This document shows positions 1 to 64,000 of a stretch of 64,000 nucleotides of DNA, piece after piece. This stretch comes from Cenococcum geophilum (taxonomy: Eukaryota). Location: contig CP158635.1 in the NCBI GenBank assembly GCA_050273025.1, positions 16,740,001 to 16,804,000 of the forward strand. The letters run 5' to 3'. Numbering within the stretch: the stretch's first letter is position 1; every line of letters begins with the position of its first letter. The notes beneath the pieces are model-generated. The model saw only the letters and a list, made by a program, of their open reading frames with translations. It was not told the origin of the DNA and ran no database searches. A program made the position numbers and the translations under genes.

Positions 1-2097
1 GCTCTACTTTATCGGTTTCTGTCCGTTATAGGTCCTTAAGCTTGCCTTATCTCGTCTTAAGAATCTTAGTTGTCTCTTATCTCTTCTTAAGAATCTTAAG
101 CCTTTGGCCTTTTGCCTTTATTAAGTGCTAAAGTTGTTCGCTGTTCTACTTCTCTTATGTCTTATAAAGCAATAGATATCGTGTTTAGTGGGGTTTTAAT
201 CCCTACTAATATTCCCTATTCTATAGTAGAATTATCCTCTACCTTTATTATAATATCTCTAAGGTCTGCTCGCTCCTAGTAAGCGGCCCTTATTGCCTTA
301 TTATTACGGAATGTTTCGCCTAGGTTGAATTTATTATCTTTAATATCCGATCTGCGAACTAGTTTATTAGTTCCTCTATATCCTACAGGTGCTAGCTCTT
401 ATAGCCAATAGCTTACGCCGTACTTAGCGTCCTTATAAATTCGGTATATGTTGTTATAACAAAACGTAAAACTTTTAATTGAATATTCCTTTGTTCTTTA
501 CAGTATATTATTATCCCTTTATATATGTATATTGTCTGCTAATCTCGTTCCTTTTACTATATAGTAACTCTGCCTACTTCTATAGTCTCTAATATAATAA
601 CCCTATTTTCCGCAATTTATATAAGCTCCTTTTTTGAACTATTTCTCTTGCTATAGAGTCCGCCTAAATGTCTTCTGCTGTTAAGATCCCTAATTTGGCT
701 TCTGCTCCTTAGACCTTTAATTACTTAATCCTTATCCTCTAGGTTTCTATAGTTTGCTCCATCTCTTATAGGCTTCTTTAATACCACTTAGGTCCATTAG
801 CTCTGCGCTATATTATAGTTTCTAACTTAGCTTTTGTCGTTGCGTACTCTGCGCCTTATACAACTATAGAACTCTATTCTAGCCTTTCTTAGCCTATTCC
901 CTTTAGTAGATCTAATTATTAATCTTAATCGCCTAATTTATTAGTTCCCTTAGGGTATCCGCATCTTCCATTAGGATAATCGCGTCCTAGACTTTAGCCT
1001 TAAGTCCCTATTTATACTATACTATAAGCGCCCTATTATTCCACTCTACTTATATTACTAGTATCTAGAACTATATCGTATACTTAATTGCTAAAGTTTG
1101 TTGCATAAAGTTCTAGAGTTTTCTTTCCGCTATAGTTGTCTCTTCTAGGTCTCTAAATATCTACGTAAGTTGTTCTACAAATCCTTCCCAACTTAAGAAT
1201 ATAAATCGCACGTCTTAGTTAGCGGTCGTTATTCCGTTTGCCTATATCTCCATAAGGTAAGACTTAAACCACTTAAGTGCTTTTCCTAATAAGAATAGTT
1301 CTGCGTAGGCTATCCGATCCACAGGTATAGGTAACTTTACTCCCTCCTATAAAACCTTAAAGTGCATTTATATAAGGAATCCTTTAAGCTTTAACCTCTC
1401 TCCTATAAATCTCTTAATTAATAGTAGCTTAATCTTTGCTGCTTCTATTCTATTAAGTCTTTCTTCTAATACTATATTATTAGCTATTAGCTAGTTAACT
1501 ATTTCCTATAGCTGTCCGACCGTCACAGGTTACTATAAGTCAGTATCCGCCATACTGGTGTCACCTCCTGTTCTTAAAGTAGTTGCTGCCGTTAATAGCG
1601 TCGTAGTGGCTGCTTTTGGTAGCATGTTATTTAACTTCTTATATTAATACCGTAACTAGGTAGTAATTGTGTAACGGAACCTTATAGCAAGAACTATAAT
1701 AGGTTTATTAATAGGCTAGGTGTATAGGAAATGTAAGTATAAAAGTTAACAATGTAATAATAACTGGTGGAGTGGTTGCCTAATAGATTAACTCCAATTA
1801 TATTCTAAGAATTACTATAAGGAAAGGAACTATCTAGGTAGGGACTAAGGGTCCTTAAATACACAACCGTATTCCTAAGAAATCCTTTCTTATACGTGAG
1901 GTACGTGTGGTCCGTATTAAACGTAACGTTCCTTACATTCAACACAGCCAACACGTTTAACCGTCATATGACTCGCTTACCATTCCTCGTCACATGGTTC
2001 CACGGGTTCCATCCTAAACCGTGCCTGTATTAACGAACTGGCTTCTTCCGTCTCTTCTCCAAGTAGTCGTAACATCGTACTTAAAGCGTCCGTAACA
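1..2097 (-). mobile_element. Gypsy/chromovirus LTR retrotransposon family A, copy 0 (5' LTR plus RIP-degraded gag; runs off the window's left edge)
   Basis: Reverse complement of the family-A 5' region at 23816-26000. gag start codon at 1625 (minus); CCHC knuckle near 590-630; 21-bp spacer repeats at 30-100. Confidence 0.95.
1670..2097 (-). repeat. 5' LTR of family-A copy 0 (~428 bp)
   Basis: Minus strand starts TGTTACGGACGCTTTAAG and ends GTTCCGTTACA, the same termini as the LTRs at 23816, 31363, 37414 and 44932. Confidence 0.95.
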
Positions 2098-3264
2098 CTC
2101 TAAAGTATAATAGGCGGATATAAGCCAACGGCTATAGTACTACTTAAGAAGGAAGCTAATATTCCCCCCCTATAACTATTTATTAAAGCCGCTATAATAT
2201 AAAGGGCGTAAAAAGAACGTAACTCTAATATTATAAAGTATATTAAAATACGCCTAAATAAACTATAGAGGGATTTTAGGGCGCCTTATAAGAGAATAAA
2301 CTAATAACCCTAAAGTAGGGAAGATATATTAGAGAAATAGGTAAAGAAAGTAAAAGAAAAATAGTACTGCTTTAGGGCCTAGGCCTATATAGAAGAGAAA
2401 GAAAGACGTATAAGAGGCTAGTAAAGACAATAGTAAGAGAAAAAAAGGAGCTAAAGTAGAGTATAAAAGAAAGTCGGGAAGCTATTTATCGCAATATAAT
2501 ACTAGCTAGACTAATGCTAGAGAGGTATATAGGAGTTAAAGGTATAGAGGCTAACTAAGGCAAAAGGAACCTAAGCTGTAGTATAGTTAACGCTATAGGG
2601 GGTAAATACTTTAGGGCTCTAAAAAGGCCTAATGAAGGTAGAAAATATAATAGTAACACTCTTAAGAATGGGAATAATAGGACTAAAAGACTAGCTCTAC
2701 TAGGTAGGTGTCCTAGTAGGTAGCCTAAGATATAAATATAGCTAGCTAAGACAGATACTAAAATATATAATACTGTTATGCCCCTTATATACTAACTAAG
2801 AAGTAATACTTTTAGTAGCTAGCACAAAGAACTATAAGACACTACTCTTAATATAAAAAGGCCTTAAGGCGGTTACCTAGTGGCTTATTAGCTAAAATAT
2901 ACTAAACTGGTTCTAGGTTATAAAGGAAATAATAATAAAGGGCGGGGGGGCGAGTAACGGGCGCCCTCTAATAACTCTATAGTAGTAGAGTAAAGTATAC
3001 AATACTAGCGCGTCCGTAGGCTTACTACGGCAGCAGTGGTTCCTAAGGAGGTTAAGAAGTAAGGTAGTAAAAGTACTATAGGTAACTCGCAGGCGCCTTA
3101 TAGGCGCCTTATAGGCGAGTTTTAAAAGGCAAAGAGATAGATTACGGGGTTTTCTTAAGTTAAGTCTTTTTTAAGTTGAGTTTTCTCCTTATATATAAAT
3201 AAGGAGTAGTTTGCGTAGGCCCAATAGGGATCCGAATTAGACGTTAAGCAATGAATTATTATTA
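2098..3264 (+). mobile_element. 3' part of a Tad1-like LINE (ORF2 C-terminus and 3' UTR), interrupted by family-A copy 0
   Basis: Reads L*SIIGGYKPTAIVLLKKEANIPPL (post-RT motif), LLRMGIIGLKD*L and RYKYS*LRQILKYIILLCP (de-RIPed CxCG..QTxxH....C zinc knuckle). Ends in an (ATT)3 tail at ~3255-3264. Confidence 0.85.
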
Positions 3265-4245
3265 TATAATATTAGCAGTTATAGCATCCCTATTCTGCGG
3301 CAGTAATAGTAAAAGCCTACCTATATCCGTTAGTCTTAATAGTGCAATATATAGCTGCCTATATATAAAGACTGGTATACGCAGATTAACCCTAACAAAG
3401 TTAAAAGACTACCCTTATAACTTATTTACGGTTATAGCAAAGTATAGCTAGATTAGAAACTACTTTCTACTAATAATAAACGGCAGTTCTCCCTCTGTAG
3501 AGGTAAGCTTAATATAAGAGATTAACTATAGCTGCCTGTAAAAGCTGCCGCTAAGTATTCGAGATTTAATATAGCGCGGCCTAGGCGCGTAATAACTATA
3601 CGAGTGCAGTTATAGAGGCCCTCCTTAGGGTAAAGGTTCCGTAAAAGGATTATAGACGCGCCTACTTTAAGGGAAAGCTTTAACAGAGGTAAGCTATTAG
3701 GATTAAGTGTTTATAAAAGCTCTAGCAGCGGTCATATAATATTACTATTATCTTTTTCTTTACTTTACTCTATAGTATCTATAGAAAAAAGGGGTTTAGG
3801 GAGCCGTAAGGCCGTATAAGGATAGCCTTATTAATCTTAGCCATGGTATTATTGTAAATAGTTAAGATAGCGCGATTATAGAAGGTATTAAGAGTAGTAT
3901 ATACCCGCGTAAGTAGTTGCGGAGGGTATATATACCTATAAAAGGGTTCCTTAGACCAGAACTAGGCTATACTAAGCGGGATACTAACGCTATTAGATAG
4001 GGATATATTATAGAATAAGCTCTATACCTAAGCTATAAACTACTAATTAACCTTACCCTAGCGGATATATATATTTAGCTATAGGGATAGTATATAGAAG
4101 GTAGGCTAGAGGAATAACCGCTATAGGTAGGCACCTATAATAGCTACGCGGTTCCCCTATAGGTCAATAGGTAGTATCTAAGTAAAGTTACTACCTAAAA
4201 TAGCAGGAAGTCCGCTAAAGGTAAAGTCGTTAGAACGGACGTCTA
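3265..4245 (-). pseudogene. Helitron RepHel (PIF1-family helicase) C-terminal relic
   Basis: Minus-strand translation gives PFSGLPAILGSNFT*ILP, IILLRNLYPKEGLYN, FLI*LYFAITVNKL*G*S and VFIYRQLYIALLR. These are RIP versions of the PIF1 motifs PFGG..GDFxQ, LLRNL..GLCNGTR, FPVRLxFAMTxNKSQGQS and VFxHGQLYVALSR. Confidence 0.9.
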
Positions 4246-4249
4246 TATA

Positions 4250-7200
4250 TACTAAGTATATTAGTATATTAGTACGTTAGTACATTCCACGTTTTTATAT
4301 CCTACGTTTTTATATTCCCATATTTTTATATTTTAAACTTATAACGTAACTAGCTATATAATTTAGCTACCCCTTATTTTATAGCTTAATTAGTTCTAGC
4401 TCCTCCTATACTATTTTAACTAACTTATTTATATCTCTTTTTAGTAGTTATACTACTGCTAATATAAGATCCGTAATACTATCCCCCTCCTCTTTATCTT
4501 TATCCTTAAAGATTTCTCCTATCTCTAAGTTATCTATTAAAGGTATAGCATTCCCGTTTCTAATTTAGTGACCTTTATTATTTTTAATACCTTCTATTAA
4601 ATCCTCTACGTCTAATTATTATAATTAGCTAGTAACTATTATTCTTTCGCTTAGTAAAGTTATACTATCTTATTCTTATTATAAAGAAAGAAAGCTAATA
4701 TATATTGCGATTACGGCTTCGTCTAGTTACTAGCCTTCCTCCTATATTAAGTATACGTAAGCGAATATATAATCGTTCTATAATATTTAATCTATTTTTA
4801 ACGCTAAGTATACGCGTCTTATTAGTCTTTAAAGTCTTTAACTTCCTTATTTAATTTATTATAGGGTCCCGTGTTTAATCTAAAGTGTCCTATCTTAAGA
4901 ATAAACTTCTTACTGCTCTTACTAAAGTATAAAAGCTTTATAATAATAGGGAGCAGATTTATACTAAAGAGTAGAAAGTGTTTAAAGCCTATTAGACTGC
5001 TTATACCCGCTTAGTTCGTCTTAAAAAGGGTTATAAAAAGGTATGCTTTAAGGAGTAGCGTCTTACTAAGTAAGGTCTCTATAAGCTTAAGGCTAAGAAA
5101 GCTAAAAAGGATTTTAATTAAGTTAAGGCGGAAATAGCTTATACGCTAGCAGCAGATCCTATAGATAATTTGGCCCGTCTATCGCCTTTAACTAATCCCT
5201 TTATCTTTAGCTCCTTCTTAATATTACCTAACCCGTTCTCTTTTAATACTCCTATACCTTTTCTATAGCGTTTTTTAGGTTCTATAGTAGTTTTTAGGTA
5301 GTTTTATTATAACTTATCCACTTTACTTTATACTACGTTTTATTGTTAATGTCCTTATAATTAATAATCTTTAAAACTTGCTCTTTATCTTCTTCTTATC
5401 CTCTATATATATCTACCTTATAAACTAGTTGCTCTATATCTTTATGCGCTAGCTTTAGTATTATAATATACTATATAGGGTAGATCTTTATCTTTACTAG
5501 TAAGTTAAGTCTATACATAACTTCTAAAATCTTTATTATAATTTTAAATAGTCCTAGTCTAATATAATCTAACTTCTTACTTAGTTGTTAACTTGTGAAA
5601 TTTTTACATAATAGTCATACTTTATCTCCTTCTTTAGATTTAGTCCCTTAGATCTCCTAGTATTATAGTACTTTTTTATTTTATTTTATATTATTTTTGC
5701 TATAAAATAGAGGTCCTTATAAAGATTTATTAGAGTTTCTATTTTTTTTCTTTTACTATACTACTTATTTTCTTTACTTATTATAGTAACAACAATATTC
5801 TAGGCTTATACCCATAATTTACCTAAAATAGTAATATCTCTATGCCTTTCTACTGTATCGCATTATATATAAACTATATAACTAATAATAACAATACTTA
5901 ATTATTTTACGCTTAATTAATATAGTATTTTAGATACTAGTCTAGTATCTAATTTAGGTTTCTATTTATCTATCTGTCTGTAGATAATATATAGTAGAAG
6001 TTGCTACTCTAACTTCTTATTCTGCTAAGAATACCTCTTAAAATACTTTTATAAATCTTAAATCTCTATCTAATATAATTTTGCTTAGTGCTCTATATCT
6101 TATAAATACTTCTTTAATATAGATTTTAGTAATATCTTCCGCTAAGATTTCTTATATATATGCTATAAAGTAGCCCTATTTAGTTAATTTATTTACTATT
6201 ATAAGGATTATATTATACTCTTATCTGGTAATAAAATCTTTTAACTTTAGTAACTTTATAATAAAGTCCTATAATATAACTTCCTATAGTCTCTCCGGTA
6301 TTTTAATAGGCTATAGCTTTCTATATAGCTTATACCTTATCAGCTTATTTCTCTAGTAATTTAGGTGTTTTTTTATAACTTTCTTTACTAAGCCTTAAAT
6401 TCTATAAATAATATACTCCTTTTAAAGTCTTAATACTAAGCCTATAGCTCTGTTGTGTTTCTATATTATTCCCTTATAGAAATCTTTAATAAACTCTTCT
6501 ACTATTCCCCTTAGGATATATATATTTATTCTCTACTTATACTAATATATTTCTAGGTCCTTAAATTACGCTTCTTAAACCCTTTTTATCTAATTGCTTT
6601 TTAGTAGCTTATATTCTTAAGTTACTATAATCTTAGGATAATTACATCTAATTAATCTATTACTATTTTTATATAGTATTGCTTCTAATAGTTTCTTATT
6701 ATTCTATAGTTTAGCTTTTCTGCTTAATATATCTGCTTTTATATTTTTAGTGCCCTTAATATATTAAATCTTAAAATAGTATTCTATAAGTATCTCTACC
6801 TATTTAACATCTCTTTAATTAAGTTTTTTTATTATTAGGAACCCCGTTAGGTTTTTATAATCTATTTTAACTATAAATAGTTTCTTTATACCTTATAAAA
6901 ATGCTTTTTATTTTTTTAGTACTATAACTATACCTAACAACTCCTTGTTATAGATATTATAGTTTAACTTTAGTAGTATTATCTTCTAACTATAGTATGC
7001 TACTAAATACTATATATTTTTTATACTTTTATAGTAAATATACTCCTAGTATAAAGTTTAATATATCTATTTTTATAACCGTCTTTAGTTCTAGTTAATA
7101 GATTTTAAGGATTAGTTCCTAGGTAAAATAACTCCTTAAGTTCCTTAAATAGCTTTTTTTATTTACTTCCCTAAACCTATAATTCCTCCTTCTTTATAAG

Positions 7201-8249
7201 CCTAGTAAAGGGTTTAATATTCTTTAACTACTATACTATAAACCTTCTATAGTAGTTATAAAACCCTAAAAAAACCTTAACTACGTTATACTCTTTAGTT
7301 CTTACCAACTTACTATAGCTTTAATTTTCTTTAGGTCTATATTAATATAACCTAGCTTAATAATAAATTCTATAAAATCGGTCTTCCTAGTAAAGAACTT
7401 GTATTTTTTAATTACTACTAATATCTATTCTTTCTATAGTCTCTTTAAAACCTATTTAATATATTCTCTATATTTTTCCTTAGTTATTAAGTAGATAATA
7501 ATATTATTAAGGTATACTATAATAAACTTATTAAGGTGTTCTGCTAATATACTATTAATTTGCTTTTAGAATATTACTAATGCGTTTATAAGTCTAAATT
7601 ATATAACTAATAGCTTATATAATCCTTCCTTTAACCTAAAGGCTGCCTTTTATTTATTACACTCCTTAATTCTAATTTAATAGTACGCCTATCTTAAATC
7701 TATCTTTATAAAGATTTACACATTACCTATCTAATCCTAAATTTTGCTAATTAAGGATAAAGGGTACTTATCCTTTCTAGTAATGCTATTTAACTATTTA
7801 TAGTTAATATATAACCTAAGTTTTCCGCCTTTTTAGTATAAATAGTATAAGATAACCTACTAATAACTATAATAGTCTAATATATCCCTTTTATAGATAA
7901 ACTCTTTAAGAGCTTTTAACTCTTCTTTAGTAAGCTTATAAATTAAAAAGAACTTTAGACTTATTTCTAGTTCTAATTCTATTTTATAGTTTTATACTAT
8001 ATATTCTAATAGCTTTTTACTTTTTAGGCTCTATAACCTTTTACTATACTTATAATATCTTTTTAGTATATAGGACAACCCTTTTTTAGTTTCTTTATAT
8101 ATTGCTCTAACCTAGTACTATATTAACTTAGTTACTATATATCTTTTATATTATTAAATATCTTTAATATTAACCTAACCTATAACCTAATTAATCTTTA
8201 GATTATATTTCTATAACTAAGGTATACCTAATACTACCTTATCCCGTCC
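4250..8249 (-). mobile_element. Divergent family-A relative (GyA'), 3' half: truncated 3' LTR, PPT, chromodomain, integrase, RNase H, RT
   Basis: Colinear with the reverse complement of 27570-31400. PPT/LTR junction TATTACGG at 4478 (minus). RT YLNNIIIYL (de-RIPed YLDD) at ~7490-7516. Confidence 0.9.
4587..5265 (+). pseudogene. Antisense accessory ORF of GyA' (Cys-rich N-terminus, putative intron, coiled-coil C-terminus)
   Basis: Homologous to 30590-31254 (minus); boundaries approximate. Confidence 0.55.
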
Positions 8250-8467
8250 TGTTGGGAATAAAGGTAAGCGCTTACTATATAAGGTATATTGCCGTCATAT
8301 ATAGCAAGTTGCCGTTACGTGCGGCAAGTTGCCGTTATGTGTCGCCGTAGCACTAGCGTAGCGAGGAGCCTTAAGCTCCTCGCCCTCCCTTATTAAGATA
8401 TATAGAATAACAATTATTATACTATCTACGAACTGTAGCTATATAATATTACCTTATATAACTAACA
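8250..8467 (+). repeat. 5' LTR of Copia B (218 bp)
   Basis: TGTTGGGAATAAAGG...ACTAACA; homologous to 61898-62094. Confidence 0.95.
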
Positions 8468-11400
8468 CTAATTAGTAATTAACTTTACTGTTATACTATA
8501 GAATAGCTAAGTATTCTACTAAGAAGAGATAAGCTACTATACTAGTGCTACTTATGCTAGAGGAAGCTGTCTTTTAAGGTTAGAACTAGTCCTAAACCTT
8601 AAATAGAACTCTTCTATAAATCTAAAGATTTAAAGGCTAAAACTAGTCCTAAGCCTTTTTAAGATTACGGATTCTTATGTCTATTACGCAGAATAATATA
8701 CTTTATAAGTCTTTATAATTTAAGGCTAGAACTAGTCCTAAGCCCTATAATTATAAATATACGTTATAAACGCGTACTAAATAACAATCCCTAAACTAAT
8801 AATATTCCCCTCCCTTTAAAAATATAGCTACGCCTACTTTAAACGACTAGGAAGACTTCTTACTACTAGGGGTAGCTATATATGTAAAATTCATTAATAA
8901 AAATTAGGACGAATTTACTATTAATATAATAACTTATACTATAAAATAAGTTAATAGCTTTCTTCTATACTATATCCTATTCTACTAAAGTAGATACTAT
9001 ACCGATTTATAACTATAGGAATATTTTAGGGAGGATTTCGTAAGATAGACCGCCGACACTTAGGTACTTAGTAATATTAATATTGTTTAGGATTTCTAAG
9101 ACTTCCTTTATAGGAATAGGGTATATATTACTAAGAATAGTAACCTAATTACTAGCAATATTTAGGCCGTTATTATTAGTATAGAAGAACTAGTATAGAT
9201 AGAAGCTAAGATTATACGTTAACTACGGAAACCTAAAACTAACCCATATTCTTTAGAAGGCAACTTTAATTTATATTAAAACCCCTAGAACGCTAACCCC
9301 CTACCTAAAGGTACTCTCCTATTAGGAGGTGCTCTCCTACCTAGAGGTGCTCTTCTACTACCCCCTCTACTACCTCTACCCCCTCTATCCTAGCTAATTA
9401 GTAAGCCTCTACTATAAGTAGTCACAAATCTAATAAAGGTATATTTAGATAAAGAGAAGAAGTTTAGAGGAGAACTATATAACATACTTAGAGTAAAACT
9501 ATAGGTTTTCTATAACTATTGTAATAAAGTTAAAATTTAATGCCACTAGTACTACTACGCTTTCTCCATTATATTAAAGGGATAGGTAGTAATATTCTAT
9601 TACGACTATATTACAGGTAAAAACTATAGCTTTAATATAATACTTTAGCTTATTAGAGCTTACTTTAAGACTAATAAAAATCGCTAACTTTATATATCCG
9701 AATAGCGGGAAACTATATTTTAAAGAGTTATTGCTTTTAACCTAATAAAAACTTATTTAAAGTACCTTTAACTACTCTTTAATAAACTTTAGAAAATTTA
9801 ATATAGCCTTACTAAAACTTACTAAAATAAGAATAGCCTAAGGGACTAGGTTATCTTAGTATGCTATAATATTCCTAAGTATAATATAGTGCTATATAAA
9901 CCTATAAATATATTTAAAGGAGTATATACTAAGCTATGCTCCGCTATAGGTACTATAATATAAATATAAGAATCTTAATAGTTTTATACCGAAAACTTTA
10001 CCTAACTAATATAATTATAACTAAACTAATTAAATATATAGTGGCCGTGGTAGGGAATATAAAAGAGGGTATAATTAATATTAACTATAAGGTAATTATA
10101 GAGGTCCTTATAAAGGTTTATTTTAAAGTAATTATTAAAAAAAGTGCTACGTTTATAAGAAGCTAAATTACTAGTTAACTAGATACTCTCTTAATAAGTA
10201 AAAAAAGGTATATAATAAGTTCCATTAAAGTATAAGAAATATTAAAAATTATAAGGTTACTGTGGCCTACTTTTAAAGCTTTTTAGTTTAATATAAAGGC
10301 GTAAAAGATCTTAAGGGTAAGGTTAATAAGGTTAAATAGCTCCTTATAAATATAGAAATTAAGGACTACTCCCCTAACTAATACTTTACTAAGTATAGTA
10401 AGGTAGATAGTATATAAACCGTTACTATTCTTAATAATTAATCTACGCTCTATTCTATTATAAAATTAAATATCTTTAATAAGCTAAAGGAGAGTTCTAC
10501 GTTTTCCTTTAATAATAGATATTTAGCGTATGTTTTTTATAGTATTATACCAGATATAGGAGCCGTAGAAGTATCTATAGTAGAAGAACCTTAAGTTTAA
10601 GCTCTTTAGTAGCTTAATAGCTCTATTTAGATTAACTAATTAACGGCAGGCTAATATATAATTCGCTTTAATAAAGGTACTATAATCTTTCTTAGCATAA
10701 TTAGGGTCCAAACCCCCTTAGGATATATTACTTTCTATATTATTCCTATAAATACTCCGTTTCTATTTTACATTAAAAATATAAATAAGTTAGGCGTTAC
10801 GCTTAATAACCTTAAGAATATACTTATTTAGGGAGATAATTAGGTACCTATTATGCGTAAGTAGGGTTACCCCTAGTTACTCCTTTATTAACTAGAAAAG
10901 AGTGTTACTTAAAGCTACTTAACTAAGTTAGAATTACGCTAACTATACCATTGTTTTAGCTACCTATCTATTTATTAATTACTTAGGGTTCTTTAGTAAG
11001 TAGGCTATAAAGTTAAGCTTAAGGTAATTAAGCACCTTATAAAGTACTACTATTACTATTAAATAAACCAAAAGTCCCCTAGCCGATTTAAGTTTACCCT
11101 TAAGGATAACTATAACTTTAACTTTTATATTATTATTAACGTTATATATCTTAGTAGTAAGCTAATACTTTAAATTATTAACTTCTTAACTACCTTCTAA
11201 GCCGCGCGTTTCTTAAAAGATATATTAGCTAGAAATATATAAGATACCCTTTAATTATACTAGATTAATATCTATTTAGGACCCCTTAATTAAATTATCT
11301 ATAATATAGGAAAGAACTTCTTATCTATAGAGTTCTAATAATAAATAAAGGTAATAGCAATTAAGGTTAAGGAAGTCCCCATTAAGGCATATAATAGTAT

Positions 11401-12864
11401 TAAAAAAGTGGAATAATATTATATACTATTACACCGCGTATATAAGATTATCCCTTTAGAACTAAAGGATGCTAGTAAAAAACTTACCTTATAAATAGCT
11501 ATTAAAGCTATTAATAATTCTGCTAGCTTGGATAGACTTATACCTATATTACTAGTCTTTAGCGCCTACCCTTAAATAACTAATAATTCTTTACTATCTC
11601 CCTCTATTATATAATAAGCTAAGGCTATTTATAAGGCAATAAAGGAGGTATAACGTCTTTACGCTATACGCTAGGTTAATAATATACTAGGAATAAGAAA
11701 TGGCCTAAATACCTTAACTATACTTAATCTGCTACTCTAGTCTAAGGTATATATATAGCGTAAAAAGGGAGGATAGTTAGGCCTATACTAACTTATTATA
11801 ATTAATAGTTAAACTTATACTATTTAGATGCCTTACAGACCTACTTAATTCTATTTAACTATTATTAAGCCTTACTATAAAGATAATAATTCTAAGCCTT
11901 TATAGGATGCCCTAGAAGATACCTTAGAGGAAAACTACGATTAATATACTTTAAAAGGCGACTATAATCCTAATATAATTATAGTAGATACGCTATAACT
12001 ATAACGTAGTAGAGGTCACCCAAAGGGATTATAAAATTATTAATATCTTATTAATTTTAAAGAATAATTTGTTGCCGCTATTAAAAATAGAGTTAAGTTA
12101 TTAATAGTCTTTATAACAGCTAAAGAGAAGGCTAACTTTAAGCTCGTAAAACAGCTCTAAAAGGAAGGTTGTATTATAACCCTAGGAGCTCCTTTCTAAG
12201 TATCTAATAAGTAGGAAATTAACGGTCTTATTATAAGAGGAGTCTTTAAATTTAAGAAGTATAACCTTACTAAGTTTAATAAAGTTTGCATCTTTAAGTT
12301 AAGGATAGTTAATAAGATTAAGGGCAAGGCTACTAACGCCCTATTTAAGAAATTAAGGCTTATTATCTAAGGTTATAACAATAATAGTAAAGAGATAATT
12401 TTTATATAATCTCCTATAATTTAACGAGCTAGTTAGCGAGTTATTATTATATTAGCTCCCTCCTTAATAAAGAATAGAATAGCGGTTTATTTACGAGATA
12501 TTACTTAAGCCTATACCTAATTAAAGACGCACCTTTAGCGCTTAATATTGGCATACCTTCTAGAGCAAATTTGCCACTAGTATCCTAAAGATATAATTAT
12601 GGTTATACTTAAGCCATTATATAAAATTACAGAGGTAGGAACTTATTAGTAGGCTACCTATAGTAAGCACTATAAAGAGAAGCTTTTAATAACTACTTCT
12701 ATATTTAATCCCTACTTCCTTATTATAACTACGGGAACCCTATTTAGAATTGTTGGTATATAAGCTAATAATATAATTATCTTAGGAGACAACTAATTCT
12801 TAGCTCTTAAAGAGGATAAGCTAATAATAGTAAATCTTATAGTAAAGCTAAAGGAAAAGCTTAA

Positions 12865-13135
12865 TGTATAATTACAGCACCTGTTATACCAACTGTATGC
12901 TTACGCGTTTAGTACACCAGGTACGCGTTTACGCGTTTAGTGTACTAACTACCCGCTTACGCGTTTAGTGCACTTATAAAGCACTAACTAATTAGGGGGG
13001 AGGTGCATTAGTATATAAACCACGTAGTCTGCTTTATATAATTGACAGTCACTATTATCTAAAAGAGTATACGATACTATACGTATTTCGTGCCCCTAAA
13101 TCTAACTTACTTGTGCTATTAAATTAGTACAAATA
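12865..13135 (+). repeat. 5' LTR of Copia C (~271 bp)
   Basis: TGTATAATTACAGCACC...; matches 60373-60642; contains repeated TTACGCGTTTAG units. Confidence 0.95.
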
Positions 13136-16100
13136 CTGATTAGTGAGCGCGCACAGATTAGCAACTACTCGACACCTCCCCCCGAGTGATACTTAATAGC
13201 GACTACCTGTTTAGACTCCCAGTACGATCTGCTAAAAGGTTAGAAGTCGGGGATTACGGACTTATCTCTAACTCTATATACTTATTTAAGTCTTAGTACG
13301 GTTTATTAAAAGTTATAAACGTAAATATAGACCTTTACGGAACCCCCTACCCTCCTGCAAACCACTACGGACCTGCTAATTACCTTTATAAACCGTTATA
13401 AGACCTTACGGAAACCTCTTACCCTTCTATAAACTGGTACGGACCTATTAACCGCCTTTACAGACCACTACAAGACCTTTTCCACCCGCTACGTACTATA
13501 CTACATAGTATGGCAGATATAAGCAAGCAGATTAATAAAGGTTAAGAGAAATGGAGCTAAGGAGTTAACCTTACGTCCATAACTAATATTAACAACTATA
13601 TTAAATACAAAATCCTTAAATACGGATATTTTAAGCTTATAAATAACGACCTGTAGGAGTAATATAAGGAAGACTTTGCGGACTTTACGGAAGATATTTT
13701 TAAGGCTTATAACCCTACTACTATTTATAACCTATAAATCCTTTTACGTCACTAAGGCGTATGGGTTAAAAGGGATAAACGAGTTACTATTGCACGGTCT
13801 CTATATGATATACTATATAAGAAAGACTAAACGGAATGGACTAAAGAGTAGATTTTAGATTATATTAAAACCAGCGACCTCTTTACCTCCTTTAAACTTA
13901 ATAGAATCTCTGGCCTTATAGCTAACCTATTTAACTAAATTCGTTTTATAAACCTAAGTAGTATTAGAATTAATCTTACTGGCTAAAGTACACCTAATAC
14001 TTAAGTCATGGACTATAATACTACTATAACCCAAATTATGGACCGTAATACCCCTATAAACTAAAATACGGACTAAACCCCTTCTGTTGCTTAAGTTATA
14101 GATCCGCAAACTACCTAAATAAAGACCTATAATAAGGAGCTAGCTAACCTAGTTAAGCTCTACACTAACAAATCTAAGTATAGCGGTGAAAACAACAATT
14201 TTAACTTTAAACTAACTATCTTTACGGACCTTTGCCAGAAGGCTAATATTCCTAAATAAGAGTTTAGCTAAGCCTACTCTACTATACTGCGCGGCCTAGT
14301 ACTTAACCACTACTACACTAACCTTAAGAGTAACCCCCTTGGTGTCCCCTTTAATAAGCTATACGAAGCTACCTATAACTACTTTAAAGGACCGGAATAT
14401 AAGTGTAATATCCTTACCTAATAGAATGCGACTAAGCTATGGACCGTAATTAATAAGAATACTAAAAAATCGACTATAGAGTGCCTGTAAATTCTTATTA
14501 AAGACCTCTAGCACCTATAGCACGGCCTTAACACTAAGCTTTAAATAGACGACTTCCTGTATAATAAACTTATTACAGCCTACTAGAAAGTAGAGCCTTA
14601 TAAGTACGCCTACTACAAGCCTATAGATACCTTAGCTGGCCTTATTAATAATCTACGCTCCTCTATTATAACGTATAAAGTCTTAAACCCACCAGGTAGT
14701 ACTTAAGCCTTTATTACGGATATTTAATATCTATAAATAGACTTAGACGTCTACTTTACGGACCGCCGTTACTACTAGCAGCACCTATACCGACTAAGTC
14801 CTACCTATAACCCCCGTAGTAACCCCTATATAAAAATATACCCCTGCAGATAAACTAGCTAGAAGTGCTTCGTGTGCGGTAAGAAAGGATATTAGTCTAT
14901 AAGGTATACCTAGAAAGAACGTAATAAGTCTAGGAAGAGACTTAATAGCCGTATTAATTAGTTCATTTTGGAATACAAAGGAGAGGAAGTAGAAGAGCCC
15001 CCTAATAAGTTAATAGAAACCCTTATAATTGACTTTAACTTAAACGCTTAGGAATAAGAGACCTTAGAGATATTCCTAACCACTTTTGGACCTTTTATAG
15101 ACAGCTAAGCCTTTAATATTACGACCGTATTAGCCGACCGTTCCTTTATATACTTAGTTGCGCCCAAAAACTATTTTGTAAGCACCCCTATTATAAACGT
15201 TATAGATTATAAGCAGAACCTATTTGCATATATTACTATAGAACGCTATACCCCTAAGGAATTTTATGGTGTTATAATTAACATAGGTGCCTCTAAGAAG
15301 TCTACTGTAGGTTATAGATAATACCTTATATATAGGACCACCGTAAATAATAATACGGATATTAATACTATGTAAACTGGGGCCATAAACGTCTAATTTG
15401 GCATCGGCTTAACTATATTAATTAGATTAGTTGCAGTTAAGACCCTAATTAGCCTAGTTAACTTCCATATAGTAAAAGTAGATACCCCTTTCTTACTTTG
15501 CCTTACGGATATAGATAGGTTATAGGTTTACTATAACAATGTTACGGACACCTTAATCGGCCCTGTAACTGCCCTAGGAAGTAAGTATATTACCCTGCCA
15601 ATTATATAACGATTTAGACACCCGTTCCTTATATAGGGAGAGACTTTACGGACCTATATTTAGGAATCTTTTAACTATAACCCGTGCTACTTCACTAGTA
15701 TAGAAATCTACGCCTATACCGCCGTTTTGGCCACCTGTCAGCCGAAAAGCTATATAGAGTCCTTAAACGCTTTAGATATAATAATGTTAACAGGAAGGCA
15801 ATTGACCACCTGACTAAATACTGCTTCTTTTGCTAGAAATACGGACGTTCCCTAGGCTAATTTAAGTTTACCCTTTATAAGGACCTTAACTTTAACTACT
15901 TAGTATACGTGGATATTATATATATTAACGGCAGTCCAGTATTATATATAATCGACGAGGCAACCCACTATTAAGCTACCCGTTAGTTATAAAATATATC
16001 TATAAAATATATCTGGGATATTTTACGGACTTACTAAATTAATATATACCTTAGACCTCCTAAGTATATTACCTATAACGCTAGTAGGAACTTTATTAGT

Positions 16101-18358
16101 AAAGAATTCTAATAGTACGCTATAGCCATAGCTATTTTAATAAAAGCCGTTCTAGTTAAGGCGCACTAGTCTGTTAGGCTTATTGAGTAAGCTTACCTAG
16201 CTCTATAGAGAGCTTATTAGATTATTATGGACGAGTGTAAGGATATCTAAAAGAAACTAGCTTTACAGATAGCCGTAAAAGCCGTTAACGATACCGCTAG
16301 CCCTAATAGACTAGTACCTACCCTCTTAGTTTATAGAGCTTACCTAAGGATGAGTAACCTAGGCCCTTCTGCCCCGTTTATTACGGAACGAGTAGCTATA
16401 ATATAGAAGGCAATGGCCGAAATAGTTAAATTACGGGCTAAATAAACTGTTAATAACGCCCTATACCACCGTAACGGACCTAATACAACCTTAGTATATA
16501 ACCTCCCGCTTAACTCTAAAGTCCTTATATAGTGTGAAAGCGGTAGCTAGAATGGACCCTATTATCTACTAGCCGTAGAAAACGAGATTTGTTGTGTACA
16601 GCTTCCTAGCGGGCTAACTAGCTTTAAAAGCACGTTTGTAAAACCCTACTTTTGGCCTAAAAATACCTATGATGTTAAACTAGACGAACTGGAAGTACCC
16701 GCCAAACTAAATGAACTGGAAGTACCCCTGCCTACCTTAGAAGTCCCCTAGAAACTTACTAAACCCGCTAAACCTACTATAAAGCGTGGCTGAGGACGCC
16801 CCCGAAAGCACCCTATAACTAAAAACCCCGTAATAAAGAATTACTTAACCTCTATAGGCATATCCGCAAGGCAATCTCTACCTATAGATATATTAGTTCT
16901 AGTACAGAAAACCCCTTATATAGACTTACGGCGTAAAGAGATTAACGGACTACTTAAAAAGGGCGTCTTTACGGTCGTAATGGAAAAAGATATTCCGTAA
17001 GGCGTCCGTATATTTAACTTACGCTTCGTTAATAAGATTAAGCACCCTAGTACTAATAAAGCTTTTAAGAAATTAAGGCTCGTTATATAAGCTTATAATA
17101 ACTAGGAAAAGGACCTAGTCCTTACGTAATTGCCTATAATTTAATGAGTTAGTTAACGGATTATACTTATACTTACGCTTGGACTACAGCAAACTAAACC
17201 TATAGCCCTCTACTTACGGGATATCTTATAAGCCTACGTGCAGTTAAATACCTACCTAAGTAGGGATATCTTTATATAACTACCCTGTAAGCTTAACCTA
17301 TAATTAGAAATAATTTTATAGGTTATAAAACCTCTTTACAGAGTACTAGAAGCCGGAAACTATTGGTTTAAGATGTACCACTAGCATTATATTAGTAAAC
17401 TTAAAATGGAACAGTTGGCTCTTATACACCCTATTAAACGGCCTCGGTATTGTTAGACTCTAAATTAATAATACCCTCTTTCTAGTAGACCAAACCTTTG
17501 CGGATGTTAAAGAAACTAAACTATAAAAGGTAAAGTTCTTAGTAAAGCCGTAAAAGCAGTTAACTAAGTAGACTCTAATTAAGTTTAATAGAGGCTTAAT
17601 TATATAAAAGGGCAACCTAATTAAGCTAACTTAGGAACGCTAAGCTTAAAACCTAAAGCCTGTTATAGTAAAGCCTACGGACCTTACTAGTTCCTATAGA
17701 AAGACCTATAAGACCGTAAATACGAAGGACTAATACGCTGTATAGCGTGTAAGAGGCGCCTATATTGCTATAGTCTGTTAACCTAAATCTACCTATGACC
17801 TGTCCTTTACGGCCTAGGCAGTAGACCTATAAGAAGAAAATATTAAGCAGCTTAATAAGCGCATTTAGTAGCAAATCGACAATGTAGTAAGGGGACTTAC
17901 TTTTGTACCACTAGACCTGAATTTCCTTAGCCTACTAGTATTTATAGATGTATCTTTTGCTAATAATAAAGACCTATTATTACGAATCGGCTTTGTAATT
18001 GTACTTATGGACTGTAATTAGGACGTAAATATACTGTATTAGTCCTTAATTAAGTGTAAATAAGTAACCTAAAGTGTATTAGCTTCTAAACTATATGCAC
18101 TAGCCTATAGCTTTAATATAGCAGCCGTAATTAAATTAACGGTCCAGAAGATTCTATAACTGGAGTAGTTACCCCTAGTTTTATATACCGATTTAAAGCC
18201 CCTTTACGACTACCTAGTTAAACTAGGTACGATATAAGAGAAGAGGCTTATGGTTGACCTAATGTACTTACGTTAGGCCTATAAACGACGTGAGATTATA
18301 GAGGTTAAATAGATTAGCGGCGGAAATAACCTAATAGACGCTATAACTAAGGCAAAGC

Positions 18359-18573
18359 TGTAAGGGATATTATTGCGGACACCTTAGGTTGCCCTTAGGA
18401 CAACCCCCGGACGCCTTTTAGATGGTCGCCAGTTATATACTGGAGGTATATGCCTGTAGTATATAGTCTCCACAATCCCAGAGGCCTTACCTTCTTAAGG
18501 ATTCGTTTCTCTTACTAATCTATCCTGTTTTAATCGTGTCCTTATAGCCCCCTGTCTATAAGATCCCCTTATA
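18359..18573 (+). repeat. 5' LTR of Gypsy D (215 bp)
   Basis: TGTAAGGGATATTATTGCGG...GATCCCCTTATA; matches 59857-60071. Confidence 0.95.
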
Positions 18574-21500
18574 TTTAAATCCTTTCTACTCTTTTTTAGA
18601 AGGGTAGTCGGCTTTAAGGACTAGATTGTTTGTTTATATCTTTTATTTATAACTACTATTCTCCCTTAAAATCTTATAATAACCTAAATGGAAACTCCAC
18701 GGATACCTTATGGAAAGCCGTCGCGTAAAGGTAGGAAGGTCCCTCCGATAGCGAGAGATTGCGATAATATAACCCTTTAGGTAAGATAGCCGAATAAGCC
18801 CTAATACCTAGATGCTCTAGGAGCTTAAAGACTCTTACATACCTATAGTTACCGCTAAGGAAAACGTAGATACCCTTTATAACGGTTATAACGCTACTAG
18901 AAAGTAACTAGAACCCCTTTAGCCCTACCTAGGCTAATTAGAAGATTAAGCGCTAGAGGCGACTTTAAGATCTTCCCCTAAGCTAGAAATACTAGAGGAA
19001 TATACTAATATATTTAACTAGAGAACTAACTAAAACCCTCTCGGAAGACCACCAGCCTATAATTAGTATAGTGGCGGTATATAAACTACTTATAAGCTAA
19101 GCGGGCCTACCCCTTTAGGTAATCTAAGCTAATTACTAACTTAAGACCTAAGCCTTATTAGGAAACCTATACTAGCTACTAGTACTAATACTACCTCTAT
19201 AGTAGGAGCTTCCCTAGGCCTAAGTTTAGAAGGTTAAGAGCCCTATACTAATCTCCTTTAAGATAGATATTAGGAAGCTGTTATAAGGCTCTTAGAAGCT
19301 ATATAGGAGGAAGCTACTAATAAATATATTAGAACCCTTTAAGGGTAAATCTAGATCTAGTAGGGTCTAATTTAAGCTAGGTAAATTCTTTTATAACCTA
19401 GTTAAGGTTAAGGGCTTTTTAGGAGCTACTTAATACCTACCTAAGGAGGTATAGAAGACTTAAAGAGTTATCTACGCTATAAATGGAAAAAGGATATAAA
19501 CCGATTGGCTAAGGCCTCTAATAGTTTAGAACTCCGCCATAGACCTAACGCCTAGTAGTTGGACGATTAGGTTTATAAGGTAGACAACTTCTTTAAGATG
19601 CTGATGATACAAAATAATACTAAAGAGTGTATACGCTGGATTATTAGTAAGATTAAAGACTAATTGCTAAACTAGATCGCACTTAATTAGCTTAATAAAG
19701 AGTAAATTACTATATAGCCATAGCTGCAAACCTTTTTAAAGAAATGGATTTAAAATCTATATATTATATAATATAATAATATAAAGCTATTCTAGAATGG
19801 GATATAGCTGGACTGCTATAACTTCCGCTAGTTTATAAACTTTATAGAAACTTATGCTTAGTAAATAGATCTAAAGCCCTTTAAAAATAAGGACGGTAGC
19901 ATCTATAAGAAGGAGAAGATTGGGTTTATTTAGGCTAAAATTAAGCTAGTAATTTATAACGAAATAAAGCGCGTAGGAGCTCTATTGCGGATTATTATAT
20001 ATACGGATTTTGAACGAGCAGTTCTGAACGTTAAAGATACGGTAAGGAACTAGACCTCTTCTGGTAGGAAGCCGAAGGGTTATTAAAAGTATAGGTACTT
20101 TAGTAGTAATATAGGGCAGACCTAACCTTTAAAAAAGCCGTTCTTAAAGAGAACTTTAGAAGGGTTAAAGTTAGGAACCTTAAATAACGGGAAAAACTTT
20201 TAGGGTTAACCTAATACCTATTTGGCACCTTTATGGGAACACTTTAAGAAGTTAAGAGAAAACTCTAAAGGTAGATCTTATTAGAAAAATAAGTAGGGTA
20301 ATAACCGTACTAATAATTTAAAAAAAAAAGCCCTAGTCGCGGACCTCTTCTAGCTGTAACTAGGGCAAGATATAGAAGGAAAGACTTTCCGTATTACTAT
20401 TAAGCTGGAAATAACGCTTCCTATAGGTAAGGTACGACAGTTCCAAGCACTATATAATAGCGGCGCCGAAATTAATCTTATATAATATGATTTAGTAAAA
20501 GAGTATAAACTTATCCTATTGTAAAGGTGGTGGAAACCTATTATAGGCTTTCTAGATAAGTATTGGATTAAACTATATAGTGCCTATAAGCTTATAGTAT
20601 TAGTAGCCGACATATATAACCGCACTAAGGTGGTCGGCCCGCAACCCTTCTAAGTGGCTAACTTTATAGGTTATAACCTTATCTTTAGATACCCTTAGCT
20701 AGCGGAAGTAGATCCTAAGATACGCTTTAAAACTGGAGCCTTTAAATAGTAGAACGATAAAGATTTGGAAGGGTGTATATTACTAATAAGCCTAAAGGAT
20801 ATCCTAGAGAATATAGCCCCAGGCAAAATAGTATACGCTCTATACCTAAAGGAGTATTGGATTTAACCCCTATTTAATAGCAAGATAGGTATAGAGCCTA
20901 GCATAGGTAATAACCCCTTTATAACGGAGACCCTATAGGGAACTGCCGGATAGGTTACGGAGATATTATAGGGAGGCGGCGATCTTAAGGATCTTATAAG
21001 ATACTTTAACCGTTATAGGTTACTCTGGCTTAAGCAATATATAAAAAGTATATTACGGCATCTTAAGCGCTACATTAAGGATTTCTTTACCCTTTATTAA
21101 CTACTATATAAAACGGTGTAACGTATAGTGGCAACTATGTATAAGCAACTACTATAGCGCACAACGCTGCCCGCGAGCATTTTAAGGGAGCTCTGGGACC
21201 TACCTAATAATAATATAAAGAATAAACGCGACCCTAATTTGTTAAATATTCTAGTAGGCCTAAGGGACTTACTAAGGGTATTTTTAGGTAGGAGAGCTAA
21301 AGTCCTACCGTAGAACTTGGAGTACGATTATATAATTAATCTAGAAGAAGGTAAATAACCGCCGAACCTTTTTATCTATAACCTCTTGCGTAAAGAGCTT
21401 AAGATTCTATAAGAGTACCTTAACGGCTTACTAGAAAAGGGATAGATCTAGCCTAATAAGTCGTCGTTAGGCGCGCCGATCCTCTTTATCCTAAAACTAG

Positions 21501-24284
21501 ATAGAACTATAAGGCTATATAGACTATTGCGGTCTTAATAAGATTATAATTAAGAACCGTTACCCACTACTACTAGTTAGTAAAATGCTGGATTAACTAT
21601 CTAGGGCGAAGATCTTTATAAAGTTAAATCTATAAGACGCCTATTATAGGCTTCGTATTAAAGAAGGGGATAAGTAGAAGACCGCTTTTAAGACCTAATA
21701 CGGCCACTTTAAGTATCTAGTAATGCCTTTTAGGCTAGCTAATACGCCTGTAATATTCCAATTATATATTTATAGAGCCTTAGGGGGACTAGTTAACTGT
21801 ATATACGTTGTCTATTTAGATAATATCTTAATCTACTTAGAAGATAAGGATTAACACGAGTAATACGTCCGCGAAGTACTAGAACGTTTAGATAATTAGG
21901 GCCTCTACGCTAAGGCGTTAAAGTATATCTTTAATACTAAGCAGGTTAAGTTCCTAGGTTATATTATAATGCCTATAGGTGTAGTTATAGACCCAGTATA
22001 GGTGTAGATAATTTAGGAGTGGCCGGAGCTAGAGAGCTACTAGGATATTTAAGTGTTCCTAGGCTTTGCCAATTTCTATAGGCGCTTTATTTATAACTAC
22101 TTAGACGTCGCCTAATACCTATTTAACTGTATTATAGAAGCTTCCTAAGACCTAACCTAAGAAGTAAAAAGCTTAAAGGCGGTAAGGAAGAAAACTAAGA
22201 AAGGACTAACTAAATGGTATAAGCTATGGTTATGGCCTAAAAAGGTTTATAAGGCTTTTTAGAAACTTCGCGTAAAGTTTATAAAAGCTCTATTACTGCG
22301 GCATTTTAACCTAGATTAGCCATTAATAATAATTACTGATATATTAAATTTTGCCCTTATTGGTATCCTATTATAACCTAATAGGTATCTAGACGCTACC
22401 TAGCTCTATTAGAGACCAGTAGTATTTTATAATAGAAAATTCTAGGGGCCTAAAGTTAGGTATTATACCCACGATAAGGAACTGCTGGCTATAGTTAACT
22501 ACTTTAAATAGTGGCGATATTACCTTAAGCACGCAAGCTATACCACTTGTGTACTCTTAGATTACTATAATTTACGCTACTTTATAACTATAAAGGAGCT
22601 TATACCTTAATAAGCTAAATAGGTAGAGGAGTTTGCGTAATTTAATTTTGAGATTAAATATAAGCTAGGGGAAAACAACCCTACTAATAGACCGTTATAA
22701 TAGCTAAACTATACCAAAGGCTTTAAAACGGGAGAAGGAAAATAGATAATAGATATCTTACTCTCTATATTGCAGAATAAGCTTTAGGTATAGGATGCTT
22801 AAGTACCTATAGCTTTATATACTAAGTCTTAGGCAGTGTAAGCCCTATTGGTTTTTACTGATGTTCTGGCTAGTATCCGGTTTATTGTTAATAAGGGTCT
22901 AAATATACCTAAACAGGACGTCCCTAATATATTCTTAGAACCTAGTAATACACTATTCCTAATTGCTAAGCTATCCTCTTAAACTAATAGCGAAGCTATA
23001 GAGTAATCGGAACTCGGAGCCCTATAATAACTAAAGGACTTTAACCTCGTAGCGGCCTTCCTAATATATGCGTATTAAAGAGTTAAAAGATCTATAGTAC
23101 TATCTAGTCTTGTATTTAGAGTAGTATAGGACGAAATAGCTTTTACCTAGAAACTATCTAAAGGGTTAATGGATCTTATCTGTAAGGTGTAACGAAGGGA
23201 CGCTTTTTATGCTATCTTTAATGCGGAAGTAAACCGGAAATGTAATAAAAAGGAAGCTGCTAGGCGCTACTATTGGGAACTAGACCTAATGGGCCTACTA
23301 CATAGAGGTAGTAAGGTTTAGGTGCTATAAGAAGCAAATCTACGACAGAAGATTCTTATAAAGAATTATAAGAATCCCCTAGGCGGCCACTATAGTTAAG
23401 CAAAGATAGTAAAATTACTTTAGCGTAAATACTATTAGCTAAGGCTTAATTAGGAAGTAAAGGAGTATATTAGCTATTACGAGAAGTATTAAGTATATAA
23501 GATCCGCAGGTATAAGCTATGGGGTCTACTTAAATTAGTTCCCCCCGCTAGTAAGCTATAGCAATATTACGCCATAGACTTTATTACGGATCTCCCGCTA
23601 TCTAAAGATAGCTAAGGACAAATATATAATTTAGTCCTTATACTTATTAATAGGTTTTTAAAGTACGTCTAATACCTTCCTATTAATAAGATAATTAATG
23701 TATAAAAGCTCGCCAACCTAATTAAGGAGAAATGCTTTCTTAAAGTAAATTAGCTATACTCTATTATTACTAATAAGGGCAGCGTCTTTATAAGCTAATA
23801 CTAGTCGGACCTATATGTTACGGACGCTTTAAGTACAATATTATAACTACTTGGAGAAGAGACGGAAGAAGCTAGTTGGTTAATTTAGGCACGGTCTAGG
23901 ATAGAGCCAATAGAACCATATAACGAGGAATAGTAATTAGGTTACGTGATGTAATCTATATAATCTGTATAATCTATATAATCTGCAATAGAGTAAATAG
24001 AGTAGACAGAGTAGATAGAGTAATAACTTTCTTAGGAGTATGGATGTGTATTTAAAGGACCACAGTCCCTACCTAGATAGTTCCTTTCCTTATAGTAATT
24101 CTTAGAATATAATTAGAGTTAATCTATTAGGCAACCACTCCACTAGTTATTATTACGTTGTTAACTTTTATACTTACATTTCCTATATACCTAGCCTAAT
24201 AACGAGCCTATTATAGTTCTTACTACAAGGTTCCATTACACAATCACTACCTAATTATAGTATTAATATAAGAAGTCGAACAAC

Positions 24285-27260
24285 ATGCCACCAAAAGCAG
24301 CCACTATGATACTATTAACGGCAGCAACTACTTTAGGGACAGGAGGTAATACTAGTATGGTAAATACTAACTTATAGCAACCTATAACGGTTGGACAGCT
24401 ATAGGAAATAGTTAACTAGCTAATAGCTAATAATATAGTGTTAGAAGAAAGACTTAACGGAATAGGAGCAATAAAGATTAAGCTACTATCAATTAAGAAA
24501 TTCACAGGAGAGAGGTTAAAGCTTAAAGGATTTCTTATGCAGATATACTTTAAGGTCTTATAAGAGGGAGTAAAGTTACCTATACCTATGGATCGGATAG
24601 CCTACGCAGGACTATTCTTATTAGGAAAAGCACTTAAGTAGTTTAAACCTTATCTTATGGAGATATAGGTAAACGGAATAACGACCACTAACTAAGACGT
24701 GCGATTTATATTCTTAAGTTAGGAAGGATTTATAGAATAACTTACGCAGATATTTAGAGACCTAGAAGAAACAACTATAGCGGAAAGAAAACTTCAGAAC
24801 CTTATGTAATAAACTTTAGCAATTAAGTATATAATATAGTTCTAGACACTAGCAATATAAGTAAAGTAGAATAATAGGGCGCTTATAGCATAGTATAAAT
24901 AGGGACTTAAGGCTAAAGTCTAGGACGTAATTATCCTAATAGAAGATGTGGATACCCTAAGGGAACTAATAGATTAGGTAATTAAGATTAATAATTAGAT
25001 CTACTAAAGGGAATAGGCTAAAAGAGGCTAAGATAGAGTTCTATAGTTATATAAGGCGTAGAGTATATAACAACAAAAGCTAAGTTAGAAACTATAGTAT
25101 AGCGCAGAGCTAATGGACCTAAGTGGCACTAAAGAAACCTATAAGAAATGGAGCAAACTATAGAAACCCAGAGGATAAGGATTAAGTAATTAAAGGTCTA
25201 AGGAGCAGAGGCCAAATTAGGGATCTTAATAGTAGAAGATATTTAAGCAGACTCTATAGTAAAAGAAATAGTTTAAAGAAGGAGCTTATATAAATTGCGG
25301 AAAATAGGGTTATTATATTAGAGACTGTAGAAGTAGGCAGAGTTACTATATAGTAAAAGGTACGAGACTAGCAGACGATATATACATATAAAGGGACGAC
25401 AATATACTACAAGGAACAAAAAAATATTTAATTAAAAGTTTTATATTTTATTATAATAACATATACTAAATTTATAAGGATGCTAAGTATAGTATAAACT
25501 ATTAGCTATAAGAGCTAGCACCTATAGGATACAGAGGAACTAACGAACTAGTTTATAAATTAGATATTAAGGACGATAAATTCAACCTAGGTAAAATATT
25601 CCGTAATAATAAGGTAATAAGGGCCGCTTATTAGAAGCAAGTAGACCTTAGAGATATTATACTAAAGGTAGAGGATAATTCCACTATAGAATAGGGAATA
25701 TTAGTAGGGATTGAAACCCTACTAGATACGATATCTATCGCTTTATAAGACGTAAGAGAAGTAAGATAGCGAACCACTTTAGCACTTAATAAAGGCAAAA
25801 GGCTAAAGGCTTAAGATTCTTATAGCGAGATAAGAGATAACTAAGATTCTTAAAACGAGATAAGGCAAGCTTAAGGACCTATAATAGACAATAACTAATA
25901 AAGTAGAGCAGCAGCTTAGTTTAAAAATATATAAATAAGCTTAGGACGGAAGTTCCTACAAGCACAAGATTCTTAAGATAAGATAAGTGAGATTTAAGAC
26001 TCTTAAGATAAAATAAGAACACTAAGTAAGCCTAGTTAGACTAAGGCTGGAGCTAAGCTTAAGTTAAAAGTAAGCTTAGGATTAAAGAGCCTAAGGGGTT
26101 AAGAATTTAGGGTATAAATTAGAACATCTATAGATAAGAGGCAAGGAGCTTCTTTATAGATTAGAGAATCTATAGTATAAATAGTAATTAGACTAGGAGA
26201 CGAATATATAAACTTAAAGGATTTACTAGTTAAATAAAGTATTCAGACTAAAGATTAAAAAGTTAATACTAGAATTAAGAAGTAAGATAACTTTAAGGAT
26301 TAGAGCGTAAGGCACAAACTAAAAGAAACTATAGAAGAGTTTAGGTAAAGAATTATCGCATAGTAAGAATAGAAACTAGATAAGAGATCTAGCATATTAG
26401 GACATATAAAGGATAGAGTACTAGTATAAAGAATTACTAATAAACTAAGAGTAGGTATACTAAGAGCTAAGTAGCTTACTAAACTAGAAGATAAAGAGGA
26501 TTTAGGAATTCTAACTAGGTTTAAAAAATAATATATAAAGGGCTATTACAATACAGTAATAAAAAGATACTTCCTTATAAACAAACCGTATATACTCCAG
26601 TAGCTATACTAAAAGTAGTATAGATAAAGGCATAATAATAAGTAGGAAGATTTCTATATATAGTTAGATAAAAAAGTTATCTAGGACTACCTAATTATAG
26701 AGAAGGCTATAACGCATATTAAAGAAGCCTTAATTATAACGTTAAAGGATTTAAAGGAACGTTTAGAGGACTAAAGAAGTAAAAGACGTATTTTAGTACC
26801 TGCGAATAAAGTTATAACGTTTAGATTAGCATAATAAAGGTTTAAACTTAGGGATAAAGATAAGCTAAGGGTTAACCTAAAGCATTTAGTATACTATACG
26901 TTATTATAGATTACGTGCGTAGACGATATATACAAAATATATAAGAATCCAAAGGAAAAAAATTGGAAATACCTTATAAGGATATACTAAATAATAGATA
27001 AGTAATAGTATAGGAATGCTAAATATATATATAGATAGTATCTAGCAAAGGTCTAAGAAAAAGGAAGTTTAGTACTTTAACCGGAAAGATTTCTTATAAA
27101 AGAATACTTAGACGGATAATAGTAGTAGGAATACCTAAAAAATACGTATCTATAATATATTAAAGATAAAAAGCAAACTAGGTATTAGCTAAAGAATAAG
27201 CCAAGTATACTAAAATTAAGTAGCTAATAGTTAGGAAAAGTAGAGGCCTATAGGACTAAA
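24285..27260 (+). pseudogene. RIP-inactivated extended gag of copy 1
   Basis: ATG CCA CCA AAA (MPPKAA); gag-like motif KFTGERLKLKGFL; CCHC knuckle at ~25288-25330; long C-terminal extension up to a GGAAAAG putative frameshift site at ~27234. End approximate. Confidence 0.75.
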
Positions 27261-27299
27261 GAAAGCCAGTAATAGAGCCTTAGACCCTTAAAGGAATTT

Positions 27300-30200
27300 A
27301 AAGACAACACCTAAATTTACAAATTAATTAGTAAGATTAGCAGTTTAAGGCGCTAATAAATAGTAGAATAACGTAAAACTATATCTTACTAGTAGCAGTT
27401 AAAAGAATAGGACTACCTTATAAACAAAAGGAGTAACCTTACTTATTAGTTACAATTTTAGGAGATCTAATAACCTATAGAGGAGGGATTATTAATCTTA
27501 AAATAGGACCTATTTAGATAACTATTAAAGGAAAACAAATTAAGATATCTTTTAATATCCTACTATTAGGACGGGACAAGGCAGTATTAGGCATGCCTTA
27601 GTTATAGGAATATAATCTAAAAATTAATTAGATTATAGGTCAGGTCGATATTAAAAATACTTAACGCCGTAAGATATAATAACAAGCTAAATTAGTATAG
27701 TACTAAGTAGGAGCAACCTATAAAGAAATAGAAAAAGGACTAAGTTATATACTAAAGAGATACTATAAGTATAGTAAGAAACTATAGTCACTAAAAAGTA
27801 AAAAGCTGTTAGAATATGCAGTATAGAACTATAAGATAGAATTAGAACCAGGAATAAGTTTAAGGTTCTTTCCAATCTATAAGCTTACCGAAGAAGAAGG
27901 TAGAGCATTAAAAGAGTTTATCTAAGAGAACTTATAAAAGGGATATATTAAACCATCATAGTTATTAGCAGGATATCTAGTACTATTTATACTAAAGAAA
28001 AATAGCAAACTAAGGCTGTGTATTAACTATAGATAGTTAAACAGCATTACTAGAAAGGATAAGTATCTTTTACCCTTAATTAGTAAAATCTAAGACAGGA
28101 TAGGCAATACGCAAATCTTTATAAAGATAGATCTAAGATAGGCGTACCATTAGATTAGGATTAAGGAGGGCAATAAATAAAAGGCAGCCTTTAGGTTAAA
28201 GAAAGGACTATATAAACTATTAGTTATACAATTTAGACTTATAAACGCACTAGCAACGTTTTAGAAGCGTATTAATAATATATTAGGAGAACACTTAAAT
28301 GAATTTGTTATAGTATATCTTAATAATATTATTATCTACTTAATAACTGAGGAAGAATATAGAGAACATATTAAATAGGTCTTAAAAAGACTATAAGAAG
28401 AACAGATGCTAGTAGTAATTAAGAAATACAAGTTCTTTACCAGGAAGACTAATTTTGTTAAATTTATTATTAAACTAGGCTAACTTAGTATAGATCTAAA
28501 GAAGATTAAGGCTATAGTAAATTAGTAGGAACTAGAGAACGTTATACAATTAAGATCGTTCCTAAGGTTTTACAATTACTATAGAAGGTTTATAGCATAG
28601 TAGTTAAAGGATATTAAGCTACTTACGAGGTTAATAAAGAAAGAAGAACTATAGGCATAGGGAGAGGAGCAAAGAGAACTCTTTAAAAAGGTTAAAGAGT
28701 TATTTACCTAAAAGCCAGTTCTTAAGATCTATTAACTAGGACTAGAGACAGTTGTAGAGATAGATATATTAGACTATATACTAGGGGCGTACTTTATATA
28801 AAGGTATTAAGATAGATGGCACCTAGTGGCATACTATAGTCGAAAGATAACACTACTAAAGTTAAACTATAACATCTACAATAAGGAGTTATTAGGTATA
28901 GTTATAGCATTAAAGAAATAGAGAGTATTCTTATAAGGTATAAAGAAACTATTTATAGTTAAAACGGATTATAAGAACCTAATAGAATTTCTAATAATAA
29001 AGGAACTTAACTAAAGATAGGTTAAATGGGTAGAGATGCTTACAGAATACTATTTTAAGATTTAGTATACTAAAGGTACAGATAATACGCGGGCAGATGC
29101 TCTAAGCTATAAAGCTAAACTATAAAATAAGGAAAAGCTATTAGGGGCTTTATTATAAAAAGATATAAACGGATTAATTAGATATAATTATCCAAAAATT
29201 ATAGTAACTTAAAAAGATAATAAACTAGAGAAAGTCTATAAGATACCGGAAAGCTTTTAGGTATAAAGAATTCTAAAAGTATAGCTAGAAGATCTATAGA
29301 TGGATATATACAAAAATTAAGAAGTAAAGTATATCCTAAGAAGTATAGTAGAATAGTTTATGGAAGACTTTTATAAGGGACTAACTTAAGGACATAATAG
29401 AGCTACGGGCTTAGTATTAAGACTCTAAAAGGAGTATATTATTAACGGAATTTAGAGGATAGCTAGAAAAGTTATAAAGGAATATTTAGATTGCTAAAGA
29501 AATAAACTAATAAGGCATAAGCCGTATAGAGGGCTATAACCTATTAAAACACCAGAAAGACTATAGGAGGTTATATTATAGGACTTTATTATTAAGTTAC
29601 TAAAATTAAGAAATCCTATTACCGGATAAGATTATAACGCGATTTTAATAATAATAGATAAGCTTATAAAGTGGGGATACTTTATAGCCTATATAGAAGA
29701 AATATCAGCGGAAGATATTGCTAGAATCTATATTAAAGAAGTGTTTATAAGATATAGAGCACTAAGTAAAATTATATTAGATAGAGATCTAAGATTTATA
29801 GCAGCATTTTAGGAAGTATTCTTAGCAGAGTAAGGAGTTTAAGCAGTAACTTTTACCGTATACTATCTATAGACAGACAGTTAAACGAAAAGATTAAATT
29901 AGACGCTAGAGCAGTATCTAAGGTATTATGTTAATTATATATAGAATAATTAGGTATTACTATTACTAATTATATAGTTTATATATAATATAACACCTTA
30001 AGAAGGAATAGGCATATTACTATTTAAGGCAAATTACGGATATAAGCTAAGAATATTATTATTACTATAATAAGCGAAGAAAATAAGTAGTATAGTTAAA
30101 GAAAGAATAAAGACATTAATAAATCTTTATGCAGACCTTATAGAATTAGTAAAGAAAGTATAAGAAAGAATAAAAAAGTACTATAATACTAAGAGATCTA

Positions 30201-30620
30201 AGGGACCAGATCTTAAGGAGGGAGATAAAGTATGGCTACTATATAAAAATTTTAAGAGTCGACGGCTAAGTAAGAAGTTAGACTACGTTAAACTAGGACC
30301 TTTTAAAATTATATAAAAGATTTCACCGGTTACGTTTAAGTTAAATATATTAGCTAAAATAAAGATCTACCCTATATAGTATATTGCAATGCTAGAGCCA
30401 GTATATAGGAATGTTAAGCCACCGGTTTATAAAGCAGACATATATAAAGGATAAGAAGAAGACAAATAGTAAGTATTAAAGATCGTTAATTATAAGGACA
30501 TTAACGACGAAATATAGTATAAGGTTAAGTAAATAGGCTATACTAAGACTACCTAGGAGCCACTAAAGAATTTAAAAAACGCTATAGGAAAGGTATAGGA
30601 GTATTAGAAGAGATTAGGTT
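27300..30620 (+). pseudogene. RIP-inactivated pol of copy 1 (protease-RT-RNase H-integrase-chromodomain)
   Basis: ALINSRIT (de-RIPed ALxDSGA) at ~27349, YLNNIIIY at ~28316, YNIYNKELL at ~28868, YLQTDSQTKRLN-like integrase motif at ~29864, YKVK*IGY chromodomain at ~30518. Boundaries approximate. Confidence 0.9.
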
Positions 30621-31254
30621 AGGCAGTATTAATAAAGAAGGATTACTAAAGAATAAGTTACCTAAGGGGGACCTAAGAAGAGCAGTTACTAAACTACTTA
30701 GATCTATTTCCTTCTCTATTAGAGAAAAGTCCGTTTTTTTATCGCCTAGTTTCTATAAACCTTATTTTACAAGTTTCTACTCCTTAGAATGTACCTTCTC
30801 GCGCACCTTCTTAAGATGGATTAACTAAGCGGAAGTAGCCAAACAAGAGTCTAGAGTACGTTATTAAGCATTAGCGGCCTCTCTTTTAGTATCCTAAGAA
30901 CGACGAAGTTCAACTAAAGCAACTAATAGCTCGTTATTAAGTTTCGCAGCGGCAGATTAAATATAAGACCCTAAGACAAATTAATTAGGGAACTAGAAGA
31001 CTATTAAGAGTCATAGGACGCGTATACTTAGCGTTAGAAGTAGAGCGAATATCGTAGGATAATTGTATATTTGCTTTAGTGCACTCTAAATAAGAGGATG
31101 GTTATTAAGACAAAGGACTTACTAGCGCGATATAGACTAACCCCTTTTTTAAATAACGAGAACACGGAGACGGTATAATTTCACTAAAAGATAGTATTAT
31201 AGTAACGGTATAAGACTAATAAACTATAGAAGAGGATAAAGGAGCCTTAGGCAT
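30590..31254 (-). pseudogene. Antisense accessory gene in the 3' region of family-A copy 1 (Cys-cluster plus coiled coil, putative 55-nt intron)
   Basis: ATG at 31254. Reads ...PCSRYLKKGLVYIA...SSYLECTKANIQLSYDI; then a CTAAT...TAG intron; then AAAKLNNELLVALVELRRS...; 3' end approximate. Confidence 0.6.
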
Positions 31255-34200
31255 TATAAGTAACGATATTAACTAAATTAATTAGACGGATATTACACCT
31301 CTAGTAAATAACTTAGAGATATTAGGAATCTTTAAGGACAAAGATAAAGAGAAGGGAGATAGTATTACGGACGCTTTAAGTACAATATTATAACTACTTA
31401 GAGAAGAGACGGAAGAAGCTAGTTAGTTAATTTAGGTACGGTCTAGGATAGAGCTAATAGAACCATATAACGAGGAATGGTAATTAGGTTACGTGATGTA
31501 ATCTATATAATCTATATAATCTGTATAATCTGCAATAGAGTAGATAAAGCAGACAGAGTAGATAGAGTAATAACTTTCTTAGGAGTACGGATGTGTATTT
31601 AAAGGACCACAGTCCCTACCTAGATAGTTCCTTTCCTTGTAGTGATTCTTAGAATATAATTAGAGTTAATCTATTAGGCAACCACTCTACCAGTTATTAT
31701 TACGTTGTTGACTTTTATACTTGCATTTCCTACACACCTAGCCCAATAACGAGCCTATTGTAGTTCTTGCTACAAGGTTCCGTTACACTATACTTCTATT
31801 TAAAGATAGACTACTATTATAGTATAGCTTTCTATCTATAAATGGACGGGTAAATAAAACGCTAGAACTAGGAACTAGAGTCTTACCTACAGATATATTT
31901 AAACTACTAGTAAGATAACTAGTATAAGCTACTTCCGTATGTGGAGTACGCTTATAATTTAAAGTAATATATATTATATAAGTATACACCAATCTAAATT
32001 GCCTATAGCGTTTAACTATTTAGGTTTAATAGTATACCTAACAATTACTGGCTAAGGCCGTATAATTAGTTATAGAATTCTACTAGGAAGTTTAAGGATA
32101 TCTACTAGAGAGTATAAGGATACCTCTAGGAATGGGAGGAGTAATGGAAGTATACGAAGCAGAGCCTATAAGATGCCTAAGAGTAGCAGAGACTTTAGTA
32201 TAACTGTAAGTACTAGGATAAGCATTTCGGAGTAGGCGATAAGGTTCTATTATATTTAACAAATATTAAGACCCGTTAACTATTAAAGAAGCTTAATATA
32301 AGATACCTAGGTTGTTACGGACGCTTTAAGTACAATATTATAACTACTTAAAGAAGAGTCGGAAGAAGCTAGTTAGTTAATCTAAGCACGGTCTAGAATA
32401 GAGCCAATAGAACTATATAATAAGGAATGGTAACTAAGGTTATATAATATAATCTATATAATCTATACAATCTATAGAATCCGTAATAGAGTAGATAGAG
32501 CATACGTATATTACGTATAAGAAGGATTTTATAGGAGTACGGTTGTGTATTTAAGGACCCTTAGTCCCTATCTAGATAGTTCCTTCCTTATAGTAATTCT
32601 TAGAATACAATTAGAGTTAATCTATTAGGCAACCACTCCACTAGTTATTATTATGTTGTTAACTTTAATTTATATTACCTACACACCTAGCCTAATAACG
32701 AGCCTATTATAGTTCCTGCTATAAGGTTTTATTATATAATCACTACCTAGTTACGGTATTAAATACAAAAAGTTAAACAATATGCCACCAAAAGCAGCCA
32801 CCACCACAACGCCATTAACGGCAGCAACTACTTTAAGGTTAGGTAACACTAGTATGGCAGATACTAACTTACAGCAATCTATAACGGTTAGACAGTTACA
32901 AGAAGTAATTAACCAGTTAATAGCTAATAATGCAGTATTAGAAGAATGGGTTAATGGGATTAGAGCAGTAAAGGTTAAGTTACTATTAATTAAAAGATTC
33001 TTAGGAGAAAGATTAAAGCTTAAAAGATTCCTTACGTAAATGCACTTTAAAGTAATGTAGAAAAGAGCTAAGCTACTAATACCTATGGATTGAATAGCCT
33101 ATATAGGACTATTCCTATTAGGAAGAGCACTTAAGTGGTTTAAGCCTTACCTTATAGAAATACAGATAAATGAAATAACGACCACTAATTAGGAGGTGCG
33201 GTTTATATTCTTAAGCTAGGAAGGATTCGCAGAGCAACTTATATAAATGTTTGGAGACCTAGAGGCAGTAACTATAGCGGAAAGAAAACTCCAAGATATT
33301 ACGTAATAAACTTTAGTAATTAAGTATATAATATAGTTCCAGATGTTAGCGATATAAATAAAGTGGAATAATAAGGCGCTTATGGCATAGTATAAATAGG
33401 GATTTAAGGCTAAAGTCTAGGACGCGATTATTCTAATAGAAGATGCGGATACCCTACGGGATTTAATAGATTAGGTAATTAAGATTAATAATTAGATCTA
33501 CTAAAGGGAACAAACTAAGAAAGGTTAGGATGGAGTTCTATAGTTGTATAAGACGTAAAGTACATAACGACTAAAGCCGAATTAGAAACTATAGTATAGC
33601 GTAAAGCTAATAGACCTAAGTAGTACTAGAGAAGCTTATAAGAGATAGAGTAAGAAACTATAGAAACCTAGAGGTTAAGGATCTAGTAATTACAGGACTA
33701 AGGAATAAAGGCTAAACTAGGGATCTTAGTAGTAGAAGACGTTTAGGCGGACTCTATAATAAAGTTAATAGTTTAAAGACGGAGCTTATATAAATTGCGG
33801 GAAATAAGGTCATTTCGCGAGGGATTATAAAGATGGTTAGAGTTACCATATAATAAAGGGAATAAGACTAATAGTAGAAGATACATACGTATAGAGGGAT
33901 AATAGTATACTGCAAGGAACAAAAGAATATTTAATTAGAAGTTTCGCGTTTTGTTATAATAACGCATACCAAATTTATAAAGACGCTAAGTATAGCGTAA
34001 GCTATTAGCCATAGGAGCTAAAATCCTTAAATTATAGGGGAACCAATAAACCAGTTCGCAGATCGGATATTAAGGACAATAATTTCGACGTAGGCGAAAC
34101 ATTTTATAATAATAAGGTAATAAAAGTAGCTTACTAGAAGTATATAGACCTTAGAGATATTATAATAGAGGTGGAGGATAATTCCACTATAGAATAGGGA

Positions 34201-35429
34201 ATATTAGTAGGGATTAAGACCCTACTAGACACGATATCTATCGCTTTATAAGATATAAAAGAAGTAGAACAGCAAACCACTTTAGTACTTAGTAAAGGCA
34301 AAAGGCCAAAGGCTTAAGATTCTTAAAATGAGATAAGAGACGACTAAGATTCTTAAGATAAGATAAAATAAGCTTAAGGACCTACAACAAACAAAAACTG
34401 ATGGAGTAGAGCAGTAGCTTAGTTTAAAGATATACGAATAAGCTTAGGATAGAGTTTCCTATAGGCATAAGATTTTTAAGACGAGATAAGTAAGATTTAA
34501 GACTCTTAAGATAAGATAAGAACACTAAATAAGCCTAGTTAGACTAAGGCTAGAGCTAAGCTTAAGTTAGAAGCGAGCTTAGGATTAAAGAATTTAAGGG
34601 ACTAAGAATTCAGAGTATAAATAAGGATACCTATAAGTAAGAAGCAAGCGGCTTCTTTATAGATTAGAGAATTTATAGTATAAATAGCAACTAAACTAGG
34701 AGACAGATATATAGACTTAGAGGACTTACTCGAAGAACGCAGTGTTTGGCCTAAAGATTAAAAAGTTAATACTAAGATTAAGAAGTAAGATAACTTTAAG
34801 GATCTAAGCGCGAGACGTAAACCAAAAGAAACCATAAAAGAGTTTAGGTAAAGAATTATCGCATAGCAAGAATAGAAACTAGATAAGAGATCTAGTATAT
34901 TAGGACGTATAAGGGACAGAGTACTAGTACAAAGAATCACTAATAGGCCTAGAATAGGCACACTAAGAGCTAAGTGGCTTATTAAATTGGAAAACGAAGA
35001 GGATCTAGGAATTCCTACTAGGTTTAAAAAACGGCACATAAAAGGCTATTATAATGCAGTAATAAGAAGATACTTCCTTATAGACAAGCCGTATATACTC
35101 TAGCAGCTATACTAAAAGTAGTATAGGCAACGATATAACAATAAGTGGGAAGATTTCTATATATAGTTGGACAAAAAAGTTATCTAAGACTACCCAATTA
35201 TAGAAAAGGCCATAAACTATATTAAAGGAGCCTTAATTATAATATTAAAGAATTTAGAGGAATGATTAGAGAACTAAAAAAGTAAAAGATATATCTTAGT
35301 ACCTGCAAACAAAGTCACAACGTTTAGATTAGCACGGTAGAGGTTTAAACTTAAGGGTAAAGACGAGCTAAGAGTTAACCTAAAGCACCTAGTATACTAT
35401 ACGCTATCATAGGTTATATATATAGATAA

Positions 35430-35666
35430 TATAAGCTTTACAGTATAGGAGAATTAAATGAACGACTTAATTATAAATGGAGGTCTAAAGGGTCTATATA
35501 TATATATAAGGAAGGTATAGATAATAAGATAAGAAAGGAGCAATTGACCAAGTCATTAACCGAGTCAGTAGTCGAGTCGGTGGCTCGAGTCGGTAAACGA
35601 GTTAAGGTAAGCGAGTCGTTAAATAAGTCAAGGGTAGGCTTAGGAGAGCACCAATAGTCGGTTATA
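35430..35666. mobile_element. Solo LTR of an otherwise unrepresented family (237 bp)
   Basis: Absent from copies 1 and 3 at the homologous position. TSD GATAA at 35425-35429 and 35667-35671. Termini TATAA...TTATA (RIP form of TGTAA...TTACA). Confidence 0.85.
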
Positions 35667-37413
35667 GATAATATATACAAAATACACAGAAATTTAAAGG
35701 AAAAGAATTAGAAATACCTTATAAGAATATATTAAATAACAGATAAGCAATAATATAGAAATACTAAGTATATATATGGTTAGCATCTAGTAGAAGTTTA
35801 GGAGTTAGGAGACTTAATACTTTAACTAGGAAGATTCCTTACGGAAGAATACCTAGATAGATAATAGTGGTAGAAATGTCTAAAAAATACGTGTTTATAG
35901 TATATTAAAGATAAAAAGCAAACTAAGTATTAGCCTAAGTTGGACTAAGTATAAATAGGATTAAGCAGCTAATAGTTAGGAAAAGTAGAGACTTATAAAA
36001 CTAGAGACTTATAAAACTAGAGGGAACTAGTAGTAGAGCCTTAGACCCTTAAAGGAATTTAAGGACAACACCTAAATTTATAAGTTAAGTAGTAAGATTA
36101 ATAGTTTAAGGCGCTAATAGATAGTGGAGCAATAAGGAACTATATCTCGCCAACAGCAGTTAAAAGGATGGGTTTACTATATAGGAAAAAGGAGCACCCT
36201 TACCTATTAGTAATAATTTTAGGAGATCCAATAGCCTATAGAGGCATTATTAATCTTAAAATAGGACCTATTTAGCTAACCATTAAAGGGAGATAAATTA
36301 AGATGTCTTTTAATATATTACTATTAGGGAACGATAAGGCAGTACTAGGAATGCCTTAGTTATAGGAATACAATCTAAAGATCGATTAGGTTACAGGTTA
36401 GGTTAATATTAGAGATACTTAACGCTATAAGATGTAATAACAAGCTAAAATAGTATAGTACTAAGTCGGAGCGATATATAAAGAGACTAAGCGAGGCTTA
36501 AGTTATATACCAAAGAGATACTATAAGTATAGTAAGAAACTATAGTTACTAAAGAGTAAGAAGCTGTTAAAGTATATAGTATAGGACTATAAGATAAAAT
36601 TAGAACTAGAAATAAGTTTAAGGTTTTTTCTAATCTATAAGCTTACCAAAAAGGAAGGTAGAGCATTAAAAGAGTTTATCTAGGAAAATCTATAAAAGGG
36701 ATATATTAGACCATCGCAGTTATTAGCGGGTTATCTAATACTATTCGTACTAAAAAAAAGTGGCAAACTAAGACTATATGTTAACTATAGGCAGTTAAAT
36801 AGTATCACTAGAAAGAATAGGTATTCTTTACCCTTAATTAGCGAGATTTGAGACAGGATAGGTAACGCGTAAATCTTTACAAAGATAGATTTAAGATAGG
36901 CGTACCATTAGATTAGAATTAAGGAAGGTAATAAATAGAAGGCAGCCTTTAGGTTAAAGGAAGGACTATATAAACTATTAGTTATATAATTTAGGCTTAT
37001 AAACATACCAGTAACGTTCTAGAAGCGTATTAATAATATATTAGGAGAATACTTAGATGAATTTATTATGGTATACTTTAATAATATTATTATCTACTTA
37101 ATAACTAAGGAAGAATATAGGGAATACGTTAAATGGGTTTTAAAGAGACTATAAGAAGAATAGATGCTAGTAATAATTAAGAAATACGAGTTCTTTACTA
37201 GGAAGACCGATTTTATTAGATTTATTATTAAACTAGGCCAACTTAGCATAGATCTAAAAAAGATTAAGGCTATAGTGAATTAGTAAGAACCAGAGAACGT
37301 TACGTAGTTAAGATCGTTTTTAGGGGTTTGCAATTACTACAGAAGGTTTATAGCGTAATAGTTAAAAAATATTAAACTATTTACGCGATTAATAAAGAAA
37401 GAAGAACTATAGG

Positions 37414-40400
37414 TGTTACGGACGCTTTAAGTACAATATTACGACTACTTGGAGAAGAGTTGAAAGAAGCTAGTTGGTTAATTTAAGCACGGTCTAGGAT
37501 AGAGCCGATAGAACTATGTAACGAGGAATGGTAATTAAGGTCATATAATGTGCTACATATTAAATAAAAGAAACGAGAGGAACTTACGTACCTTATGTAT
37601 AAGACGTATATCACGTATAAGAAGGATTTTATAGGAGTACGGTTATGTATTTAAGGACCCTTAGTCCCTACCTAGATAGTTCCTTCCTTATAGTAATTCT
37701 TAGAATATAATTAGAGTTAATCTGTTAGGCAACCACTCCACTAGTTATTATTACGTTGTTAACTTTAACTTATATTACCTATATACCTAGCCTAATAATA
37801 GGACCCACCGTAGTTCTTGCTATAAGGTTCCGTTATACAATTACTACCTAGTTATAGTATTAAGTATAGAAAGTTAAATAATATGCCGCTAAAAGCAGCC
37901 ACTATAACGCCATTGACGGCGGCAACTACATTAGGGTTAGGTAATAACACCAGTATAGCAGACACTAACTTATAGCAACCTGTAACGGTCGGACAACTAT
38001 AAGAGATAGTCGACCAGCTAATAGAAAATAATATAACGTTAGAAAATAGGATTAACGGGATAGGCGCAGTAAAGGTTAAGTTACTATTAATCGAAAAATA
38101 CTTAGGAGGGAGATTAAAGCTTAAAGAATTCCTTACGTAAATGCACTTTAAGGTCGCGTAAGAGGGAGCTAAGCTGGCAACACCTATAGATTAAATAGTA
38201 TACGCAGGATTGTTCTTAATAGGAAGAGCACTTAAATAGTTTAAGCTTTACCTTATAGAAATCTAGGTAAACGGAATAATAACTACGAACTAAGAGGTAC
38301 GGTTTATATTCTTAAGCTGGAATGGATTTATAGAGCGACTTATATAAATATTCGGAGAGCTAGAGGCAGTAACTATAGCGGAAAGAAAACTCTAAGATAT
38401 TACATAACAAACCTTAGTAATTAAGTATATAATATAGTTCCAGACGTTAGTAATATAAGTTAAGTGGAATAATAGGGCGCTTATGGCATAGTATAAATAG
38501 GGACTTAAGGCTAAAGTTTAGGACGCGATTATCCTAATAGAAGATGCGGATACCCTAAGGAAACTAATAGATTAAGTAATTAAGATTAATAATTAGATCT
38601 ACTAAAGGGAACAGGCTAAGAGAGCTTAGGATAGAGTTCTATAGTTATATAAGGCGTAGAGTACGCAATAACTAAAGCTAAGTTAGAAACTATGGTATAG
38701 CGTAGAGCTAATAGACCTAAGTGGTACTAAAGAAGCCTATAAGAGATGGAGTAAGAAACTATAGAAACCTAGAGGATAAGGATTAAGTAATTAAAGGTTT
38801 AAGGAGTAGAGGCCAAACTAGGGATCTTAATAGTAGAAGATATTTAGGCGGACTCTATAGCAAGAAAGATAGTTTAGGGAAGGGGCTTATATAAATTACG
38901 GAAAATAAGGTCACTTTGTAAGGGATTATAAAGATAGTTAGAAGTACTATGCAATAAAGGGAACTAGACTAACGGTAGATAATATATATGTATAGAGGGA
39001 TAATAATATACTGCAAGGAATAAAAGAGTGTTTAATTAAAAGTTTTGCGTTCTGTTATAATAACGCATACTAAATTTATAAGGACGCTAAGTATGGCGTA
39101 AGCTATTAGCTATAGGAGCTAATACCTATAGAATATAGAGGAACTAATAAACCAGTTTGCAGATCGGATATTAAGGACGATGAATTTAACATAGCCGAAA
39201 TATTTCGTGATAATAAGGCAATAAGGGCGGTTTACTAGGAACACGCAGCCATTAAAGATATTATACTAGAAGTAGAGGATAATTCCACTATAAAATAGGG
39301 AATATTAGTAGGGATTAAGACCCTACTAGATATAATATCTATCGCTTTATAAGACGTAAGAGAAGTAAGATAGCGAACTACTTTAGCACTTAATAAAGGC
39401 AAAAGGCCATAGGCTTAAGATTCTTAAGATAAGATAAGAGACGACCAAGATTCTTAAGACGAGATAAGGTAAGCTTAAGGACCTATAATAGATAATAACC
39501 AATGGAGTAGAGTAGTAGCTTAGTTTAGTAATATACGAATAAGCTTAGGACGAAGTTTCCTATCGGTATAAGATAAGTAAAATTTAAGACTCTTAAGACG
39601 AGATAAGAACACTAAGTAAGCCTAGTTAGACTAAGGCTAAAGCTAAGCTTAAGTTAGAAGTAAGCTTAGGATTAACAAATCTAAGGGGTTAAGAATTTGG
39701 AGTATAAATTAGGATACCTATAGGTAAGAAGTAAGGGGCTTCTTTATAGATTAGAGAATCTATAATGCAAACAGTAACTAAATAAGGAGACAGAAATATA
39801 GACCTAAAAGACTTACTAGTAGAATACAGTGTTTAGACTAAAGATTAAAAAGTTAATATTAAGATTAAAAAGTAAAAGAACTTTAAGAATTAGAGCGCAA
39901 GATATAAACCAAAAGAAACTATAGAAGAGTTTAGGTAAAGAATTATCGTATAGTAAGAATAGAAACTAGATAAGAGATCTAGTATATTAGGATGTATAAA
40001 GGACAAAGCGCTAGTATAAAGAATTACTAATAGGCCTAGGGTAGGTATACTAAGAGCTAAGTGGCTTACCGAACTAGAAAATAAAGAGGATTTAGGAATT
40101 TTTACTAGGTTTAAGAAATAATATATAAAGGGCTATTATAATATAGTAATAAGAAGATACTTCCTTATGGACAAGCCGTATATACTCCAGTAGCTGTACT
40201 AAAAGTGATATAGGTAGAGGTACAACGATAAGTGGGAAGATTTCTATATATGGTTAGATAAAAGAGTTATTTAAAACTACCCGATTATAGAAAAGGCTAT
40301 AACTTATATTAAGGGAGCCTTAATTATAACGTTAAAGGATTTAGAGGAATGATTAGAGGACTAGAGAAGTAAAGGACGCATCTTAGTACCTGCGAAGAAA

Positions 40401-43400
40401 GTTATAACATTTAGATTAGCATAATAAAGGTTTAAACTTAAGGATGAAGATAAGCTAAAAGTTAACCTAAAGCACCTAGTATACTATACGTTATTATAGA
40501 TTACGTGCATAGACGATATATATAAAATGCATAAAAATCCGAAGGAAAAGAATTGGAAATACCCTATAAGGATATACTAGATGATAGATAAGCAATAGTA
40601 TAGAAATGCTAAATATATACATAGATAGCATCTAGCAGAAGTCTAAGAGAAAGGAGATTTAATACTTTAACTAGGAAGATTCCTTACGGAAGAATGCTTA
40701 GACGGATAATAGTAGTGGGAATGCCTAAAGAATACGTATCTATAGTATATTAAAGATAAAAAGTAAACTAGGTATTAGCTAAAAAGTAAGCTAAGTGTAT
40801 AGGGATTAAGTAGCCAATAGTTAGGAAAAGTAGAGGCCTATAGGACTAGAGGGAGCCAGTAATAGAGCCTTAGACCCTTAAAGGAATTTAAGGATAACAC
40901 CTAAATTTATAAGTTAAATAGTAAGATTAGCAGTTTAAAGCGCTAATAAATAGTGGAGTAACGCGACACTATATCTTACTAGTAGTAGTTAAGAGAATGG
41001 GATTACCTTATAGATAGAAGGAGTAATTTTACCTATTAGTTATAATTTTAGGAGATCTAATAGCCTATAGGGGAGGGATTATTAATCTTAAAATAGGACC
41101 TATTTAGATAACCATTAAAGGGAGATAAATTAAGATGTCTTTTAATATCCTACTATTAGGATAGAATAAGGCAGTATTAGGAATACCTTAGTTATAGGAA
41201 TATAACCTAAGGATTAATTAGATTATAGGTTAGGTTAATATTAGAGATACTTAACGCTATAAGATGTAATAATAAGCTAAGTTAGTATAGTATTAAGTTA
41301 GAGCGATATATAAAGAGACTAAGCGAGGCTTAAGTTATATACTAAAGAGATACTATAAGTATGGTAAAAAACTATAGTTACTAAAAAGTAAGAAGCTGTT
41401 AAATTATATAGTATAGGACTATAAGATAGAGTTAGAACCGGGAATTTGTCTAAAGTTCCTTCTAATCTATAAGCTTACTAAGGAAGAAGGTAGAGTATTA
41501 AAAGAGTTTATCTAAGAAAACCTACGAAAAGGATATATTAGACTATTATAGTTATTAGCGGGTTATCCAGTACTGTTTATACTAAAGAAAAATAGTAAAC
41601 TAAGGCTGTGCATTAACTATAAATAGTTAAATAGCATTACTAGGAAGGATAGGTATCCTTTACCCTTAATTAGCGAAATTTAAAATAGGATAGGTAACGC
41701 GTAGATCTTTACGAAGATAGATTTAAGATAGGTGTACTACTAGATGAGGATTAAGGAAGGCGATAAATAGAAGGCAGCCTTTAGGTTAAAGGAAGAACTA
41801 TATAAACTATTAGTTATACAATTCGGGCTTATAAACGCACTAGTAATGTTCTAAAAGCGTATTAATAATATATTAGGAGAATACTTAGATAAATTTATTA
41901 TAGTATACCTTAACGACATTATTATCTACTTAATAACTAAGGAAGAATACAAGGAATATATTAAATAGGTCTTAAAGAGACTATAAGAAGAATAGATGCT
42001 AGTAGTAATTAAAAAATATAAGTTCTTTACTAGGAAGACCAATTTTGTTAGATTTATTATTAAACTAGGCTAACTTAGTATAGATCTAAAGAAGATTAAG
42101 GCTATAGTAAATTAGTAAAAACTAGAGAACGTTATATAGTTAAGATTATTTCTAGGGTTTTGTAATTACTACAGGAGGTTTATAGCATAGTGGTTAAAGG
42201 ATATTAAACTATTTACGCGATTAACAAAAAAAGAAGAACTATAGGTATAGGGTAAGAAACAGTAAGAGCTCTTTAGAAAAGTTAAAGAGTTATTTACCTA
42301 GGAGCCAGTTCTTAAGATCTATTAACTAGGACTAGAGACGGTTATAAAAATAGATATATTAGACTATATACTAGGGGCGTACTTTATATAAAGATATTAA
42401 GATAGATGGCACCTAGTAGTATACTATAGTTAAAAGATAATACTACTAGAGTTAAACTATAACATCTATAATAAGGAGTTATTAAATATAGTTATAGTAT
42501 TAAAGAAATAAAGAGCATTCTTATAAGGTATAAAGAAACTATTTATAGTTAAGATAGATTATAAGAATCTAATAAGATTCCTAATAACGAAGGAACTTAA
42601 TTAAAGATAGGTTAGATGGATAGAGATGCTTACAGAATACTATTTTAAGATTTAGTATACTAAGGGCACAGATAATATACGGGTAGATGCTTTAAGCCGT
42701 AAAGCTAAACTATAAAACGAAGAAAAGCTATTAGGGGCTTTACTACAAAAGGATATAGACGGATTAATTAGGTACAATCACCTAAAGATTATAGTAACTT
42801 AGGAAAATAGTAAACTAGAAAGGATTTATAAGTTACTAGAAAGCTTTTAGAAGTAGAGAATTTTAAAGGCATAACTAGAAGATCTATAGACGGATATATA
42901 CGAAAACTAAAAAGCAAAGTATATCCTAAAAAGCATAGCAGAGCAATTTATAGAGGAATTCTATAAGGGATTAACTTAAGGATATAACGGAGCTCTAGGC
43001 TTAGTATTAAGACTCTAGGAGGAGTATATTATTAACGGAATCTAAAGGATAGCTAGGAAGGTTATAAAGGAATGCCTAGATTACTAAAGAAATAAACTAA
43101 TAAGGCATAAGCTATATAGAGGGCTATAACCTATTAAAACACTAAAGAGACTATAGGAGGTTATATTATGGGACTTTATTATTAAGTTACTAAAGTTAAG
43201 AGATTCTATTACCAAACAAAATTATAATATAATCTTAGTAATAGTAGATAAGCTTATAAAGTGGGAATACTTTATAGCATATATAGAAGAAATATTAGCG
43301 GAAGATATTGCTAGAATCTATATTAAAGAAGTATTCGCAAGATATAGAGTACTAAGTAAAATTATATTAGATAGGGATCTAAGATTTATAGCAGCATTCT

Positions 43401-45355
43401 AGAAAGTGTTTTTAGCAGAGTAAGGAGTTTAAGCAGTAACTTCTACTATATATTATCCGCAGACAGATGGCTAAATAGAAAGATTAAATTAGATATTAAA
43501 GCAGTATCTAAGGCATTATATTAATTATGCACAAAATAATTAGGTATTGTTATTACCAGTTATATAGTTCGCGTATAATATAACGTCGCAAGAAGAAATA
43601 GGTATATTACTATTTAAGGCAAATTACGGATATAAGCTAAAAACATTGTTATTACTATAATAGGCGAAGAAAATAAGTAGTATAGCTAAAGAAAGAATAA
43701 AGACGTTGATAAATCTTTATATAGACCTTATGGAATTAGTAAAGAAAGTATAAAAGAGAATAAAAAGATACTATAATGCTAAGAGATTTAAGGGACTAGA
43801 TCTTAAGGAGGGAGATAAAGTATAGCTACTACATAAAAATTTTAAGAGTTGATAACTAAGTAAGAAGTTAGACTATATTAGACTAAGACCTTTTAAAATT
43901 ACGTAGAGGATTTTACCAGTTACGTTTAAGTTAAACCTACTAGCTAAAATAAAGATCTACTCTATATAGTATATTGTAATGCTAGAGCCAGTATATAGGA
44001 ATATTAAACTACTAGTATACGAGGTAGACATGTATAGAGGATAAGAAGAAGATAAACAGTAAATTTTAAAGATTATTAGTTATAAGGACGTTAACGATAA
44101 AATATAGTATAAGGTTAAGTAGATAAGCTACACTAAGACTACCTAGGAGCTACTAGAAAATTTAAAGAACGCTATAAGGAAGGTATAGGAGCATTGGAAG
44201 AAATTAGGTTAGGTAGTATTAATAAAGAAGGATTACTAAAGAATAAGTCGCCTAAGGGGGACCTAAGAAGAGTAGTTGCTGAGCTACTCAGATCTATTTC
44301 CTTCCCTATTAGAAGAGAATCCGTTTTTTTATTGCTAAGTTCCTATAAACCTTATTTTATAAGTTTCTACTTCTTAAAACAAACCTTCTTATAAACCTTT
44401 TTAAGACAAAGTAAATGAGTAAACGCCGCGATCTAAGCATTTAGGGCCTTCTGTTCCGTATTATAAGAACGTTTTAGCTTAGTAAGGGCTTAAGACAGTT
44501 TACTATCTAGCTATATAATAGTAGATTAAATATAAGACCCTAAGATAAATTAATTAAGAAACTAGACGACTATTAAGAGTAATAGGTCGCGTATATTTAG
44601 CATTAGAGGTAGAGCGAACGTTATAGGATGAACAAATATTTGCTTTAGTGTACTCTGAGCAAGAGGACGGTTGCCGCGAAGATAGGTTTGCTAACGTAAT
44701 ATAGACTAACCCCTCTTTTAAATAATAAGAATACGGAGATAATATAATCTCACTAAGAGATAATATTATAGTAATAGTGCGAGCACAACGTTGGGCGTGT
44801 AAAGAAGAAATTACTTTAGGTATAATAAGTAATAATATTAACCAAATTAATTAAACGGATATTATACCTCTAGTAAACAACTTAAAGATATTTTAAATCT
44901 TTAAGGACAAAGATAAAGAGGAGGGAGATAGTGTTACGGACGCTTTAAGTATAATATTATAACTACTTAGAGAAGAGTTAGAAGAAGCTAGTTAGTTAAT
45001 TTAAATACGGTCTAGGATAGAGCCAATAGAACTATGTAATAAGGAATAGTAACTAAGGTTATATAATATACTATATGTTAAATAAGAGGAATAAAAGAAA
45101 CTTACGTACCTTATATATAAGACGTATATTATATATAAGAAGGATTTTATAGGAGTACGGTTGTGTATTTAAGAACCCTTAGTCCCTACCTAGATAGTTC
45201 CTTCCTTATAGTAATTCTTAGAATATAATTGGAGTTAATCTGTTAGGCAACCACTCCACTAGTTATTATTACGTTATTAACTTTAACTTATATTACCTAT
45301 ATACCTAGCCTAATAACAGGACCCACTGTAGTTCTTGCTATAAGATTCCGTTACA
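37414..45355 (+). mobile_element. Full-length family-A Gypsy copy 3 (7942 bp) inserted in the RT/RNase H linker of copy 2
   Basis: 424-bp LTRs at 37414-37837 and 44932-45355; TSD ATAGG at 37409-37413 and 45356-45360. Confidence 0.97.
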
Positions 45356-46897
45356 ATAGGTATAGGGAGAGAAATAAAGAGAACTATTTAAAAAAAGTTA
45401 AAGAGTTATTTACCTAGGAGCCAGTTCTAAAGATCTATTAACTAGGTCTAGAGACGGTTATAAAGATAGATATATTAAACTATATACTAGGGGCGTGCTT
45501 TATATAGAAATATTAAAATAGATGGCACCTAGTAGCATACTATAGTTAAAAGATAATACTACTAGAGTTAAACTATAACATCTATAATAAGGAGTTATTA
45601 GGTATAGTTACAGCACTAAAGAAATAGAGAGTATTCTTATAAGGTATAGAGAAACTATTTATAGTTAAAATAGATTATAAGAACCTAATAGGATTCCTAA
45701 TAATAAAGGAACTTAACTAAAAACAGGTTAAATGGGCGGAAATACTTATAAAATACTATTTTAAGATTTAGTATACTAAGGGTATAGATAATATAAGGGT
45801 AGACGCTCTAAGTTAAAAAGCTAAACTATAAAATAATAAAAAGCTATTAGGGGCTTTACTACAAAAAGATATAGACGGATTAATTAGGTATAATTATCCG
45901 AAAATTATAGTAACTTAAGAGGAATTAAATAAGATTTATAAGTTACTAAAAAGCTTTTAGGCGTAAAGGATTTTAGAAGTATAACTAGAAAATCTATAAA
46001 CGGATATATATAAAAATTGAGAAGTAATATATATTCTAAGAAGTATAGCAAAGCAATTTATAGAAGATTTCTATAAGGGATTAACTTAAGGATATAATAG
46101 AGCCATAGGCTTAGTGTTAAGACTCTAGGAGGAGTATATTATTAACGGAATCTAGGGCTTAGCGCGAAAAGTTATAAAAGAATGTTTAGATTGCTAAAGG
46201 AATAAACTAATAAGGTATAAGCTATATAGAGGGCTATAACCTATTAAAATACTAGAGAGGCTATAGGAGGTTATATTATAGGACTTTATTATTAAGTTAC
46301 TAAAGTTAAGAGATCCTATTACCAGATAAGATTATAACGCGATCTTAGTAATAGTAGATAAGCTTATAAAATAGGAATACTTTATAGCATATATAGAAGA
46401 AATATTAGCAGAAGATATCGCTAGAATCTATATTAAAGAAGTGTTTATAAAATATAGAGTACTAAGTAAAATTATATTAGATAGAGATCTAAGATTTATA
46501 GCAGTATTCTAGGAGGTATTCTTAGCGGAGTAAGGAGTTAGGGCAGTAACTTTTACCGTATATTATCCGCAAATAGACGGTTAAATAGAAAGACTAAATT
46601 AGATACTAGAACAGTATTTAAAACATTATATTAATTATATACAGAATAATTAGGTATCGCTATTACTAGTTATATAGTTTATATATAATGCAATACCTTA
46701 AAAAGGAATAGGTATATTACTATTTAAGGCGAATTACGGATATAAGCTAAGAATATTATTATTACTACAATAAGCGAAGAAGATAAGTAGCATAGCTAAA
46801 GAAAGAATAAAGATGTTAATAAATCTTTATATAGACCTTATAGAATTAATAAAGAAAGTATAAGAGAGAATAAAAAAGTACTATAATATTAAGAGAT

Positions 46898-46983
46898 GCC
46901 CGCGAAGCCCTACTGCACGCGTCCACGTCGCCGCGGGTGGAAACATTATCTGGAATCCTATTCCTCTTGATGGCCAAGTGTAG
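46898..46983 (+). ncRNA. HDV-like self-cleaving ribozyme (predicted)
   Basis: P1 GCCCGCG/CGCGGGT with a G1.U wobble; P2 CTGCAC/GTGTAG; P3 GCG/CGC with L3 TCCACGT; P1.1 CC/GG; P4 CATTA..GGAAT-cct-ATTCC..TGATG; J4/2 GCCAA. G1 is the first base after the TSD. Confidence 0.88.
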
Positions 46984-49360
46984 AGGCGATGGTAGAGAGC
47001 CGTCGCAGCGCGTGCAGCGCTGTTGTTCGACTCTGTGGTGATGAGCCCGCAACGCGTGCAAAGTATCGCCCTTAATAATACTAGGAGCCTTACTACCTCC
47101 GCTTAAAGCTCCTATTCTACCATCTAGGGAGGCCCATTAAGGGAAACTGGGATACGAAAACCGCCCGATATACGACTACCTGGCTCGCAGCTAGGCCCGA
47201 AACTGGCCTTATCCAGCTAGTTAACGTGGACGCGTCCTAGGCGTATAACAGGACACCCTTGGGCTTACACTAGCTCTGAGATTGTAAAGTGTGCGTGATG
47301 AGGGCGTAGGGATCCTCTTTTTATAAGAACTTGTTAAGGTTAACGCGTCGCAGATACTTCGTACAAAACTTGTTAAGGCCCTAAGCCACCACAAAGAACT
47401 TGTTAAGGCCCTACCTAGAGAACTCGTTAAGGCCCCTCTACGAGGGTCTATCTAGTATCTGGTTACACCTAGGTAACTTAGAAGAGGGTCTTAATAGGCG
47501 TGGTGCGCGCGACCTGGTACAGCGACAGCGACGCGACGGCGACGTAATGGTAACGCGACGGCGACCAGACGGCTTAACGAGGTGGAAATATAGGTAAAGC
47601 TCTAGGCAGCGGAAACATAGGCCAGCTTCGACGGCCCTATGGCGTACGACTTAGTTAACTCATAGTTGACTTATAGTTGACTCGCAGGCGACTTATAGGA
47701 GGGTCTTAATAGGCGTGGTGCACGCAACCTAATGCGTATATATATAAGGCGACTTATAGGAGGGTCTTAATAGGCGTGGTGTACGCGACCTGATGTATAT
47801 ATATGGGGGAGGCTATAGGGGAAACACAGGCCAGTCGGATGAGGACTTGATAGTTAGAGACACAGGCATAGCTTATAAAAAGAGGGGACACAAGCTTGGT
47901 TAGTAGGAGGGGGGGGAGTAGGTCGCCTAGTGCGGGACCTGGCGTCTCTACAGCCCCCCTCCTATAAGACACGGTCGGCCTATTATAAGGAGACTCCTAT
48001 AGGCAACGCGAAACGGGAACTGGTAGTAGTATAGGGTGTTGCGCCTCTATACTTCTACTAGCCTCCCGCGGGGCGTAGTGCGTAGTAGCTACTACTAGCT
48101 CTAGGGACCTTACCCCTTAGCTAGGCTCTAACCCCTAGTGCACCTAGTAGATAGGTAGGATTATACCCTAGCCGGAGAGACTACTATATAGCTCGAGAGA
48201 ATGGATGCGCGTATTAGTATATTAATAGACGGAACCGTTCGCCTCTAGGGCGGTATGCTAGTGAGATACGCTTAAGGAGTAAATAGGAGTTACTTAGGCA
48301 GGGGAGGCTTTTTTGGTCTAGGCCTTAACTATAGAAGGTACCTAAGGCTTCTATATTATAGGATATAGCTATAACACCTTTATAGGATTACGCCAATAGG
48401 CACGTAAGACGGGAGTTGCGACCCCTGGAAAAGGCAGCTTATGCCTATACCGGCGGAAATAATAAAAAAGGTGTAAAACTAGAGGCTATAGAAGGCTTCT
48501 AAGCTATGCAAAAGCATACTAACTTTGGGAGGAGACTCTTATATAGACTGCGGGGGGGTAGACTAGTACTTGGGCTAACCTATTATAAGATATCCAAAAG
48601 AACTGGTGAAACCCCCCGTTAAGGTAGTGGCAGCTAACTGCTTATGGAAAGCCCCTAGGCCTTTAGGCCTAGGTTTGGGATAAATACTAGAAAACTAGGG
48701 TAGAGGCCTAGATAAGTAGGCATGTTAAACTCTACTATATAACCACCTGTTTTAACTACTAAATACTACCTAGCAGCTTGGATTGCGACCTACGGTTTTC
48801 CCTATCTCCTTTTGACGGAGTGGTGACCCTTAGAGAGGGCCTAGCTGGGGCCTAGGCACAAAAGATACCTAAATAACACAATATCCCGCTCGCTTATTAG
48901 TATTACGGTGGTTAGAACGGATAAATCCCCCTTACGCCTTTAATAGCTCTAGAGGGGGGAAGGTAAGGCGTATATGGCAGTGGTCTACATAAGAGATAGT
49001 ATATAGGGGATGGGTAAGATATGGGATATAAAGAGACAATAAGACACAGTAATTGATTAGTAAGGCCTAGCTGGGACGTAGTAAACCCTAGCTTTGACAA
49101 GCTAGAGAAGGAAGCAGTGGTTCCTAAGGAGTTTAAAACATCTAAGGAGGAGGACGTGCAGTAGGCCCGTAGGGCCGCTGCTACGTGTAAACATGGCAAA
49201 TCGGGGTTTTTCATCCTACTGAGGCTGCTTATAGGGTTTTTCCTCCCCCAACTGCAGGGTTTTCTTTATGTAAATTACAAGTTTTCCCCCCTGTGACGGA
49301 GTAGTCTGCGTGGGCTAAGATAGGATCCGTATCAGACGTTAATTAAAGAACTACTACTAC
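46898..49360 (+). mobile_element. Non-LTR retroelement, probably non-autonomous, with 5' ribozyme and (ACT)n tail (2463 bp)
   Basis: 14-bp TSD TAATATTAAGAGAT at 46884-46897 and 49361-49374. ACTACTACTAC tail at 49350-49360. 3' motifs shared with the LINE at 2098-3264. GC-richer than its surroundings. Confidence 0.9.
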
Positions 49361-52300
49361 TAATATTAAGAGATCTAAGGGACTAGATCTTAAGGAGGGA
49401 GATAAAGTGTAGCTACTATATAAAATTTTCAAAAGTTAATAACTAAGTAAGAAATTAAACTATATTAGACTAGAACCTTTTAAAATTAAGTAGAAAATTT
49501 TACTAGTTATATTTAAGTTAAACCTACTAGTTAAAATAAAGATCTACCCTATATAGTACATTGCTATACTAAAGCTAGTATATAGGAATATTAAGCTACT
49601 AGTATATAAAGCAGATATATATAGAGGATAGAAAGAAGATAAATAGTAAGTTTTAAAGATTGTTAGCTATAAGGACATTAATAATAAAATATAGTATAAA
49701 GTTAAGTAAATAGGCTACACTAAGACTACCTAGAAGCTACTAAAGAATTTAAAGAATGCTAGGGGAAAGGTATAGGAGTATCGGAAGAAATTAGGTTAGG
49801 CAGCATTAATAAAAAAGGATCGCTAAAAAATAAGTTACCTAAGGGGGACCTAAGAAGACCAGTTGCCGAGCTATTTAGATCTATTTCCTTCTCTATTAAA
49901 AAGAAATCCGTTTTTTTATTATTAAGTTCCTATAAACCCTATTTTATAAGCTTCTACTCCTTAAAATAAACCTTCTTACGCACTTTCTTAAGACGGATTA
50001 GTTAAGTGGACGCCGCTAAACGAGACTTAAGGGCCCGTTGCTAAGCATTAGCAGCCTCCCGTTTAGCGTCCCGAGAACGGCGTAATTTAGTAAAAGTAAT
50101 AGACAGTTTATTATCTAGCCGTATAGCAGTAGATTAAATATAAGACCCTAAGATAAATTAATTAGGGAACTAGACGACTATTAAAAGTAATAGGTTATAT
50201 ATATTTAGTATTAGAGATAAAGCGAATATTATAGGACGAATAAATATTCGCTTTAGTGCACTTTAAATAAAAGGACGGTTATTACAAAGATAGGTTCGCC
50301 AATATAATATAAACTAACCCCTTTTTTAAATAGTAAGAATATAGAGATAGTATAATCTCACTAAGAGATAATATTGCAGTAATAGTACGAACGCGACAAG
50401 CAGTTAAAGAAGAAGAAATTGCTTTAGGTATAATAAGTAATAATATTAACCAAATTAATTAAACGGACATTATACCTCTAGTAAATAACTTAGAGATATT
50501 AGGAATCTTTAAGGATAAAGATAAAGAGGAAGGAGATAGTATTACGGACGCTTTAAGTACAATATTACGACTACTTAGAGAAGAGTTAGAAGAAGCTAGT
50601 TAGTTAATCTAAGTATGGTCTAAAATAGAGCCGATAGAACTATATAATAAGGAATGGTAACTAAGGTTATATAATATAATCTATATAATCTATATAATCT
50701 ATAAAATCCAGAATAGAGTAGATAGAGTATACGTATATTACGTATAAGAAGGATTTTATAGGAGTACGGTTATATATTTAAGGACCCTTAATCCCTACCT
50801 AGATAGTTCCTTCCTTATAGTAATTCTTAGAATATAATTAGAGTTAATCTATTAGGCAACCACTCCACCAGTTATTATTACGTTGTTAACTTTAATTTAC
50901 ATTACCTACACACCTAGCCTAATAACGAGCCTATTATAGTTCCTACTACAAGGTTCCGTTATATAGGTCCCTTCTAAGTTAAGGAATAAATTAGTAAGCT
51001 AGCCTACCGTCTCTAGCTACCCCTATCTATAGCCTATATATATTTAGTATTTTATATAAACCTACTAGAGCTATGGTATAAACTACTACCGGAAAAGAAC
51101 TTCCGTCTAGGCCTAATTAAATACCTTAAGGTAGTGGGCGAGTAGTATAAGGTTAAAGCTATACTACGCTATAAGTCTGTTAAGAATAAGCTTTAATTTA
51201 AAGTTAAATAGCTAGGCTAGCCTGCTAAGAACTCTATATAGGAACTAAAGGATTACCTTAATTATTATAAAGATATTCTAAAAAAATATTAGGACTAAGG
51301 TCCATAATCTATAAGTTGTAAAAAGCGCTCTAATACTATAGTGTTATTGCGACCTATAAAGAAAGCTCGCGAAAAGAGTAAATAGGTTAAATCGGATATA
51401 GAATAGATAGGCTCCGGAAACTATAGGGATAGGGCTACGGCCTAAGGTAGGACGGGTCCTTAGCCTTTTTATATATATAGCATAGAGTTAATAGGGTATT
51501 TTGCTAGAATTGTATTCTTATTTATTAATCTATACTAGGAATATTGTTTTTAGGGCTTCTAAGCCCTTTTTAAAAGCCTTATGAGGCCTTTCTAAGCACC
51601 TAATTAAGGTCCTCGATTGCTATTATGTATAAGAATGAATCCTAAAAGTCTAAACCACAAATGCCTAATCTAGGAAGCCACTATGCCTTATCCTTAGAAG
51701 TAGGATTAGTATCTATTGGCCCTCTAAGGGATGGCTAATAAGAATGAGAACTAGAACCCTTAGTAGGGGTATAGGTAGGCATGAAAATAGGGGTAGGATA
51801 ATAAGGTATAGCTAGAGCAGAGACTCTTAAATGCTTAACACTAATATTAGGTGTAAACCAATACTAATAAAGCTCTTAGGGAGTAAGCTTATAGTTAATA
51901 AAGACACGCTTAAGCCTAGAATGAATAGAGACGTTAGCTGGCTAGTATAGTCTAGAACTACCGAGACCTTACTATAGTAACTGTTAGTTACCTATTCGCT
52001 AGGTACCTAAAGGGTAACCTACCTAATACCGTATTATATTATGCTTTTTTGAAACTTAACGCGTATGCGTGAACTTCTTCCTATAGTAGACAGTAACCTT
52101 CTTCTTATTACCCCCATTATATACCCTATCCTTAGTATACTAACCTTACTCTTATATTAGGCATTACTAGCTAGCTTACTAGGAATTATAGGCAGTATAG
52201 ATAGCTATAGCATAGTCTTAAATTCGGCTAAGTTGTTTAGTATTTATGCTAGAATAAGAGAGAGCCCGGGCAATATAGTAGTTAAGGACATTAAAGGAAC

Positions 52301-53643
52301 GTTGCTACTTAGGCCCAGGCTATTAAAGCTCAAAGTTAGCAATGAAAATCTATTAAGGATAGAAAAACTTACCTTAATGTAACTGCTGCTCTTAGTATGC
52401 ATGCATTGATTATAAGGACTAAAGGTATTAGATCTAATATAGTGCGTCTTATTATAAGCCTCTAGAATCCTATTATTAGATTTCTAGTCTTTTAAAGACG
52501 TATAGGCAAAATTATTTAGGTAGGACTAGTACTAGTTACGGGTTAGTGGGGGTTAGGGTTCTATATATAAAGGTAGGGCTAGGATATGTTATGGAATTTG
52601 CTTAAAAGAGTAGTTAGTAGGAGAATAAAGAGGTATATTGAATTAATGATAAAAAAGAAGAAAATCTTAATAATATATTAAAGATACGTCCAAATTGGAC
52701 GAAGGTTAATAATGGGAAGTAAGGTGTTGAGGAAAAGGATTAAGCTTAATAAGTAAAGTGTTTTTATACTTTACCGTCTATTACCCTTTTAGTAAATAGC
52801 TGTAACCTTACTAATATAACTCCGTTACAATAGCGTTATTTAAAAGGAAGGAAATACGCGTATAAGTTATTTGACTATTACTTCCTTATAAAAACTAACT
52901 ACGCGGCCGGGGGAAGGTAATTAAGACGTTAAATTAAAGACGTATATAGGTTAAATTAGACCTAAAACGATACTATAGTATTAAAGAATAACGTTATAGA
53001 CGTTTTTAACAATCGTATAATAGCTACAATTGCTATTATAAAATGTCCCTGTTTGCTAGGCAGTAGAGCTATACTAAATATACAGTATAGGATTACTAAA
53101 TCTTAAGAGATAAGTCTCTTTAACTAACTAATTGATACCTTAACCGTATCTAATAGCCTAAGGGCAAATGCGGGAGCAATGCGTTAGTGACGTAGAGGAT
53201 TATAAGAAAAGGATTATAAGAAAGAATTATAGACTATATCTTAGCAGTTAAAAATAACGGTAAGCTAAGGCTTTATATATTAAATCCTATACTAAAAGGT
53301 TCTATGGAACTATACTGGAATACTAAATTGCCTATAATACTTATAATTGATTATAGATTAGTATAAAGGCTTAGAAGTAGAGTTGTATAAAAATCCCTAT
53401 GTTAGCCTAGGTAGTTACTAGTATACTTCTAGTAGGCTTCTAATAGGTCTTTTAGCAATCCTCGCGTCTTTTCTTTAGTTATGTTTTTTTCTTATTAAGG
53501 GTTTTTACGAGTTTAAAGTAGGGGTTAGATAGATAGATAATATATAGTGGTATACCGATACCTTTCTAATATCTTTCTAAACCTCTTCTGGGATAAGCCC
53601 TTATAATCTCCTTACTGTAAGGTAATAGCAATTGGGGGCTATC

Positions 53644-56600
53644 TGTTACGGCTTAAATAAATGCCTCTAAACCGAAGCTTGAACGAATGCTATATTACGA
53701 AGATACTAAGCTAAAGAGAAGGAAAAGGGGTCGCTAGGACCGATGTAAACAAATATATAGGGTAAGCCGCCAAGGCGCTAGCTTTAGGCGGGCTAATCGC
53801 AGGTCGGTAGAATATGGTAGAATTTGGCAGGTAATGTGCGATAGCGCCGTTACATTACCCCCCTCTTTAAAAGAAAGCCTACCCTTAGGCTTAGTTAGAA
53901 AAAATAGGGTAGCACTAGGCTTATAAACGTAGGATTATAAAAATATAAGATAAGGAGATAAAGGGGATATAAGTCCGTCCTAACTAAGTACAAAGGGCAA
54001 TTGTAGGCTAAGTGGAAGCACTAGGTCAGAAAGAGTAGCTGTTAAAAGTCTTAGCATAGATCTAACCAATTAGACAACTTTAACCGGCGGTTAAAGTTCC
54101 TAGATATCTGAAATTTTACGGTACTAGCAGAAAACGGCAGAATATAGCAGAATTTGGCAGATAGCTGTATTAGGGCTTTAGGGCGTTTTTGTCCCTATAT
54201 TCTTCTAGTAACTTATTATCTTTATTATACTAGCATTCTATCTATTCGTCTAGGTACTTTAGGGGTTTAGGCGTATTAGGGTATTAGTTATAAAATTCTT
54301 TAAGCTTCTAGGGGCAGCCTATAAAGTTCTATATAGGGTACCAGGTTAGGTTAGAATCGTAGCCCTTTTATTAGATATGGTATTTTAGCGCTCCCTATAC
54401 TATCTTGCAGGCTAGTATTTTATTAACCTCCTATTTATTATCACCGTTTACTTAAACTGGTAGGGGAGGCTTATTCTTTTGTCCAGGTAATAGGTCGTTC
54501 GCAGCTTTCCGTAACTTATTTAGTAAAAAGATAGGGTAAACCCTAATTAAGTCTGGGAGCTTTATTTTGTATAAGTTGCCTATTTTCTTAAGAACTTTAT
54601 ATAGTCCTGCTATCCGGTAGTCTAGCTTACGGCTAGGTTGTTTAGTCCTCTAATTCCTTATTATAACCTAGACTATATCGCTAGGGGCAAAATCGGGCTC
54701 TTGATGGTGTTTGTTCGCCTGCTGTTCTATTAACCTCTAAGCTTTTTCTAGGTTCTTATAGGCTACCGTCTAGGCCTCCTCTAATCATTTGGTGTACTGT
54801 TAGGCCTTAGTATAAGATAGCTTCTCTTATATAGTTTAGGGTTCTTTTAGCCTTTTTTAGTTAAAGCTTATGCAGGGTAAGTATCCTATTTCTAGCTGAA
54901 TTGGGGCAAACCCTATAGAGTTATGGGGTAGGGTTGCTTGCGCGTAGTCTATTAAGGGTAGTAGTTTAGACCAGTTATCCTAGAAATAGTTAATGAAGGG
55001 CCTAAGCCTTTGGTCTAGGTACTAATTTATAATCTCTATCTAACCGTCTATCTGGGGGTAATAAGCCGTAGAAAGCTTTAGCTTAATACTTAGGATCTAG
55101 GTAAACTTATTTTAGAAGGCTGATATAAACTATAGCCTATAATTAGACATAATAGTATCTAGTAGTCCGTAGATTTAGTAGACGTAATGGATATATAGCT
55201 AGGCTGCCTCTTTAGTATTAATATTTTTGTAATATGGAATTAAGAATAGGCGTTTACTAAAGCGGTTAACTATAACTATAACTATATTATATCCATTACG
55301 GTCCCTAGGTAGTTTATAGAAGTCTATAAAGATATACTGCTAAGGGCGCTCTGGTATTAGGAGTGGCTTAAGTAGTCTTAGGGTCTTATCCTATAGGATT
55401 ATAGCTCTCTAGCAGTCTTTACAGTTCCGTATATATTAATTAATATCCATAACTATTCTTAGCTAATAGTAGTGGCAGTTAATAATTTTACGGGTCTTGT
55501 TCTTGCTAGGGTATACCGTAAAGACTTAGTAATAAGCTTCGCGGATCAGTTTAGTTTATAGATTATTAATATTAGGGATTATAAGCCGCTCCTAGTATAG
55601 GAGTAATTCTTCCTCCGTTTTAAAATTGGGGTTTCCTTTTACGGCTTATTCGCGGAGGGCCCTTAGGGCGTTAGCCGTGCGGTTTACAGTTAGGAGGCGG
55701 TTAATTAGCCCTATTAGCTTATTTAAGGACTCCTTTATTAATATTAGCTCGTTTTACTAGGAGTCTAGCTTCTTAAGGATCCGTGGGTTAAGCTATTCTA
55801 GATAGAGGAGGGCGCGCGTCTAATATTGGGTCTTTAGCTTATCCTAGGGTCCTATATTTTATTCTCTTTAGGTTAAAGTATTAGCCTTAGAGTTTTGCTT
55901 ACTAGAATAATATATAATTATAAAGAAGAATTAGGAGAGTATTTTAGCCTACTAGGCTTATTGCTTTATAAGCTGCTTTATAGTTATAAAGTACTCTAGG
56001 GCTTTATAATCTATATATATCTTAATCTGGGAGTTCGTACCTTTAAGCTCTACGCGCTATTAGAAGAGTAATTAAATAATAGCTAGCATTTCTTTATTAT
56101 GTACTTTATAGTTACACTTAGCTAAGTTTATTATCTTTAAGAAGAAAGCTATAAGGTACTATTCGCTATCTAGATATAACTATAATAGGATTCCCGCTAC
56201 GACCCTATTAGAGGCGTCTATTTTTAGCATTAATTTAAGGTCCGGGTTATAGTAATAAAGGATTAAAAAAGAGATAAGCCGATTTTTTACCTCTTTAAAG
56301 GCCTTTATATAGCTATTGTTAAAGATAAAAGGCGTATCCTTCCTAGTTAGTTATATAAAAGGTTTTACTATAATTCCGTAGTTATAAATAAACTAGCGGT
56401 AGAAATTATAAAAACTAAGAAAGGACTGGATTCCTTTTACTATATAAGGGGGCTTCTAGTTATAGATTGCCTTTACCTTCTTAGGGTTAACCTTAATTCC
56501 TTTTATAGTTATAATAAACCTAAGGTATTTTATATGTTTTACCCTAAACTCATATTTCTTAATATCAACTTATAAGCCTAGGTTCCGTAGCCTCTCTAGG

Positions 56601-59600
56601 ACCTTCTTAATATGAACTTAATGCTTAAGTTCGTTGTCCGAGTATATAAGAATATCATCTAGGTATACTATATAGAATTCGTCGAGGTAATTAAAAAGAA
56701 CGTTATTTATATACCTTTGGTATATAGCCGGTCTATTTATTAATCTAAAAGGAAGAACTTTATATTTATAGGAACTATAGCAGGTACGGAACGTTATTAA
56801 ATCTTTAGATATAGGGTCTATCCTAATTTAGTAAAAAGCTTGGCGGATATTAAGTTTGGTAAAAATCTTTACCTAGCTTAGATATATAAGGGTCTCGTTA
56901 ATTAAAGGAATAGAATACTAGTTCTTTTAAGTAATAGCGTTTAGCTTTTAATAGTTAATATAAAAATAAAGGCCTCTATTAGGCTTTTTTATAAATAGAA
57001 TAGGGGAAGTAAAAGGGGCTTAACTTGGTTTAATAAACCCTTTATCTAGGTTGTTAATTAAGTACTACTTTATTACTTTTAGCTTATCCGTTAATTAATA
57101 GTAGAGGGAGCTATAGCCTAGTGAGTTATTAGCCTCTAATTAAATCTTATAATTATATATCTGGTAAAGGGGTAACTTATCTAAGGCCGCCTTTAAGAAT
57201 GTATCCTTATAGCCTATATAAATAGTAAGAAGGAGACATTTAACTAATTCCTTATCGGTTTCCTTATCTAGCCTTTCCTCTCTATTATTAATAATTCGGT
57301 TAATCTTATATAGGCTTATTATAAAGACCTTATTGTCCTTCCAGTATATATTAAAGTGGAACACTATAGCGCTAATTACGGCAATATCTATAGTAGGGGG
57401 GTTAACTAATAATAGGGGCGTATGTAACTTTAGGGACTTCCAGGGTACTGGCGTTATTATTACTCCTTTTAGCTCCTATTATATCTTTTAGAGGTTATCC
57501 CTTATATCCTATTAATACGCTCCCCCCCAAAATAGCTAGATCTATGCGATTTAGACATTATCTATATTATTATCTATCCCGCTTCCGTATATAGAGTCCT
57601 CTTTAAACGTAGCGCTTTAAGAGAGTATCTTTATCGGTACGGAGTTCTTTCCAGCTTTATAGCGGGCGTTCTCTTAAGTAAAGGCTAGGTTATAGGCCCG
57701 GATATCCTACTAGTAGGTAGGGTTACCCCTTACGGCTAGTATCTTACAGTTAGTTCAGATCTCCCTAATAAAGGAGGGCAACCTTAGTCTATCCTCCGGC
57801 TAGATAAACCGTCTTTTTTATATATTTAACTAAATATTAAAATAGGATATCTATTTTCGTCTAAGGATTATATTATGGGACCCTAGGTCTAGGATATAAA
57901 AGGGGATACCGTATTGGCGTTATCCGTTAAGAGCGATATATAACTTTAAGACGTAGGTAACGGGCCAACTAGCTTGGCTATTATAGCCCTTTACCTAGAT
58001 AGACTTCTCTAGTTAGATGGCTTCTATATTTAGAAACTTAGCAATATTATTTATATAGGTAGTATTTATAAAGGCGAAGCTATTTACTCTAGTGTTAATA
58101 AGGGCGGTTATATTAACTTTATATTTATTTTAAGATACTATATATAGAACCGTAAAATGCTTTCTACCCATTAACTAACTAAGATTAATCTCTTTAAGAT
58201 TAATAGGGTACCCTAGGGGGGAGTCTTTCCCTAAGGTTCTTTTTTTCCTAACTTATTAAACGTTTCTCTTTCCTCTATCTCCTTAATATTACCTATATCC
58301 TTTAGCTCCGGGCAGAATAAAGTAAAGTAACCTTACTTATTATAGTTAAAGCACGTAGCCGAGGCAGGGTTAATTGGAGTATTATAGCGAATACTAGTTA
58401 ATGGCGTAGTACGTAGCTAGTTGGGCGAGGCTCGCTAGTATATAGTTATAACCGCCTTTAGTATAAGAGTAGTTATAACTTATCTTCCTACTCTAGCTCT
58501 TATAGGTGTAGCTAGCGAGTTCGAATTATTACGGAGTCGCTTCTGCTAATTAGGGTAGGCGTTAATCCGCTTTAGTTTTAAGTCTAATAATAAGTAACAA
58601 GCTATAAGTTTTTCGTGGGTTAGTAGGTTATCTAAGGTTATAGTAATCTTTTCTTATAGCCAGATTATTAGCTTATTATATAGGTCTAATTAGTAGTTCT
58701 TAAGGGGAACCTAGCCTTTTTCTATAAGGTATAGGAATTAAGTCTAGAATTCGGCAAAGGGTTAGTTTGGTTTTATTATTAGGTAATTATAGTTATAACG
58801 GGCATCCCGTACTTTATTTGGGTTAATATAAATAGCCGCTAGGTGCCGTATTATCTCATTAATAGATATAAATTGGATAGGGGAGTCGTCCTTAAACTTA
58901 GCTTAAAGGTGCCGTTAGGCGTCCCTAGTGGTTCAACTAAAGAGGTAGAGTATTTTGGCTTCTTTAGAAAGGAAATAGTTATAGTTAACACGGAGCTTTC
59001 CTCGTACTTAAATCCTCCAATTCTTAAAGGTAGGGTCTATCCCGTTAGATAGTGGTAGGGGGTTAAGGAGCTTAACGGACTTTAATTACTTTATTATTAT
59101 ATCCGTACTCCCTAGTATATTATATTTAGTAGAGTAAACAGGTCGGCTAGGGCTTTAAAAAGGGGAAGCTAGGCTATTTTATAGGGCCGCAAGGCTTTCT
59201 AGGATCTCTTATAGGGTCTCTTATATATTTCTTACTTTAAGACGATTAGCTTCCTAGCTGGCTGTAAGGGCGCGAATCTGCTCGCGTATATCTACAATAT
59301 TATTATTATCTTCGATTTCTAATCCTAATTAAATCTCAGGTTCCTCTCGGGTAGAGGTAGCTCTCTTAAATAAGCTTGCTTTAGGTGCCATCGTTAGCTT
59401 CGTAAGGTTTATTAGTATTATATGCTTTAGTTTTAATTCCAGGGGTATAGGTCTAGTCCTATTTAGCTTATAAGGTGGGATATTATCTAGGCCTTCCCAG
59501 GCAATATAGAGTTGTTTTAGTGTCTAAGTATAGCGTGTTAATGCGTCGTTGTAGACAAAGTTTCTTTAGGGTGGGATATTATTAAGGCCTTCCTAGGCAA

Positions 59601-59832
59601 GATAGGGAGAGCTTAGTATAATATCACGGCTTAAATAAATGCCTCTAAACCGAAGCTTGAACGAATACTATATTACGAAGATACTAAGCTAAAGAGAAGG
59701 AAAAGGGGTCGCTAGAACCAATATAAATAAATATATAGGGTAAGCCGCCAAGGCGCTAGCTTTAGGCGGGCCAATCGCAGGTCGGCAGAATATGGCAGAA
59801 TTTGGCAGGTAATGTGCGATAGCGCCGTTACA
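53644..59832 (-). mobile_element. Full-length Gypsy chromovirus E (6189 bp), inserted just upstream of the PPT of D
   Basis: 211-bp LTRs at 53644-53854 and 59622-59832; PPT (minus) at 53855-53870. gag ATG at 59391, TCFNYNK*GY knuckle at ~58310-58356, protease at ~58100, RT YLDDILIYS at ~56640-56667, integrase, chromodomain at ~54290-54430. Confidence 0.95.
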
Positions 59833-59856
59833 CCGACTATAAGAAGGGGGGGGTAA

Positions 59857-60071
59857 TGTAAGGGATATTATTGCGGACACCTTAGGTTGCCCTTAGGATA
59901 ACCCCTAGACGCCCCTTAGATGGTCGCCGGTTACGTACTAAAGGCATATGCCTGTAGTATATAGTCTTTATAATCCTAGAGGCCTTACCTTCTTAAGGAT
60001 TCGTCTTTTTTACTAATTTATCCTGTTCTAATCGTGTTCTTATAGCCCCCTATCTACAAGATCCCCTTATA
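59857..60071 (+). repeat. 3' LTR of Gypsy D
   Basis: 215 bp; matches 18359-18573. Confidence 0.95.
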
Positions 60072-60372
60072 AAAGCCGTGTTAAGCCCTTAAAACCTTAA
60101 TTAATATAAATAAGCTTAACCTAAAAGTTATAGAATGGGTAGAATGGGACTAATGGAGTACCTATGGTACGCCTATGGCCTGTCGAAAGGCTGTACGGCT
60201 TATTTTACGGACCGTAAGCAGAACTTACGGCTAGCTTGGGGCACCGTTTGGAAGGTAGCCTAGACGGCACTTTAGGGGAGATTTCTTATATATTTTCCTT
60301 TATGTTTTATAGTTTTATTAAAGCAATTACGGAGGCTGTATATAGGTGGTTTTATTTTTTAAGTACCACTAG

Positions 60373-60642
60373 TGTATAATTATAGCACCTGTTGTACTAA
60401 CTACGTGCTTACGCGTTCGGTACACTAGGTACGCGTTTACGCGTTTAGTGCACCAACCACCCGCTTACGCGTCTGGTACACTTATAAAGCACTAACTAAT
60501 TAGGGGGAGGTGTATTAGTATATAGACCAAGTAGTCTGCTTTATATAATCGATAGTTACTATTATCTAAAAGAGCATACGATACTATACGTATTTCGTGC
60601 CCCTAGATCTAACTCACTCGTGCCATTAAATTGGTACGAACA
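60373..60642 (+). repeat. 3' LTR of Copia C
   Basis: 270 bp; matches 12865-13135; ends ...GTACGAACA. Confidence 0.95.
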
Positions 60643-61897
60643 CTTAATTTAACAACACTATTACTTTTTAATAGATGTATCCTCTCCTTAAATAAGAATT
60701 CTATTGCTTTACGCCAAAAGGGTTAAGGCAAAAAGATTAACGTTATTAACGTTAATTCTCTAAAGTAAGGATATATAGAGCAACGTGCTTACGGAGCTTA
60801 TATTACTTCTATCTATTAACCTAAGGCTTTATTTAATCTCTTTATTGCGGCTTAATACTAGGAACTAACTAAAGATAATATCCTTGCCCTAAATAAGCGT
60901 CTTTCCTAGTAAATAAACTATCTTAATTAGGGACTACTCTACGTGCCTATTAATCTTCCTACTGCTAAGCTCTTTATATTTATTAATAGATCGTTTATAA
61001 ATAATAAAGATTTTAGCTCCTAGTTAGGATATAAGATTATTATCGCGAATAAATCTACTAGAGAGAATAACTTTATAATTTACGGCAACCTTATTTATTA
61101 GAGCTTAACTAAAAATAAGCGTATTACTTAAAGCGTTCTAGCGTTAGAAATATATAGAATAGTTAGCGGAGTTAATATGGTAATTATAATTAGAACTACC
61201 CTAAAGATAATTATAGATTGACTTAAACTTCCTATTATCCCTATAATTATATACACCGACCTATATTCCCTTTATAAGTATTTAGTTAAGCTTAGTACTA
61301 TAAAGAAGAAGCGCCTTATAATTAATATTTTAGCACTTTAGCAATCCTATAAGCGTTAAAAACTCTTTAAGATTTAATAGATTAATAGCTAAGATAACCC
61401 AGTAGATATAATAATAAAGGCGCACCCAAATAAGGCACTAGAGACGTTTATTAATATAAACACTCTATATATATAAGTTAAAGGTTAGGTTAAAAGGGAG
61501 TCTCTAGAAATTTCTTAGTTACGTAAGGTCTTAAGATGTCTAGGAACTTCGACTAGCGGTTAAAGTTATCTAATTAATTAGATTCTCTTACTAAGACTTT
61601 TTTAAAGGGGGGAGTATAATATTTTATAGACCCTAACTTAACCTAGCTAATTAGGATTTTCTATCCCCGGGATAAAAAATTACTATTAGCTCGCTTACTA
61701 CTAGTGCCTTAGCGGCCCTCTAAATAAAATACCTACCCATAACTTATAAGTAAGAAAGCACTATGTACTAAGAGGTAAATTTAAGGATAATAAGACTTAT
61801 ATTATAATAGTAATAGTAAGTAAGGAGGATTAATATTTGTTCCGATAGTTAAGTGGTATATATATATAAATGGCAACTATAAAAGAAGAGTTGCTAG

Positions 61898-62094
61898 TAT
61901 TGGGAATAAAGGTAAGTGGTTACTATATAAGGCATATTGCCGTTATATACGGCAATTTGCCATTATATGTCGCCGCGGCACTAGCGTAGCGAGGAGCCTT
62001 AAGCTCCTTGCCCTCCCTTAGAAAGGATATAGAATAACAATTATTATACTATCTACGAACCATAGCTACGTAATATTACCTTATGTAACTAACA
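61898..62094 (+). repeat. 3' LTR of Copia B (197 bp)
   Basis: Matches 8250-8467 but has one fewer ~20-bp internal repeat unit. Confidence 0.92.
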
Positions 62095-62993
62095 CCTAAT
62101 TTACTTTTTATTCTTAATATACTATAGATATATATTCTTTAGGTATTCCCACTACTATTATTTATTAAGCATTCTTCTATAAGGAATCTTTTTAGTTAAA
62201 ATATTAAATCTTATAACTCTTTAACTTCTACTAGATACCAGCCATAGATATACTTAGTATTTTTTATACTATTACTTATCTAGCGCCTAATATATCCTTA
62301 TAGGGTACTTCTAATTTTTTTCCTTTAGATTTTATATATATTATATATATTATTTATATATACAATCTATACCAATATATAATACGCTAGGTGCTTTAGG
62401 TTAACTCTTAGCTCGTCTTTATCCTTAAGTTTAAACCTTTATCTAGCTAATCTAAACGTTAGTCTCTTATTTATAGGTACTATAATTTACTTCTTACTTC
62501 TCTAGTCCTCTAATCTTTCTTCTAGATTTCTTAATATTATAATTAACGCTCTTTTAATATAACTTATACGTCTCTCTATAATTACTTAGTTTTAAATAAC
62601 TCTCTTATCTAGCTATATATAAAAGTCTTTCTACTTATTATTATATCGCTGCCTATACTACTTTTAGTATAGCTCTATAAGCGTATATAATCTATCTATA
62701 AGGAAATATTTTATTATTACTATATTATTATAATCTTTAGTATACCTTTCTTTAAATCTGGTTAGAACCCCTAGGTCCTCTTCTTATTTTAGTTCTTTAA
62801 GCTACTTTACTCTTAGCGTGCCTATTCTTAGCCTATTAGTAATTTTTTGCGTAGGTACTTTAACTCTTAGTTTACCTAGTGTTCTTAACCCTTAGTAGCC
62901 TCTTTATTTTTACTATGCTTTAATTTAGTTTTTAAATTCTTTTTAATCTTTTCCTAGTTTGCGTCTAGCTATAAAATCCATTAGATCTATAAA
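62095..62993 (-). mobile_element. Continuation of GyA' (gag C-terminal extension)
   Basis: Diverged reverse-complement match to ~26300-27182 of family-A copy 1. Confidence 0.85.
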
Positions 62994-63402
62994 TATTGGT
63001 TATATAGGATAACTTACTAATAACGACTACTCGAGTAGGTTACAGTAATGTTAGTAAATAAAGCTTATTAATTGGAATAAGGAAGGGCGAGGAGCCTAAA
63101 TCTCCTCGTTATACTAGTGCCGCACTATTATATAATAACCGCTTGCCTTATTCCCGACACTAGCAACTCTTCTTTTATAGTTGCTATCTATATATAAATA
63201 CTACTTAACTAGCGTAACAAATATCAATCCTCCTTACTTACTATTGCTATTATAATATAAGTCTCGCTGTCCTAAAATTTGCCTTTTAGCACGTAGTGCT
63301 TTCTTGCTTAAAGTTGTAGGTAAATATTATATTAGGGCCGCCAAGTCGCTAGTTATAAGCGAGCCAATAGCGATTTTCCATACCGGGCATGGAAAATCCT
63401 AA
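62994..63402 (-). mobile_element. 3' LTR (62994-63159) and 3' UTR of a Copia-B-related element
   Basis: Minus strand reads GCAACTATAAAAGAAGAGTTGCTAG-TGTCGGGAATAA, matching 61873-61909; UTR colinear with ~61650-61897. Confidence 0.88.
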
Positions 63403-64000
63403 TTTTTTTTTTTTAGGTCCATTGTATTATACTACGTACAATACTGCGCATGCAGCCTCTAGGCTATGGCGCTATAGCTCTATATACATGAATCCTTCTC
63501 AGGCAGCTTAACATATACTAGTAACTATGTCCTAGTAGTTTATAGCTACTTAGTAAAAATACTAGGTTACTAATAACTATTAGGTAATAAGAAAACAATA
63601 GAAAAGATTCTAAAAAATAAGAAATCCTAACGCCTGTCCCTGTCCTTTTGTAAATTATTTCTGTCCTTTTGCTCCCTATTATCTATCTACTAGGAGCCTA
63701 GTAGGAGTTACCTCCTTCTAAAGATCCTACTGCTATTAGCCACTTTCTAGTAACTATTCCTGTCCTGTCTAGGAATAGAAAAAGAGCTTCTCTTCCTTTC
63801 TTTGTGCAAAATAACTTCTTTAGAGAGAGAGAAGAGCCTAGTTGCCTTTGTATATTCTTTCTCTCTTCTTTATATAGGCTGCAGTCTAGTAGTAAGTGCT
63901 TAGGGGTTTATACAGCAGTATATTCTCTAAAGCATCTACCTTCTTTGTCCTTTCCTATTGTTCTAGAGAAGGATTTAAAGAAACCCTTTCCTAGTTTTAG
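63403..64000 (-). mobile_element. 3' end of a second LINE (ORF2 C-terminus, poly(A) tail), running off the window's right edge
   Basis: T12 run at 63403-63414 is a poly(A) on the minus strand. Minus translation reads LKLGKGFFKSF...RCFREYTAV*TPKHLLLDCSLY...FLDRTGIVTRKWL, a LINE C-terminal zinc-knuckle region. Confidence 0.85.

Follow-up and report, generated by a model that had tools for sequence, protein, structure and literature searches.

A sequence with the pairings of an HDV-like ribozyme stands at the left edge of an inserted element in the window (the 64,000-nt stretch of Cenococcum geophilum DNA analysed here), which raises the question of what kind of element it heads and what part it might play in the spread of that element. 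HDV-like ribozymes at base 1 of non-LTR elements free the element RNA from co-transcripts (PMC3774820; PMC3185411), and in trypanosomes a ribozyme is common to autonomous and non-autonomous elements (PMC3383444).

All five paired regions (P1, P1.1, P2, P3, and P4) can be read from the sequence in the correct order for a nested double pseudoknot (Table 1), and every pairing that the first-pass annotation had assigned to P1, P2, P3 with its L3, P1.1, and P4, together with its J4/2, is present. P1, P3, and P4 were also recovered by a plain MFE fold. The 3' strand of P2 begins four positions after the candidate catalytic cytosine, a spacing that fits the rule for the family. The HDV-like class has been described as having five paired regions, a nested double pseudoknot and a cut at the 5' base of P1, with few invariants, namely a catalytic C in J4/2, a G of L3 paired to a U of L3, and an A in J4/2, P4 being variable (PMC3774820). 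In the window, the reverse wobble of L3 is provided by T46922 and G46927, and the candidate catalytic C of J4/2 with a constrained A after it by C46974, followed by A46976 and A46977, in columns that our search pattern left free. The fold is of the HDV class and comes from a filamentous fungus, as do the 230 variant HDV ribozymes reported from fungi with "widely variable gene associations", for two of which cleavage at the base of P1 was demonstrated (Li and Breaker, 2017, PMC5640933). According to the same paper, only 11 canonical HDV ribozymes were previously known in fungi, and the word "retrotransposon" is absent from its main text (PMC5640933). The fungal variants pair C with G at the cut site, carry a loop E within P4, and insert one additional base between P2 and P3 (PMC5640933), whereas the cut site of the window fold is formed by G.U, its P2 and P3 are not separated by an additional base, and its internal loop is plain. 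Therefore, positions 46898-46986 contain an HDV-like fold of the canonical type.

Table 1. Coordinates, within the window, of the insertion, its two parts and the elements of the ribozyme fold.
Feature	Position	Strand	Remarks
Target-site duplication, left, 14 bp	46884..46897	.	TAATATTAAGAGAT; exact second copy at 49361-49374
HDV-like ribozyme fold, predicted self-cleaving	46898..46986	+	predicted cut immediately 5' of G46898
P1	46898-46904/46932-46938	+	7 bp; first pair G46898.T46938 is a wobble
J1/2	46905-46912	+	
P2 extension, 3 bp	46909-46911/46984-46986	+	added to the first-pass fold; A46912 bulged, so that the domain reaches 46986
P2	46913-46918/46978-46983	+	includes G46915.T46981
P3	46919-46921/46929-46931	+	GCG/CGC around a 7-nt L3
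L3	46922-46928	+	TCCACGT; T46922 and G46927
P1.1	C46923 C46924/G46939 G46940	+	
P4 hairpin	46944-46972	+	plain MFE fold: 5 bp, 3x3 internal loop, 5 bp
J4/2	46973-46977	+	GCCAA
Candidate catalytic cytosine in J4/2	C46974	+	C in 113/113 aligned rows among the matches listed
5' module, non-coding head, 1854 nt	46898..48751	+	ends ...ATATAACCACCT GTT; family consensus ...AACTACCTGCC
Tandem duplication in module	47686..47804	+	Tandem Repeats Finder: period 61, 2.0 copies, 91% matches
Junction triplet, module/LINE	48749..48751	+	GTT; GCC in most copies
5'-truncated LINE 3' end, type B, non-coding here, 609 nt	48752..49360	+	tail (ACT)3AC at 49350-49360
Target-site duplication, right, 14 bp	49361..49374	.	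exact repeat of the left copy; empty-site contigs

A descriptor of the fold was written post hoc, from consensus rules of the class and after the site had been seen (7-bp P1, 3-bp P3, TCCNNGN for L3, GG for P1.1, 5-bp P2, and C-N-R-A for J4/2). When both strands of the window were scanned, it matched one site, the ribozyme fold at 46898, and it gave no match in 300 dinucleotide-shuffled windows and 3000 shuffles of the more G+C-rich element, i.e., in about 53 million bases with both strands counted. Across 390,210 bases of metagenome loci there were 83 matches, all within the family of the window element. The MFE z-score of the 86-mer was -0.36, an energy that ignores both pseudoknots. At gathering scores, no Rfam model matched the ribozyme region, and a 301-nt search at E<=10 returned no HDV family. 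In a 100-nt search with laxer filters, the model of the Faecalibacterium prausnitzii HDV ribozyme (RF02682) matched 46899-46985 over its full length with 28.3 bits (E 0.00051), below its gathering score of 44. In that alignment, P3/L3, P4, and J4/2 fell where they had been placed before, and P1 was shifted one base inward (46899). The likeness to RF02682, which gave the best curated score, runs through P1, P3/L3, P4, and J4/2; however, P4 of the window is much longer (16 inserted bases), and it belongs to a eukaryotic retroelement rather than a bacterial gene. Beside RF02682, no HDV-type Rfam family appeared at E<=10 in the 301-nt and 100-nt searches; the likeness to the CPEB3 ribozyme suggested in the first-pass annotation received no support from Rfam, whose CPEB3 model was without a match in both, the F. 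prausnitzii HDV model being the best Rfam match.

The first-pass annotation had also placed G1 of the ribozyme directly after a 14-bp target-site duplication. Downstream of G46898, the 14-mer TAATATTAAGAGAT recurs exactly once, and the exact pair brackets an insertion of 2463 bp (46898-49360), G46898 adjoining the left copy, as described. Empty sites were found in DNA contigs that join 46897 to letters 3' of 49374 (34 in run X1 and 9 in run X2), and one further contig joint, 46883>49361 with 14 ambiguous letters, is likewise an empty site. Since empty sites of the host repeat are seen in DNA contigs, the limits of the insertion are confirmed. Fourteen X1 DNA contigs first match at 46898 and differ in the letters upstream (agreement 0.46); therefore, other copies of the element have the same 5' limit. 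The host DNA on either side (46500-46897 and 49361-49760) is a repeat of very high copy, with a summed contig word depth in X1 of about 0.7-1.95 million vs. about 0.02-0.23 million for the element. The window holds a single copy of the element, plus a 60-nt likeness of its 3' end at 3203-3264.

Metagenome contigs were scanned with the P3-L3-P3' core followed by TGGAAAC, leaving the P1 strand free, and at least 121 loci were obtained. Since the pattern fixed P3, L3, P1.1, and the U of the G.U pair, invariance at those positions is by construction. At least 114 of the at least 121 loci belong to the family of the window element. Among the matches listed, seven do not: L034, L035, and L081 are cut by contig ends, L119 is 5'-truncated, and L050, L054, and L082 have a different 5' part. 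L050, a GC-rich pattern match with no P1 partner in the 61 nt present, was left unassigned. Boundary statistics were calculated on the family loci with at least 30 nt upstream (n = 113 among the matches listed, including three locus pairs with alike flanks that may each be one place seen twice). Mean pairwise identity in these 113 listed loci rose from 0.328 in the 30 nt preceding G1 to 0.98 in the 30 nt that follow it, and 107 of the loci had G at base +1, the others having A (3), T (2), or C (1). The alignment of copies for identical 5' boundaries, suggested in the first-pass annotation, thus revealed unrelated upstream DNA and a common G start, and the predicted cut site is, as had been claimed, the exact 5' boundary of the retro-inserted unit, in the window and in 107/113 matches listed, between unrelated flanks. 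The head of the window element has been copied over a hundred times, in front of truncated LINE copies, in the source genome and its relatives.

Conservation of the pairs was assessed in an alignment of the window and 112 listed loci (113 rows), which left out L057, where P4 to P2 is lacking, and L107, with 79 nt only. Standard pairs occupied 91.2% of the pair cells in the 113 listed rows, compared with 32-55% when the partners were slid by 1-3 columns. The aligned rows are 91% alike, and their differences are mostly RIP-type transitions. The two G.U pairs of P2 and P4 in the window had been predicted to revert to Watson-Crick pairs if RIP were undone; both indeed prove to be C>T changes at TpA, the family majority being C at T46947 (89/113 rows) and at T46981 (109/113) among the matches listed. 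DNA contigs agree at 46947, where most have C (28 in X1, 10 in X2, and 1 in X17). Within J4/2, the 113 listed rows have C at 46974 in all 113, C in 73 and T in 40 at 46975, A46976 in 112, and A46977 in 113. Two-sided changes numbered 18 cells in the listed rows vs. 11.2 +/- 2.6 in shuffles (a value reached by 3/500) and involved 5 pairs vs. 3.8. Covariation inside the family is weak, and RIP-type transitions can turn G-C into A-U without selection. Better evidence than such RIP-possible changes comes from P4 of L108 and L109, which carries an A-U to U-A swap, a change beyond RIP; from L007 and L026, in which the internal loop of P4 is closed to continuous pairing (11 bp in L007); and from the lineage of L035 and L081. 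This related lineage is 79% identical to the module further in, over about 380 nt, and has CAGCAC/GTGCTG for P2 where the family has CTGCAC/GTGCAG, i.e., a two-sided transversion. Its P4 is different and shorter (AGCCTT-CTCG-AAGGCT). The lineage is represented by two contigs only (L035:1-70 and L081:1-70), both beginning 8-9 nt inside the ribozyme and without the 5' strand of P1, and L035 scored 24.5 bits on RF02682, under the gathering score.

An unrelated complete HDV fold with the same P3-L3-P1.1 core was found in L054 and L082 (P1 GGTTCCC/GGGAACT, P2 CGCACA/TGTGCG, and a short P4), scoring 31.6 bits on RF02682 in L054 (E 0.021). Directly upstream of this fold (L054:1113-1178, minus strand, and L082) is a G+C-rich hairpin that has a T run, and GAGGAGG and an ATG follow closely, a setting that looks bacterial or phage.

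In RNA run X21, no 5'-end pile-up was present at 46898, and 4109 of 4339 aligned reads fitted only partly. Sense depth was zero upstream of the bin of 46898, the reads deriving from other copies, whose flanks cannot align. Depth over the LINE 3' part (48789-49333) was 100-800 fold on one strand, and 2-35 fold over most of the module. Since the reads were mostly under 95% alike and only partly aligned, we assign them to related LINE copies. An X17 contig apparently ending at 46898 was rejected as a sign of cleavage, as a branch in the assembly graph would look identical.

Conceivably, the fold could be a chance look-alike or an inactive relic, with an internal promoter starting at G46898 setting the sharp 5' boundary; non-LTR internal promoters starting at base 1 are known (PMC3774820). 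Such an origin would agree with the lack of a pile-up in X21, whose reads are mostly partial fits, with the weak covariation inside the family, with the MFE z-score of -0.36, and with the scores of every Rfam HDV-type model, all below gathering. However, the descriptor found no match in about 53 million shuffled bases while its real match starts at the insertion boundary, and the curated HDV model aligns over its full length (E 5e-4 in the 100-nt search). Moreover, the related lineage retains P2 by a two-sided transversion and substitutes another P4 helix, and the same P3-L3-P1.1 core recurs in the unrelated full HDV fold of L054 at 31.6 bits. In view of the shuffle results, the match to a curated model, and the existence of the related lineage, a chance fold with an internal promoter is very unlikely.

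The first-pass annotation took this copy to be full length. Our results do not bear this out: the 2463-bp insertion is a chimera, in which a non-coding module of 1854 nt is followed by only the last 609 nt of a 5'-truncated LINE. On its own strand, the insertion has no ORF above 80 aa. Since one of its reading frames has 60 stops, it is taken as non-coding. A coding module was considered and rejected, as ORFs are short in every frame and inconsistent across copies, even in the least RIP-mutated ones. Collinearity with the window extends in 33 listed copies up to element position about 1846-1852, and past ...CTCTACTATATAACTACCT the copies diverge from each other. The junctions were compared in 42 copies (41 listed loci and the window) that have the module-end motif and at least 60 nt beyond it. 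Among these matches listed, one common module end is followed by 38 junction classes, of which three have two or three members (L007/L017/L074, L001/L030, and L064/L068).

What lies past the junction differs from copy to copy. The N-terminus of RVT_1 follows it in L018 (Pfam 5.2e-07) and, weakly, in L007; a YIDD stretch was read by eye in L040; RNase_H follows in L053 (1.2e-08), above the Pfam cut-off in L004 and L052 and below it in L046 and L059; and a C-terminal cysteine/histidine motif was read by eye past some junctions. In some copies, the window included, the junction is followed by the LINE 3' end alone. L047 (minus strand) joins the usual module end to a 5'-truncated second module (element positions 537-1746); therefore, module RNA can also be a donor template. 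In the Pfam scan, which covered stop-free ORF pieces of the other copies, no sampled copy was found in which the module runs into an ORF1 or endonuclease domain. In five loci, the chimera as a whole (2258-3010 bp in total) lies between exact repeats of 12-14 bp.

The 3' ends of the chimeras are of two unrelated kinds, A-rich (L004 and L010) vs. (ACT)n or (AAT)n (the window, L021, L030, and window 3203-3264). That of L043 is, by eye, a variant of the (ACT)n/(AAT)n kind with no blastn match. The C-terminal domains of the two LINE families are only 46% identical over 26 aa, and a LINE stretch in L079 matches the LINE part of the window element at 93% identity over 197 nt. At least two donor LINE families stand behind the chimeras. 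A second type-B LINE 3' end, heavily C>T-mutated, occupies window 3040-3264 and ends ATTATTATTATA vs. ACTACTACTAC in the 2463-bp element.

The module might be the ordinary 5' UTR of one autonomous LINE, as in R2 or L1Tc, its ribozyme being real and the copies resulting from internal deletions or jumps within one RNA. L028, which joins the module near an apparent LINE 5' end, would suit this origin. However, 42 copies among the matches listed share one left breakpoint and fall into 38 right-hand classes, two LINE families with unrelated 3' ends carry the module, the module of L047 is followed by a second, 5'-truncated module, and no sampled copy goes from the module into ORF1 or an endonuclease domain. 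Given that the left breakpoint is single, that there are two donor families, and that one copy has module joined to module, a 5' UTR of this kind is in our judgement unlikely.

The module itself had no match to a known RNA family in Rfam, ARAGORN detected no tRNA-like fold at its 3' end in 8 loci, and a stand-alone module gene was not found among the sampled copies. By eye, the last 60 nt of the module (viewed in window 48650-48751, L015, L040, and L057) offer two alternative terminal pairings, GGGTAG with CTACCT and GCAGG with CCTGC.

The letters at the junction bear on how the two parts were joined. After ...ACCT, the triplet in the 42 copies of the matches listed is GCC in 16, ACC in 8, AAC in 5, GCT in 3, and others in 10. 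For 36 of the 42, the donor site can be read in another copy that runs through uninterrupted. Among these matches listed, donor sites are NCC in 16/36 and N[CT][CT] in 27/36, the respective background frequencies being 0.057 and 0.209. At its first letter, the donor mostly has T or C, in contrast to the G or A of the chimera, and therefore the junction G belongs to the module. The CC of the junction may stem from the 3' end of the module, which would create a microhomology of 2 nt, or from the donor, as the final letters copied ahead of the switch. L052 and L059 record independent switches 3 nt apart, at successive TCC triplets of one RNase H-coding stretch.

The explanation that we favour, and hold to be reasonably probable, is that a canonical HDV-like ribozyme heads a ~1.85-kb non-coding module and that chimeras are built by template switches of LINEs. 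The ribozyme, as the first 89 nt of the module RNA, would cut 5' of G46898 in any module transcript, read-through transcripts included, and cleavage would leave an RNA 5' end that is fixed and independent of the promoter. A LINE reverse transcriptase, copying its own RNA at a nicked target, would quit that template at a variable point, often after CC, and resume on the 3' end of the module RNA (...AACTACCTG[CC]), running off at G1. The product would be a full-length module joined to a 5'-truncated LINE within a 12-14 bp target-site duplication, and the window insertion would be one such product. What the sequences show directly is the fold, the exact 5' boundary common to the copies, the fixed module end with its many continuations, and the target-site duplications; cutting by the ribozyme, the switch between templates, and the origin of the module RNA are inferred steps. 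The uniform 5' end of the hybrid elements is thus probably produced by the ribozyme.

An active ribozyme could also serve ready-made chimeras that are retrotransposed in trans via their LINE 3' ends, like SINEs with a ribozyme head, in which case switching would be rare. Each chimera has a LINE 3' end and would have a promoter-independent 5' processing signal, and the three junction classes with two or three members are what such a mode of spread might leave. However, with 38 classes in 42 sampled copies (matches listed), most are without a common parent chimera, which makes trans-mobilization of this kind highly improbable as the main route. If template switching is instead the rule, the module might be a new kind of LINE parasite, a ribozyme-capped non-coding RNA without a 3' LINE tail of its own that spreads almost only by template-switch capture of reverse transcriptases in mid-copy. 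We offer this tentatively. In such a parasite, the ribozyme would make each new chimera, wherever it landed, a source of correctly ended head RNA.

Both halves of this scheme are already known separately, i.e., HDV-like ribozymes on retrotransposon 5' ends and chimeras formed by template switching. With the HDV-like ribozymes of non-LTR elements, as described in the available text, the window fold shares the nested double pseudoknot at base 1 and a cut site that is the 5' boundary of the element, a likeness of fold. Unlike them, it heads a 1.85-kb non-coding module and not the LINE itself, and this module is grafted at one fixed junction onto truncated copies of at least two LINE families. The build of the element resembles that of MINE from Magnaporthe grisea, in which a full-length 1.1-kb non-coding RNA, WEIRD, is joined to the LINE MGL truncated at 28 sites (PMC2104539). 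MINE copies are flanked by repeats of 10-20 bp and show a GCC motif at the donor site, a stand-alone WEIRD gene was not found, and template switching by the LINE reverse transcriptase was invoked to account for the chimeras (PMC2104539). Compared by its build as described in the available text, the window element is like MINE in having a full-length non-coding RNA on the 5' side, a variably 5'-truncated LINE on the 3' side and flanking repeats, and also in its many chimerisation sites, its C-rich donor motif, and a head for which no stand-alone gene was found. Thus, as in MINE, the head has fixed ends (G1 in 107/113 and a common 3' end in 42 copies, among the matches listed) and no consistent ORF, and the LINE is truncated at many points within flanking duplications (12-14 bp repeats in the window and five loci). 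However, WEIRD is 1.1 kb in length and of unknown function, and the available text makes no mention of a ribozyme (PMC2104539). The donor motifs also differ, since MINE leaves GCC behind (PMC2104539), whereas the window's family carries CC into the chimera.

A report linking a ribozyme to template-switch chimeras was not found in the open-access PubMed Central and bioRxiv literature. A ribozyme head would explain both the uniform 5' end of a promoterless non-coding RNA and its availability as a switch acceptor, and it makes WEIRD/MINE, where the head RNA was described without a known function or source gene, a system for testing the idea directly. Should the module indeed be a parasite of LINEs, the same mode of action may apply to the WEIRD head of Magnaporthe and to further "orphan" heads of chimeric retrogenes. 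For genome annotation, the true boundaries of a high-copy repeat family are now fixed. The copies also provide over a hundred natural RIP-mutated variants of one ribozyme, as material for structure-function work. In addition, L057 (2980-3100) carries a natural deletion in which P4 through the 3' strand of P2 is gone and TGGAAAC is followed directly by AGAGGCGATGG; from its sequence, this ribozyme should be inactive.

Follow-up and report, generated by a model that had tools for sequence, protein, structure and literature searches.

Within the window analysed here, a stretch of 64,000 nucleotides from Cenococcum geophilum, the insertion at positions 46898 to 49360 is chimeric: a non-coding 5' module (46898..48749, plus strand; element nt 1-1852, ending in ...CTCTACTATATAACCACCTG) is followed by the 5'-truncated 3' end of a LINE ('LINE-B', 48750..49349, plus strand) and by a short (ACT)n microsatellite tail, ACTACTACTAC (49350..49360, plus strand). 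The module is delimited by its homology to nt 1 to ~1850 of other loci, by its constant end and by the lack of any Pfam family within it. We consider it probable that the element is a bipartite chimeric retrocopy, in which a LINE tail and a separate, ribozyme-headed non-coding RNA were joined by a jump of the reverse transcriptase (RT).

The insertion forms a 2463-nt block of 45-51% GC (0.51 and 0.45 within 47001-49000) surrounded by DNA of 27-34% GC (0.27-0.34 in the flanks), and signs of RIP (fungal repeat-induced point mutation) are found throughout the AT-rich DNA around it. It is flanked on the plus strand by a target-site duplication (TSD) of 14 bp, TAATATTAAGAGAT, whose left copy (46884..46897) is 100% identical to the right copy (49361..49374), an exact direct repeat. 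Together with the (ACT)n tail, which was read from the sequence, the exact duplication bears out the target-primed insertion proposed in an earlier, sequence-only reading of this DNA. The empty site occurs in contigs of DNA run X1 as a joint from 46883 to 49361 with 14 shared letters, and loose ends at 46897 in the DNA-run contigs (26 in X1 and 5 in X2) continue into the sequence 3' of the right-hand TSD. Because the TSD is exact and the uninterrupted target is present in contigs of two DNA runs, the element is seen to have inserted into an older repeat. The window copy is itself partly RIP-mutated (TA/AT ratio 2.06), and at its T and A positions the other copies in the sequencing runs mostly show C or G. 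When RIP-mutated copies were sought in the window by BLAST in a purine/pyrimidine code, the result was mostly noise, the sole standout being 2922-3265, a LINE fragment related to the last ~350 nt of the insertion. Among the sequencing runs, shares of 0.10-0.13 were recorded in six metatranscriptome runs.

No protein domain was detected in 46898-49360 (0 Pfam families in six frames, stops read as X), and the longest stop-free stretches are 70 aa on the plus strand and 117 aa on the minus strand, in agreement with the earlier statement that RT and endonuclease are absent. The head is likewise not of Pol III type, as had been supposed: ARAGORN found no tRNA, and the window copy has no Rfam match to 7SL or 5S. 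A SINE combines a Pol III-type head with a fixed LINE-like tail of its own; here there is no tRNA, 7SL or 5S, and the tail varies among copies. The body is rich in repeats, as first described, with all units found by repeat search on the plus strand: four copies of AAGAACTTGTTAAGG(CCC) at 47325..47435 (units of 15-25 nt), three copies of a 58-nt unit at 47471..47804 and, within that region, three 11-nt units at 47652-47695. The number of 58-nt and 11-nt repeats differs among module copies, as observed in split alignments and in a joint from 47645 to 47746 in the sequencing runs.

Metagenome contigs were scanned with a pattern of 33 nt of the head (element nt 15-47, four degenerate positions), and the loci found were read up to 3.5 kb downstream of the head. 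At least 122 head-bearing loci are present, and all 120 comparable upstream 40-mers are mutually different. The 5' end is intact, as that reading had it: 118 of the 122 listed copies share the first nucleotide (109 begin GCCCGCG, 4 ACCCGCG, and 5 have one further transition), and the other four are shortened at the 5' end by a few to ~15 nt. Among the 52 loci with at least 2 kb of downstream sequence, the match to the window is confined to nt 1 to ~1850, with one exception (L080). The module measures 1.5-1.85 kb and has long and short forms among its copies. No solo source copy of it was seen in the metagenome loci (up to 3.5 kb downstream of the heads). In RNA run X21, depth is ~5 at the 5' end of the module, too little coverage for any pile-up of starts to be visible, and the only listed start site is 47882.

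HDV-like ribozymes fold as a nested double pseudoknot of helices P1, P1.1, P2, P3 and P4, with a G.U pair at the cleavage site. Such a fold can be drawn for the first 90 nt of the window copy (46898..46987, plus strand): P1 pairs nt 1-7 with 35-41 and places a G1.U41 wobble at the predicted cleavage site; P2 pairs nt 10-12 with 88-90 and 16-21 with 81-86; P3 pairs nt 22-24 with 32-34 and encloses L3 (UCCACGU); P1.1 pairs nt 26-27 with 42-43; and P4 occupies nt 47-75. The J4/2 junction reads GGCCAA, with a putative catalytic C at 46974 (element nt 77). An alternative 3' strand of P2 at nt 115-120 was dropped in favour of nt 81-86, which yield the canonical J4/2. Predicted cleavage would fall immediately 5' of 46898, that is, of element nt 1, and this site coincides with the boundary set independently by the duplications. 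For nt 1-183, minimum-free-energy folding does not return the HDV-like fold, which is no surprise for a pseudoknot.

The fold is shared by the other heads. Across 117 of them (101 distinct), 96.9% of the cells at paired positions can pair, a share that falls to 34-55% once the partners are shifted by 1-3 columns; the alignment omits the four truncated heads, L050 (internal P4 deletion) and L100 (79 nt after the start), and its columns 15-47 are fixed by the search pattern. There is no variation in columns 76, 77 and 80. The module copies are too alike for more than weak covariation: changes on both sides occur in five pairs, versus 3.0 in shuffles, and 37 of 500 shuffles do equally well. The head of L026 reaches 31.8 bits with RF02682 (E 1.3e-4 when 161 nt are searched, 1.3e-3 for 1.7 kb) and 28.3 bits with RF00094 (E 0.012 and 0.13, respectively), with P1, P3, L3 and GGCUAA aligned to the Rfam models and P1 starting at nt 1-2; the J4/2 junction GGC(C/U)AA aligns with the GGCuAA of both models. 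In 20 short loci, all nine Rfam matches with E<=1 are to HDV-family models and lie at seven heads. The scores, those of L026 included, are all under the Rfam gathering thresholds (27.8-33.3 versus 44 bits for RF02682; 28.3-30.8 versus 50 bits for RF00094). The window copy gave weak miRNA-like or unrelated Rfam matches and none to HDV, the 161-nt search included. The ribozyme head of the sequence-only reading therefore stands as a fold that can be drawn and that is matched by Rfam in less-mutated relatives, but not as an Rfam match of the window copy itself.

A descriptor of the fold, which is post hoc because it was written after the fold had been seen, matches the window on both strands at 46898 only; in the loci (917,416 positions) 82 of its matches are heads, at nt 1, and 8 lie elsewhere, and it has no match in 174,900 positions of module bodies. 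(A version demanding a perfect P2 missed the window copy, gave one unrelated match and was replaced by this one.) One could instead suppose that an internal promoter sets a precise start of transcription, which would account for the uniform 5' end, and that the fold is a look-alike. The Rfam scores under gathering, the missing match in the window copy and the weak covariation would all suit that explanation, as would the fact that cleavage of the head is a prediction. We nevertheless regard it as unlikely, since three HDV-family models agree in picking out these 90 nt and in beginning P1 at nt 1, since all five helices, the cleavage-site G.U and the GGC(C/U)AA junction are present, and since the false-match rate of the descriptor is ~1e-5 per position. 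Nucleotides 1-90 of the module thus fit an HDV-like self-cleaving ribozyme, whose cleavage and catalytic activity are predicted from this model.

At the other end of the element, the LINE-type tail recognized earlier is confirmed: the last ~600 nt are a LINE 3' end, 85% identical to positions 2201-2796 of L080. That locus, alone among the 52, carries the last 606 nt of the window insertion, 440 nt further along and joined at another point. The module and the LINE meet at 48749-48751 in the window, where the sequence reads ACCTG-TT, not GCC. RNA reads of run X21 (193 reads) confirm that a longer, more strongly expressed relative departs from the window just upstream of 48752; over 48760-49374 the depth in both X21 and X15 exceeds that of the module 10- to 100-fold.

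The module end is constant (...TATATAACTACCT(G/A)) at all 26 junctions read, which lie in 23 loci; at these junctions and in the window the module ends ...CTCTACTATATAAC(T/C)ACCT(G/A), and the continuation differs each time, entering the LINE at varied points in ORF1, the endonuclease, the RT or the 3' UTR. The window junction is absent both from these 26 and from a junction search, and complete chimeras range from 2156 to 3464 nt, so that the family of ~2.46-kb copies foreseen in the sequence-only reading does not hold. Nine complete chimeras have duplications of 12-16 bp: 14 bp in L020 (2455 nt), L025 (2222 nt), L028 (2258 nt), L037 (2628 nt) and L071 (3464 nt), 14-16 bp in L080 (2794 nt), 13 bp in L006 (3009 nt) and L048 (3191 nt), and 12 bp in L009 (2305 nt); a further one, L038 (2156 nt), has a repeat of 9 bp only. 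A 9-bp 'duplication' in L002 and L054 was rejected as chance. The LINE parts measure 376-1618 nt in four complete copies and exceed 1700 nt in others.

Several of these LINE parts retain recognizable coding sequence. Pfam identifies RVT_1 3' of the module in L065 (E 2e-18), L078, L060 and L027, and also in L055 and L036; Exo_endo_phos_2 in L021 (E 1e-10), L036, L070 and L055; and RNase_H in L006. These domains identify the partners as LINEs; the Tad1-like affiliation suggested in the sequence-only reading is a putative one. The downstream parts of L001, L002, L026, L034 and L039 have no Pfam family at E<=0.01; the RT C-terminus in L034 was identified from its printed translation and a comparison of LINE proteins. 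At least two partner LINE families are represented; the LINEs with poly-A 3' ends and those with trinucleotide ends are only 24% identical across 194 aa of the RT C-terminal region. Chimeras end in three ways, ...GACGTTAAGCAATGAA(TAA)n, ...CAGACGTTAAT(T/C)AAAGAA(CTA)n and ...ATACAATGGA(A)n, the window insertion being of the second kind. In L026, as judged by eye from the translation, the module directly precedes what seems to be a complete ORF1, which contains Cys/His knuckles, followed by the beginning of the endonuclease. The 500 nt after the module are found again at four further sites. At three of these (L041, L062 on the minus strand, and L098) the LINE lacks the module: it starts at ~ACTTTTGGAGCTC, ~5 nt past the module join point of L026, and has unrelated AT-rich DNA upstream. 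Two loci, L013 and L062, contain 2-3 tandem partial copies of the module 3' part, each ending in ACCT(G/A) and restarting inside the module. Identical junctions are found with long and short module forms (L065 and L015 versus L078; L055 versus L059), which may reflect either preferred jump sites (hot spots) or the amplification of entire chimeras.

We propose that the LINE RT would have started target-primed reverse transcription on LINE RNA at the (ACT)n tail, copied ~600 nt, and then switched template to a separate non-coding RNA of ~1.85 kb, entering it at its 3' end (...ACCUG(CC)); having copied the module RNA to its first nucleotide, it would have given a product that integrated with a 14-bp duplication. 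Template jumping onto a separate RNA is favoured because the acceptor end is constant, the donor points are variable, the overlap is short, the LINE partners are unrelated and the jumps are repeated. At ~12 of 20 junction groups (counted by eye from the listing), the donor LINE (or module) has NCC where the chimera has GCC.

Ligation of the two RNAs before reverse transcription, with no template jump by the RT, has been proposed for U6/L1 chimeras. The anatomy alone fits either route, and a ribozyme or other processing could leave ends joinable by an RNA ligase; we think this route quite improbable here, however, since the LINE break points are non-random, with NCC at those junction groups, and since such a bias better suits short-overlap priming or an RT pause than the joining of random fragments. 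A similar GCC motif has been reported for the MINE elements of Magnaporthe grisea (PMC2104539). It is very unlikely that the element is a short internally deleted LINE of the R2-SIDE type, its module being the LINE's own 5' UTR and its ORFs deleted: the arrangement in L026 and the RT encoded by some same-head copies would agree with this, but three module-free LINE copies begin only a few nt from the L026 junction, the upstream break never shifts from one nucleotide whereas the downstream break differs among copies, LINEs of 24% identity with different tails bear the same module, and L013 and L062 carry tandem partial modules. The sequence-only reading had offered 'internally deleted or chimeric' as its description, and of the two only chimeric survives the module-free LINEs and the distant partners. 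Its view of the element as dependent on a LINE holds; its analogy with R2-derived short elements is lost for the same reasons, colinearity with one parent LINE having failed.

If the chimeras are products of template jumping, the module RNA would spread solely as the 5' partner in RT jumps, because it has no LINE-like tail of its own. The head ribozyme would cut exactly 5' of nt 1, and therefore the same 5' end would result from any transcript reading into a copy. Module subfamilies are distinguished by transversion differences in P4, and one of them, CTGGAATCCTATTCC, is found on ten or more different junctions, a pattern suggestive of a lineage that copies itself and not of a single housekeeping gene's product. 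A wider reading, which we advance tentatively and rate a little short of probable, is that the module is a distinct selfish '5' hitchhiker' with neither tail nor coding capacity, multiplied by RT jumps, its 5' end regenerated by the ribozyme, and that it has given LINEs ribozyme-bearing 5' UTRs, as in L026.

The usual view of non-autonomous retroelements is that they persist by mimicry of the 3' end recognised by a LINE enzyme. The module RNA has no LINE-like 3' end, yet it is present in well over a hundred copies. An active ribozyme would explain how such a passenger, although it lacks a tail, could be regenerated from each of its insertions irrespective of the upstream sequence, and would provide a testable origin both for the WEIRD/MINE system (WEIRD being the 5' RNA of MINE) and for the ribozymes at the 5' ends of many LINEs; if the hitchhiker reading is true, chimera formation would be a route by which LINEs gain 5' ribozymes. 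An active ribozyme would also be a fungal addition to the HDV-like ribozymes of retroelements, those treated in the portions of the literature consulted being from animals and trypanosomes (PMC6765202, PMC3185411).

Several known systems share part of this anatomy. The R2 SIDEs, as described in the available text of PMC6765202, resemble the element in being non-coding, in having a 5' ribozyme and a LINE 3' end, and in being mobilised in trans; they are colinear deletion derivatives of one LINE, and the element is not. The chimeric U6 snRNA-L1 retrocopies found in mammals, which according to the passages of PMC2104539 consulted arise while a LINE is being reverse-transcribed, likewise place a full-length small RNA 5' of a 5'-truncated LINE and are flanked by a duplication. 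U6, however, has a gene of its own and serves the cell as a housekeeping RNA, whereas the module has subfamilies and the look of a self-copying lineage. HDV-like ribozymes are described at the 5' ends of the LINEs R2, L1Tc, RTE and baggins (PMC6765202; for L1Tc, PMC3185411), where, in the sections of the review consulted, they are said to free the element RNA from read-through transcripts (PMC6765202). Like the predicted fold of the module, these are double-pseudoknot ribozymes that occupy the first ~80-90 nt and cut at or near the first nucleotide; they differ, in those sources, in lying in the LINE's own 5' UTR, while here the fold lies in a separate, tail-less RNA of a fungal host. Our literature search found no report of an HDV-like ribozyme in a fungal non-LTR element or in MINE.

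The closest counterpart is MINE itself, and the question raised earlier, whether such a family had been described in fungi, is answered by it: chimeras of this kind are known from Magnaporthe grisea, where Gogvadze et al. 2007 attributed them to template switching (PMC2104539). In the consulted parts of that paper, MINE consists of a full-length, 1.1-kb non-coding WEIRD RNA placed before MGL LINE parts of 230-5461 nt, with duplications of 10-20 bp, break points marked by a GCC motif, double jumps and no solo WEIRD copy recorded; MINE/WEIRD sequences are given there as GenBank EF585235-EF585237. LINE chimeras are characterized there by (i) a full-length non-LINE RNA at the 5' side, (ii) a 5'-truncated LINE, (iii) variable truncation points, (iv) a direct junction in the same orientation and (v) flanking short direct repeats (PMC2104539). 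Our data contain a counterpart to each: the start at nt 1 in 118 of 122 listed copies and the constant ...ACCT(G/A) end; the longer LINE part of L080 and the expressed relative, with RVT_1, Exo_endo_phos_2 and RNase_H in other copies; ~20 junction groups with differing truncation points; and direct same-orientation junctions flanked by short direct repeats. As in MINE, a full-length non-coding 5' RNA of ~1-2 kb is joined in the same orientation to a 5'-truncated LINE of varying length, the duplication lies in the 10-20 bp range (14 bp here), no solo 5' RNA is seen, break points show (G)CC and multiple jumps occur; this likeness is one of anatomy, WEIRD having been compared by its published description rather than by its sequence. 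In contrast to MINE, the module is 1.5-1.85 kb long (WEIRD, 1.1 kb), at least 122 copies are present (33 for MINE), the partners come from at least two unrelated LINE families, the host genome is heavily RIP-mutated, and an HDV-like fold lies at the 5' end, the available portions of the MINE paper making no mention of a ribozyme (PMC2104539). The element is a chimera of the MINE type, and what is new in it is the HDV-like ribozyme fold predicted at the head of its 5' partner; the WEIRD RNA of the rice blast fungus, which has been taken for a housekeeping RNA, may have the same hitchhiker nature.

The module, the non-coding 5' unit of about 1.85 kb in the chimeric element, closes with a hairpin of its final ~35 nt, in which GCAGGUA pairs with UACCUGC and C(C) is left as a 3' overhang (window ~48712-48749; positions 5300-5336 of L065, one of the metagenome loci that carry the module head). 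Folding of the 121-nt stretch gave z = -1.9, and the structure may mark the acceptor end of the module. At two further loci, L013 and L062, the 3' part of the module is present as two to three partial copies in tandem (element coordinates ~1700-2450); every one of these copies terminates in ACCT(G/A), and the arrangement looks like template jumps repeated inside a single insertion. Module length also varies: the copy number of the 58-61-nt units differs from one module copy to another, and a short form (for example, L026, L038, L043, L050, L059 and L078) lacks about 350 nt, nt ~1443-1790 (window 48340-48687).

A second GUGCAG lies at window 47012-47017 (element nt 115-120), 34 nt downstream of the GUGCAG of P2 in the ribozyme-like head of the module. 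It could pair with nt 16-21 in place of the P2 strand, and the head would then adopt a different fold, possibly an inactive one; in the MFE structure of the head region, yet another partner, the third and still further downstream, is used. At L050 (positions 3487-3600) P4 and J4/2 have been lost from the head through an internal deletion, which fuses GGAAAC to AGAGGCGATGG; this P4-less head nonetheless sits at the 5' terminus of a LINE that is nearly full-length.

The AT-rich flanks of the element (window 46300-46897 and 49375-49960) are themselves a very abundant repeat, with a summed contig depth of 1-2 million in the DNA run X1, compared with 0.04-0.25 million for the element. In the RNA run X21, depth over the module is maximal at the 58-nt repeats (32-60 over window 47653-47898, compared with <22 in the rest of the module), and 47882 is the sole start site listed; because the majority of these reads fit only partially, they come from relatives.

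The partner LINE family is also represented elsewhere in the window (~2098-3267, plus strand) by a 3' fragment that is mutated by RIP and ends in ...GACGTTAAGCAATGAA(TTA)n, with no module seen preceding it. This fragment aligns at 81-88% with the LINE portions of L043, L065 and L071, and weaker protein-level likeness seems to continue upstream of it. Among complete chimeras of the loci, the length of the target-site duplication seems to track the partner LINE, being 12-13 bp with a poly-A LINE (L006, L048 and L009) and 14-16 bp with trinucleotide-tail LINEs (the window element, L020, L025, L028, L037, L071 and L080).
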